A stretch of DNA of 64,000 nucleotides from Lobosporangium transversale (taxonomy: Eukaryota). Both the position numbers and the translations under genes were made by a program. This document shows, piece after piece, positions 1-64,000 of the stretch. The stretch's first letter is position 1, and each line of letters starts with the position of its first letter. The stretch spans positions 434,001 to 498,000 of the forward strand of contig NW_019028980.1 of NCBI RefSeq assembly GCF_002105155.1, given 5' to 3'. Below the pieces are notes generated by a model that saw only the letters and a program-made list of their open reading frames with translations, did not search any database and was not told the origin of the DNA.

Positions 1-650
1 AAGCTGTGCTTCGCATTGCTCAGAGACTTTCTGTAACAGCTTGTACTACCTTGTACCCCCGTGCATTATCATCTAAGATGCTTTCTAAACGAGCCATCGC
101 TGTAAGTGACATCTAATAAGCTGTCTTGCTGCCTGTTCCGTCACAGGCATCCTAGGAACTTCAGGTTCCTCGTGTACTAGTTCCTCTAAAAGAGGCTGTT
201 CTCTAACTTCCCAATGTTCAGGGTAAAAAAAAAATTGGTATGAGGGAGCTCTAACGTCGCTAATGCGATATGCTTGCAGCACATTTTTGCTCGAAAGAAA
301 TCAAGACATGTGGATCCATTGAACTGGTTCGCCTTCCAGTTGACTGTCGCCTCATACAATTTGTCTGGGTCAATGAAAAACTTTACACGAAAAACCTTGC
401 CATTTGTTGTCGGAGACATAAGGACAGCCACAGGGCCCTCTAACTGTTCCTCTCAATATAATCCAAGGCCTTGATTTTGGCCGCCAGTCCTTGCTTCACT
501 CCAGGCGTCATCCTCCCAACACGAACAGTGTGATGGATGCACATATGTTGGTAGTGCGGGATGGCTTTATGGATAAGGATGTATATGACTCGACGCGTCG
601 TTGCCCCTTGCCCTGGAAAAAATGGCTCTTCAAAGTATTATGCCACGACT
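1..650 (-). mobile_element. Degenerate Mutator-like (MULE) transposase, C-terminal fragment with SWIM zinc finger
   Basis: Minus-strand translation gives *SWHNTLKSHFFQGKGQRRV..VIYILIHKAIPHYQHMCIHHTVRVGRMT, the region following the MULE catalytic Glu (E position reads TAG). It is followed by a SWIM-like STCLDFFRAKMCCKHI (ORF 186..431). Several frameshifts, one in the A-run near 226-234. Confidence 0.7.
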
Positions 651-1830
651 AAGTACTTCGTTCTGTCTCTACTTTCTTCGTCTTCACTATCACTATCATC
701 GATAAATCTGGTTCTTTCTAAACCATTATCAAACTCAGCTAGATAGCACCTCTTGAGGTAATCCAAGTCAGACTCTGGTACTAGGTGCACTGTCGCTGCC
801 GTCAATAAACATGAAATAAAAAATAAAACCTCACCAGGATCTCTATAATGCCCGAGATCATTCCCTCATCAAGGGCCTCAGATGAAGATGGTAGGTCCTC
901 TGCAGGAATAATCACTATGAATTGGAGCTGCTGCTTGTAGCAAAGGTGGTAAAAGTACATGCATATAAAGTATTGTTCAAGGAACGCAGAGTGGATAGCG
1001 ACGTGTGGCAGTGTTCAAGTGTTTATACAACTTCATATGAAACCCGAATAGTCGCCTCTGGGGAAATGAAAAAAAAAAAAAAAAACAACGATAACAACTA
1101 TGGTAGGATGGTACGATAGCATTCATACTGTTGCTTACGTTGACAGATGCATTCTGGACGCGTATAGCGCGGAAATGACTCCGTTGAAGTAGAGTCGGTA
1201 CAGTGTCCTACTTATAAAACATTTATATCAAGTCACTCAGAAGCCCTCGGTGCCTGTGTCTACAGTCAAGGTCGAATGTACATCATTTGATCGATGTTTT
1301 GAATGATAAATCATAGAGGAAATGGTCTCCTTAGTAAGTGTAAGGTTTCATAACTTGGTCGGCAAGCATCCGACGAGGGCTACAAACGTACGACATTCGA
1401 GCCTCTGTTTTCTAAATTAACATATGTATGATACTATATCAATATGACTGTTGGAAAGCGCGATCAACAATATGTTCCGTTCAAAAAGGGGTACAACTCT
1501 CAGAGGGCTTGAACATATCACCTGCATTAACCCGCATTAACGGAAGCTACAAGGAATTAATTCCAAAGATTATAGTGATATATATCCTTGACACGCTTCT
1601 CTACCCTTGTTTTAAACGATATATCCATCGCCCAGACTCGAAAAATAAACTTTAGATGTAAGATGGTTAGATGAGCAAAAAGTGTGGCTTTTAAGTTCAA
1701 GTGCGTGGGCACAATCCACCAATCATTTGAAACTGAATGAATTCTTTTCCCACCCACTCGAACGATTGTTGTACCGAGCAACTCTTTTCTTTCTTTCCGC
1801 TCCTACCCCTTCCCCCAGTTTTATCTTAAT

Positions 1831-2505
1831 ATGATTGCCACCACTTCTCAAAAACTGCGCTCCTGGTTCGCATCCATCACTTCACCTTCGGCTACTCACG
1901 CTTCTGGGATGCTCATCCTCGTCGCTATTCTCGCTGCCGTGACTGAGGCTCACGCGGATTCTGTTGCGGCTGGCTCAGAGAGGACCATCTACAGTCATCA
2001 TCATCCCAAGGACTCGTCATCATCTAACCAAGCTTCTGATGCTCATTCAAGGGATCTTCCTTTTAAATCAGAGGAACAAGAGGCAGAGACTAAAGCACTC
2101 AATAATCAGGACATGCTTTACTATGTGGCCCTGGGCATGTTGGTTTCCCAAGGTTTAATTCGCTTGATCACATTTATCTCGAACCGACGCGAGGCTGCAG
2201 CTCGTAAGGAGGACAATGGTTCAGAAAAAAAGTCTCGTAAAGATGACTTGAGTTTAAATGCACTGGAAGATTTGGATGAGGAAACCTTGAAGAGGCGGAG
2301 ACAGGAGCATTTGGCTACTTTGGCTCAACAGGCTCCGTTGTTGGGCAGCGATTCTGAAGATGAGGATTATGAGGAAGGAACTAGCGAGTCTGAATCTGAG
2401 TCTGAGGAGGATATAGATGAGGACGTATCCAATGATGAAGACTTGAATGAACTTCATGATGAGAATACGACTGGGGTCGTGCGCCGCCGCCACAACTGGA
2501 ATTGA
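1831..2505 (+). CDS. Hypothetical protein, 224 aa, two hydrophobic segments and an acidic C-terminus
   Basis: Clean ATG-TGA single-exon ORF after a pyrimidine-rich leader. Hydrophobic GMLILVAILAAV and MLYYVALGMLVSQGLI segments, D/E-rich tail. No recognised family. Confidence 0.65.
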   Translation: MIATTSQKLRSWFASITSPSATHASGMLILVAILAAVTEAHADSVAAGSERTIYSHHHPKDSSSSNQASDAHSRDLPFKSEEQEAETKALNNQDMLYYVALGMLVSQGLIRLITFISNRREAAARKEDNGSEKKSRKDDLSLNALEDLDEETLKRRRQEHLATLAQQAPLLGSDSEDEDYEEGTSESESESEEDIDEDVSNDEDLNELHDENTTGVVRRRHNWN

Positions 2506-2607
2506 GAAGTAAAAACAAAACAAAAAAAAGAAATAATAATAATAATAAAAAAAATAAAAAAAGGAAAAGAAGTCTCAATTCTCATTTCTTTTTACTCTCG
2601 ACAAGAA

Positions 2608-2670
2608 CAAGGATAAGGATAAAGATAAGAGCGAGGACAAAGACAAGGGCAAGGACAAGGGCAAGGACAG
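2608..2670. repeat. Degenerate hexamer tandem repeat (AAGGAC/AAGGGC/AAGGAT)
   Basis: aaggataaggataaagataagagcgaggacaaagacaagggcaaggacaagggcaaggac read directly. Confidence 0.7.
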
Positions 2671-3153
2671 AGGCGCGGGACGCACTTTGAACCACTTCAT
2701 CATCCATCAGCAATGTAGACGGAAATCGAATCAAGTCAACTTTTCTCTCACCAGTAGAACAAGGAGGCGTTTCCTATTCTTTATGTCTTAATCAAGAATT
2801 TTGTAAAATGACAGAAAGTCTGGCCATATCACAAACCCTACAAGAGCGCATAGGATATTCGCTATTATCAACATCACAATAAATTTATTTATTTATTTTT
2901 CATAAACTGTAAGAGGAAGAGAGAGAGTCAATAAAGAGAAAGGTCTGAAAGGGGTATGGAGTAGAGATGGAGTCGCCAGGACAAATAATAATAATAATAA
3001 AACAAGTTCAAAAAAAGGCGTACGTTTTATGCGATAATAAGAGAAGTGAATGGAAAATGAATATAAAAATTATTATACAAATGGAAAAAAAAGTGAATAA
3101 TCAGGCATATCATGGGCAAAAGAAGGAAATACTGAGAGGACGGGAAAAAAACT

Positions 3154-5186
3154 TTACGTAGAAACAACTCCTGTTATATTGGCAAGTGCTCTTTGTTGTT
3201 CCCGCAGTTGCTGCTCTCGTTGTTCACGATGTTGCTGGAGGTGTTGTTTCAAAAGTAATGACGTTCTGCGACCGGTAACTGGACTTCCAATGGCTGCTGG
3301 AGTAGGTGCATGTACTGTAGGTGATCCAGGCCGTGGTGATGAAGAGATGGATGATCGCCCAGATGTAGGGATGGAGGTAGAATAAGATGGTGGAGGTTGC
3401 AGCATCGGTGTCACTAAGGAGCGACAAGATGCCAGACGCGCCTCTAAGGACTTGACACGTCCAACCATGTCCTGCACTGCCTTGACAGGATTGTGATTTG
3501 CCGCAGTTGCTGTAGTTCCTGTAGCTCCAGTAGTGCTAAGACTTTGTCCAGCGAGACGAGCAGAGGAACGCTGTAGTGCACTGTTTGCCAAACGCGCTCT
3601 GAGCGAAGGCATTGCCTCGTAACTGCTTCCAATGGGTGTTCGGAGGGGAGTGGCTGCCTCAGGCAGGGACGATGTGCTCCCATTATACGAACTAAGGCTC
3701 GTAGAAGATCCACTGTTCGCCACAGCTGCACCCATATTTGCCTGATTTGATTTCATCACAGCTAATTCCACATTTGCATCTATTGTTATAAAACATGATA
3801 ATCAATCCGAGTCATATAGTTAGATACCCTAGCTCAAGGAAGTTATATGTCCTTGCAAACATACTGCTAAGATACTGGTGAGTTTCATCGTTACCTCGAA
3901 GCTCATCTTTCAGTCGTTGAACCTCTTCTATCAGCATATTCTTGCTAGCAACCTCGTTCTCCAGCAACACTGTCTTTTCCACTGCTGCGTTGTATTTGAT
4001 CTCTAACTCCTGTAGTGACCATTTGATTGCTCTAAAATGAACAGCAATGCGAAGCAGAACGAATGATAAGTAATAGAAACATCCAGCTAAGACTATTAAT
4101 TCAAATTATAAGTTTACTAAAAGATAGCAGACTGCTATAAAAGATCCATACCTCTCTGTTCTTTCCAAGTCATCATTGTCTTGCTCCAGTGCTCGCTCCT
4201 TTTTAATAAACATTTCTGTCTGCTGCTTCAAAATATCCAGCTGACGAGTGAGTTGATTAATATGAGCATTGGAGTCCTTGACAGATTGATGGTACTTTTC
4301 CTATTTTATGATTGATACGCAGAAAAACATGATCACAAAAAAAAAGTCAGCTGTCAATGTAAAAAGGAGGTAAATGTATTCTTTTTATCTCCGCCGAGTA
4401 CTGTGTGTTTTGTCTCTCCAAGCTCGCACTTTTCTTGTTGGTACACTAGCTAGACATAACAACCTTAAGCAACGTGCTCATTGATACTTGTGTTGTACGA
4501 ACAAGATTGGAGGCATATTGGTTTAATTACCTTCCATTCATCGATTTCCTGCCTCATAGCATCATTCCGGATTCGGATCTCATTATATCGGCGCTCTGTA
4601 GACTCTACTTCTTTTTCAAGCTCCTCTTCTAGTTCTCTGGATGACTGCTGAAATTCTTCCAGCTGGTATTTTGTATCGGCCAATTCTTCTTCCATCTTCT
4701 TGGCATGAGTCTTATAGTATTCCAGTTCTTCTTCCACATTGGTGAAGCTTAATCAACGATAAGGAGACAGAAAGAAATAGTTAGTGAGTTGTTGTTGCAG
4801 GTCATCGCTATCATTGTCTCGAAGACATGAGCCCTTTTTTTGTATATGTGTTTGCCGAAGTGTGGACGAATAAAGACTGGAGGGTGTTTGGAGGGAAAAC
4901 GAAGATAAAACAGGTGATATGAAAGTAGCAATAGCAAGCAGGAGATAAACAATAATATCGGCTGCATGTCCGTTCACAATGACATCGACTCCACAAATAG
5001 ACAGAGGAAGGATCCTTTCCCCTTGTGAGACAGCAACGGACAACTACAACTGACGACACAAAGGCATGCCAATGTGTGAAGGTAATGATTATCACCACCA
5101 TTCGAAGAAAAAAAAAAGTCATGAGGTGAGAGAGAAGGAATATTGAAGCAACCAAGTCGGGACAGGAACGAACCTATACACCTCAT
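3154..5186 (-). CDS. nudE: NudE/NDEL1 family dynein-LIS1 regulator (coiled coil)
   Basis: Signature EEELEYYK...LEEFQQSSRELEEELEKE and C-terminal MVGRVKSLEARLASCRS. Exons about 5186-5182 (ATGAG, tentative), 4747-4531, 4300-4152, 4031-3895, 3779-3154, with GT-AG introns. Confidence 0.9.
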
Positions 5187-7947
5187 TAGAGGTGGATAGT
5201 TCTTCTCAGTGTGTTTTAAACATGATTTTCAGTATACAACGGTCTGATAATTCCTTTTCTTTTTTTTTTTTTTTTTTTTTCCGTTCTTTCAGTAAGATCA
5301 ATAAGGGCTAACAAGAATGTTAAAAACGAGGTGGGATATGTGTCCTAACTGTAAACGAAGGAAGGAGGATATGGACGGTGATGCTGCCCAAAGCACAGCG
5401 AACAATTAGAGATGCGTCTGGCCCAAAACAAATAATAAAAACTGAGCGATGGGCTGATCACCCTCATAGAACTTGTATGAGAGCCAGCCCAGGGGATGTG
5501 AGCTCGTATTGATTACTTTGCTTCTTTGTTTCTGATACAGAAAGGTACAGACTGGTGGAAGAATTAGGCTAGACTGTTAGAAGTACGCCGACATTGGTAT
5601 AGTTTAAACACTACCTTTGGGTGGCACTAGAAGCCATGGTTGTAAAAGTATTAATATTATTGTATAGTTGTAATGAAGAAATGCTTTTTGAAGTCAAGGC
5701 GTTTGTAGAAATGAGTGGAGAGTTGGAGGTGAGGAGAACAAAACAATAGAGATGAAAATTAGGAATGACAATAAAATGTAGAAGGTGGCAAAGAGCATAA
5801 GAAAGAGAAAAAGAGAAAAAAAAAAAAAAAAAAAAAAAAAAAAGCCTGCGATGGCAGAGCTGATGGACCCATCACCAAACAATAACAAAATAACAAACCA
5901 TTGCTTTGGCTCCATAAATTAGACAGCTGTAACACACACAGGAACATGGCACACAGGCACGCTGCTATTGAGTCATTGACATTTCGAATCACACTGCACA
6001 ACAATAGCAGATAAACAAACGCACATGGGCAAGAGTTCTTTTTTTTTTTCTTTTTCTTTTGGTGGGTTAATGATATAAAGCTATCGGAAGCTCAAGCTAA
6101 TGGCTGCAATTCGTATGAGGGGCATATCGAGGAGTATTACATGAAGTGTAGGAGTGCACTGTCAAAGGAATATGTTTTCTGCTCTTTTTTTTATTTTTAT
6201 CTTTACGACAATTAAATGTGATGTAGTGGTGCAGACAGAAGCATATTGATGTAAATGGATATACGGTTGTGAAAAGAAGAGTGTAAATGTCTATAAATGC
6301 AGATGAAAGTGTATGGACAGGTTGAGGAAAATAATGAACGGGGGTCTGTCCCTTACCTTAGAGGGGACATGATAAAAGATAAAGATACGAGGCAAGAAGA
6401 AAGAGAGAGATGAAGAGAAAGAAGTAGAGGAAAACAAGATTAAATGGATGTTCTTTTGAAAAAGAGAGAGTGGGGGGAGAGGCGTGAGTGAAAGAAGAGA
6501 GTTAAAGAAAATGGTATGTGTCTACGAGTTTAAAAAAGATTTACAAATCACCAATGTTGTACATGTATAAACAATGATAATTGTGGCATGTCTATTGAGC
6601 ATTTGCTTGGATGCAGAGCACGCCCGAACCTGTAACCTTGATAGAAATAATCCTGTCTTAACAACTGTTTAGGACTAAACACTCTATCCCATGGCCAGTC
6701 TAAAAGATATCAATGGCTAAACAGCATGGACAGCATTGGGTAATCCCCTTGCAAATTGCATTGTAAATGATCATTAAGACGTGGCCTCGTCTGAAAGAGT
6801 TCTGTTTCAGCTTTCCATAAGATCAAAAAAAAAAAAAAAAAAAAAAAAAAACAGAATACAACTATAACTGATGGGCCAAGGCATGCTGAAATGCATGTCT
6901 TTGATACATTAGAAACTGGCTCCTATTCAGTATGCATGTGTACATGTACAGGACAATTAAAACTTTATAGGGAGCCTGAAAAAATTTAAGTGTTTATGAG
7001 AAACCACTGGCAAGACTACCAGCCTAGAATGAACCTTTAATCCTTAAATTATACTTTGTGGCTTTGCTGTATCCGGACGTAAAGGGACCCTTCCAACCAT
7101 CACGGCCTTTTCACTCTCTCCCTCCTCTTCTTCTTCCTGCCTTTCATACTTCTCCCTTTTCCTTCTCTTTTCTCTATCCTTTCATCATATTCTTGATTCT
7201 ACTAGGAATAATGCAGAAAAAGACAAGAAAGCAAGCAAGCAGACAAGCAGGCGGTGTCAAGCAGAAATTGTTTCATAAAATCACATTCTGCAGAGGAACT
7301 CGGAATGATCTGTTCATGCATCTGATGGAATGTCATTTGACTGTCAATGTGCCTATGGCCTTCAACCATCTTTGGCTTTACTTGTATAGAATCATACTAT
7401 ACCGCTTTTATTCAATATCAAAGTGGGCTTATTGTTGTCACTTAGTCGTGTTGGCTGGAAGACACACAGTATGCTTGTGCCTGGTTAAGGACACTGTCCA
7501 CGCATATTCACCACTGAGACATCTGTTCCTCCAATGAGGGCAGTCTCTGAGGGGTACAATGGGTGAAGACTGTAAACTCAATAACGCTCTCAAACAAAGC
7601 GACTAATACAAGACCAAGAAGATCCTGTCAAAGGGCTACAGATAGATCGTGAACGAAATGAAAGAGTCTGGATTTCGAAGGTGTGATGATGTCTGGATTG
7701 AAACGAAACTTCGTGAGTAAAATCCTGGACGACTGATAAGTCAACGTCATTATTAAAATCATATATGGTTTTAGGGTTCTCTATCTTTTGTCTTTACTAT
7801 TAATATTAGCAGTCCCTCTTGCCTGACTGTCAATACTAATGAGGGGGAATCCCACAATCTTGGGATAGTTCTGAGAGACTCTCCTGTTCCTGCATTGTTC
7901 AGGTTCCCAATTATCTGCGAACAGTGTGCACCCAGCTTCAAATCTAA

Positions 7948-8464
<517 letters not shown>

Positions 8465-8687
8465 GACTCATCGAATACATTATTTTGCATCAACGATCAA
8501 TCCATTCTATCATAATAAAGACATTTTTTTTTTTCTTTTTATTATTTTGCATTTTGCTTTCATGTGTCTATTTCCGTTCATACGAGTTATTCCTTTGCAG
8601 CCCATTTTAGGAAGTGGCGTCAAATAGCCGAATTAAAATCTGATCTTGCCTCTTGTTTCTCATTATACACCAAAATCATTCATTGTA

Positions 8688-11642
8688 ATGGTAAAGTCAT
8701 GGAGTAAGGGCGTTGAGCACATTTGATGAATCTTGCCAACGAAACCGGAAAACGCGCACCAACCATTTATGCCTGAACAAAAAAAAAAAAAAAAAAAAAA
8801 AATTAGGCTTTATCGAACTCCAGTAGTTGATTCCTATGCTTATACTTTTGGGTACTTAGACGACACGGACACTCGCTGGACAACTCTTGCGTTCCGCCAC
8901 TGCAAGCGGCCGCCACAGAAATGGAGCAGCGACAAGCTATACCTCTCCTATACTGGCGCCAATATTTGCGATCAGGAATTTTCGCCGCTCGATCCACAAA
9001 AGATTTGGAGTTCCTTCAAGTTCAGTTGCCTCATTCTCGACAGTCTCTACCATACAGAGACGGGCATATTCGTCTTCACACTATGGACAGCCTACGTGGA
9101 TGACACATCCTCACCTGATGAAGGAAGGTGAAAGTACGATCTAATGCTTAGTTAGCCGCTGACATACCGATCATTGTTGATTTAGAAAAAAGAAGGACTG
9201 TTTCATTGATACCGTCCACTGACACCTTTGCAACTAATATTACTCATGATTAGTCACACCGGGAATGAGCGCTAACGAATATGAGCTTCGAAGAACAACT
9301 CTAATGCAGAGTCTACCTAAGAACAGTATCGTCATCTCGACCAGCCACAAGACTCGATATATGAGTAATAATATCTTGTACGATTGTCTCGATTTCTTGA
9401 CACCAGAGCATTTCTGTTTTTCAAGACTTGTGAATTATAATATTATAATATCAAAGGATAGGAGTTAATTCATATTACTTGACTATTAGTTATCCGTTCC
9501 ATCAGCACACTGATTTCTTTTATCTATGTGGTAAGGACCCATCATCTGGAAATCTTTCCTTCCGACTAGTTTATGTATCAAACTGAGATGATATTAACTA
9601 GTGTTTGCGAAATACTTAGGATTTAACGAACCGGATTCTGCACTCATATTGGGTAAGGATAGGATCTCATGAAATACTGGAAAAAAAACTAAAAAAAAAA
9701 AAAAAGTGAGTCTAAGTGATGACCACAACACTGTATGATAGAAAAAAACGACTCATCACGCGGATACAAGATGACCATGTTCGTGGCGCCAAAGAATGCC
9801 AATATTGAGATGTGGGAAGGTGCAAGAACGGGTCTTGATGGCGCAAAAGAAATATTTGGAGCAGATGAGGTAATGGTGCAAAACTGAAAAAGGACTATTG
9901 AGGACGAAGCATTGGCTCATCGGGAGCACCAAGTGATGTTATGTTTATACCATTCATATCATTCATGCCATTATCTTTGTATTCATGCTATGCAGGCAAT
10001 CGATGCTAATTTGTTCAGATATAGGATTGCTGACATCGCGAGCCGATATGAGAATGTGTACTTTGACTACCCTACCCCATCCATGTTCATGCCATTGGAT
10101 ATTGCCAAGAAACTACATAACAAACCAGGTATAGAAGGGTCAATTGCATATTTTGCAGGATAAAATATGGATGAAATAGTATAGGACCACGTGTCTATCT
10201 ACCTACCCACCTTTATTTATCTCCTTTCCCATCTTTTCTGTTTACTCGGCTTCATACTTTCAAGCAGTATCGTCGTTTTTTTCAGGCTTGAAGCATACCT
10301 TCAGAACGATCGCTAAAAAACCTTCGCCATCTACTCTCACCTTCACTTCTCGTCCACATGACAAAATCAACACTATTGCAGACTCAGACCCCATGTCCAC
10401 AACTAAGAGTTTATCCCCACTTATTCAAGAACTGCGAGTGATCAAGAGCGAAGCTGAGATCAAAATTATGCGAGAGGCGGGCGAAATTAGCGGCAAAGCT
10501 TTTATTGAGGTGAGAACCCAAAACACATACAAGCACTGTATAAAAAATACATTAAAAAAAAAAAAGTATATTAATTTGAATTTTTGGTACGTTTGTAGAC
10601 CATGAAGTTTACAAACCCACAGAGATTTGAGCATCAGATCTATGCCAAGTTTGACTATGAATGCAGGATGCGAGGGTCGCAAATGATGGCTTATGTCCCA
10701 GTAGTTGCCGGAGGTTCGAACGCGCTAACGATGCATTATGTCAATAATGACCAACCTTTACATAACGGGGATTTGATTCTGATGGATGCTGGTGGAGAGT
10801 TGAATGGATATGCAAGCGATATCACTCGGACATGGCCCATCAATGGGAAGTTTACACAGGCACAAAAGGAACTATATGAAGTAGTACTGCATGCAAATAA
10901 GGAGTGTATCAAGGTAGGGGAGGGAGAAAAAAAAAATCGAGGGCCTGAAAATCTTTGAACGGGTCTCTCATCTCTTGGTGGTTATGAGGGGAACAAGAAT
11001 TTGAGTTCATAAGATCGTTAATATGAATTTGCCTTACTGCAGCTATGTACCGAGAATAGCGGTATGTCATTAAACCAGATCCATGATGTATCTATGCGAT
11101 TGACAAAAGAAGGGCTTTCGAGCCTAGGTATCAAGCCTTTAGCTCATGTAGGTTTGAAAATGAAGCGCTAGTGAACGACTGGAACCATTAGTAAGCCTAA
11201 ACACTCCACCAGCTTCGTGGTCTCATTAACTGTTTGTGGTTCTCAGGATGTGGATAGAAGATTGTATCCTCACCATGTCGGACATTACCTCGGCCTGGAT
11301 GTCCATGACACCGGAGACATATCGCGATCTAGAGCACTCAAGGAGGGCATGGTCATTACCATTGGTAAAGTCCTCTAGTTTAATCGACTATATATTATTG
11401 TACATTTATGGCTGTAACTCAATTACTCAACTGCATAATGTTTGATCAATTTTTTTATGAATATAATAGAGCCGGGTCTTTATATCCCTCGGGATCCTGC
11501 ATACCCAGAGAAATATCAGGGTATTGGTATCCGTATCGAGGACAATGTTGCCATTGGCAAGACTGTTCCTCATGTCCTCAGTGTCACAGCCCCTAAAGAG
11601 ATTGTCGATGTTGAGTATTGTTGTGCATCAGGAAAGGACTAA
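8688..11642 (+). CDS. ICP55: Mitochondrial intermediate cleaving peptidase 55 (M24B Xaa-Pro aminopeptidase family), multi-exon
   Basis: R/S-rich presequence, [17 protein letters not shown], metal-ligand motifs [43 protein letters not shown]. First coding exon inferred as ATG alone (8688-8690), next exon from 8860; stop TAA 11640-11642. Confidence 0.92.
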
Positions 11643-11655
11643 TAAAGAAGCAAAA

Positions 11656-11703
11656 GGAAAAAAGGAAAAAAGGAAAAAAGGAAAAAAGGAAAAAAGGAAA
11701 AAG
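11656..11703. repeat. Octamer tandem repeat (GGAAAAAA)x6 just 3' of ICP55
   Basis: Read directly from sequence. Confidence 0.85.
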
Positions 11704-11833
11704 GGAAAGGTGCCACTAGAAATAAAACTCCTAGAATAACAGCATATGTTTCGTGATTGATATGATTTATTACACTGTCAACAATTCTTTTTATCTTTTT
11801 TATTTATTTATTTTATTTTATTTTTTAGTAGTT

Positions 11834-13492
11834 TTACTTTCTCCAATTTCCTTGACGTCCTTGATTTCCTTTGTTATCCTTGGTCTTTTTGGTATTCTTC
11901 GTCTCCTCATTATCCTTGGCTTCCTTGCTATTCTTGATTTTCATGTCATCCTTGGGGTTTTCGGCCTCCTTGGGAGGTTGGCCACAACGATCTTTGCCAT
12001 AACCAACCTTAACGGTTGCATATTCGGATTTAAGGGGGATATTTTTAACAGCCTTTACGGCCGCGAGGACGTCTGTAAAGCTGACAAATCCACAGTTTTT
12101 ACTTGGCACAACGTTGATAAGCTCAATTTCTCCATATTCCGAAAAATCGGCGCGAAGTTTTTCTTCATCTGCAATGCCTTCAATACCGCCCAAATACACA
12201 TTGCGGCACGCTCCTTGTCGGAACGCTTGAATCACTTCGAGCGGGAGATTCAAGGCCTTTGGACCCCAGCCGAGCTTTGGTTTCTGGTTTTTGATCTTGA
12301 AACCTCCCTTAGAAACAGTATCGTAAAACATTTGAGCTGCCTTGGGATCAACAAACGTCACAAATGCCGAATACTTTTTAGATAAATATCTGATCTTGCT
12401 TAGGATGCCCCCACGAATTGAATTGCATATATCGGCACATGTTGTTTCTGGTGCAAGTTTTCCCAAATATATTGTCCGTTTGCCTTCTGCAATCAGAGTA
12501 CTAAAAGGTACCATGCATTTCTGATGGTCTAGTTCAGTAGTGGTTATACCATCGAGAGTTGGAAGCTGTATAGGTGTCGCGAATTTTGCACATCGATCTC
12601 TGCCATAACTAATTTCCTTTCCAGCGTACCGTGATTGAAGTGGTAACTGGGTGACAGCCTTGATAGCATTATTGATGTGAGTAAAGTGCGCGAAAGCAAT
12701 GTTTTTCTCGCGCACAATCTTAACTTCTTCTACCGCACCAAAGGTCAACAAATCCTTGTGGATGATTTCTTCTGTAAAACTTGAGTCCAATCGGCCGATA
12801 AATACATTTCGAGTGGCTCCTTCATTTTGAACAGCCTTTTGAATGTTCGGACTCAATATCGATGGGGTCCCCCAGCCAACTTTGAGCTCTCGACCTTTGA
12901 GTCGTAATGGTGTTTTGAAAGAGGCCTTACGATGAAATACTTGAGCCGCATCCGCTTCAATAAATGTGATGAAGGCACAGTGCTTTTCAGGAATCAATTT
13001 TGCATTTTCTAAATTGCCTGTTCGGATCAGGTCCAAGACCTCATGGAGAGTGGATTCCTCAGGGATTTTGCCGAGGTAGATGGTGCGGAGTGGGAGAGGT
13101 GTGGTAGTAGGTGGAAGGGGATTTTTTTCAGTCTCAGATAGTTGCGGTCGATTTGGATTGTCTCCAAGACCAAATGATGGATATGATGCAAAGTACGTCA
13201 CACAGCTTGGATCATAGTATAAAGGACATTGTGAGTCTGAATATGTTGAATATGGTTGATATGGTTGATATGGTTGATATGGTTGGTATGGCTGATATAG
13301 TGATTGTGGTATAGGCCATTGATAAGTTACCGCTGACGATCCAGAGCTATTACTGGTATTTTGATGAACATCATTGGTCGCTACACTAGAAACAGTGGCC
13401 ACAGGCGCATCATCATCTGAAGCGGCTTGCTCGATCCGGGGGACCTTTTTGCTACTAGTTTGGCTGTCTTCTGCCTCTACAGCTCGCTTCAT
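11834..13492 (-). CDS. Four-RRM RNA-binding protein, MRN1 (S. cerevisiae)/Nrd1 (S. pombe) family; intronless
   Basis: Paired RRM pattern RTIYLGKIP...KHCAFITF...KVGWG / GATRNVFIG...AFAHF...YGRDRC occurs twice (second pair RTIYLGKL.../GACRNVYLG...YGKDRC). First ATG at 13492 (MKRAVEAEDS); the ORF-track start at 13570 is non-ATG. Confidence 0.85.
   Translation of the reverse strand: MKRAVEAEDSQTSSKKVPRIEQAASDDDAPVATVSSVATNDVHQNTSNSSGSSAVTYQWPIPQSLYQPYQPYQPYQPYQPYSTYSDSQCPLYYDPSCVTYFASYPSFGLGDNPNRPQLSETEKNPLPPTTTPLPLRTIYLGKIPEESTLHEVLDLIRTGNLENAKLIPEKHCAFITFIEADAAQVFHRKASFKTPLRLKGRELKVGWGTPSILSPNIQKAVQNEGATRNVFIGRLDSSFTEEIIHKDLLTFGAVEEVKIVREKNIAFAHFTHINNAIKAVTQLPLQSRYAGKEISYGRDRCAKFATPIQLPTLDGITTTELDHQKCMVPFSTLIAEGKRTIYLGKLAPETTCADICNSIRGGILSKIRYLSKKYSAFVTFVDPKAAQMFYDTVSKGGFKIKNQKPKLGWGPKALNLPLEVIQAFRQGACRNVYLGGIEGIADEEKLRADFSEYGEIELINVVPSKNCGFVSFTDVLAAVKAVKNIPLKSEYATVKVGYGKDRCGQPPKEAENPKDDMKIKNSKEAKDNEETKNTKKTKDNKGNQGRQGNWRK
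13248..13296. repeat. Coding 9-mer tandem repeat encoding (YQP)n
   Basis: (tatggttga)n on the plus strand; YQPYQPYQPYQPYQPY in the RRM protein. Confidence 0.85.
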
Positions 13493-14491
13493 AGCTGCTA
13501 GTTGCAATATTAGGCAGTAGGCAAGGAAAAGACTACAAAGAACAGACTTTTTTTGAGGGAAGGTGAACAAAATGAAAGCACACTTAGCCTATAATCTCAT
13601 GGCTCAATGAATCCTCTTTGCAGAATTTAAGGAATGAAAAGGATCCGATGGATTATGAGACTTGTCACCCTACCTTCTCTTGTAAGAAGATTGAAGCACC
13701 ATGTTTGTTTAAGGGCACGTTCCAGGCTCATTAATCGGGTCACCTGAGCAGAATAGATGTATTTGGTGGCAAACCGAAACAACACTAATTTTTTTATGTT
13801 GAATCTATACAAAAAGAAAACCAACTCATTACTGTCTGGGGAATTATCTGGAGCAGGCAGCCCAGGGCGCACCGCCAGGAGGTGAGCTGGTTGCGCGCCC
13901 CAACTGGTAGCTGCAGCATCCGAGAGAAGCTCTACCCCTGTGCCCCTTCAAAGCAGATTTCAGCAAGTTTTCAACACCACTCTCTACCTATCATAACGCT
14001 ACTCGGACTAGTGAGTCTTGCCAATCAATTTAGGGAAACATACTGAATAGTGATCCTAAGGCCCCTGCTGGTAGCGCGGAGCGGGAGTCTAGATAGAGAT
14101 GAAAGAGAGGTCCTTTTATACATTCTCAGAGCATAGTGACTTGTTTTCTTTTCTTTTGTCATCAACTCTTAACGGTATTGAGTCATTGTGGGATCTTTTT
14201 TCGTATGAAAAGTGCTTCTTAGGTGCTGGCAATCCTTGACACTCGTGGTACTTTGAAACATCTATAAGTATCAATATCGCCGGTCTATGCTCTCTTGCAA
14301 TATAGTTTTAATAGAGTTTGCTTGTTTGTTTTGACAAGGCAGAAAAGAGTGGAGCTGCCACCTTAAAAAAAAAGATCGTGAGAAAGATTGCCTCACAAGA
14401 TACTTCACAGTATCACCACCATTACCTTGCTGTTATATGTGTTGTGCTCGCTAATCCGTCAGATAACAAGCCTAGGACTTCTTTGTAGATG

Positions 14492-14536
<45 letters not shown>

Positions 14537-15059
14537 GGAAACTGCAACACAAAGAAAGCTCCCAACCCTTCTACTCTTGCTCTCTTCATCGCTATAATCT
14601 TCCGCTTATCTTTCTTTTACACTCGCTTCCCCATTTCCTTCTATTAGTTTATACATCCATATCCTCATCTCTTCTCTCTCTCCCTCTTTTTTTCCTTGTT
14701 GATAATACCGTGCTCTTTGCCTCATTACTATTCAATTATTTGAATCTGATAAAGGTTATGTTGCTACTTGCACAATCCACATGTGTAAAATATAAAAATG
14801 AGCCTCATCTTTGTACTGATTTTGGTCAAAATGATATACACCACGAACAATGTCATTTGGTATTTATTACCGAAACACGCATAATACTTGTTCTTTGGGT
14901 GTTCTTTGGGTACAATCTTTGAAAAACAGCAAAAGTCGAGTCAACCAAAAGATCAACGCCAGCGCTGATCCCTTTTGGCTTTAAACATGACAGTAGAATG
15001 CACTTATCCTGCAGTGACATTGAGAGGATGCTTTTGTTCTAAAAATGCAGCATCTACAT

Positions 15060-15240
15060 TCAAAAAAGTTCAATTAAACCTTGTGTTTACTAATACAGTA
15101 ATATTTTGGAGACTACCGCTGTCTAGCAAGAGCCACTATTGACAGGCAGCTGTTCTGAGTTTCAGCAGCACAACGTAGTCTTTGCATGCAGCCCTGGAAG
15201 TCTCCTATAGAGCCGTATATGACGTGATGAGTCAAAGGAG
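15060..15240 (-). ncRNA. Candidate omega-RNA-like structured region downstream of the Fanzor-like gene
   Basis: Inverted repeat 15110-15122 (AGACTACCGCTGT) / 15170-15181 (ACAACGTAGTCT) encloses a nested stem (GCTG-CTGA-AAC-TCAG-AA-CAGC on minus). A small TTACT/AGTAA hairpin and a T-run follow. Position is 3' of the RuvC-like coding remnant. Confidence 0.25.
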
Positions 15241-15489
15241 CCATGCATATGAAGTGGGATGCCAATAGGACACCTGTTTCTACAGAGCAGGTCAGTATCC
15301 AAAAATGTTGCACTTCGAGAACACGCATATTAGGGGTGATGCACAAGTTGCTTTCAGCCATCAGTTCTTGCTATACAAGTGTACCAGCCGAGAATGGTTC
15401 TCAATAAAGATACCCATGTGCAAATCGCGTTAAAATACTTTTTTCTCTTCATTTAAGAGTATGCACTTCGATTCTATCCCAATTATTGG

Positions 15490-18030
15490 TCAGTACATTG
15501 CAAGGGAGGCGGCAGTCGCTATGTGCTTGCTGGGAACTCCTTTACTACTTTCAAAGGACCCTAGGCCGACGACAAGCACTCCTTTTTCCCCGAGCATCTT
15601 CAACACTCGCTGTACCGCGTAATCGAACGTAGCTCGTTGAGCCTTTCGTAGGTCCCATTTTTTTTTTCAGGCACCATCTGGGCTCGTAGAACTCTTGAAG
15701 CACATCCAAATTCTTTGATCCTATCTGTGTCTGGGACTCCTCGTTCATCCATTGAAAGTACTCATTGTACGTATCCCTTCCAAACACAGGGATGGCGCTC
15801 TCAACCTCAATCATTCCTTTTTCACGCTTCCTTTTGTTCAACAGGTGATGGAAGCGGAGGACGGTGAGGTACAAGAACCTGCTTCTCACCTTTACTGTTT
15901 GCCGCAAGTTAGAGTTGTGAGGATCCAGGGAGGAAAACGTAAGGGCGTTAACAATACCAGGATCGCATCCGACGATAGTTGTGCTGTTTGCGGATGGTAC
16001 CGCCCTGGTTTGTTGAATGTGAGCTCTTCCAGTTTATGTTTGCATAGTCTTCATCTGTCAGGTCTTCACCGGCTGCCTTTGAACACGTCGTGTTGAGAAA
16101 TCCCTGAGAAAGCTCCAGTTCTTGGCTGGGGTCTTCTTCATCTACGTCAGACTGCTGCTGTCTCTTCGTCTGGGTTGTGTCATAGGCAAGTAGATTCAGA
16201 ACTAGACCGTTGGTAGAAATCGTCCCTTTGAGTTTGAACCGAGTTAGCTCTTTGTCCTGTGACTGCAGGGATACTTTGTCTCGATATCCAAGAACCATGC
16301 GATCGCCTCCAATGTCACAAAAGAGAGCCTGAATCAAAACCCCTTTTGTTCCCTGTACACACTCAAACATTGCAGTCTTGGAAGGATTGTCGAGAGGCAG
16401 AATACGCTCCAGTAGCTGCTTGGTATCTTCGTTCGCCCAGAGGATGTCAACTAGGGCGTGTTCAGACAGATACACATACCCGGGTGACCAGGAGGACGTA
16501 GGAAAGTCTGAGTATTTTTTCACTTTTTTGTTCTCCCGCAAAAAAAACTCAATGTCGCTCATATCTTCGTTTGTTTTCTCGACATCAAACTAGAAAAAAA
16601 AAAAAAAAAAAAAAAAAAGAGTCTGAATAAAGAGAATTTAATTGCAGAATATACATGAAAATACCCTACACAAGCTATACCATTGGGTTCCTGTAGTGCT
16701 GCTTTAATGATGTCTGTACTTGGCCCATTAGTAGCTCTGACGCTCTTGGAAATGAGATCTTTTTGGGATCAAAGCCTTGCACGTCCCCAATGTGATGTCT
16801 ATTTCCTTTATTGGGGAAAGTTCAGTGGTGGCCTTGAAATGTTCATAAGCGAGGAGGTAATGGGGCGTTTCTACCGCCTTTCCTTGTTTTTTTGCCCTCG
16901 CGTAAGCTGAATTGGGGCCACCTTGACCACTTAAAAGAAGGGTGGCGAGACGGAAGGAATAGTCATTGCTATCCAAGACCTCGTCCAGTGCCTTTTTCCT
17001 CGACCTTGCTGCCCCTGGTAACCGCATGATCCTCTCAATGTCCAAGGCAGTCGCCCAGTATGCATAGCGGCGTAGTCGGTTGAGGACAACAACTGCCCCT
17101 CGGATCTGGTTTGCAATACTATCCTTTTCATCTGCGTCCAGTCCGCCTTTCCTTGCCATGGAGGCCTTAAGGGATCCAATTGTTAAGGCCTTGATAGGGT
17201 GCTTACTGCTGTAGCTGTGATCAACCTTCGTAGCATCCTTCAAGTTCCTAATTGGTGCACCTTCTTTTTTAGCCCTGAGGGGCTTCTTGCCTTTGTGCTT
17301 CCGCTTTTGTTTTTTCTGTTGCTTCTTTTTTGCCTTTTTCCGACGTGGTGGATGCTTAAGGCCCGGTCTATCGTTCTGACGGCAGTTACTGATATCAACT
17401 GTGCACCCATTCAATATGCTCGCCTTGTCAGAAAAGATGGGCCGGAACTGGTTCCTATGTGACCCTTTCGCTATATAGAATGATGGTGTGTCTCTACATT
17501 ATCCAAGAAAGGGACTAACGATTAGTATTGGGGACGTTTGGTTTCGAGGTCAAAACTATAGCTTGAGCTTTCTTACGTTCTGCTGCGCTGCGTTCGCCTT
17601 TGCTGAGCCATTCTATGGCGAAGATCCTTTCCATTGAGTAGAAGCTGCTTGAAGTTATCGAACTCATTGTTCGATGGTAACGCTTGGGCCGACGTTTGAT
17701 GGCCGGAAGTAAAAATGCGGAGAGCTACTCTGAAACGGCCTTCTTCAGAGGCTGCGTTCCTTCCCAACACCTTACTAGCTTTCCTTAGGTAGTCCCGAAG
17801 CATTTTATTGTAGTTCTCGTTCCACGCAACCTTTCGAATTAATCGAAGATTATTAACCGGGCCTAACGTCTCGAGGTTCCTTAAGTAGTCATTACCTGCG
17901 ATGGTACAGAATAACACCAGATGCGCGTGTGATGGCAGTCTTAGTGCTTGGATAGCGTTGTCTACATCGTAAACCCCAAACTTCCGTCTACGGTGGGGAA
18001 GGTTGACTCTCAGATTCCGACATCAATGGC
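15490..18030 (-). pseudogene. Decayed gene encoding a FEN1/XPG-like H3TH segment fused to a Fanzor1/TnpB-like RuvC nuclease body
   Basis: Reconstructed: ..LRLPSHAHLVLFCTIAGNDYLRNLETLGPVNN (H3TH) | intron 17576-17494 | basic linker and helical region ..QVQTSLKQHYRNPM | intron 16680-16590 | FPTSSWSPGYVYLSEHAL..FKLKGTISTNGLVLNLLAYD.. (frameshift) TTIVGCDPG (Asp 15964-15962)..EFY...KKK (A-run frameshift near 15660) WDLRKAQRATFDYAVQRVLKML..VLVVGLGSF..GVPSKH. The PIN core and RuvC C-terminus appear deleted. Confidence 0.7.
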
Positions 18031-19530
18031 GGAGATAGGAGTGATGTAGTTGCATGCGCTTATTGCTTGGAGTAAAAGCTATCTAAGCACCCTTTCTTAC
18101 TGGACGATGCCTTGTTAATGGTGATATTGCGCAGCGCCTTGTGGATGGAGGGAGAGCAGAAGCGAGAGTGGTGGTTTTTGGCGGTCGTTTGGTGTGTGTA
18201 TGTGTGAATTTGATAGTTGATACCAATCGCCAAAACATATGCATCTAGAAATACAGAATACCGACGCGTTTGATCCTTTCCTAGAGATTGTTATAACCAT
18301 GGGATGATTGTGGAGTGGCCACCAAAATAAAGTTTGTTTGGAGGCACCAATGGAAAACGCTTATGTTTTGAACAAAAAAAGACGCCGCGATGTAAAATGT
18401 GTTTATACATGTACAGAAACCAAAGAGATGCTTCAGCTGCTTATTCGTGCACACAGTGAATGACGAACAAAAAAGGAAAAAAAAAGCCCGCGATGAAAGA
18501 AGGCATGTGCAGACAACAAATAAACACAGCATCTGTTTGCTCACATACATTTTTTTCATCGTTGTGTCTGTATCTCTTCTAAGCTTTCTGTCTGGCCGTT
18601 TAACACAAGGAACCCTCAGAAAAAGAAACACCTCGCATGATTGGTGCCAGGTCTGAAAACAACAATAATGCAATGCTGTACGTGGAAGATAGGGTTTAGA
18701 AACTATACCATTGATCACAACTGCTACTCATGCTTTCTTGCCAAGGACTTGAACAGGCATACCAACCCCTTCTTCGCTCACATCCTTTCGATGCATTCTT
18801 TCGCCGTTTATGTCCACTACATCTGAACCACACACAGTTCACCACTCACTCCAACAGAGATATTTGTATCACCTTGGGTATGATATGTTGCTGTGGTTTC
18901 CTCTGGTTTCAACAGGCCCAACAAACTCTATTAGCAATGTTTACCAACCCAGATATATCAAGGGAACACAAGAAGACGAGGAAGCAAATGATGTGACAAA
19001 TCAAGTCTTGCCGAGCAAGCTCCATGGTGCGGTAGAATGAATCAACTCAGATTGCCCTCCTTTCAAGTCGAGACTACGGCGGCGAATATTATCACTGCTA
19101 TTACACTAGTCAATAAATAAACGATACAATGGACTCCCAAGCGGATGCTAGGGTCATGCGAAAGTCTTCATGAGTTTTTTATTTGCACAAATAAAGAAGC
19201 CAGGATAGCTCCATGACAATTTAGTTTTTAGTCATTTATTTCGACATCGAAATAAAATTTCAAGACAATGCCCATGGATTGCTGGATTTTAAGCCCATTT
19301 ATAATGGCAAATTTGTCCTTGTTACGGACGAAGGGATAAGGCTAATATAGTTGCGTCCAAATGGTCCTATTTGTATGCCGACATTTATCTGTGGAGTACG
19401 AAACGTAACAGTCACGAATTTCTTGTGACTTCTCTCACATAAAATCAAATAAGTAAATAAGTATGGGTTGTCTTTCTCACCTTTTGTCGCCACCTGTCCA
19501 TAACTGATAAAGTATTGCCAAGCGTACTAA

Positions 19531-21093
19531 ATGTTGCCTTCAATTGCATCCAGCAGAGCCATGCTGCTCTCGCAAGTAAGCCAGCTGATGGAAACCTTAG
19601 TTGAATGCAGAAAAAAAAAAAAAGAAAGTTACAATTCAAGAATTGATGTACAGAATCACTGAATAGCCCGTGACTAAAACGTTTTTGGTGGTCGCGGCTG
19701 GTTGCTTGCCTAACCAATATATAGCCCTTATTAAGCATGCGGACAATGGCTACAAAGACTGTTATAATTAAATCTACGGGGACCGCTGCAACTGCTGCGA
19801 AATCAGCATCCACCTATGCCTCCAAAGCCAACTCTGCCAGCCGTGTCTCTTCCTCGAAGCCAGCTTCAGCCTACAGCAAGAGCGACTTTTCTACTACTGG
19901 TGCAACAGCTTTTTCTTCATCCCCAGTTCCTAAAGCTGTCACAACTCCATCTTCATTTGCAACATCCTCTGGATCTGGATATTCGGAAGAGGATGATTCA
20001 GAGATCAATGGCTCCTCTAAAGTTGGTGGCGGAAATAGTCAAGTAGCTAACGAGGCCTTTTCCAGTAATGGTCCAGTGTTAAAGGACGCCGCCATCGGAG
20101 AGCGCGGAGTAGATGAGACTCAGGATTGGACACGCTCTTTTGCAGGAATGGCCGTTGAACCCTTTGAAAAGGAAGTTGCTGAGTTGTTAATGAAGCCGTT
20201 GGATCCTGAAGATATCGAAATCAAGCCAGGTATTTATTTATTTATTTTATTTTATTTTTTTTCTTTTAGTTTTTTAGCCCTACGATATTCAGAAGCTAAA
20301 GACATGTATGTTGATGGGAAGAAATCTTAGTAATGCGAACTATTTCTTCTTCAAACACTAGACGGAATTCTTTACCTTCCAGAAATTAAATATCGTAGAA
20401 TTTTGAACAAGGCATTTGGGCCTGGAGGTACGGTACAACTGACGGTTAATCCTGTGTAGTAATGGTTTGCATAAGACTTCACATTCTAACCCATTTTGTT
20501 ATCTCGCTTTGTTGTTGCGTTTTAGGATGGGGATTGGCACCTAGAAGTGAACATTCTATCTCTCCTAAGACCATTTCACGAGAATACGCTCTGATTTGTA
20601 GAGGTCGTTTCGTTAGTACGGCTCGTGGTGAACAGGATTATTTTGACCCTAACAATATTGCTACAGCGACAGAAGGGTGCAAATCAAATGCACTGATGCG
20701 ATGCTGCAAAGATCTGGGTGTCGCTTCGGAACTTTGGTAAGTGTCAATATGATTCAGGGCGTCATTGGTGTTCTAATCGCAACCACCCATGACGTTTTAG
20801 TTGATTAATAATGAAATGTTTGGGTCGTGTTCGTACTTCTACCTTCAAGGGATCCATCATTTGTCCGAAAATTTAAGAGGCAATACTGCGAAGAGGCTTT
20901 TGCAGAGCATGTCATTACGAAGCGCAAGAAGAAATTGTGGAAACGCAAGGACCAGCCAGATTTTGGTATGTGTTCATCATCTGAAAGGATCACGAGAAAC
21001 AACTGCAGGTATTTCAGTTCGACTAATCGGTGTACTTTGTCTGCACTATTATTATTACTTTTAATAGAATATCCTTATGCTAAGACAAAGTGA
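19531..21093 (+). CDS. MGM101: Mitochondrial genome maintenance protein Mgm101 (Rad52-like), 6 exons
   Basis: [37 protein letters not shown]...REYAL...[34 protein letters not shown]. Presequence [21 protein letters not shown] from exon 19531-19575 spliced to 19725; stop TGA 21091-21093. Confidence 0.95.
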
Positions 21094-21657
21094 AAGCATA
21101 TAATACATTAGGACAAAGGGTTATACACGAATATACGCAATAAAAATCCTTTTGGTAATTTGTAGTGCAAGCCAAAATTTAAAAGTGTTTGAAAATCGAA
21201 TTAATTAACAGAAGATGTTTGTCATGCCATAAAGCAGACCACCGAAGTATACGCTTATATTTCAAATATCATTCTCAATTGAAGTGGCAAACATTGATCA
21301 GGCACAATCTGTTCAATGTTGTCTAAACAGGAAAACTTCAAATCCAAGTCAGTCATTTCAAGGTACACATTTTGGCACGCCGCCTTATGACTATGAGCCC
21401 TTAGAAAGTCATTCATAACTTGAAAGGTTCTCTCAAATATGGCAACATGAAGGTCATAGTTTGGCCTGTACATCGTGAGGATGAAGCCTTTCTGTTAGAC
21501 AATTCAGTTCCTTATCAACAACCGTTTCAAAATGCGGATCTCGGAGTAGCATGAACATATATTTAATCATGTGATATAGTTTTGAGGTGGACTTCAAAAA
21601 TGAGATCAAAGCGATGTTGGTCTACATCACTCCATCACCCCGCGCTACTGTACAATC

Positions 21658-23083
21658 ATGTCTGATGAGCCAAGGTATGTCTCACATGAACAATGTTGGG
21701 ACTTTGGATCGAAATAACAGAAACCGTTTTATTGTTTACATTCTAAGTTTGAGCAGGATTGATCAAAAGAGAAGTTTGATCTAAATATCTTTTTTGTCCT
21801 GAATATTCTAGGAGGAAACGAAAGTGGGATAGCCAAGGTGAACCGGATACTGCAGTCAAAAAGACTGTGTCAGAGGCTGACATTGCCTTAAAGGACACAG
21901 CCCAAACCCCTGCCACAGGTCTCACTACAGCAGCTCAGGATGCTCCAACAGAGCAGTCAAGTATTGATGCAGCAGCAGCAGCAGCTATTGAGGCGGCAAG
22001 GATAAGCGCCAAGTTGGTAGCACAAGGAAAGGCTTCATCAACCAATGCTGATTCTAACCAAACAGCGTCAAAGATAGATGAAGTTCAGACAGCCTTTTCT
22101 GCTTCTGAGACACCTGCATCTAACAGTGGAAATGTCAATAATGGAGGACCTGCTAAAGAGTTCAAGAAGAGAGATGAATTTGTTACTGACATTGATATTA
22201 ATGATGTCAAACATCGCTCTTTACTTACAAAAGGCTCAGTGCAAACTCAAGTATGCTGGACTATCTTATGGTTTAAATGCTCAATTCATTAAGAGGCGAA
22301 TACAAAGACACTTATAGACCCTCTTTTTCACTTGTCCACTTAATTTTTCTCCAGCTTCAACGTGATACAGGAGCTGATGTTACTACTCGTGGAATATACT
22401 ACGCAGATCGCAGTATGGCGACTGAAAAGGATCCACCACTCTATCTGCATGTTACGGCGGTTAGCCAGGAGATCTTGGATGCGGCAGTTCGTAAAATCAA
22501 CGAGCTCATCGAGGAAGCACAAAATCCCCCCCCATTACCCTCTCAGCGAGAATCATTCCAACCAGGCCCTAGATTCCATGGAGGGCCACCAGTAAGTCTT
22601 CAGCTGATTATAACAACAGCCATATCATGGGTGTGTTGCTGGTTGAGCTCCTAATTGAATATACTTTGATTTTTTTTTTTCTTTTTTTTCCTCTGATAGA
22701 GACATCAAACGTTCCATGCTCGTGTCGCTATTGGGATAGAATCGGATAGAATGTTTAATGTTAGAGCAAAGATTGTAGGCCCAGGAGTAAGTTTAGTTTC
22801 AGCTTTTGACAAAAATGAGCAATTTCCATTACCCTGAATTAAGGAACAAATACTAATCAGTTTACTTAATATATATAGGGTGAATATGTCAAACATGTAC
22901 AAAATAAGACTAGGACGCGTGTCCAGCTGAAGGGCTATGGATCTGGATATCTGGAGGCTGAAACTGGCCGTGAATCAGATGAGCCGCTTTATATCAACAT
23001 TTTGTAAGATTGATTTATCTGCATGAATTGAGTTTTTTTTTTTTTTTTTTTTTTTGGAACATTGACTATTGTGCTCTAATACT

Positions 23084-23114
<31 letters not shown>

Positions 23115-23992
23115 CTTTAATGTCTGTTCAAATTTTAGAGGAAGCAGTCAGGAAGATGTGGATGAGGCCGAAAGTCTATGTAAAAACCTTGTCGAGACTG
23201 TTAAGGCCGAGCATGAGAGGATGAAGAGTCGGCCTCCAATGCACCAAGAATCTTATAGCCACAACAGGCACTATGGTGGACGAACTGTAAGCGCTTTATT
23301 TATCATGAACTGCATTTTTTTTTTTTTTTTTTTTTTTTTAATGGAATTTAACTGATATTTGTATGTTTTAGGGTTACTACAATGGTGGACACCATCAGCG
23401 ATACCAAGGCGGACATAATCGATACCAACATCAACAGCCTCATCATCAATATAACTATAATCAACACTACCAAGCACCTCCGCCTCCACCTCCTGGTGCC
23501 TCTATTCCGCCTGCTAATCCACCTTTGCCACCGGGACCGCCACCTGCTCTATCAACTGATCCAACAGTAGCTGCAACCACCACTTCCGCGGTAGCTCCAG
23601 GGACATCAGCAGCAGCGGATCCATCTCTACAAGGATATTCATATGACCAGTATGAAGCGTATAACCAATATTATTACCAGCAGCAGTATTATCAACAGTA
23701 TGGTCAGTATTATCAGCAGGCGTATGCAGCCCCAGGCGTCGACCAAAGCCAAGCGGCCGTAACCTCTTCGGCAGGAGCCTCTATTTCCTCTGATCCTGCA
23801 CTGGCTTATTATGGATATGCGTATGCTCCCCCTGCCGACACATCAGCCCCAGCAGCAGAGGTATCAGCTTCAGTATCACCAGCGCTACCTGCTAATATTA
23901 CCGGCTCACAACCCCCACCACCCGGCTCAGAAATGCCTTCATCGAATGGTTCGAGCAACTATCACGCTGTCCCACCTCCACCTGAGCATTAA
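21658..23992 (+). CDS. KH-domain protein, KHDC4/BLOM7-like, multi-exon
   Basis: N-terminal RRKRKWD; IDINDVKHRSLLTKGSVQ, VTTRG, PLYLHVTA; second KH FNVRAKIVGPGGEYVKHVQ..TRVQLKGYGSGYLE...EPLYINI; Pro/Tyr/Gln-rich tail ending TAA 23990-23992. Confidence 0.85.
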
Positions 23993-24103
23993 CCGCTTTC
24001 TTTACAGTTTTGTGGTCTCTTCTATGGTCCTACTCTGCTGTACATTGAGTTAGAAGTGACCGATTAACGTTTTTCATCCTTTCCTCTTCTTGAGAAAAAG
24101 CAA

Positions 24104-24134
<31 letters not shown>

Positions 24135-27100
24135 TGCGAGCAGCAACTGTTGCATGAACTAAAAATAAACTAACAAAAGATACTCTTTCCAGAGGCGGAA
24201 AAAAAGGGGGAGCAAAAGAAAAGGAAAGTAAGAAGCGGGAATACGTATCGCTGTATAAGACCCAGACCCATGTTGATCAAAATCAAGGTATTGAGGCTTA
24301 AACTGTTTATTCATCATATTTTGTGTCAATTATGACTCGAATCGAGGCTAATTCTGGCAACAAGGAATTAGAGAGAACATCGCCACGTCAGGTGACAATA
24401 GATACAATAAAACGCTGTCAAGAATTGTGTCTGTGCACATGGATGCAGAGTGAGCGTCATTAGGACCCTTTTTTAAGCATGCATACGAACAACAACAAAA
24501 AAAAAGAAAGAATATGATTTTCTTGTCCAATGGCCTTCACGTCTATTTAACAGGTACCTTGTACAATATACCCAAAAGGATTAAACTTCGTTGGTGCAGT
24601 AGACAAATAGAACATTATATAGTGAGGGAAAAAAAATCTCATTGACCAGCCTTTAGTTGTCTGTTCAAAAAAGGGAGCTTGTCTTAATATACACGTGTTC
24701 CCATTCGTTATCCGTGCCAGGGCGTGCTCGAGTTATTCTCACGCATAAAAGATGCTCTTATTTAGCGTGTTGAATTTTAATCAATTATTATTTTATTATT
24801 ATTATTTGAATTGTAATGTTTAGTGAAATACGCGTACTAAACAGCAATTTCCAGTATTTAGCGTCGGTCATATATTTCTCTTTCACTTTGCTCCTATGAA
24901 TTTTCTTTGTATTATGACTTTCATTAGCTCTCTAAAACCTCCGCCATTTATTGCATTTGCTCACCTCGCACAAGGGGTCGGATGGTCCCTAATCTTCGAT
25001 ATTTTACAGTAAGAGTCGATCGCTATATCAATCATCAGAAATGGCAATCAATAGTATCATGTAAGAATTACGGAGCTTGGTTGGCTACATATCTGTCACA
25101 CCCCACTTCGGGATAGCGCCTTCATAGCCGCTTTACTTCAAGCCAAGGAGGATATGATTCATATTACAGAAGGCTGTGATTTATTATGTCGCAAAAAACC
25201 TTCATCAACAGACTATTCCAAACAGGAAAACGAAGAGTTTGCGAAAACGTCGTCCTTTACAGTTTTGCAATAAAAAAAAAAAAAAAAAAAACTAATGCCC
25301 GAGCATGCTATTAATATTCACGAACATTAATGCAACTACGACAAGCCTATACCATGAATAGGCGTCTAACTAAGCGCTGGGGACCTTTGTATTATTGACT
25401 AAACTCTTGTGAATTTAGATCGAGATATTATCCTGAGTATGGGTCCAGCTGTTCATTTGCGCCTGTGCAGAAGCGAGATTTGAGTTTAGAGACAATGCCA
25501 TAGAAGGGCACGCTCATGAATAGTACGATAGCCGAAAAGACTCAGTCCAAGGCACCTAATAGACGGAGGACAGTAGAGCAGAACATAGTCAGAGCATACT
25601 CATGCTGGTTCATCAGAGATGTGATCTAAACGTCAGCAAAGCCTTCAAGACATCAAGACCATCGACCGGATGCTTTAAGCGCGTCATTTGACTTGAAGTT
25701 ATAAATTCCAGGGTTGCCATCATGGATCAACTACGAGCCAGACATAGATCACCCCTTAAAAGTGTTGGCTTTCTCTTACATCGCTTCATCTTCAATAAGA
25801 ACACTACAATGTGGGACCTCACCTCCGTCTCAGCCTCTTGTTAGGTGATCACCATCATGAGACTCTCTTCCGGAATATTTCTTCTTTTGCTCCAAACGGC
25901 AAGGGAGCCTGCCAATGCCATATATGCCATATATGTATAGTAACTGGGGAAGAAGACTTACGACGACTTCTGTAGAGTGGAGCTTGCTTCCCAGTCAGTT
26001 GGAAAAAAAGTTTGAATTATCACAGCATCCTGGGACAGCTTTGGATAAGACTACTCCTGAGACTAACATCGCAATTATAATCATCTTTTCAAGGCTGTCG
26101 GATCATGTAGTATACCCAGTGTTATTATACTTCTTAGCTTGCTTGATCATGAAATCAGCGACAGCTCGCTCTTGATTTACGCACTGCAGGCAGGTTCACT
26201 TGAGTAAATTAATGGTCAAATTGTCAATACAAGGACAAATGCCCAATATGACCTGACTTTACCATGGCCAACGCGATGTATATTCGGGATAGAATATTAA
26301 CCCATTCATATTACCACTTAATAATGCTAATCACTTCAGACATGCTTGTATGAATATATACATACTTGGTAGCTGGATAAGATCTTACTAAGCATAAAGA
26401 GCCCTACGCGTGAGAGCTCTACTGACACCAAATTTGAGAATAATAGTGAGTTAGCCATGAATAAACTTTGGCAGAATGAATTGCTTCGACAGGCGATCTA
26501 AAGGAAACGCACTGATTTTCAATTATGAACATGAGATGTCTAGAAGGCCTGATTTCTTACAGCACTTCCCAAAATGCGGAGAAACATCCATGAAATATTG
26601 AGATTTACCCGAGAATAAAGTTAAAAGAATGGGTGCTGAGCCAAAAAACCATAATGCTTAGGTCGTCTACTTGCCACTCACTGCCAATTGTTTTAAAGCA
26701 GCGTATTACTAAGAAGAACTCATTGGACTTCGCCTTGACATCAGGAAAGAATTGTCCAGGCTCTGCTGAAATATTGCAATGTTGCATTTATTGGTTGCTC
26801 TGTGCACAAAAAATGATGTGATCAATTAAATATTGGCGAAGCCTGGAGACCCAGTTTGGAGCTTTTATATGTTTGCCGTGTAACCACTTCTTTTTTCACG
26901 ATAACGACAGATGAAAAAGATTATCATATCTGGAAAGCCAGAAATAACTTTAAACGCGTCAAAACTTTTATTCTTGCATGAATGCAATCCCTACCTGAAC
27001 GCGAATGAATAGGGGTCAGGAGATGTCACCGAAAGTTGATAGCTCCATATCCATCATGTTGATGTCATGAATAAGGCGAAGCATAAATTGATAAAGTCTT

Positions 27101-27450
27101 TTTTTTTATTTTTTCTTTTTTTTTCTTTTCTTTTTTTTTTTTTTTCTTTTTTTTTTTTTTTTATTTTTTTTTTTCAAAAGCCCCTGCAGTGAAAACGCGC
27201 GGTAAATTTATACCACGCAGTCATGAACCTAAAATTTTTTTTTTTTTGCTTCGCCATTAAGCAATAAGAATGAGGAAAATTATTATCATCACAATTTGGC
27301 GATTTTCATCCATCACATTTCATAATTTCAATTGCGGCATAAATCATACATTGGCTTCTCTGCTCGAACTAAGAGAGCAAAGAGGCTATTAAAGTACTTC
27401 CTGAGAAAGGCTTCCACGATACATTCATTACCGCTTCGACGTTTTAGCTT

Positions 27451-30078
27451 ATGGAAGCATCGTCCGCCGATTCTGCTCAGCTAGCTACTGCTAGGGCTAG
27501 GGCCAGGCAGCAGCATAACCAGATTCAGTCCAAGCTACTGCAATGTCCTCCAGAGATCCTCAAGATTATTGCTCTATGGATCCGCGACCCACTTGAACGG
27601 ATGCGCTTCAGTCATATATGCTCTTTCCTTTTCAGCATCACTTCCTCCCGTGATTGGTTTGACCTATTTTGCTTCCATCACCCTTCCTGGTCTCGTGGTT
27701 GTAAACTTGAAGATGAACCCGACAGAGATGGTACATCCATGTGGAAAAAGATCACAGTCAAAGACTCGTACCTATTCAAAAGATTGACGGCTGATCTACC
27801 GCCATTACCACCACCACTAACGTCATTGTCGCTGCAACAATCTTCCGATGCCGATGTCAATGCCGATGCTGATGCCAGTGCCAATGCCGATGCTGATGCC
27901 AGTGCCAATGCCAATATTGCTATGGATGTTGACTCAGCTTTCGAACACACTATACCAAATTCTGATGCAGTATATGTAATAGCACCATCAGAAACAGTGG
28001 CCTCTGAAGTAACCGGAGCTGCATCAATGTCAGAAGTATCAAATAATGTCCAAACAAGAGTAGGTCGTCTGAGAGTGTTGCTTAATGAGGCACAAGTTTT
28101 TCACTCAGATACGACCACCACAAATGGCAAATGGAGACGCATTGGTTCCCCTGTATATAACATCCACTATCCATCCGACAGCATCATTTCAGCTTCGATG
28201 CTCATGCGACCTACAGCCACAGGTGGGGACTGCCTTCAAGATCGCCAAATCCTTCTATACCAGCTGCCTGATCTCACCAACCCGATTGCTGTCTGTGGGA
28301 GCGAATACTGGACAGGAGACTTAGATCAGGGGAATAAATGGTATCATGATCTACCTCGCGACCAGGTTACGGTCTGCCAAATCATGGACATTAGACACTA
28401 TCCCGAGCAAATCATCAATAGGAAAATGAGAGTGGTGATGATCGTAGCCTTTGGAGAGAACTCACAACGTCATCCTCAGGATACAGCAGAAGAATCATAT
28501 GTTTTGGACATCTGGCGTCTTTTGAAGGTTATCGAGATCTGGATTCCGGCTTTCCCTAGACGGCCTAATTCAGATTCAAATGGTGCATTCATGGACAAGG
28601 AATCTAACCCGTGGTTTCGACAAACCGAACAGGAAACCCCAGCACGGGTACCAAGTATTCCACGCAAGGGTCGAGTAGAGACTATTTTTCCAAGTAGAAA
28701 TGACAATGTACTCCGCGGTAGAATAGCAAAGTTATTCACCGCACCGCCTACAGGAGGATCTTCATCATCTTTGCCATCATCTTCGCCATCTTCATCGTCA
28801 TCAACGGCAATAGCAACAACAACAGCAGCAACGTCGTCTGGTGGCTCACGAGAGAGCCAAGAGATGCTTGACTGCATCGCTATTTTCGGAATTCAGGATT
28901 CAGATACTTCAGCAGCTATGGTTATTAAGAAAGTGCTCTTCCTCGAAGATAAAGCCAAGAGTATCGCATCTTGGTCTAAAAAGCAAATCAGTCGAGGCGT
29001 CAGCTGCATGACTCTGTTTCCTTATCATAGTAATTATGAGCGCATGCTTGTGTTGTTTAATAGATACGGGCGGGGCCTCATATGGGACTGGGTGAATGAA
29101 AAGCAGGTTGCTCAGTTGCATATGCCCGTCGACCATAGGCCGAAGTCTTTTCAGGATAGACCCAAGGACTCTTCTGACTCTAATGCTTCCTCAGCCAATA
29201 CAGCCGATACAGCCGATGCTACCAATGCCAATATCAATGCCAATGCCAATGCCAATGCCAATGCCAGCGCAAGCACTGCCTCTATAATTGCAAACACTAC
29301 AGTTGCTCCAGCCCCATCCAACGAAATGACTTCCAACACTTCTACTGCTCCTCTCCCCACTTCAGTCGGTGCCCCAGTTATAACACCCGCACCAGCGCCC
29401 AACCTCAATGCCAATCCTAATCCTAACTCTAATCCTAACCCCAACGTTGACCCTGCAGCCGCAGCCTTTGCTCAACATCCTGATTTGTATTATTGGGGAG
29501 TCCAGGTCAGTTGGGCAGTCGAAGTGCCTATTCCACCCCGGAAGGATCCTACACAGCGATGCTCATTTAGGATTGTCATTTTGGCAGATGGTGCAGAAAA
29601 TGAATGGGAATCTTGCTGTTGGCACGTCGATAGTACTGTACTCGGAACTTCGGAGCGTGATTTGGAAGCACCTCCGTTTATTCCACCGAACGAGAGGAAA
29701 GTGCGATATAAACCTTCCGAGTCACCAGAGAATACATTGTACGCCGATTCGAAACGATACGAGAGACAAACGATTGGACACTGTTTGCCTGAACAATTGG
29801 AGGCAAATAAGGCCGAGGAGGGCAAGCCGATTATCTTTATTGCATATGTCGTTTGGAATCATTTCCGAATTGCATTGACATCCCAAATGGGACTGACTAT
29901 CTTTGATATGGAGGAGCTTGGTACAAAGGAGCCCGATGAGACACGTCCAGTGGATCGGCAATGGGTCACATATCTTGATGATACAAAAAACAATCCATTG
30001 GTGGATATAGCAACTGTTGGAGACAACCTTGTTATCACTCGGCGCCACAGCCATATGGTATGGTCGTTTTATGGATGA
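27451..30078 (+). CDS. F-box protein, 875 aa, intronless, with probable C-terminal beta-rich (propeller-like) region
   Basis: Long uninterrupted ORF. F-box-like LLQCPPEILKIIALWIRDPLERMRFSHICSFLFSIT. Beta-strand/Trp motifs (GRGLIWDW, LVITRRHSHMVWSF) and (NA)n/(DA)n low-complexity inserts. Confidence 0.75.
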   Translation: MEASSADSAQLATARARARQQHNQIQSKLLQCPPEILKIIALWIRDPLERMRFSHICSFLFSITSSRDWFDLFCFHHPSWSRGCKLEDEPDRDGTSMWKKITVKDSYLFKRLTADLPPLPPPLTSLSLQQSSDADVNADADASANADADASANANIAMDVDSAFEHTIPNSDAVYVIAPSETVASEVTGAASMSEVSNNVQTRVGRLRVLLNEAQVFHSDTTTTNGKWRRIGSPVYNIHYPSDSIISASMLMRPTATGGDCLQDRQILLYQLPDLTNPIAVCGSEYWTGDLDQGNKWYHDLPRDQVTVCQIMDIRHYPEQIINRKMRVVMIVAFGENSQRHPQDTAEESYVLDIWRLLKVIEIWIPAFPRRPNSDSNGAFMDKESNPWFRQTEQETPARVPSIPRKGRVETIFPSRNDNVLRGRIAKLFTAPPTGGSSSSLPSSSPSSSSSTAIATTTAATSSGGSRESQEMLDCIAIFGIQDSDTSAAMVIKKVLFLEDKAKSIASWSKKQISRGVSCMTLFPYHSNYERMLVLFNRYGRGLIWDWVNEKQVAQLHMPVDHRPKSFQDRPKDSSDSNASSANTADTADATNANINANANANANASASTASIIANTTVAPAPSNEMTSNTSTAPLPTSVGAPVITPAPAPNLNANPNPNSNPNPNVDPAAAAFAQHPDLYYWGVQVSWAVEVPIPPRKDPTQRCSFRIVILADGAENEWESCCWHVDSTVLGTSERDLEAPPFIPPNERKVRYKPSESPENTLYADSKRYERQTIGHCLPEQLEANKAEEGKPIIFIAYVVWNHFRIALTSQMGLTIFDMEELGTKEPDETRPVDRQWVTYLDDTKNNPLVDIATVGDNLVITRRHSHMVWSFYG

Positions 30079-31029
30079 GAGTATAGACCGGAAGGCCCAA
30101 GAAAGGGAGAATGCCTATTATGACGATTTGGGACGTCAAAGCTCTGCGCTACTGATCACGTAACCCCTGCGCTTTTCCAGGGCCATTTCTGTAAAAAGAA
30201 AAAGTCTGCAGGATGACACATTCGAACAGCATGGGGCTTGTTTTATTTAGTTTTTTAATATCTTGCATCGTTGTGTCATTGCTTGCATGGATCATGGACC
30301 ATTTATCATTTCTAGATACACTCTATTCTTGTATGCCAACATTTCCCCTACTTTAGTCCTATGCTTTACCCTTTTTTGTTCACCCGTTCTTTTTTATTTT
30401 TCACCTTTGCATTAATAGCCTCCCAAATAATCTAATGCTTAAGATGAGATGTAACGCGACCAGTACAAAACGGTAGAAGATTAAAAAATAATGGTAATGA
30501 TAAAAAAAAGATGAACCATTGTCATTCAATTCTATTATGCCTTTAAGACTTGAAAGTAGAGATAGCACATAAGAAAGAGAGTGTGTGGGTTTTCCAACTG
30601 GAAACGGATGCAAATATGCATGGCATGGTTTTCTGTCCTGTCCTATCCTATCCTTTCCTATCCTATCATATCCAATTTTATTCTATTAGTGTGAATATGA
30701 AGTTTACCCTGACAGCCCAAGTAGAGCGTGAGAGCGCTAATGTGATGTGCTATTGAATATGAATACCCTGCGTTCTGTCCCAATTCACTTTTTTTTATCT
30801 TACCACAGTTACTTTGATTTTTTTCGACATCTTTGCTGAACTTCCATTTCATTTCTTTGGATGCATTTGTTCATGTGTCCTGTTTCTATCTTTGTGAAAA
30901 ATTAAATAAAACTTGTTAGTTTGCACTTTACTTTTTACTCCTTTTCAGCAATAGGTGAATAACAAACGTATTGTATCCACTGTATTGTCTCACGAGCAAT
31001 CACCTCCAACACAAATACAAAATAGCAAA

Positions 31030-33330
31030 ATGTCCTCCTCAAGCTCTCCTATCACCCAAGTCTCACAGCAACAGCAACAGTTCTCTTCGTCATCGAATCC
31101 TATTACACAAGTCGTACCACCAGCCCCAGCACCATTACCATCACAGTATTACACACCAGGCAAACAACAATATGCATACCCTTCAAAGGTTATATTAGAT
31201 GTCAGAGGTACCCGGTTCGAAATCGAGCGCGAGACACTTATCGGTCTGCCTGAGAGCATCCTCATCGTGATGTTCCCTAATGGTCTAATCCTTCGACCAC
31301 AGCCCTTATCATCAAAAGCAAGAGCCACTGGGGTAGGACCTGGATACGGCTATGGACATGGACATTATCCGTCCGAGAGTACCTACACCACTGACTATAG
31401 TGATTACAGCGATTATAGCTATGACGATTATGAGGAGGAGGAGGGGGAGGAGGAGGAAGATGAGTACCAAAACGGAAATGGCAGAGAACAGAACCGCAAT
31501 GGTAACAGTAATGGAGGAGAGGCAGCTAGAGGAGACAATGAAGAAGAGTTGAATGACGAAAATCAATTTGAGGATGACCAACTCAATGACGAGGATGAGG
31601 AAGATAATGACGATGGAGATGAGGTCGAAGAGGAAGAACCACAGGTGATTCAAGTTGACTTTGATCCTGTCTGTTTGACATATATTCTTGAATTTTACCG
31701 AGAAGCTCAAAAGATGAGCGAGGCCCAACGGAGGCAGCGTGTACAGGAGCAACAGCAGATGATGATGCTACAACGTCAGCGACTACAGCAACAGCAGCAA
31801 CAATTGATGCAGAACCAACAGCAACAGCAGCAGCAGTTACAGCAGGATGATAATGGTCGTGACTATGGCTATGGGCTTGGTTATGGTAGATCAGGAAATG
31901 GAACAACAGCTGGATATACGTCAGAGCCAATTCCCTTGGGATCGATAATGCCTCAGAATCCATTGCTGACGAAACAGGCCATCATTGTCCTACGTGAAGA
32001 ACTTGACTATTTTGCAATCCCACCATCAAATCGAACATCGCAGAGGAGGAATAATGAGTCATCAACAACATCAACAACATCAACAACGCCAGCAGCAGCA
32101 GCAGGAGGAGGAGGAGGGGGAGGAGAAGTTACTAAAAAGGACGGACATCTTTCAACAGAAGAGCTGCCTCAACCTATGCGCACGAGCAATGCATCGTCCT
32201 CATCCCTATCAAAACCAAAGGCTTCAGGACTTGTACCATCATCTTCAACCACCACTACCGCTAGTACAGCCACGGTTACAATGGCAACGTCATCACCTGC
32301 TCTTCCGTCTGTGTCACTAAAGAATGGGAGTTCGATGTCGTCGCCGTTATCATCACCACCATTACCGCCGCTTCCGCCACCAGCCATGATCAAGACACAA
32401 TGTGGCAAAATATTACTCGAGGACCGTAAGATCTTTACGGCTCTACAGCGTAATATCAATAAGGAAAAAAATCAAGCAGAGCAACACCTCATGGATATGC
32501 TCTGCGTATCAGGCTTTCAACGCGATGGCGAATGGGGTTACCGACGATTAGAACCCAAGCGGACCACTGTTGTGAGTGTAGCCATGGTCATGCTGAGAAC
32601 AACGGCCCAACCTACTGCCACTACTACAAAATTATCAGCATCAGCATCACCATCCTCATCGAATTCAGTTTTAACCACACCATCAGCGACAGCATCAACA
32701 ACGCAACTATCAGTGGGATCTATGGCGCCGTCAATGAATTTACAAGTGACTGCTCCTGGATCAACAACAACGGCAACAATGTTACCAGCAGCAGCGGCAA
32801 CAGCAGCAGCGACAGCGTCCAAAGAGTCTACAGCCACGAATGAAGTGAATATATTGAAGGATACGGTTGCTATGCCTTTAACAGAATCTGAGGATGCTCA
32901 GACAAAGAGAAGCAGTAACAGCAATACTGCGAATGAAGAGCCTCGGAATGGTGAGCAGAGTAATAGCAATAGCAATAGCAATAGCAATAGTGATGATGCT
33001 GGTAACACAGCAGGAGCGACAACTTCATCCGTTTCAGGGCCTTCTTTACAAGAACAAAATCAGATTCAAATGGCCATTGCACAAAAGCTCTTACTGTTTT
33101 GGCGGAAACCAGCGGTAAGTCAACATGAACACAGCGTTGTACTACAAGTAAAACAATCAAGAAAAAAAAAAAAAAAAAAAGGTTGCTGATCATTTGTTAC
33201 CATGAACTATTAGAGAAAGTGCTGGTGGGACGGTATTCAAGTCGAAATTGATGACTCCAGCACCAGTGTTAAAGTACCAGTCCGACTCTGGGCACGACGG
33301 ACCTGGACCTTAGAGCTTGTCCTTGTCTAG
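31030..33330 (+). CDS. WHI2: Whi2-family BTB/POZ-like stress and nutrient regulator
   Basis: VILDVRGTRFEIERETLIGLPESILIVMFPNG, VDFDPVCLTYIL, IIVLREELDYF, EQHLMDMLCVSGF, KLLLFWRKPA|RKCWWDG, VRLWARRTWTLEL. Intron about 33115-33212; stop TAG 33328-33330. An upstream exon is possible (acceptor near 30954). Confidence 0.88.
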
Positions 33331-33578
33331 ACACTATGCACCGCAATATGTGCATCTGCATTTAATCCTTAATTTTTGTTTTTTGTATTCAAACAAGTTA
33401 ATAAAAATACTTCAAATGCTTCATGAATCTAGCTGAATGCTGTGAGAAGAGGTTGGTAATAGACTAGAAAGAAATGTACAAATATATATTTATTTCAATA
33501 AATCAGATGAGTTGCGCATATTGCTGAACTATATTCTTTGTTCGAAAGAAGAGTTGAGAGGTAGGGGAGGATTTTTTT

Positions 33579-34668
33579 TTAAAGGAGGAACACAGCTTTG
33601 GCAATCAAGCAAGTCACCTGCTTGCCTGGCATGCCATCGGAGTCTGGGTTTCTGACCTTAATGTTAACGGTGTATTTGCCCTTTTTTTTTTTTTTTTTCA
33701 AAAAAATAAAAAAATAAAAAAAGAAATTAATTTTAGTATTTAAAGTGGTTTTTAGCAAAGAACAAATTAGAAAACTTACGGGAGGAATTTCCTTGGGCAG
33801 CTCAACAGTCTGTTGGACATATTGGTCGCCAGCGACAATAGGGCATGGCATGTCAATCTTGACAGACTCTTCGCAGAAATCAAATGTCTGGGTCAACAGT
33901 TTGATCAAGCCAACTCTATTAATCAAAAAATGAAGAAGTGTAAAGCGCAAAAACAAAGGTCAGTCATTTTCAATCAACTTTTGAGGTTAATGAATCCCTC
34001 GTTATGCAAGCAAAGAAGAAGAATATATATATATATATATATATGCTATCATTGCGGGAGTAGCTGCTTTGTATCCTTCATTATCATCTGCTAAAGTTTA
34101 CTGATTTCATCCAGGGTGCGATGTGGTCGGTTGTTTGTTTTGTTTGTAATGACGAAAATTGTTATTATGGCAAGAACGTCTTATAGATCAGAGATGGAAA
34201 CAAGATGGCACAAATAGAGTTGATATACAATAGTTGGCTGCTTCGCCAGATGAAGATTTAGAAGAGTTTGAGGGGAGATGTATGTAATTTTGGCCTCATG
34301 ACGTTTTTGTTAATAAATGTCTCCCCTGTCCTTCATACTGTCAGTTTTTTTTTTATCCTTTTCTTTTTACTTCCTAAAAAGAAAAGAATCCTCCATCGTC
34401 ACGTAAGCTTGACGGTTTTTTAGTCAACGTTATGTATTTTCCTTTCTTTGCAGGTTTGAAAAGAGATACAATGAGCTGCGCCTTGTAATAAAGCCATACT
34501 GCAATGACTGCATGAACAGTATGTATGCAAATACCAAACTTTTGGCTCAGTAAAAGTTTTAGCTCTTTCGTGCAAGCATCTTATTTCTTGTTGGATTTAC
34601 AATAAAAATAAACCAAATGGCTGCTGTTCCTGTTCCTGCTTCTCTCTCTATCTCTCTATCTCCCTTTC

Positions 34669-34715
<47 letters not shown>

Positions 34716-35007
34716 GATGTGGTTTAATGTGATGGAATGTAATGTGTATAAGAAAGACTTACTTGACAACGACATCGATTTTAGCGCCCTGGACAATATC
34801 CTCAGTAAGGAATCCCTTTGCATCGATGGTAAGGTTTTGACCCTTGAGAGGAGGATTAGGAGTGAGGTTGACGTAGTCAATCGTGAGCAGATCAGTTTCA
34901 CCACCACAACTCTCAATGACTGCAGGTGGAGGAGCAAAGTCGAAGGGAGCAGCAGCAGCCAGACCTAATGCGCAGGCCAATGAGAATGCTACTGTTGAAA
35001 GACGCAT
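33579..35007 (-). CDS. NPC2: ML-domain lipid-transfer protein (Npc2 / PG-PI transfer protein), 3 exons
   Basis: Signal peptide, then ESCG..DLLTIDYVNLTPNPPLKGQNLTI..K|VGLIKLLTQTFDFCE..CPI..LPKEIPP|GKYTV..TCL. Exons 35007-34763, 33915-33780, 33680-33579. Confidence 0.92.
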
Positions 35008-35457
35008 GTTAGAGAAACTTGTGTTTTAAAAGTTAAGAAAAATATAATGTGAATGTGTGTAACGAGTTGAGAAAAAAAGTAACAAAAAGAGAAGGATGGG
35101 AAAGGGAAGTGATGGTTTAAAGAAAGTTAAATGCTCAAGTGTGCATACCCCGTGACAAGCATAATGACATCTTTTATCCATTAAATTCAAAATCATACGC
35201 GATTATCTTGAATGTTTCAACAACACCATTAGTAGAAAATGCCCACCACTTCAATGAATGAAGTAAAAACAAAAAAAAGACCCTTTAATAGCTATTCGTA
35301 ATAGGCTAACAAGTTAGTACAGCAATGGCAGGTCGTATTCCGAATGTTTTGTTGCTCTTCATCTGATCACAAGCTACAGTTGTTTACTGAACAGATGTTG
35401 TCTTGTGTCGAATAAATGGCCGCGCCGTTGTACTCATGACTTCCGAAGATTTTAATG

Positions 35458-36324
35458 TTACTTCTTCTCCTTTGCAAGAGCTTTCCTGGCTCTGAATTTC
35501 GCAATGTCAGCCTTGACCATGACATCCAACTCTTTCTTGAGCTGAGGACGGTATCCCAAGAAGAAAAGCACCTCATACACTACAAAGTAAGGAGCCAACA
35601 CAAAAGCTATACAAATATATAACATATTGGAAGACAGACAATCACACAGTTTTAGGAAGAGGGTTTTATATAAGCTCCCCTTCATATAAATATATATCAA
35701 TGTATCCCTCTTCTTTCACCATTTGCTCGTTACCTTGTACCAAATTATCCAGGAGTTTGGGAGCACGCTTTTCAAAGACACCGTGGCCAATGAATTGAGC
35801 AATCCAAGCCAAAATATGGATTGTAAGAGCAATCCTGTCAGCATTGGGGTTAGTCATTCGGAAATATGTAGCATGACGAGCGAGTCCGAGGAACAATGGG
35901 ATCGTGATAAGCTATGTAGATAGTCATTCAAGTAAGCAATCAAAATAAAAAAAAAATAAAAAATAAAAACGCGCCAAGTATTCCTCATGGTGTTCTTCTT
36001 GGATACAATAAAGAGTTTACTTACAGTGGAAACCTTATCCAAACAGATATAATACAAGTTATAGGCGACCATTATAAGGAACGAGACATTAGGTGGACAG
36101 AATTGATAAATCTTTGAGAGTGCGACAGCAACTGGTGCACCCGAGGCAACAGCAGCAGCTGAAGGTGCAGGAAGGAGTGGTCCAGATTTTGCGCCAAAGA
36201 CTAGGCCTGTCCACAGAAGGAGAGGAATGCAAGTGAGATGGATGCCGACATTCAATGGGTTGTTGTGATGAGATGCATACTGCAACAACTGGTGCTTGAT
36301 ATCAAAGAGCTTTGACAGAACCAT
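35458..36324 (-). CDS. MPO1: Mpo1/DUF962 2-hydroxy fatty acid dioxygenase, 3 exons
   Basis: [70 protein letters not shown]. Confidence 0.92.
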
Positions 36325-37380
36325 TTTTTTCTTGTTTTGCTTGTAAAAAAAAAAGAGAGAGAGTTATGATGTTTGTGAAGAGAGAAGAGAAAAGTAAAGA
36401 AAAAGAAATGCAAGCCGAATGTCCGTGAGAGAAAAAAAAAAAAGAAGCCGAGGTGTGCGTGGCGTGTGCATGGATTCTATGCTCAGCACATGTATGACAC
36501 TAATCTCTCCACATTCGGACTCTCGGGCCGCTCTTACAAAAACGACGTTGCATTAATCAAACCTTCTGAATCTGCATGTTCAAGCCAGGTCAGCAGCCAT
36601 ATTCCGGACAAATTATTGCCAATGAAGCAGCCGTGTTGCCGAGTCGGCAAATTACATCAGGACAATTGAGAGCGCGCGCTGTTTCCTTTTCCTCTTTTGT
36701 GCACAGTCTCTGTTGAGTTTTTTTTTTTTGTGTTTTATGTTTCAACGAGCTTAAGAAAGAAGCAACTGGGTCTGAGGCTATGATTACCATTTGCAAAAAC
36801 CATTCTTGAAAAACCAGTAAACTGGTACATGTACCAGAATTGAATCTGTCCAATGAGTTTGACTCTTGTCCCAACAAGTTGAGATTTTTTATCATCCACA
36901 TCCCCATTTAGCCTATTTGACCTCTTGTTCTCATTCGTCAATAGCGACAAGACGGCCAACAATCCAGATAAAGGGGACATGATTGTGCGGATGGTTAGGT
37001 TTTGCTTCTGTCGCCTTATGCAAATTCTGTACAGGAGACCATACTCTAGGGAGAAGCTCGAAAGCCTCCTTTGAAGAATGCACTATCAATGTAACATGCT
37101 ATTTTTCCACATTATAGGTATGACCAACAATAGAACTCGAGTCAACAAGGGTTCACAAGTGGTAATAATCTTGAGGATTGCAAAATGCTATTCAACCTCA
37201 TTGTATGCTCACTACAGTGTACATTTGTAATCAAGGAAAGGACTGTGGCATACTACATCGAGTAGGTCAATGATTACAAGAATGGCAATGGCAATGACAG
37301 AAACGGCTCAGCGTAAGAAAGCAGCCCCTACAGGTACTCAAAGCCCGTAGCCAAGCATAATGTCGAGAGCTCTATAGAAT

Positions 37381-37427
37381 AGTTAGACTTCTAGTCAAGG
37401 AAGTTAGACTTCTAGTCAAGGAAGTTA
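37381..37427. repeat. Perfect 21-bp tandem duplication (AGTTAGACTTCTAGTCAAGGA x2 plus partial)
   Basis: Read directly; no spacer between units. Confidence 0.9.
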
Positions 37428-39577
37428 ATCCAAGTCATCTACAATGAAGGGTTTCACCTTGGACAAGGCCGCCCTATACGGTGAAAGCACGTGAAGAAGG
37501 ATGACTCTCGCCTCTTGAACGTAGAATGTGCTGTGGTCAATGCGCCATTTCAGATTGTAATATGATCGCGGTCATCTTCACGTCTGTGGTTTCTGCACCG
37601 TATCCACGATATATATGCTCACGTCCTCATCTCCTAATAGTTGGTTTTATAGACTTGTAAGCCAAACCAGTCCAAGAGGCGTCTCCGAGAAATGCTTTAG
37701 GCCTACGTGTATGCAGGAAGGGCCTAGCGCTATATCCTCTTCCTATATCCCGGGGTTTAGCCCATTGGAAAGCTCCGAGTAGAACCCATTTTACAGGTCT
37801 TGGAGGCTCTTTTGTGGTAATTACTTATCTTCAGCAATAACTCTTTGAAGCACCCTGGACAATCTTTATTTGTCAATTGATATCAAGTATAATACCATGG
37901 GGTTGAGTAAGGATGACCCGATTTACTTAGGTAGTGAGAGACAACTGGGTTCAGGAAGATCTCGGAGATCTCGTTTCCTCGGGTCCTTGGGGCTGACTCT
38001 TTATCTTGGCCTCCAGGTCTCTTAAAGGAATGAAAATTGCAAACCCCACTCGAGGCTGGTTCATATACAGGTCAATGGGTCATGAAAGCAATACCAAATT
38101 TTGCGATTATTTTAGTCAGATACGAACAGAAATTGGAAGCCGCCACTCCAGTGACTCATTGCATCCTAAGTACACTTAGAGCTAATGCGATACATTTATG
38201 GTAGAAGATCATTAAAGAAAAATAACAGATAGAGTTATAGAGTTGAATGTTCCAAAATGAGATGGGATCTTATTACCCTTTGTTCAGTTCTCTTTCACTT
38301 GTTCTAGTAGCTTCTCCGCCTTTTTTTTTTTTTTTTTTTTTTTTTAACTTAATACTTTTGATCGACAGTAAACAGCGTCCTTGTTTAGAAAAAGGACAAA
38401 CAGTTTTACCACTCCAGAAACTCTGGAAAACAGGCATGCATTAAAAAATGAACGATTGGTCCCTTTTTTTTAAACATTTCGCGATCTTTTTTACAGCATC
38501 ATGAGAGCTTGTGGGAATATGAGCAAAATTTAAGGCGTGTGGGCACCAACCTCTCAGGACAACACCAATCAAAATGCAACATTGACGGATGAACGAATTG
38601 AAATTCGCCATCAGAGCGTCTGCAAAAGAATCGAAGACATCAATAGTTGAGCAAGCATTAGAAGCAGTAAACCTGAGGACCCAGAGAGAGTTGAGGAACA
38701 AAGGAGAAAATGGCGAAGAAAGAGCAGAAAAAGGAGGGTCAATGCATCGAGCGAATTATCGCATATACCAGCGCCTTCACTCCGGCTTCCCCTTCACTCA
38801 TCATCAAGTCCTAGGCGGGGACATTGAATGCGAGAAAGAGCGATTGAGAGCGACGTAAAGTGTAAAAGAAGGGGATTATACAAGAGCAACTTCTGTCCAC
38901 AAAGAGAATGGTAATAGGTGGATCGAGTCCCAAACGCTTCTGCGTAGCAAAGCTTCTAATTGGTGTGTTTTAATGACACATGAGTATGATCAATATAGAT
39001 CAAGCACTCACGGCTTCTTTGTCATATAAACCGTATACTCTCCGCTCAGAAAACGCGCGGGACCAGGAAGGTAGATGTCTGGTCTATCTGTGGTGCATTA
39101 CATTCCACCAGAAATAACAAAAAAAAAAAAATTCTCGGTCCGTTGCTCTTAATGGCGAAGCAAATAACTGATCACTTGTGGCTCATAAATCAATCCAAGC
39201 AGACGCGCAGGCATTGAAACAACAATGAGTAGTAACAGATCAGACAGCTTCCTTTTTCTAGACTCATCCCTACCCAGCCATAATACCACACAATCCTATA
39301 CTAGGCCTGAATCTGGACCTGTCCTCTTCACCACAATAATTCTATAATGAGGAATTTGACAAGTAATTGCACACTAATGCATTTATTGACATTGCTTTAT
39401 GAAGCTGGTTGAAACTTCTACTTCATGGATACCAGAGAACGAGGATAGAGCTGTGGATGAAGGGTAGCGTCACGAGCAGGTAGCCAGGCTCCGTCCCATG
39501 TATAAATACATGCTACCAGTTCTTCATGCTCTTGATCTTGTATCCTTCAGTAAGCTGTTTATCTGTCTCTCATCATC

Positions 39578-40834
39578 ATGTCGTCTGTACCCATGTTCAT
39601 TAACCCTACTTCTCTTTTGGCTGCCCTTGCTTCGTCCCCAGATGACCTAGCGTTGTTTTATGACCTGTATCCGCCAACTCTCTTCTCGGGACCTAATATG
39701 ACAGCAACTCCTTCTTCGTTCCCATCCTACCCATCGATTTATATTGTGAGGCAACCAAGGCCTGACAAGCATCGTTCAAGTTATATCAACCGGTTTGGTA
39801 GTACTACGAGTAAGGCGAAGGACATTGTCACAGTATGTCAATTAGTCAAGCCATGCGATCAGCTATTGGTTCCGCCTCCTGCACTTCCAGATGAGGCCTT
39901 TGCAACTTTGCAGGCGCAGGTGGGCTCGAATGCAGGTAATGACAACAACAACAACAACAACAATCATCGAGCGCGAGAAAAAAATTAATGATAATATTAA
40001 AAAATACATGTATATGCGAAACTGATTGTATGCCCAGCTTCATATCACGCCGCCTTCATCCTTCTTCCTTTCTCACCCCTCATTTTTTTTTCTTGCGTTT
40101 CTAGTATTCATGTCAATTGCACAGGACTCTGATGTGCAGGAGTGGTTGGCTGAGCATACGAAATATCTGGAATCTACAAGTAAGGAGTAAAAGTTTTATT
40201 CTCGGTACTGTGTACTGTACTTGGCGCATCGTACTGTCCACTAAGCTTATATTTTATTCCACTATGCCAACAACAATGTCTCTTATATTTTATCATTATA
40301 AAAATATATCACTCTTTTAAACTTTATCAAGTTTGGTCAGATGAGCCATCATTAAGTGTTGACCTAGCTTTACGCCAGCAACAGCAACAACATGCATCTA
40401 ACACTGCCGAGAACTTGACTGGTAGCTTTTATGCTTCCTACTCCGGAAGCTCGGAAGCATTTGATGATAGCGATAGTGATAAAGAGTTTGGTTCTCATAA
40501 TAATGGGCAGTCTTCGTCCTCCAAACGCACCCGCTCCAATAGCTCTTCTGAACACAAGTTGCCGCCTTGGTTCCGTCCTAAAGTAGTCGATGGAGAGATC
40601 CAATACGAGATCTGGGTTGTTGGTTTCCATCATGAGCGGTCAGATGATTTGCCGCAACTACAGCAACAACAACAGACGCCTACATCCACTAAATTGGATA
40701 GATTATTATCGTCTCCAAGATTGAAGCAGTTTGTATTGGATGAGGTGGCGCAAGGGAGGATCGGGATTGATTTTAAGAGGATTATGGATGAAAAAAGACT
40801 GAATCGGAAAGCTTGTCGACGCGTCATCCGATAA
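39578..40834 (+). CDS. Unknown gene family, copy A (apparently intact, 3 exons)
   Basis: Exons about 39578-39935, 40105-40179, 40332-40834 splice in frame. Motifs YIVRQPRPDKHR and LPPWFRPKVVDGEIQYEIWVV..LDRLLSSPRLKQFVLDEVAQGRIGIDF are shared with the other copies. Confidence 0.75.
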
Positions 40835-40879
40835 GTACATTACTTAAAAAATAACACTTTGCTATACTATACTTTTATA

Positions 40880-41004
40880 TAGAGAAATGAATAAAGAAAT
40901 AAATAGAGAAATAAATAGAGAAATAAATAGAGAAATAAATAGAGAAATAAATAGAGAAATAAATAGAGAAATAGATAAAGAAATAAATAGAGAAGTGAAT
41001 AGAG
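40880..41004. repeat. 12-bp minisatellite (AAATAAATAGAG), about 10 copies
   Basis: Read directly; it generates the spurious LFLY-repeat ORF 40867..41049. Confidence 0.95.
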
Positions 41005-42482
41005 ATATGCGTTTAGAATTATACGAAAAAATAGTGAAATGAATATCAAGACAAGTTTTTGTTCAGTATATCTTTTTAAATAAATAAATCGCTGATGAAG
41101 CCCAATGCGTATTGAAGAGATATAACGGCAGGGAGCTCAAGACTAAGGAACAATTAATAAACGGTGATGGGTATGTTTGTTTAAACAGAACAGATGATCC
41201 CATGATATTGTTTTCTTTTTTTCTTTCTTTTTTTTTTATTCTCGCTTTTGAATATTCTATTTGAAGTATTTGAGATAGGATGGCTGCGGCAATGAAAAAA
41301 AGTAACCAACCAATCACGGTAGAGCTGAGTAACGGCTGCTATGCTCAGCTACTCCTCACTTCTTTTGGTGTATGTTACACTCTCGGTGGGCGAAATCAGG
41401 AAAATAAGGAATATAAGGATAGAATATGTTCATAACCAAATAAAAATGACGACGAGGTCGGACAACATTTACCCTTGTGTTTTTTTTTTCTTTTTTTTTT
41501 GTTTCTGTTGTTTCTCCTCTTTTCTTCGTCACAAGCAGCCAAGTTGATTCATTCGTTATAAATATGTTATAACTCATGTATGCGCTTTGTTAGGTTGAGA
41601 ACAGATACAATAGCAACCAACAAGATTGTAAAGTAGCCCATGTGTGAAAAAACAAACAAAACGCTTGACCATATAGAACGAACGAATAACGTCTATGGTC
41701 CTGTGATGGCAGGTAGGAAAGCTCGGCCTGCATTGGAAGGGTCTTGCAGTTGAACATTAATATAAACGGTAAGTAGTAGAAAAAAGGTTGAATAAAAACA
41801 AACAACAATAATAACAATAGCCACCACCAAAGCAACCATAGAAAAAAAAAAAAAAATAGCAATCCAATAAAAAGAGTGAAGGGTAGAGATGAACTAAAGC
41901 CACCATATCGGGCTCATTTCCACAAACCTGAGAAATTGAAAGGGTCTTCTTTAATGCGAGTTGAATTCGAAAAACGAACCGCGCCATCGAACAATATTTT
42001 GTCGCTGATATATATATTGTGCTCGTCATTTGCTCATGTACATGTTGTAAAAATATATTGATTGAATGGGATTTGAGTATTGAATCGGTGGCTGATTTTG
42101 GCCACCAACTCATTTAAAATTATTCAAAATTCTGAGCCGACCAAATCAATTCAATAATTATATGTTTTTAGAATATGTTCATGACCAAATGACGAGGACA
42201 ATATATTTTATATATTTAAATGTATACATGTGCTCTGCATTTCATCCTAAATTTTACTCGTCCAGAGGAAGCGGCTTATTCAGAAAAAAAAAAATGGAAA
42301 GTCGGCCGGCGGGCTCATTTTGGTAGATGTCTGATGGATGGGATATTTCTATATGGGATTCAGAATGCTCAATTGAAATTTGGAAACTAATCCTAGATTT
42401 TATTTAAATACCATGTACTTTGATTTTCATCTTTTTCTTTATTTCTTATTTCTTTGATACCCTATTCCTTTGGTTCTTTATC

Positions 42483-42989
42483 ATGCTACCACCCATCATC
42501 AATGTTCTCCATCTCGTGGCGTTCGCCATTGCTTTCTACGGAGATAACGAAGCAGTCAACCTCCTAAAACACTATTTCGGCCAGTTTAACGGTCCCCAAA
42601 CATTCCTATACACTGTCCGACACCCTGAACCTGCGAAACACCGCAGAGGATTTGCTGGCCATTGGTCTTCTTTCGGGTCTGCGCGTCCTGATGGAGCAGT
42701 CGTTGTTGCAAAGTTACTCTCTATCGAATGTGGTGATTCTTCTGTTGCCTCTACAGCCTCTGCAACATATCCTAGTCTGCATGCTGCGCATTTCCAAAGT
42801 AAGACGCATAAACACAATTGCTTGACGACAATGACACCTTTTTTTTTGCCTTCATAAACGTGGCCCTCTCCTTTATATTTCCACGCTAAAAAAATTTTGT
42901 CGATCCAAACTTTAATTTCCTTCTCCTCGTTCAATTAGGTTTCCCTGATGCTGTAGCGGATCTGTTTTGGAATGAAGAGTTCTGTAAGA

Positions 42990-43024
<35 letters not shown>

Positions 43025-43516
43025 TTCAGTCTCACTAGATCGCATAGCATTCTGCGTATTCTGACTCTGCCAATGGACATCTGATTCTCTTGTACTCTAG
43101 TCCGGCTCCTTTCTGTAGATAATATCATCCCCACAAGTACAAACTATGAGGGACAGAACTTGGCAGTACCTCTTTTGAGCACTGTGCCGGCCCCCATAGA
43201 TATTCATAGCGAGTACCCTACATCAGAAGAGGATGATAATGATGGAACAGCTCTGTACAATCGTCACGCATTACCATCATGCTTCCGTGCCAAGAAAGTG
43301 AATGGCAAGGTTCGATTCGAGATCTGGGTTGTAGCCCAGGTATCGGTTGCTGAGTATATAGCGAATAATCACAAGAATAACAATGGCATCAATGAGTCAG
43401 AATTAAGGAGCAATATCAGCAATGACCTTGATGTCTTATTGGACTCATCCTTAATCAAGGAGTACGTACTATCTGAAGTAGCCCAGGGTAGGATTGGGGT
43501 CGACTTTCGGGGGTGA
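42483..43516 (+). CDS. Unknown gene family, copy B (apparently intact, 3 exons)
   Basis: ATG 42483; exons about 42483-42797, 42939-42983, 43101-43516 in frame. YTVRHPEPAKHRRGF and LPSCFRAKKVNGKVRFEIWVVAQV..LLDSSLIKEYVLSEVAQGRIGVDF. Confidence 0.75.
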
Positions 43517-43949
43517 GAGGATGTGCTATTGCGGTAGAGGCATAGTCGAGCGTGCAGCCTCGTCTACTAAACTTCTCCTCCTTCAAGTGGGTACCTAAAA
43601 AGTTAAATTCCTGGAGAATTTGCAGCAACAAATAGTAATTATGAGGAAACGAGTAAATAAAATAAATAAATAATAATAGTAATAATAAAAACAGACAGAC
43701 AAATAGTACATTAGCAAAGCGCTCAAGGAGCCTTGTAGTATTCGCTAGCAACCATAGCTGGGTAAATCGAGATGATGTAGCGATCATGGATAAGTATGCG
43801 TTGCAACTATGGATATTGATCGTCTCAATATCATGACTACCTGTAAATGCAGTTTAATTGTCGTATCCCCCCCCCCCTCCCCCTCCATCGTTGCTGTTAC
43901 TTGCTAGCCCAACCTGCGCCGTCGTAATTAGGCGTCAATTTAACTATGC

Positions 43950-44340
43950 TCCAGCAATAGCAGCAGCATCAGTAACAGTAGTGGTTTCCACCTAATATCA
44001 CTGAGAACTTGACTGGTAACCTTGGGATATGTGGACTGTTCGTTGCCGTGAGGGCTAAAAGCTTCATCGCTGTCATCTTTGCCGCTATTGCCATTGCTAT
44101 CATTGCCATTACTATCATCATCATCACTCAGTGTGTTCGAGTCTTCAGTTAAGAGATACGTGTATAAGGGGTACTCGCTCCGACAGTTCTTCTGGACAGA
44201 GCCTCTCTTGGCTCCATCCTAAAGCGGCCAATGCAGAGAGCTAGGTTGTTGGTTGTATTTTGAGTACTCAGATGATTCATCACAACAACAGCAAAAAGTA
44301 CCAGTATCTACTAAACTAGATAGCTTGCTATCATCCTCCA
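43950..44340 (+). pseudogene. Unknown gene family, degenerate remnant of exon 3 most similar to copy A
   Basis: GAGAACTTGACTGGTA is shared with about 40409-40424. CTTGGCTCCATCCTAAAG..GTTGTTGGTT..CAGATGATT..ACTAAACTAGATAGCTTGCTATCATCCTCC aligns to about 40565-40717, with deletions. Confidence 0.65.
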
Positions 44341-45499
44341 TGGCGGAAGCAGTGTGTGTTGAATAAAATAGTGCAGGACTGGACTGAGAATGATTTCAAG
44401 TAAAATGTATTTTAATAGGCAATTGAATAGAGCAGATTGAATCGAACAATAAATTGTAAATTGTAGAGTGGCATAAGAAAAAAAAAGCTTTTGCTGCGCC
44501 AAAGATGGGTGAAAACACAAATACATTTTATTTAGTTTGAATAATTGATCTGTATGACAGAACAAACTCTCCTTCCTGTCCAAACCTCCAAACAGTCAAC
44601 AGTACGCTCTTCAGTGTAACATCATAGTAAGGACTGAAAAAGGGTCTTTTGAGCACGTACTAAGGTTAAAATAGCAGCGCTTTTTCACAACTAAAAAAAC
44701 AAAAGAAAATGGACATGTCATCAAAAGGACATGGAGGGATATTAGAATCTTGAAGTTTTACCAACCTTAGGTCTGCGCATACCCCCTCTTTGGCTTCACA
44801 TTCACTGAGGGTTTTTTTTCCGCGGAACAGAACAACAAACAAAGGTGTGGCCTTGGGGGATTGGTGGAAAGAATGAACGCATTGACCTACATTCAGAAGT
44901 GAAGTATCAACCCAAAAAGAAAATTTGGATCAGTGGACTCAGAAAGGAAAGCCCAACCAAGATGTGAACCCATGAATGCACAATGGAGCAAAAAAGGGGC
45001 AAAAAAGAGACCTTTATACATTCATACATTTATAAATGTAATTGAAAAAACAACGGCGTTGACAACCGTCCAGGTTATCTATTAAATTAGCATACATGTA
45101 TGGTACTTTGATTTAGGGAAACTGGACATTATTCAGGGCATTTCCTAACTGTGTGCCCTAAAGATCTGATTCATTAATCCGCTATACTGGATTTGAGAAT
45201 ATATCATACGGACATTTTCTTTTATTACAATAAATGTACAAACAAACAAAAATAAAAAAAGCTCACCAGGCGAATGAATCAAGAGAACTTAATGTAAAAC
45301 GTCAATCCTTTATTCCTTTTCAGTGTGGTTTGATGTATGTGAGTCATTTTCGGATCAATGGACCCAACGAAGGACAGTAATACAGCAGTTGTATAATAAT
45401 GAGTTCTATGGACATATTGAGTACATTCAATATGTCAAAATTTTGGACAACTGGGCTTTGGATCCAAAAGGAAGAAGTCATGCATCAGCTTCTATTGAA

Positions 45500-47218
45500 T
45501 TTATTTCAATAACTGCCTGCTGCTTTTCTTTAAAGTAAACCGTTAAATAAGATCAATAGTATTATAATGCCTTGGCATGAAGAACAAGGCGCCATTTGTT
45601 AGCTCATGGGGCGTTGATGGCAATTAGTGATTGGGAACAGTTTATTTTTAAAGGTATGTGTTTTATATGGATTCCCTTGCGTCCGCGGAACTCATTGCCA
45701 TTGCTCTCGCCAGTCTTTCTTGGCCATACTGTGAAAGCGTTGCAAGCTGTATTCCATTTTTGGCCTTGATACTATGCCCTGTAGTTAAAGAAGGGTTTTG
45801 TTCTGTCACTGTTAGGATCATAAAATTGGTCCTTAATACCTCTCCAAAGATCATAGCTATTTCGTCAGATCTTGCAGTGCGTATTCCTTTAAGCAAGCCC
45901 TTCATACGCAACCAGTCACTCCTAAAGAATATGAAGTCGTATTAAAACGCTATCGCCAAGATGTTTTGATGGAGCATCAACATGGTATACCTCGCTTTGA
46001 AGCCATCTTTCATGCGATCTTCCCATAACTTCTGCACATGGAAGTGGCAGAAGTGGATTGATGCGGAGGGAAATACCCCCTGAATAGCTTCACTCTGTGT
46101 CATAGAACAGCCCACCATGAACTTTGACATCTTGAAGCCGCACTCAGTTCTAAGCCATGATAACCATCTCTTTGTGGCGAACCTATCGTTCAACATAATG
46201 CAATGGTCTTAGTTTGGTAAGCACTATCTTTCTCAGAGGCATAGCGACCCTCCGTGTGGAGTCTATACAGGCTATCAAGCTGTTACTCTCTACAGCCTGT
46301 TGAAGGTAGAAACGAGGACGGTAAGTAACGCTAACGCCAAATGGACCATATTATGGATCTCCTTACCTCCAACTGGGACTTCGTACACCAGGCAATCAGA
46401 CAGCTTTATGGGTTGTTGACACCAATTTCATTAGAAAACCATCTTTTACCCTCGCTTGCTTGAATTTCTTTCATCCATCCCTCAACACTGGTGACAATGC
46501 TATCGTTTCTTGTGAATCCCTTTATCTGTTTATGGTAGATCCCTGCACGTGCACCGTTATAAATGATAAGGAAGATTAGAGGGATACTTTCGTCTCAGCC
46601 TCAATCTGTAAACCATGAGATATCAGTCAAGGCCTAAGTAAATGCAAAAACTTTATACACACTGAGGTGATCATTACCATCAGAAGAGCCTCTTCACTTG
46701 ACCTCAGACCATTATTGATATATTTCCAATCATAGCCGCTGGGGACTATTGACTTCATCCAGTTGCGCTCGCTAGGGCCTTTGTCTTGATTGTGATGTCT
46801 ATAATACTCCATCATAGCCCGATCTCGTTCAGCAGGCTTTTTAATCCTGCTATAGACTAGGCATTTATTACCAACTGAATCCCGATGAATGGTCAACTTT
46901 TCTTTCGAATCTTGACGCCAACAGATGTATTGACTGTCCAATCGAATTCACATGAATGACTACGGCCAGGGTATGCGTAGGAAATGGTTTATCCAGCTTC
47001 TCTTTGTGGGTAAGAATGGATCGAGAATTGCTCTCCGAACACTCTACCCATTGATACACAAGCCTTCCTTGGCTCCAAAACTCTCGGAACGCGTTGAATG
47101 TGGAAACTGTAGTAAAAGGACCGGCTGTTTCCTTAGAAATGGGGCAGGAGGCTACTGGTTGATGTGGATTAAAAGTTGGCGAGTGTGGTAAGATGTCCTT
47201 TATCGTCAAGCGGCCCAT
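45500..47218 (-). mobile_element. Degenerate MULE (Mutator-like) transposase
   Basis: FAR1/WRKY-like zinc-finger remnant (QYICWRQ..S.GNKC...MEYYRHHN); eroded first-Asp motif (TTHKAV near 46405-46422); MULE core FMVGCSMTQSEAIQGVFPSASIHFCHFHV with the CxxH signature and the second Asp read as Gly. Many frameshifts; TIRs not found. Confidence 0.75.
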
Positions 47219-48050
47219 GCTTTGGTTATGGTCGAGGTTTCAAACAGAATAGAGAAGAGGAAGAAGAACATCGGTAAGTTCTATTTCGGCAACGCCGCCA
47301 AGTATATATATTGACAATTACAATACCATCAAGTACCGCCGACGGTCCCTAGTGTGATTCTCCACCGTCGCGCTCCAATGTAATGCCAGTTTTTATATTA
47401 AAAACATCATGCTCGTTCACACCGAATTTTAAAAAAATTGGACTGATGCCACATGAAATATCATGCAAGAATTCACACGATGATTTTTTTTTTTTTTTTT
47501 TTTTTTTTATCACTCAACATCTCTCTCATTAGTAGCTCCATCAATATTTCCACATCCATATTAATATCGCCCCTTAGCAATGGGAATGGAGGACCTCTGG
47601 CCTTTTCTTCTAAAGACAGGCTACGAGACAACTCCCCACTGCCATTCTTCAATCTGCTCCACCTCTAATCCTTCCTATCCTTTCAATTTACGGCGCTCTC
47701 ATAAGATTCGATGTCCTAGGAACTTTTATCCCATAATTTGAAACGCATACTCCAATCATCCCCTTGATACAGTCCACAAGATCATGGAAAGGGGGCAGGG
47801 AAGTATGGAGCACCATTAAACCTTATCCTGTATATCGACGGTGGTGCCTCTGAGAAAAAAGACATATCCACATATATCGAGAGGAAGCGCGAGCCAAGGC
47901 ATTGCACATGGTAAATTAAAAGGTGCAGCTTGGTCATGGTTTGCTTAAACGTGTTATTGCTACAAAAAAGTGATATTTAAGGGACTATCTAACGCCACAA
48001 TTAAAGGACACATCGCACCTTGTCCTTTTCGTGTTTCAAAGCATCAAAAC

Positions 48051-50256
48051 ATGAGCCGCGGTTCACAGTTCTTTCTGGACTGCTCAGTCGAACACTGGTC
48101 AGACTTGGCCATGTTCATCTCATATTTAAGCAAAAATAATCCTTCTGAAGCACCTGAGAAGCATCTGAAGTTGTACCAGTCTTCTCTTCGTGCTACATTG
48201 GAAGATCCTGCTTCGTCCGATGAACAAAAGAAGGTCGCAGGGAATCTGGTCGCTCAGGTGGAGGTTAGTATGATGAATGTTGACATTTTTTATAATGTAA
48301 AAGTGCTCCGTTTAAGTAAGCCATATGATACAGCTAGAGCATATGCGAAATGCGTGGGAGACTACTGGAGAGGAATCTTCACCTGTAGCTTCGAAACGGA
48401 AGGGAGATAGGACGGAAGGCAGGGTTTCGAGGTTCGCCGAGCCGTGGCTTTCTCTTATGTATCATTTGAGGGCCAAGGTATTTTTCTCTGAATGTATAAT
48501 AATAAACGTATACGTGATATGAAGACATGTTTTAAACATCCATTGCATTTGCAGGTCAAAGGAGAGCCTCAAACTACTATCACTAGGTCTACAGTCCACC
48601 TGAGCAACTTACACATTGATATATATGACTTTGTCTGCGCTCGTTTGTCCCAAAAGGAGCAGCTATCCAAAGTGATGGAGCTTGATGTGTGGTATGTCAT
48701 CCTGGATAACTCTATTTTGTTTATGATCATAATGGTCGGCTTTACTTACAGGGTTTTATTACATGAACATGCGTAGTGTTGCGCTTTCAGGGATTATAAA
48801 TACAAGAATTCAAGATCCTCAATATTTCTTTTAATGTGCACCTATTGAACGAAATTCGAACGAAATGCGTTCAAGTAGACTTCTCCCAATCCAGTAAAAT
48901 CGATGGACTAGGAGAGGTGATGGAGGAGTTAAAAGAAGCCTCAGCTGAAGTGACTGAAGAAGACAGAGTCATTGATTTAAATCGACTCTCAGATAAGATG
49001 ATCCAGCTGATGGCAGTGAAGACTAAGGCTCACAATGGGATTCACAAGGCAGTTTTTTCAGCGGTTCATTTCATGTAAGTCAGTTCAGAGAAAATTCAAA
49101 GCATTTATGGTTTCAATTGTATTCAGGCAGAAACTGACTTACCACTGTTTTTATCTTTGATGTTTTTGAATACTAATAGGGCCTTGGAAAAGCCGAACAC
49201 ATTGATGTCAGAATCCAAAGTTGTATCCATTTGGGAGTATGTACTAAGTTGTTTCACCAACCATAACATGAATTTCAAAAGGTGGATACTGAAAACGGTG
49301 GATTCACTTTATGGCTATTATGACTTACTGAAGGAAATTGTTAGGCACACTGTACCGAGGCTTGGGAGTACTTCCAATTTTGATCTCCTTGACTCCAGCC
49401 TACGTAGAAAACATCTCAGAAATAGAGGTATCTTACATAGAATATACTTTTATTAGTGGAGAACTTGATAGTAAAGCATCTAAATACCAGAACGAAATCT
49501 TTGGAGAAGAACTAAACACGGATACCTCAATTTCAGTTTACGGCAAGAAAGTCAATCTACAGTGCGGATTGAAGATGACTTGGAGCTGAACAACAGTGAG
49601 TTCAAGAAGTGCTTTACCTCTCAACAGAAGCTCGACCTCTAAGTCAGGAAGAACTTATTGGTCAGCCACTCTATGCTGCTGCATCCGGAGGAGAAGATCG
49701 AATGGTGGTCCTGGGAAGATTTCCATTTGTTGGCGATGGATGTTCATGGTAAGTAACATAACAAATTTTGTCGACGGAAATATATTCAACATCTCACCAG
49801 CCGGTCCGTGTTAGGATGAACGGCAAGTATTTTCTGTTTGAAGCGCATAGAAGATGTTTTTGTCTGTGATTTAGTGACAGACCATGGTCCAATGTTGCCT
49901 CACTGCAACACGTCATGGAACGAGTTCCTTTCAGGCACAGACGAGACGATTGCTACACTATGGGATTACTCGGTAGGTTAATGTCACGGTAAATGCCATT
50001 TTAATAGAAAAAAGAGCCGTTCACGTCCTCATTGTGGATACCGTAATGCATTTAATAGAAATACTTGGAAGGGTATGCTAAGGGAGCACGAAGGAGGAAG
50101 TTGAAGCACCAAGGTACGAAAGCCACGACATATCGTCGCTCGGTAACGAGGCACCCATGGACTTTGGGACAATTTACAGTATTTCCTCCAACAGTGTCCC
50201 GGTTTAAAAAGGACGCAAATAGTCAACCTTCGACCAGTTCAACGAAAGAGCTGTAA
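48051..50256 (+). pseudogene. Multi-exon pseudogene with a C-terminal PD-(D/E)xK restriction-endonuclease-like motif
   Basis: About 8 exons with GT-AG introns. Motif SGELDSKASK..YGKKVNLQC..LELNNSEFKK..VRKNL..LLAMDVHG. Lesions: T-run frameshift near 48830, frameshift near 49570, in-frame stops near 49640 and 49817. Confidence 0.55.
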
Positions 50257-50547
50257 GAAAATGCAAAAGTAGATGAAGATAAAGGGGACATGGCTATAGT
50301 TACAGTACAAAACGTCATGTATCGCAACCAATAAATAGTGGTTCTTCTCAAAAATATTTTAATTTGAAATCCGGTAATGGTCAGTCATTTAAATCCATCT
50401 ACACTACGTGAGCGATTCAGACACCCTGCGCTAGGGAATGAATATTAAATGAATATTTATTTCTCTTCATACCATATTGCATAGTCATGCAAGGCAATAG
50501 CGTCTTGCTCTCATCTTCACTTTCTATTTAAATCCTTAAGATACCTA

Positions 50548-50581
<34 letters not shown>

Positions 50582-50598
50582 CCTTATGACCGCCTATT

Positions 50599-51674
50599 AT
50601 GCCATTAGGACCAGCCATCTTCAATGGCCATCATGTCATTGAATCCCCCCTCAAAGGGACTAATATAATAGTTCCATTACATTTTCCCAACGCCTCTTCC
50701 TATTACCTTACAGTGTTGAGGCTTTCTTGTACATTGTCCGCCATCCTGTCCCCACTAAGCATCGTAAAGACTTTGCCTGCGCGTGGCCAATTCTTTATTC
50801 AGTCCAGTCAAAGCCTTCCGGAAAGGTGATCATTGTTGTAAAAAGATTGGTGGTCCAGTGTGGTAGCTCCTTAGCTACCACTACTGCCTCTGATAGTCTC
50901 TCAACTATAGGACCTTCAACTGCTATTACACGTCAGTATTCTATGCATGTTGAAGGTAAACCATACGTGTAACTGGTTCCGCAGCGCATTGAATTATAAA
51001 TCCAAGGATATATGACTTGGTGATGTCCAATGCCAGCTTAGATGAATTACCATTTTCTATTAATATTCTTACCGCTTCATCTCCCTGCTTTATTCACTCT
51101 CTTCTATTGCTGCCATTACCGCCACTTCTGGTTCTTTTTGTTGTCTGTTTCGAAGATAAAGCTGAAGTTTCTATTGATGAAATGTCCGCTGTAAACTCAT
51201 CGTTAGTGGCGAGATTCGTAAGAGATTATTTTCATAGGACCAAGTGATGTGTCATATAAAGATCTCTCTAGTCCTGAATGACTCCACACATCTGAACGTT
51301 CGATTATATTTTCCTCTTCTCGCTTTTATGCTCTAGTCAGACCTTGGTTCTTCGCCGGATGATACCCAGGAGACAACACCACTGTCTGTTGATCTTCCCA
51401 GTTAACACTCTGCTTCTAAGGATGACGATACTGCAACAGTTCAATGTAGGCGTCGAATTGAACAGCTAGGCCAGAGCCATGCACTTTCACCGTATTTCCA
51501 TCCCATGGAAATAGATGGCAAAGTCCAATTCGAGACCTGGATCATAGCTTAAGTGCTGGCAAATGATCATTTCAAGAACAATACTGCTAGCATTGCTTAC
51601 CCTTCCTGCGGTGAATTAGATATGAGAGAAAAATCAGTAGCGGTCTGGAGGCTCTGTCGGATTCGTCGTTGATC
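50599..51674 (+). pseudogene. Unknown gene family, copy C (frameshifts, stops, 3'-truncated)
   Basis: YIVRHPVPTKHRKDF and ..DGKVQFETWIIA*V..; same exon layout as copy D. Ends at ..DSSLI, where the inverted F-box copy begins. Confidence 0.75.
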
Positions 51675-52748
51675 AGGTAGATCATGATACCATTTATTCC
51701 CCTGATCTAGATCCCCTGTCCAGTATTCGCTCCCGCAGACAGCAACCGGGTTGGTGAGATCAGGTAGCTGGTATAGAAGGGTTTAGCGATCTTGAAGGCA
51801 GTCCCCATCTGTGGCTGTAGGTCGCATGGGTATCGAAGCTGAAATGATGCTGTCGGATGGATAGTGGATGTTATATACAGGGGAACCAATGCGTCTCCAT
51901 TTGCCATTTGTGGTGGTCGTATCTGAGTGAAAAACTTGTGCCTCATTAAGCAACACTCTCAGACGACCTACTCTTGTTTGGACATTATTTGATACTTCTG
52001 ACATTGATGCAGCTCCGGTTACTTCAGAGGCCACTGTTTCTGATGGTGCTATTACATATACTGCATCAGAATTTGGTATAGTGTGTTCGAAAGCTGAGTC
52101 AACATCCATAGCAATATTGGCATTGGCACTGGCATCAGCATCGGCATTGACATCGGCATCGGAAGATTGTTGCAGCGACAATGACGTTAGTGGTGGTGGT
52201 AATGGCGGTAGATCAGCCGTCAATCTTTTGAATAGGTACGAGTCTTTGACTGTGATCTTTTTCCACATGGATGTACCATCTCTGTCGGGTTCATCTTCAA
52301 GTTTACAACCACGAGACCAGGAAGGGTGATGGAAGCAAAATAGGTCAAACCAATCACGGGAGGAAGTGATGCTGAAAAGGAAAGAGCATATATGACTGAA
52401 GCGCATCCGTTCAAGTGGGTCGCGGATCCATAGAGCAATAATCTTGAGGATCTCTGGAGGACATTGCAGTAGCTTGGACCGCTGGTTATGCTGCCTGGCC
52501 CTAGCAGTAGCTAGCTGAGCAGAATCGGCGGACGATGCTTCCATAAGCTAAAACGTCGAAGCGGTAATGAATGTATCGTGGAAGCCTTTCTCAGGAAGTA
52601 CTTTAATAGCCTCTTTGCTCTCTTAGTTCGAGCAGAGAAGCCAATGTATGATTTATGCCGCAATTGAAATGTATGAAATGTGATGGATGAAAATCGCCAA
52701 ATTGTGATGATAATAATTTTCCTCTCTATATTTATTGCCTGATGGCGA

Positions 52749-52787
<39 letters not shown>

Positions 52788-52855
52788 AGGTTCATGACTG
52801 CACAGATTGTAGCGTGGTATAAATTTACCGCGTTTTCACTGCAGGGGCTTTTTAA
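51675..52855 (-). pseudogene. Inverted near-identical partial duplicate of the F-box gene (upstream region plus about 300 N-terminal codons)
   Basis: Reverse complement matches about 27175-28356. ORF 51783..52544 (253 aa) repeats the F-box N-terminus and stops at a CAA>TAA change; small indels in the repeats. Confidence 0.92.
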
Positions 52856-53273
52856 AAAAAAAAAAAAAAAAAAGAAAAAGATGAGAGCACACCGATCTTT
52901 TGACGCGTCTAATATTATTTCCGGCCGTTCCACAAATGATAATCTTTTTCCTCCATTGAGCATCGAAAAAACATTGGTGCAGATTCTATATGACCTCATG
53001 GGTCCTTGTTGTCAAGAAAAAAAAAAAAAAGACATGGGTGCATGAGTAGCTTATTCATTCTGCTATTTAATCCAAGCGGATTGGTATGGTTGATTAACAT
53101 TCTGAGAAATGAATACAACAAATGATTATTACAATGAAATGAACCAAACATGTTTTATTCATGCTCTTATGGTGTAATTGTAATTGTGCAACATAAAAGC
53201 CCATCCGCATTTCGTATATAAACTTCAGGATGCCCACCCATCTTTTTGATCCTCACTTTACTCTTTGCATAAC

Positions 53274-54511
53274 ATGATATCAGAATCAACCATCAATCTC
53301 GACCACGTCTTTACGTTCTCCTCTAGCTCCCCTCAAAAAGGCCAGTACGGCAGTGACCTTACCTTACTCAAACGCCTATTAATGTTGAGTACCGACACTT
53401 CCTTGTATATTGTCCGTCATCCTACCCCTGCCAGGCATCGTAGAGGGTTTGAAAGTACATATTCTGCTCTCCATTCACTCCATCCAAGCCTTTCCAGAAA
53501 AGTGGTCACTTTCGCAAAAAGATTGATGGCCCAGTGTGGTGGCTCCTCAGCTACAGCTACCATCTCTGATAGCTCCTTAACTATAGCGCCGCCAGTCGCC
53601 GTTGTGCATCCGTATTCTATGGATGTTGAAGGTAAGCCATGAATGTAGCCGATCCCAGGACACATAGAGTCATAAATTTAAGGATATAAGGCCTGATGTC
53701 CAATGCCACCTAAGATGTTAAATACCACCTCGTTCTACTACCTTCATTCCATGCTAACATCCTTTCCGTCTTTACTTGTTCACTCTCTCTTCTACCGCCG
53801 TCATTTCTTCTGTTTCTGACTCTTCTATTGTTTAATTCAAAGACGAAGCTGAGGTCCTTGTTGATGAGACGTCCACTATGAACCCATTTTGGAACGCCGA
53901 GTTCCGTAAGAGACTACCTTTCATAGGATCATGTTGAGTGTCATATGCATATCTCTTTTTTTTTTTTTTTTTTTTTTTTTTTGGTCCTGAATGGTGCCAC
54001 ACGCCTAACCATCCAATTTCCTTTTCTTTCCCTCCATCCCTCCTTTTATGCTCTAGTCGCATCATGGCTAATGAAGGAGGCCATCGGCTCTGGTTCTTCG
54101 CTGGATGATGTCCGGAACACAGTAGCGCTGTCTATTGATATTCCCAGTGAGCACTCTGTTTCTGAAGATGACGACATTGCAGCAGTTCAACATATGGGTC
54201 GGACCCAACAGTCAGGACAGAGCCATCCACTCCCACCATCCTTTCGTCCTAGGAAAGTAGATGGCAAAGTCCAATCCGAGATCTGGGTTGTTGCACAGGT
54301 GTCGGTTGATGATTATTTCAAGAGCAATAGTGCTGGTATTGTTTATCCTTCTTGCAGTGAGTCGGAGATGAGGGAAAAAATTAGTAACGATCTGGAGGCT
54401 TTGTTGGACTCGTCGTTGATCAAGGATTTTGTCCTCTCAGAGGTAGACCATAATAGAATCGGACTTGACTTTTCGAGCACCAAGAAGAGGAAGCAAAAGA
54501 GGGGAATATAA
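53274..54511 (+). CDS. Unknown gene family, copy D (apparently intact, 3 exons)
   Basis: ATG 53274; YIVRHPTPARHRRGF. Exons about 53274-53630, 53842-53904, 54057-54511. LPPSFRPRKVDGKVQSEIWVVAQV..LLDSSLIKDFVLSEVDHNRIGLDF. Confidence 0.75.
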
Positions 54512-54546
54512 TAGAGATGAGATTAATACGTGTTCCCACAGCCCAC

Positions 54547-55050
54547 ATCACGAAAGTTGTAATAATTCAATAGGGATTCCATATCACATGTGCAATAAAG
54601 ATGATCGGCTTACCCTCCTCGGCCCTATTTGTCTCCAGGTGTTCAGGCAAATAGTGTTCAATCGACGTGCCAACAGCAAGATTCCCATTCATTTTCTGCA
54701 CCATCTGCCAAAATGACAATCCTAAATGAGCGAGCATCGCTGTGTAGGATCCTTCCGGGGGGGAATAGGCACTTCGACTGCCCAACTGACCTGGACTCCC
54801 CAATAATACAAATCAGGATGTTGAGCAAAGGCTGCAGGTGCAGGGTCAACGTTGGGGTTAAGATTAGAGTCAGGATTAGGATTGGCATTGAGGTTAGGCG
54901 CTGGTGCGGGTGTTGTAACTGGGGCACCGACTGAAGTGGGGAGAGGAGCAGTAGAAGTGTTGGAAGTTGTTTCGTTGGATGGGGCTGGAGTAGCTGTAGT
55001 GTTTGCAATTATAGAGGCAGTACTTGTGCTGGCATTGGCATTGGCATTGG
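54547..55050 (-). pseudogene. Inverted internal fragment of the F-box gene with an internal deletion
   Basis: Reverse complement matches about 29240-29865 (ANANASTS..HPDLYYWGVQVSWAVEVPIPPRKDPTQRCS..WHVD / EEGKPIIFIAHVIWN). About 140 bp are deleted between two CGAT copies. Confidence 0.9.
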
Positions 55051-55400
55051 CCTTGGCTCCTGTGCTCAAACTAAGGAAGCAAAGAAGCCATTAAGATGTT
55101 TCCCGAGAAAGGCTTTCACACTATATCCATTATCGTGTCAATGCTTTAGCTTATGGAAGTATCGTCCGTCGATTCTGTCCAGCTGGCTTCTGCAAGGGCC
55201 AAGTAGTAGCTTAACCAGCTTCGACCCAATGTCCTCTGAAGTTTTCAAGCGTTTTACTCATGTGCTTTGTCCTTTTTAGTATCACTTGTCCCACGAATGG
55301 TATATACTATTTTGCTTCCATCATCCTTTCTGATCTCGTGCCTGTAACCCTGAAGATGAGCCCGATACAACAGATAGCAAGTCCATGTAGAAAGGATAGT
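55051..55400 (+). pseudogene. Older, more diverged fragment of the F-box gene 5' region
   Basis: GAGAAAGGCTT..TTTAGCTTATGGAAGTATCGTCCGTCGATTCTG..TTTTGCTTCCATCATCC..GAAGATGAGCCCGA aligns to about 27350-27745 with stops and deletions. Confidence 0.8.
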
Positions 55401-55518
55401 GGCTCTGCTTTGTTTATCCTCTGTTGAGCCTTATGGAGGCAAACAGCCTCCTTATGCAAGGAGTTATGAAAGGCAATAGAGGCTTGCCACATCTTCAATC
55501 CCTCTATAAACCTCCAGG

Positions 55519-56660
55519 ATGCTCATTCACCTCTTTTGCTCCTTATCTTGATCGCCCAACATGCCATTGGAACCAAAGCATCGTCAGCGCCCATCATGTC
55601 ATTGAATTTTCTTCTCAAGCCCATTACAACAACCTCGAGTTATTCCAACGGCGCTTTCTATTGCTATCCAGCACCGAGACTTTTCTGTACATTGCTCATC
55701 AATCTATCCCCGCAAAGTATCATAGGGGCTTTGCCGGTGCATGGTCTACTCTCCCTTCACTCCAGTCAGAGCCTTCCAGAAAAGTAGTCATTGTTGCAAA
55801 AGAGATCGATGATTCAGTGTAGTAACTCCTCAGCTACCGTCACCACCTCTGGTGGACCCTCAACTATAGCGTCGTCAACCACTGTTGCGCATCCGTATTC
55901 TATACACGTTGAAGCTAAATCACAAGCACAACTGATCCCACTGCGCATTGGACCATGAATCCAAGAATGTATGACTTGATGATGTCCAATGCCAGCTTAA
56001 GTGTTAATCTTGCTAATGCTTTCTCTTTTATCTCCTCCTCTTTGTTTATTCATTCACTCTTCTGTCGCTGTCATTACCGCCGCCTCTGACTCTTTTTGTT
56101 GCTTGTCTCGAAAATAAAGCTGTGGTTCCTGTTGATGAGGTGTTCGTCGCAAACCTATTGTACAGTGGCGATTTTGTAAGAGACTATACTTCATGATATC
56201 ATGTGGTGCGCCATATAAAGCCCCCTTCAGTCCCGAATGATGCCGCACTCTGAGCATTCGATTTTATTTTCCTCTTAGTAAAAATCTTGGCTTTTGGATG
56301 AAGCCATCATTCCAGGTATCTGTCTTGGTTCTTCGTATCACTATCTATTGAGATTCCCAATAAACACTCTGCTTCTGAGGATGGTGATGTTGTAGCAGTT
56401 CAACGTATAGGCTGAGTCAAGCAGCTAGGCTAGAGTCATGCACTTTCATCATGCTTTTGTCCCAAGAAAGTGGATAGCAAAGCCTTATTCGAGACCTGGG
56501 TTGTTGCTCAAGTGTCGGTTCATGGCCATTTCAGGAATAACAATGCTAGTGCTATCGATCCCTGTAGTAAGTTGGAGATGAGAAAGATGAGTAACGATCT
56601 GGAAGCTCTGTTGGATTCGTCATTGATTAAGGATTATGTCCTTCAGATAGACCATATTGA
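55519..56660 (+). pseudogene. Unknown gene family, copy E (multiple stops and frameshifts)
   Basis: YIAHQSIPAKYHRGFAGAWS and KKVDSKALFETWVVAQV..NDLEALLDSSLIKDYVL; premature stops in the exon 2 and exon 3 remnants. Confidence 0.75.
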
Positions 56661-56897
56661 ATCGCACTTGACTTCGGAAACAAATGAATATGCGTTGCGA
56701 CGCCACAAAAAAGCTCGACTGGTACGTCATAGATCACGTGATTATTCTAGGATCCACTCCGCCTGTATTTTTTATTTTGGTTTTCCGAACAGAAATCGGG
56801 CGGACTGCAGCAAGCGCGCAAAGGAGAGAGCACAAACAAATCCATCATTCCCTTTCTCTTTTTCATCACCAATCACACCCCCTTTCCCTCCGTCACT

Positions 56898-58824
56898 ATG
56901 CTTCGCCTGTCTGCCCACTCGACTCGCAAGGCTGTTCAGCGTCTTGCTGTTCAGGTATACATATATACATCCACACAGTGCTTCTACACCTCCTTTACCT
57001 ATGTCGGAATCCTGATTTCAACTCCTTTGTTCAAACGCGGAAGCAATTTCCGAATCCCGATATCCTCCAAACATTCATGTATCATGGTCTCAATGTAAAA
57101 AAAACTCTCACACGTCTTTTATTTTCTCAATCCCGTTGTCCCCCTTATCGTTTGTAAATAGGCTCGCTACCAATCTACCAGCGCAAATGCTACCACCAGC
57201 ATGGTAATTACAAATGTTTATTCACCTACCTTCGAATATCAAGATCCGATATTGGAATTTGATTATTCAACTGAATCGCGCTATTCATGCTGTGCCATTC
57301 TTAACCAATAAAAAACCTTTATAGAACGCCAAAAATATCTCTATGGCTGCTGCTGGTGTCGCCACCGTCGGCGCTCTTGCTTACCTCTCCATGGAATCAG
57401 TTGATGCCAACATGCTTGCTGATGGTCTTCATCCCCCAGCACTTCCTTGGGAGCACAAGAAGAACCTTTCTACCTTTGATCATGCTGCGTAAGAAACTTC
57501 TTGCTTTCCCTCTTCTCCTTTCCCATCAAATGTTCGCCTCATATGAGGGGGATTGAGTTTCTTTATATTCCTTCGGTCGATTTTTATTACAGTTTTTTTT
57601 TTTTTTTTTTTTTTTCTCTCGGAAGACTTTCCGAGGCGTATTGCAAGGCATTGGATCTCACTCAATTCTGGATCAATTAATATATCAAAATACTCAATGG
57701 GAACAATAATGAGGAAGAAGGACACAGAAGGCAGCTAAAGGGATTATTGTGGAGATGACAGAAGACAGCAGTGTTTGATGGCGTGTATATATGTTTTTGA
57801 ACGAAGAGTGCATCAACTTCAAACATGGAAAGTATGGATTCTACCAATCAACCGATGATTGACATTTGAATTTTTACAAATGGCTCCAATTAGTATTCGA
57901 CGTGGTTATCAGGTTTATAAGGAGGTTTGCGCTGCTTGCCATTCTCTTGACCGTATTGCCTGGCGCAACTTGGTTGGCGTCTCGCACACTGAGGCTGAGG
58001 TCAAGGCCATGGCTGAGGAGAACGAGTACACTGATGGCCCCAACGATGTTGGAGATATGTTCCAGCGCCCCGGAAAGCTTTCGGATTATATGCCCCGCCC
58101 CTACGCCAATGAGGAACAGGCTCGCGCTGGTAACGCTGGTGCTCTCCCCCCAGATCTTTCGTTGATGATCAAGGCTCGTCACGGTGGCGCTGTAAGTGGA
58201 CTGATCCAGGATGTTGAACAAATATTTTTTTTCTTTACCGGTTAGGAAAGATAGCAATTAGAGAGAGTTCATTACATGTCTAATGATGTGTTTTTGTTTT
58301 ATTGCATGGATCTGGAATGCAAACTTTGCTTTATACGTTAATATTAGGACTACGTCTACTCCCTGTTGACCGGTTACCAGGATCCTCCAGCTGGTATTGA
58401 AATCCGTGAGGGCCTGAACTTCAATCCTTACTTCCCTGGTGGAGCCATTGGTATGGCTCGTGTGTTGTACGATGGGCTTGTCGAGTACGAGGACGGCACA
58501 CCCGCCACTACCTCACAGATGGCTAAGGATGTCACTATTTTCCTCAGCTGGGCTGCTGAGCCTGAGATGGATGAGCGTAAGAAGATGGGCATGAAGGCAT
58601 TGACCCTCCTGACCATCTTAACAGGTCTCTCAATCTACCTTAAGAGGCACAAATGGGCTGCACTCAAGACCCGCAAGATTTTGTACAAGTAAGTGTATTA
58701 GATGACGCGTTTTATTTTTTTATCAACATGTCAGCTGATAAATGAAAGGAAATAAGTATTAACAATACGCGTTTCATTTTTTTTTTAAAAAAAATTTAGT
58801 CCTCCTACACCAAAGAAGCACTAA
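56898..58824 (+). CDS. CYT1: Cytochrome c1, mitochondrial complex III, 6 exons
   Basis: Presequence [40 protein letters not shown] heme motif, [34 protein letters not shown]. Final mini-exon 58800-58824. Confidence 0.97.
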
Positions 58825-59271
58825 ACTATGATCCCTTCTATTTTTGACGATGTCCATGCCCTAGAATTATAATCACCAACCTTTTTCCTCTCATAAAAAA
58901 AAAGTTTCTTTTGTTATTAAAACAAATTGTTCTTTTCAGAATTCTTAATCATTTTTTCTCTGATAAAATATAAATGTGATTATCCGTCATTCGTCAACAA
59001 AAAAGATTTCGCATGCAGGCGGGCTGCGGGCGGAGGCGCTCAAAAAAAAAAAAAAAAAAAAAGTTTGTTCCTGTGCAGTCGTGGCAATCGGAACACAAAA
59101 TATTGGACAGAGCCATCACTTGCCTGGGTCACTTTCTTTTTTCTTTACCATTATCTCTATCTCCGAGGCTTTATCAAGCCACTTCACTCTACAACATCGG
59201 CCTCCAATTGCCTCTTTTGCATGGAACACCAATTAATAGCCTCGCTCCCACGCTGATTTTTCAGTTTCAAT

Positions 59272-60522
59272 ATGCTTGCACATCTTCGTTCCACCTTTCC
59301 TTCCACTTCCTTCCTTCGACTTTTCTCTACCCCCCTTTGTCCAACCCCATCTAATTCCTCAACCCTCAAGACCCGTGTTGCCGTTGCTAGTAGTATTATT
59401 AGCTATCATAAAGTCAATTATCATCTTCATCACCACTGCCGATATAATAGTACCATGGCCTCAGTTTCATCTAATGATGTTCCACATCCAGTGGCCATTG
59501 ACGAGGCGCTGGGTGAGCGCCTTCAACCCCATGAAGCCGAGCTTGCGGTCAAGGTGGCCGATTTGCTCGAGGGCAACATCCATAAAGCCTACGATAACAA
59601 GCCAGGTGAAGCACTCCGTGATGTGCACTCGAGAGCCACTGGTGTCCTTAGGGCTCAGTTCAAGGTTCACGAAGACATCCCACCACGTTTTGCCAAAGGA
59701 GTCTTTGTTCCCGGAAAGAGTTATGAAGCTATCGTACGTTTGTCGAACGGATCAGGTGATGCGAAGAAAGAAGACGAACGGGGCGATAGTCGAGGCTGCG
59801 CCATCAAGCTGTTGAATGTCCCAGGACCCAAGTTGTTGGAGACCGATCGAGATGCGACGACACAAGATTTCTTGATGATCAATAATCCACTGTTCTTTGT
59901 CAACGATTCCAAAGCGTATCTGGAAGCGATGGCCAAGAACTCTTCAGATTCGATTATACCCAAGCTAACGCTCCCATTCACATTGGGATTGAAGGGAACT
60001 CTCATCGCAGCCAAGCTGGGGTCGACCAAGATTTCCAACCCGTTGCAAGTTCAATATTTCTCAGCTGTTCCATATCAGCTGGGTGTGGGTGAGAGTCGAT
60101 TGGCGGTCAAGTACTCGTTGAAGCCCGTGTCGACAGCCCACGATGCGATGCCGTCTGACCCAGAGCCGGAGTTCTTGCACAAGGTTGTTGAGGCCACTTT
60201 GGCGAAAAAAGATGTGGAGTTCAAGTTTTTGGTGCAGCCCAAGGTAGACGAGCGTCAGGATGTGGAGGACTCGATGACAGAGTGGGATGAGAAGGAGGCA
60301 CCGTTTTATGAGATTGCAACTTTGACGGTACCGAGACAAGATACAGAGTCTGAAGAATTAAAAGCACTGGTGGAAAGATTGTCGTTCAACCCATGGCATT
60401 CCTTGGCGGAGCATAAACCTTTGGGTTCTATCAACCGTACAAGAAAGATTGTGTATGAGCGAATCTCACGAGTACGTGATCAAATGAACCATGTCCCTCG
60501 CGAGGAGCCAAAGGTCATATAG
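59272..60522 (+). CDS. Short catalase-related heme protein (catalase-like superfamily, y4iL/AOS-like type), intronless
   Basis: Distal His RDVHSRATG, VRLSNG, DSRGCAIKL, QDFLMINNPLFF, LSFNPWHSL..HKPLGSINRTRKIVY (proximal Tyr). Lacks the long C-terminal domain of typical catalases. Second in-frame ATG at 59455. Confidence 0.85.
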   Translation: MLAHLRSTFPSTSFLRLFSTPLCPTPSNSSTLKTRVAVASSIISYHKVNYHLHHHCRYNSTMASVSSNDVPHPVAIDEALGERLQPHEAELAVKVADLLEGNIHKAYDNKPGEALRDVHSRATGVLRAQFKVHEDIPPRFAKGVFVPGKSYEAIVRLSNGSGDAKKEDERGDSRGCAIKLLNVPGPKLLETDRDATTQDFLMINNPLFFVNDSKAYLEAMAKNSSDSIIPKLTLPFTLGLKGTLIAAKLGSTKISNPLQVQYFSAVPYQLGVGESRLAVKYSLKPVSTAHDAMPSDPEPEFLHKVVEATLAKKDVEFKFLVQPKVDERQDVEDSMTEWDEKEAPFYEIATLTVPRQDTESEELKALVERLSFNPWHSLAEHKPLGSINRTRKIVYERISRVRDQMNHVPREEPKVI

Positions 60523-61549
60523 AAAAAAAAAAAAAAAAAAAAAAAAAAGATAAGCAATAGCAGCGACAGCAATAGATCAACAAGATTTTATACGCACATT
60601 GCTTCGAGACAGTTGGATTGCTCTTGCATGAATAATAAAAAATAAAAAAATAAAAAAGTACGCGTTTTGTGTCATTAGGGGAGAGTCCATCATTGTTACC
60701 ACACAAACTCATACACCTCCTTTCCCCTTGTTGTGTGCGCGTGAGTGTGTGAAAATAAATAATACAAAAAAAAAAATCCTGCGCCACTGCTCCGCTGCTC
60801 CACTGCTCCACATTCACATCCATTTTCATTCCTTTTACCTCAATTGTCTGTCCTGTACAAATAATTCCACATTTAGTCGCATCCTCCATTAGTAAGGAAG
60901 GAAAAAAAAAAAAAAAAAAAAAAAAGAAGGTAATTTTGACCTTTTCATTCATTCCATAATTAGATTATAGTAGGGAACAAGGAACAGGGACAAACCTTGA
61001 CTGTCTTCAGTGTCATTTTCGTTTCATTACATTTTCCTGCGCGCAACAAAAAAAAAAAGTCAGCCTTACAATCTCACTGGACGACCAACAAGACAGGAAA
61101 CAGAGACAAAACTGAGACGAGCATTCTCCTTTCTTTATGAGCCCTTTTTTTTTTTTTTTTTTTTTTTTCTTTCTTCAACCGGCCACGCACATACCACTCA
61201 CGAAACTTTTTTATTTTTGCCTTTTTTTTAACTGGGGAACGAAGGTTGTTCTGTGGATGTGTGTATGCTTTGTGTATAAAATTTGGATATGCCACTTGAA
61301 CATTGATGGAAATTGTGTCAGACACCTAGATTTGTAAACTATTTTGTGCAGTCCAAACTAACCACAACGTTTTCTTACTGTGCCTTAATTTCTCATGAAC
61401 AATATTCAAAATACAAAATAGATCTTATTCTTCTCATTCTATTCCGACATCGACATTTACTCCATCCTCTTACCCCTCCTACTCTTACGCACCCTTTCCC
61501 CCTCCCTCCCTCTTCCGCCTATATCCGCAAGTCATACTCACATACTCTC

Positions 61550-62778
61550 ATGAAAGCATATCGCTCTGGTACCGTAATAAAAAATAAAGAAACTTCAGCG
61601 TGAAAACAAAAAAAAAAAAAAAAAAAAAAAAAGACTATTTACTTATCAACACTGACCTTCCCTCTGTACCTTCTTCCTCAAACATCAGGTCGTGGAGGCT
61701 CAACGCTACGAGGGAAAGCAAATAACACAAAGGTGTCGGCCCCAGCGCCTGTTAATCTTCCTAGTCGACGCCACGAAAAAGGAGGACTTGATTCGTTGGT
61801 GGCGTCAGGCCCAAGCTGGGGATCACCATCCACCTCTTCAACCGCTGTACTGACCGCTTCATCCTCAGCCGCATCATCTCCTGCTGCCACTACTACAGAA
61901 GGAGCCAATCCATTGTCAGGAGCAGATACAGGAGACACCTCTGTGGGATCACAAGGAGCAAGCAATACCAGCACTAATACTAATGTCAACACCAGTACCA
62001 ATATCAGTTCCAATACCAGCTCCAATACCAATAGCAATCCTAATGGCAATAGCAATGTCAATATCCCTAGTAATGGTGACTCGCCTCTCATGGAATCCTC
62101 TGTAGGTTCGCCTCTTCAAAAGCCTGCGCCTCGAGCATGGAGAACAGTGGCACATACCCCAGAACTGCATCATGATGAATTTCCTACTGCCGCAGAGGCT
62201 GCCAAAATAACACAGCAGCATGGTAAGCAAAGATTTTTTTCTCCTGTGTTTACTTTGGTCACTTGAGCAAGTGATGGCGAAGGCATTGCGAAACATTGCT
62301 TATTACACATATTTTAACATAGTTCTTTTTGCATGATGCACACACTGATTTTATTTATTTTTTCTTTTGCTTTTACATATGACTTGATTGGGAAAACCGG
62401 CTTTTTTTTTTTTTTTTTTTTTTTTCTGTGTAATAGATCAGCAGAGCCATGGACATACAAACAACCAAAATCAAAATGGTAGAGCCAATAACACTATCTC
62501 AGAAAAGAACACGACTGTAAGTAAAAAGAAATGATAGAAAGCCTTCTTTTGGAATTTTTTTTTGTGAAAAAAAAAAAAAAAAAAAAAAAAACTGAAACCT
62601 TGTGCCATGAATTTGCTGTTTACATGTGGTATAAATTGAATATGGTACCATTATATAGACACCAAACAATACGGTAGCAAGTACGGCGCCGAATACGGCA
62701 GCGAGTATGGTAGCAAGCGAGCCCATGTCGAAAACCGTCTCTACTTTGTCATTAGGGGCCGATAACTGGGATGAGGTA

Positions 62779-62834
<56 letters not shown>

Positions 62835-64000
62835 GATAATTATAAATAACTACATAGTCCGTACAAACGCGTCCCGATGTTTAACTATCAGCGTGTGATA
62901 TCTTGTCACCCAAACTAATAAAATACACTATATTTGTAGGCTGATGAGGACGAAGGTGAAGATTTCCTTAATGCAGAAGCGATTGAATTTGGAGATGGTT
63001 CTGTCATCCTCGCAGCAGCAGTGGCACAGACAGCAGAGAGTCAAAAGGACAAAGAACCATCACTACCGCCGCCGATACCTGATAGCCAACGAGAAGAGCG
63101 CGTTGTTGATCGAGGAGATGTAGAGTTCACCAGAGCATGGCCCAATCGAGGTCAGTCTAGTTCAGGACCATCACTTTATCAGCCTCATCAAGAGACACCA
63201 TCTAGATATGGCCCACAGGACCGCGCGCATTCATCACTTTGGCAAGGAGCGCCAACTGATCGCCGTCCCTCCACAGATCGAAACCTGGGTCATTACTCTC
63301 ACCAGCGACGTGAATCGTTAGGATCACGAGACCCATATCAGAATGGGCCTCGTCGAGACTCAACTGGACACAAAGATTCCTATTCTGGGCCTCGCCGGGA
63401 CCCTAGCTACCGTGAACCATACTCTCATGAGCGTAGAGACTCTTATAACCGCTCTGGAAGCTATCAACGCGATCGGTCACCCTATCGTCAGCGAGATGGT
63501 GACTATCATCAAGACAGGAGACACAGCCATGATCGGCCACCATACTCTTCAGATCGAATTCCTGACCGTCAGCGCGATTTTCAATTATTGACACGTCCGA
63601 AAGAATCTACGAATGACGGGTTGGGGCTTCATGATATAAATTCTCATGGTCATCCTAGTTCTCACCCTCATTCATATCATCCACATTCATTGTCCGGTGC
63701 ACGTGGTCCACATGAACGAAATTATACAAAAGATCACGAGCATCGGGAGCATGGAGGTAATCACATTGAGCCATATGGAGCTACGGACCATCAGCATGAA
63801 GCAATGAAACAGATCGCAGATGAAGCACGTAAGCGGCGGGATGACGAAGAAAGAGAGAGGGAAGAAAGCAAGGCCAGAGCGCGTGCAAAAGCAGATGTAG
63901 TGGCGCGCAAGATAGAAGAAGAGAAACTCGCCAAGGCCAAGCAAGAAGCAGCAGCGGAGGAGGAACGTTTAGCAAAAGAAAAGGCAGAGGAAGAGATTCG
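61550..64000 (+). CDS. PRRC2/BAT2-N-like low-complexity protein, 5' part (runs off window)
   Basis: Spliced MKAYRS|GRGGSTLRGK..APAPVNLPSRRHE, AWRTV..DEFPTAAEAA, NWDE|ADEDEGEDFLNAEAIEFGDGS, R/D/S-rich region, then start of a coiled coil (KQIADEARKRRDDEE). Start codon tentative. Confidence 0.6.
62783..62832. repeat. (TA)n microsatellite in an intron
   Basis: About 25 TA units read directly. Confidence 0.95.

Follow-up and report, generated by a model that had tools for sequence, protein, structure and literature searches.

Positions 18001-15523 (minus strand) of the window, the whole 64,000-nucleotide stretch of Lobosporangium transversale DNA analyzed here, are an internal, frameshifted fragment of a multicopy gene family of the Mortierellaceae. 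Intact members of this family are predicted, from DNA-level splicing and gene models, to be single-chain fusions of a FEN1/EXO1-like PIN nuclease domain with a Fanzor1 nuclease; a preliminary description of the fragment had anticipated such relatives, and single-chain proteins with both catalytic sets were indeed found. We are highly confident in the combined picture of two folds, both catalytic sets, a junction intron that is in frame at the DNA level, many near-identical copies, and a broken copy in the window. The window copy itself is dead, as had been proposed: the PIN core and the last exon are missing and the frame has changed four times, and the copy is useful merely as a marker of the family.

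The fragment begins with the C-terminal third of the FEN1/EXO1-like domain (17577..18001, minus strand, as are all features of the fragment), comprising the H3TH with its GNDY motif (17896-17885) and the terminal helices. This piece is 92% identical to residues 206-346 of the family protein P0031, matches positions 205-342 of the family PIN profile (iE 3e-42), and gives a Rad2 match by phmmer at E 0.06; the first ~204 codons of the domain are not in the window, which removes six of the seven acidic catalytic residues. Intron 1 (17494..17576; 83 nt, GT-AG, phase 2), with a CTAAT 32 nt upstream of its acceptor, connects the PIN and Fanzor halves without loss of frame. Among 57 GT-AG pairs of 60-130 nt around this junction, two leave the conserved motifs on either side in a single open frame, and both use the donor at 17576. 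Exon 2 (16681..17493), with one frame change near 16787, encodes a K/R-rich linker and the N-terminal (REC-side) part of the Fanzor half, and is 93% identical to P0032 and 79-80% identical to P0023. It is followed by intron 2 (16590..16680; 91 nt, GT-AG, phase 0) and by exon 3 (15523..16589), which has up to 98% identity to L. transversale models and carries, around an acidic insert, the TNG motif (TISTNG, 16223-16206), the RuvC-I DPG (GCDPG, 15970-15956, with the Asp at 15964-15962), the WDLRKAQ helix (from ~15657), and the conserved Gly (15561-15559) of GLGSF (15567-15553), ending with PSKH at 15523. All of the core motifs named in the preliminary description of the minus-strand frames lie where it placed them, and the two in-frame introns that it proposed are canonical and keep the frame (17576-17494 and 16680-16590). 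The similarity is not due to chance: the pieces align colinearly with protein models, at 79-97% identity.

The 3′ break (15400..15522) leaves the copy without its last exon, which would carry the RuvC-II Glu, the C4 zinc finger, and the RuvC-III Asp, and without the region where a guide RNA is expected. Homology to the family starts at 18001 and is firm down to 15523, with a weak extension to 15502; the family profiles find no match below 15493 in the window, and tblastn with four last-exon queries finds no last exon there. A permissive tblastn of the whole window with the missing PIN core (one query) and the last exon (four queries) gave nothing better than E 0.85. The further remnants once suspected, AIDVG near 18020 and NMRV..SKCNIF at 15300-15335, are not supported: they fall outside the homologous segment, and neither place is among the four best tblastn matches per query. 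A Pfam search of seven window frames returned nothing below E 0.016. Three frameshifts had been counted; comparison with close relatives gives four frame changes, near 16787, 16026, and 16000 and in an A-run near 15666. About nine codons are lost at the change near 16026, which lies ~25 nt from that near 16000. The A-run change (15675-15666, minus strand) is seemingly common to P0002, P0011, and P0022, with an identical out-of-frame peptide; its occurrence in several L. transversale models seems to reflect either inheritance or recurrent slippage.

The fragment sits between two host genes, one for a multi-RRM RNA-binding protein (11834-13588, minus strand) and a spliced MGM101 (19725-21100, plus strand). 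Elsewhere in the window, 47580-47910 (plus strand) holds the frameshifted start of a second, divergent PIN subfamily (39% identity to P0055, E 2e-10); P0055 resembles the type of the metagenomic locus L004, which means that remains of two such families are present in the window.

When exon 3 was searched against proteins of 316-2,000 aa, 30 matches were returned, 23 of them from L. transversale at 66-98% identity and the other seven at 37-49%, six of these named Mortierella or Gamsiella. The L. transversale gene models nearest to the window copy number at least 36 in one annotation, a count in which one of 23 clusters has 15 members, one of them from another isolate. The H3TH piece found 34 matches, the best being P0031, the PIN domain of the same family (92%); many of the family proteins found in this way end at ~342-348 aa. 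Most L. transversale models are one half only, and one locus is annotated as two successive models, one per half (P0031 and P0084); P0078, P0022, and P0023 contain both PIN and Fanzor pieces but have deletions. No full-length L. transversale model was present among those examined, the longest being P0078 at 694 aa.

Intact copies bearing both the PIN domain and RuvC were found in Mortierella alpina models and in L004. The M. alpina models P0025 (1,186 aa), P0064 (1,121 aa), and P0066, P0093, P0094, and P0095 (1,307-1,544 aa) span both family profiles and have six of six tested motifs. The last four are 95-98% identical to one another and lie on four different contigs of one annotation, which points to recent multiplication. 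In the Atlas the family forms a 58-member cluster whose representative is 1,312 aa long. Of 52 pattern matches in metagenomes, eight were confirmed as loci of the family, and three of these (L001, L004, and L007) reach the PIN domain. Scans of viral contigs and of prokaryote genomes, both of which need exact short motifs, gave 22 and nine pattern matches, respectively, with no relatives in either. Truncated and internally deleted copies are common in the family. L007 contains a decayed full-length PIN-Fanzor gene (192-4330) and, at 8200-10130, scrambled pieces of at least one further family element. One M. alpina model of 3,300 aa (P0076) has a damaged PIN-Fanzor part (residues 1-1178) joined to a host zf-C3H1/HAT-repeat protein, a joining that is probably a prediction artifact.

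The N-terminal part, described earlier as a FEN1/XPG H3TH, proved in relatives to have the FEN1/EXO1/XPG fold and residues, as judged by fold and profile searches. In the AlphaFold model of a fusion protein, P0064 (mean pLDDT 71, pTM 0.41), both halves match the folds expected (FEN1 at E 1.5e-9 and SpuFz1 at E 2.9e-9). Residues 2-315 of this model contain a FEN-like PIN core with helical arch and H3TH, of which the window retains the H3TH part only, and superpose on human EXO1 (Z 22.4, rmsd 3.1, 282 residues) and on FEN1 (Z 21.3, rmsd 3.3, 274 residues); the two scores are ~1 Z apart and about tied, and do not decide the subfamily. The sequence leans toward FEN1: the family profile aligns end to end with human FEN1 1-260 at E 1.5e-7, versus E 0.009 for EXO1. 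Pfam XPG_I or XPG_I_2 matches occur in seven of 12 proteins (E 3e-4 to 0.03), all below the cut-off.

Ten FEN positions (G2, D34, D86, K93, R100, E158, E160, D179, D181, and D233, numbered from the profile-to-FEN1 alignment) are kept in 15 of the 16 rows that span the domain, with Asp in place of E160 in the family; three of 19 rows were left out of this count as N-terminal partials. We take these to be the catalytic or key positions, among them the seven acidic metal-binding residues and the gateway Lys and Arg. Members of the FEN family cleave RNA or DNA 5′ flaps where these meet a duplex, and by family resemblance the FEN half is probably an active structure-specific 5′ nuclease. It resembles FEN1, EXO1, and XPG (Rad2) in the whole catalytic domain, in the superposition of helical arch and H3TH (Z 20-22), and in the retention of seven acidic and two basic residues, and differs from them in its low identity (~13-17%), in falling below the Pfam XPG cut-offs, and in its fusion to Fanzor in a repeated element.

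In comparisons against the Atlas and a viral fold library, whose E-values are not comparable with each other, the clusters nearest to P0064 residues 1-345 (score 0.95) are Nucleocytoviricota XPG/FEN1-like proteins, and giant-virus FEN1/XPG-like and poxvirus G5 proteins account for many of the best viral fold matches, in a list that also includes viral proteins resembling Fanzor. A viral origin of the FEN domain is possible and is mentioned only as a lead.

The C-terminal half, previously assigned to Fanzor1, is confirmed as such at the level of motifs and models. Foldseek with a model of the Fanzor part (P0068, pLDDT 63) placed SpuFz1, PpFz1, and GtFz1 at ranks 1-7 (E 4e-8 to 2e-5), with Cas12j, Cas12f, TnpB, and Fz2 behind the Fz1 chains. 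A wide structure search (VIA) of the Fanzor part returned Cas12/TnpB/Fanzor RuvC folds throughout its top rows; Cas12j, Cas12f, and TnpB scored Z 11-14 over 173-231 residues, versus Z 10.4 for GtFz1 over 411, the longest alignment, and SpuFz1 was not among the best 50 matches. A phmmer comparison of P0025 with solved structures gave acidic low-complexity matches only.

According to Yoon 2023 (PMC10711439), Fanzor1 is marked by a RuvC-I DPG and by a relocated RuvC-II Glu that stands about six residues before a C4 zinc finger, followed by RD; the motif set of Bao and Jurka 2013 (PMC3627910) includes a conserved Gly, G500. The signatures as defined by these authors are present in the family. RuvC-I is of the D-P-G type in seven of nine aligned long proteins (and GCDPG in the window), with DLG in L004 and EPG in P0067. 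The GLGSF Gly, the counterpart of G500, pairs in alignment with that of SpuFz1 MGDW; the earlier description had read it as standing in place of the canonical RuvC-II Glu. HE(Y/F)(F/Y)TS, four Cys, and RD are found in six of nine long relatives and are absent from the window copy, which has lost the last exon. The set D-G-E-C4-RD is complete in five of nine aligned long proteins, the others having D-to-E (P0067) or being truncated or damaged. The WED-domain motif of the family is TNG, not TDG. The family resembles Fanzor1 (SpuFz1, PpFz1, and GtFz1) in fold, DPG, conserved Gly, relocated Glu before the C4 zinc finger, and RD, as well as in the T(D/N)G motif, multicopy state, and lack of a transposase in the coding sequence. 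It differs in size (~1,120-1,540 aa versus 600-700 aa), in its three or four introns, and in an extra N-terminal FEN1/EXO1 domain of ~345 aa with intact catalytic residues, followed by a basic linker.

The Fanzor half of these proteins is already known. An L. transversale member of the family, ORZ22893.1, is tabulated as FZ1 in supplementary file 3 of Saito 2023 (PMC10432273), and a PIN-like start was recognized by eye in 17 of 39 Mortierella rows inspected, of 84, in that table (14 full and three partial) and in at least eight of 27 inspected, of 96, in Table S2 of Yoon (PMC10711439); judging by these rows, the fusion is widespread and unlabeled in the published tables. The extra nuclease domain is not mentioned in the searched main texts of PMC10711439, PMC10432273, Jiang (PMC10530073, with two supplements), and PMC3627910, nor in the searched text of Xu (PMC11423790), a review (PMC13565253), a preprint (10.64898/2026.06.03.729735), a PIN classification (PMC5499597), or PMC10799480. 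The literature searched contains, among the matches listed, no description of a Fanzor-XPG fusion; it gave nothing for TnpB with Mortierella, and for TnpB with a PIN domain a paper on bacterial defense. The supposed novelty of the fusion stands as far as these main texts go and does not extend to the Fanzor half, which is in published tables. What appears to be new is a second, apparently active nuclease domain on Fanzor1.

That the two halves form one chain is indicated chiefly by the intron between them. At all three loci where it can be read (the window, L001, and L004), which represent divergent subfamilies, it is a phase-2 GT-AG intron of 79-109 nt that occupies the same position and keeps the frame; this makes an annotation artifact unlikely. 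It spans 242-350 in L001 and starts at 1383 in L004. The second intron also lies at the same place, in phase 0, in all three (1177-1262 in L001 and 2552-2644 in L004). Spliced L001 reads through the junction with 691 stop-free residues, and removal of four GT-AG introns from L004 gives a stop-free reading of 1,185-1,188 aa with both catalytic sets and 34% identity to P0064; L007 has both halves in the same order around a junction too decayed for reading. In a set of 97 family proteins enriched by PIN-based searches, both parts are present in 14, including all 12 of at least 800 aa. Identities of the two halves rise together (rho 0.69 over 36 pairs of nine proteins, the pairs not being independent), and the halves appear to have evolved together. 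The stretch between them (P0064 residues 348-456) is 33% K+R and of low confidence, with pLDDT below 50 at 348-397 and 417-456, and the model shows no fixed arrangement of the halves.

Alternatively, each half could be a gene of its own, the two lying side by side in one element, and the single-chain proteins could be artifacts of gene prediction. This would suit the many database proteins that stop at ~342-348 aa and the separate annotation of P0031 and P0084. We consider it very unlikely, since, besides the conserved in-frame intron and the long proteins with both parts, the short PIN proteins end at the start of the junction intron, the unspliced PIN frame meets a stop inside it, the exon that follows has no start codon ahead of the conserved FY[IV]A motif, and the C-terminal end of P0031 is an out-of-frame reading of the linker. 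More improbable still is a host-domesticated repair or defense gene in place of a selfish element. Introns and catalytic residues are conserved across genera, as such a gene would have them, but one species has dozens of near-identical copies that are broken, another has young multicopy sets, and the window copy is debris between the RRM gene and MGM101, all of which argues otherwise.

For the role of the fusion we favor, as having somewhat better than an even chance of being right, a tethered FEN1/EXO1-type nuclease that would trim 5′ strands after a guided Fanzor1 cut, with the element copied back at the break. The Fanzor half, directed by an RNA derived from the element's 3′ end, would act like SpuFz1 and break both DNA strands; the linker, ~110 residues long, flexible, and basic, would let the FEN domain reach the cut ends and resect them to 3′ overhangs; and repair would shift away from end-joining, toward homologous recombination in which a sister or homolog that bears the element is the partner. 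Transposition to new sites would be supplied in trans by a transposase. Fanzor1 is an RNA-guided DNA cutter, and break-driven copying ("cut-and-copy") by TnpB and Fanzor is proposed in the Discussion of Saito 2023 (PMC10432273), where the biological role of Fanzor cleavage is stated as unknown. A fusion of Cas9 with human EXO1 is reported to have raised HDR and lowered NHEJ (PMC11107001). Engineered exonuclease fusions to MmeFz2 are described as lowering indel rates (PMC12923547); we count the fewer indels against the proposed trimming, with the reservation that indels are not a measure of homologous repair. Also counting against it are the lean of the sequence toward FEN1, whose typical substrate is a flap and not a break end, and the presence in Mortierella, among the published-table rows inspected, of Fanzor1 clades that have no PIN domain.

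The same fusion might instead clip 5′ flaps of transposition intermediates during Helitron-like or gap-repair copying, with Fanzor only marking or opening the site. This is rather unlikely in our estimation, although FEN1 is the protein of highest profile similarity, truncated and internally deleted copies abound, and some Fanzor1 genes lie, according to PMC3627910, on Helitron2 or on unclassified elements that have no terminal repeats, are 5′-truncated, and show variable target duplications; the loci yielded neither a Rep/helicase nor any other transposase, and the near-tie of the EXO1 and FEN1 structure scores is not decisive. Action of the FEN domain on RNA or on the R-loop, either in 5′ maturation of the guide RNA or in removal of the displaced strand to free the post-cleavage complex, is less likely again. 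RNA flaps are among the substrates that FEN-family enzymes cut, and the position of Fanzor guide RNAs at or overlapping the gene 3′ end (Saito, PMC10432273) implies 5′ processing; however, the Fanzor1 proteins studied so far, of 600-700 aa, function with no domain of this kind, and the H3TH and gateway residues for threading duplex DNA are kept.

The retention of a seemingly active resection-type nuclease, fused to Fanzor across divergent fungal subfamilies, is a strong hint that the Fanzor break serves homologous repair, an idea that becomes testable with one point mutant. The family would also be a natural counterpart of the engineered nuclease-exonuclease fusions for precise editing; the Cas9-EXO1 and MmeFz2-exonuclease proteins likewise tether a 5′ nuclease to an RNA-guided cutter and differ in being man-made. 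Intact copies for experiments, recently multiplied ones included, are P0066, P0093-P0095, P0025, P0064, and L004. A bolder and doubtful extension is an autonomous, transposase-free element with a FEN domain from a giant virus, in which one protein would both cut under RNA guidance and resect, and host recombination would copy the element into vacated sites and into imperfectly matched new ones; if true, this would amount to a novel mode of mobility and would provide a single-chain "cut and resect" editor ready for use.

Neither the surroundings of the window fragment nor the short flanks of L004 and L007 showed terminal repeats; candidates for terminal inverted repeats or target duplications in the short flanks were rejected as A/T runs and chance 7-12-mers. 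No transposase, including Rep/helicase, was identified in the short flanks of the family loci. In all five loci that extend to the stop codon, the last conserved codons are followed by a short hairpin; the window lacks this region. Its strength is not above background (fractions 0.05, 0.22, 0.25, 0.52, and 0.17; z -1.9 to +1.5, with a search window chosen after the sequences were inspected), and RNAalifold on four loci gave no consensus pair; as a guide-RNA lead the hairpin is not significant. A few bases 3′ of this hairpin, at ~4275 in L004 and ~985 in L005, stands TTGTAAGT, resembling either a splice donor within the 3′ untranslated region or a mark of the element end.
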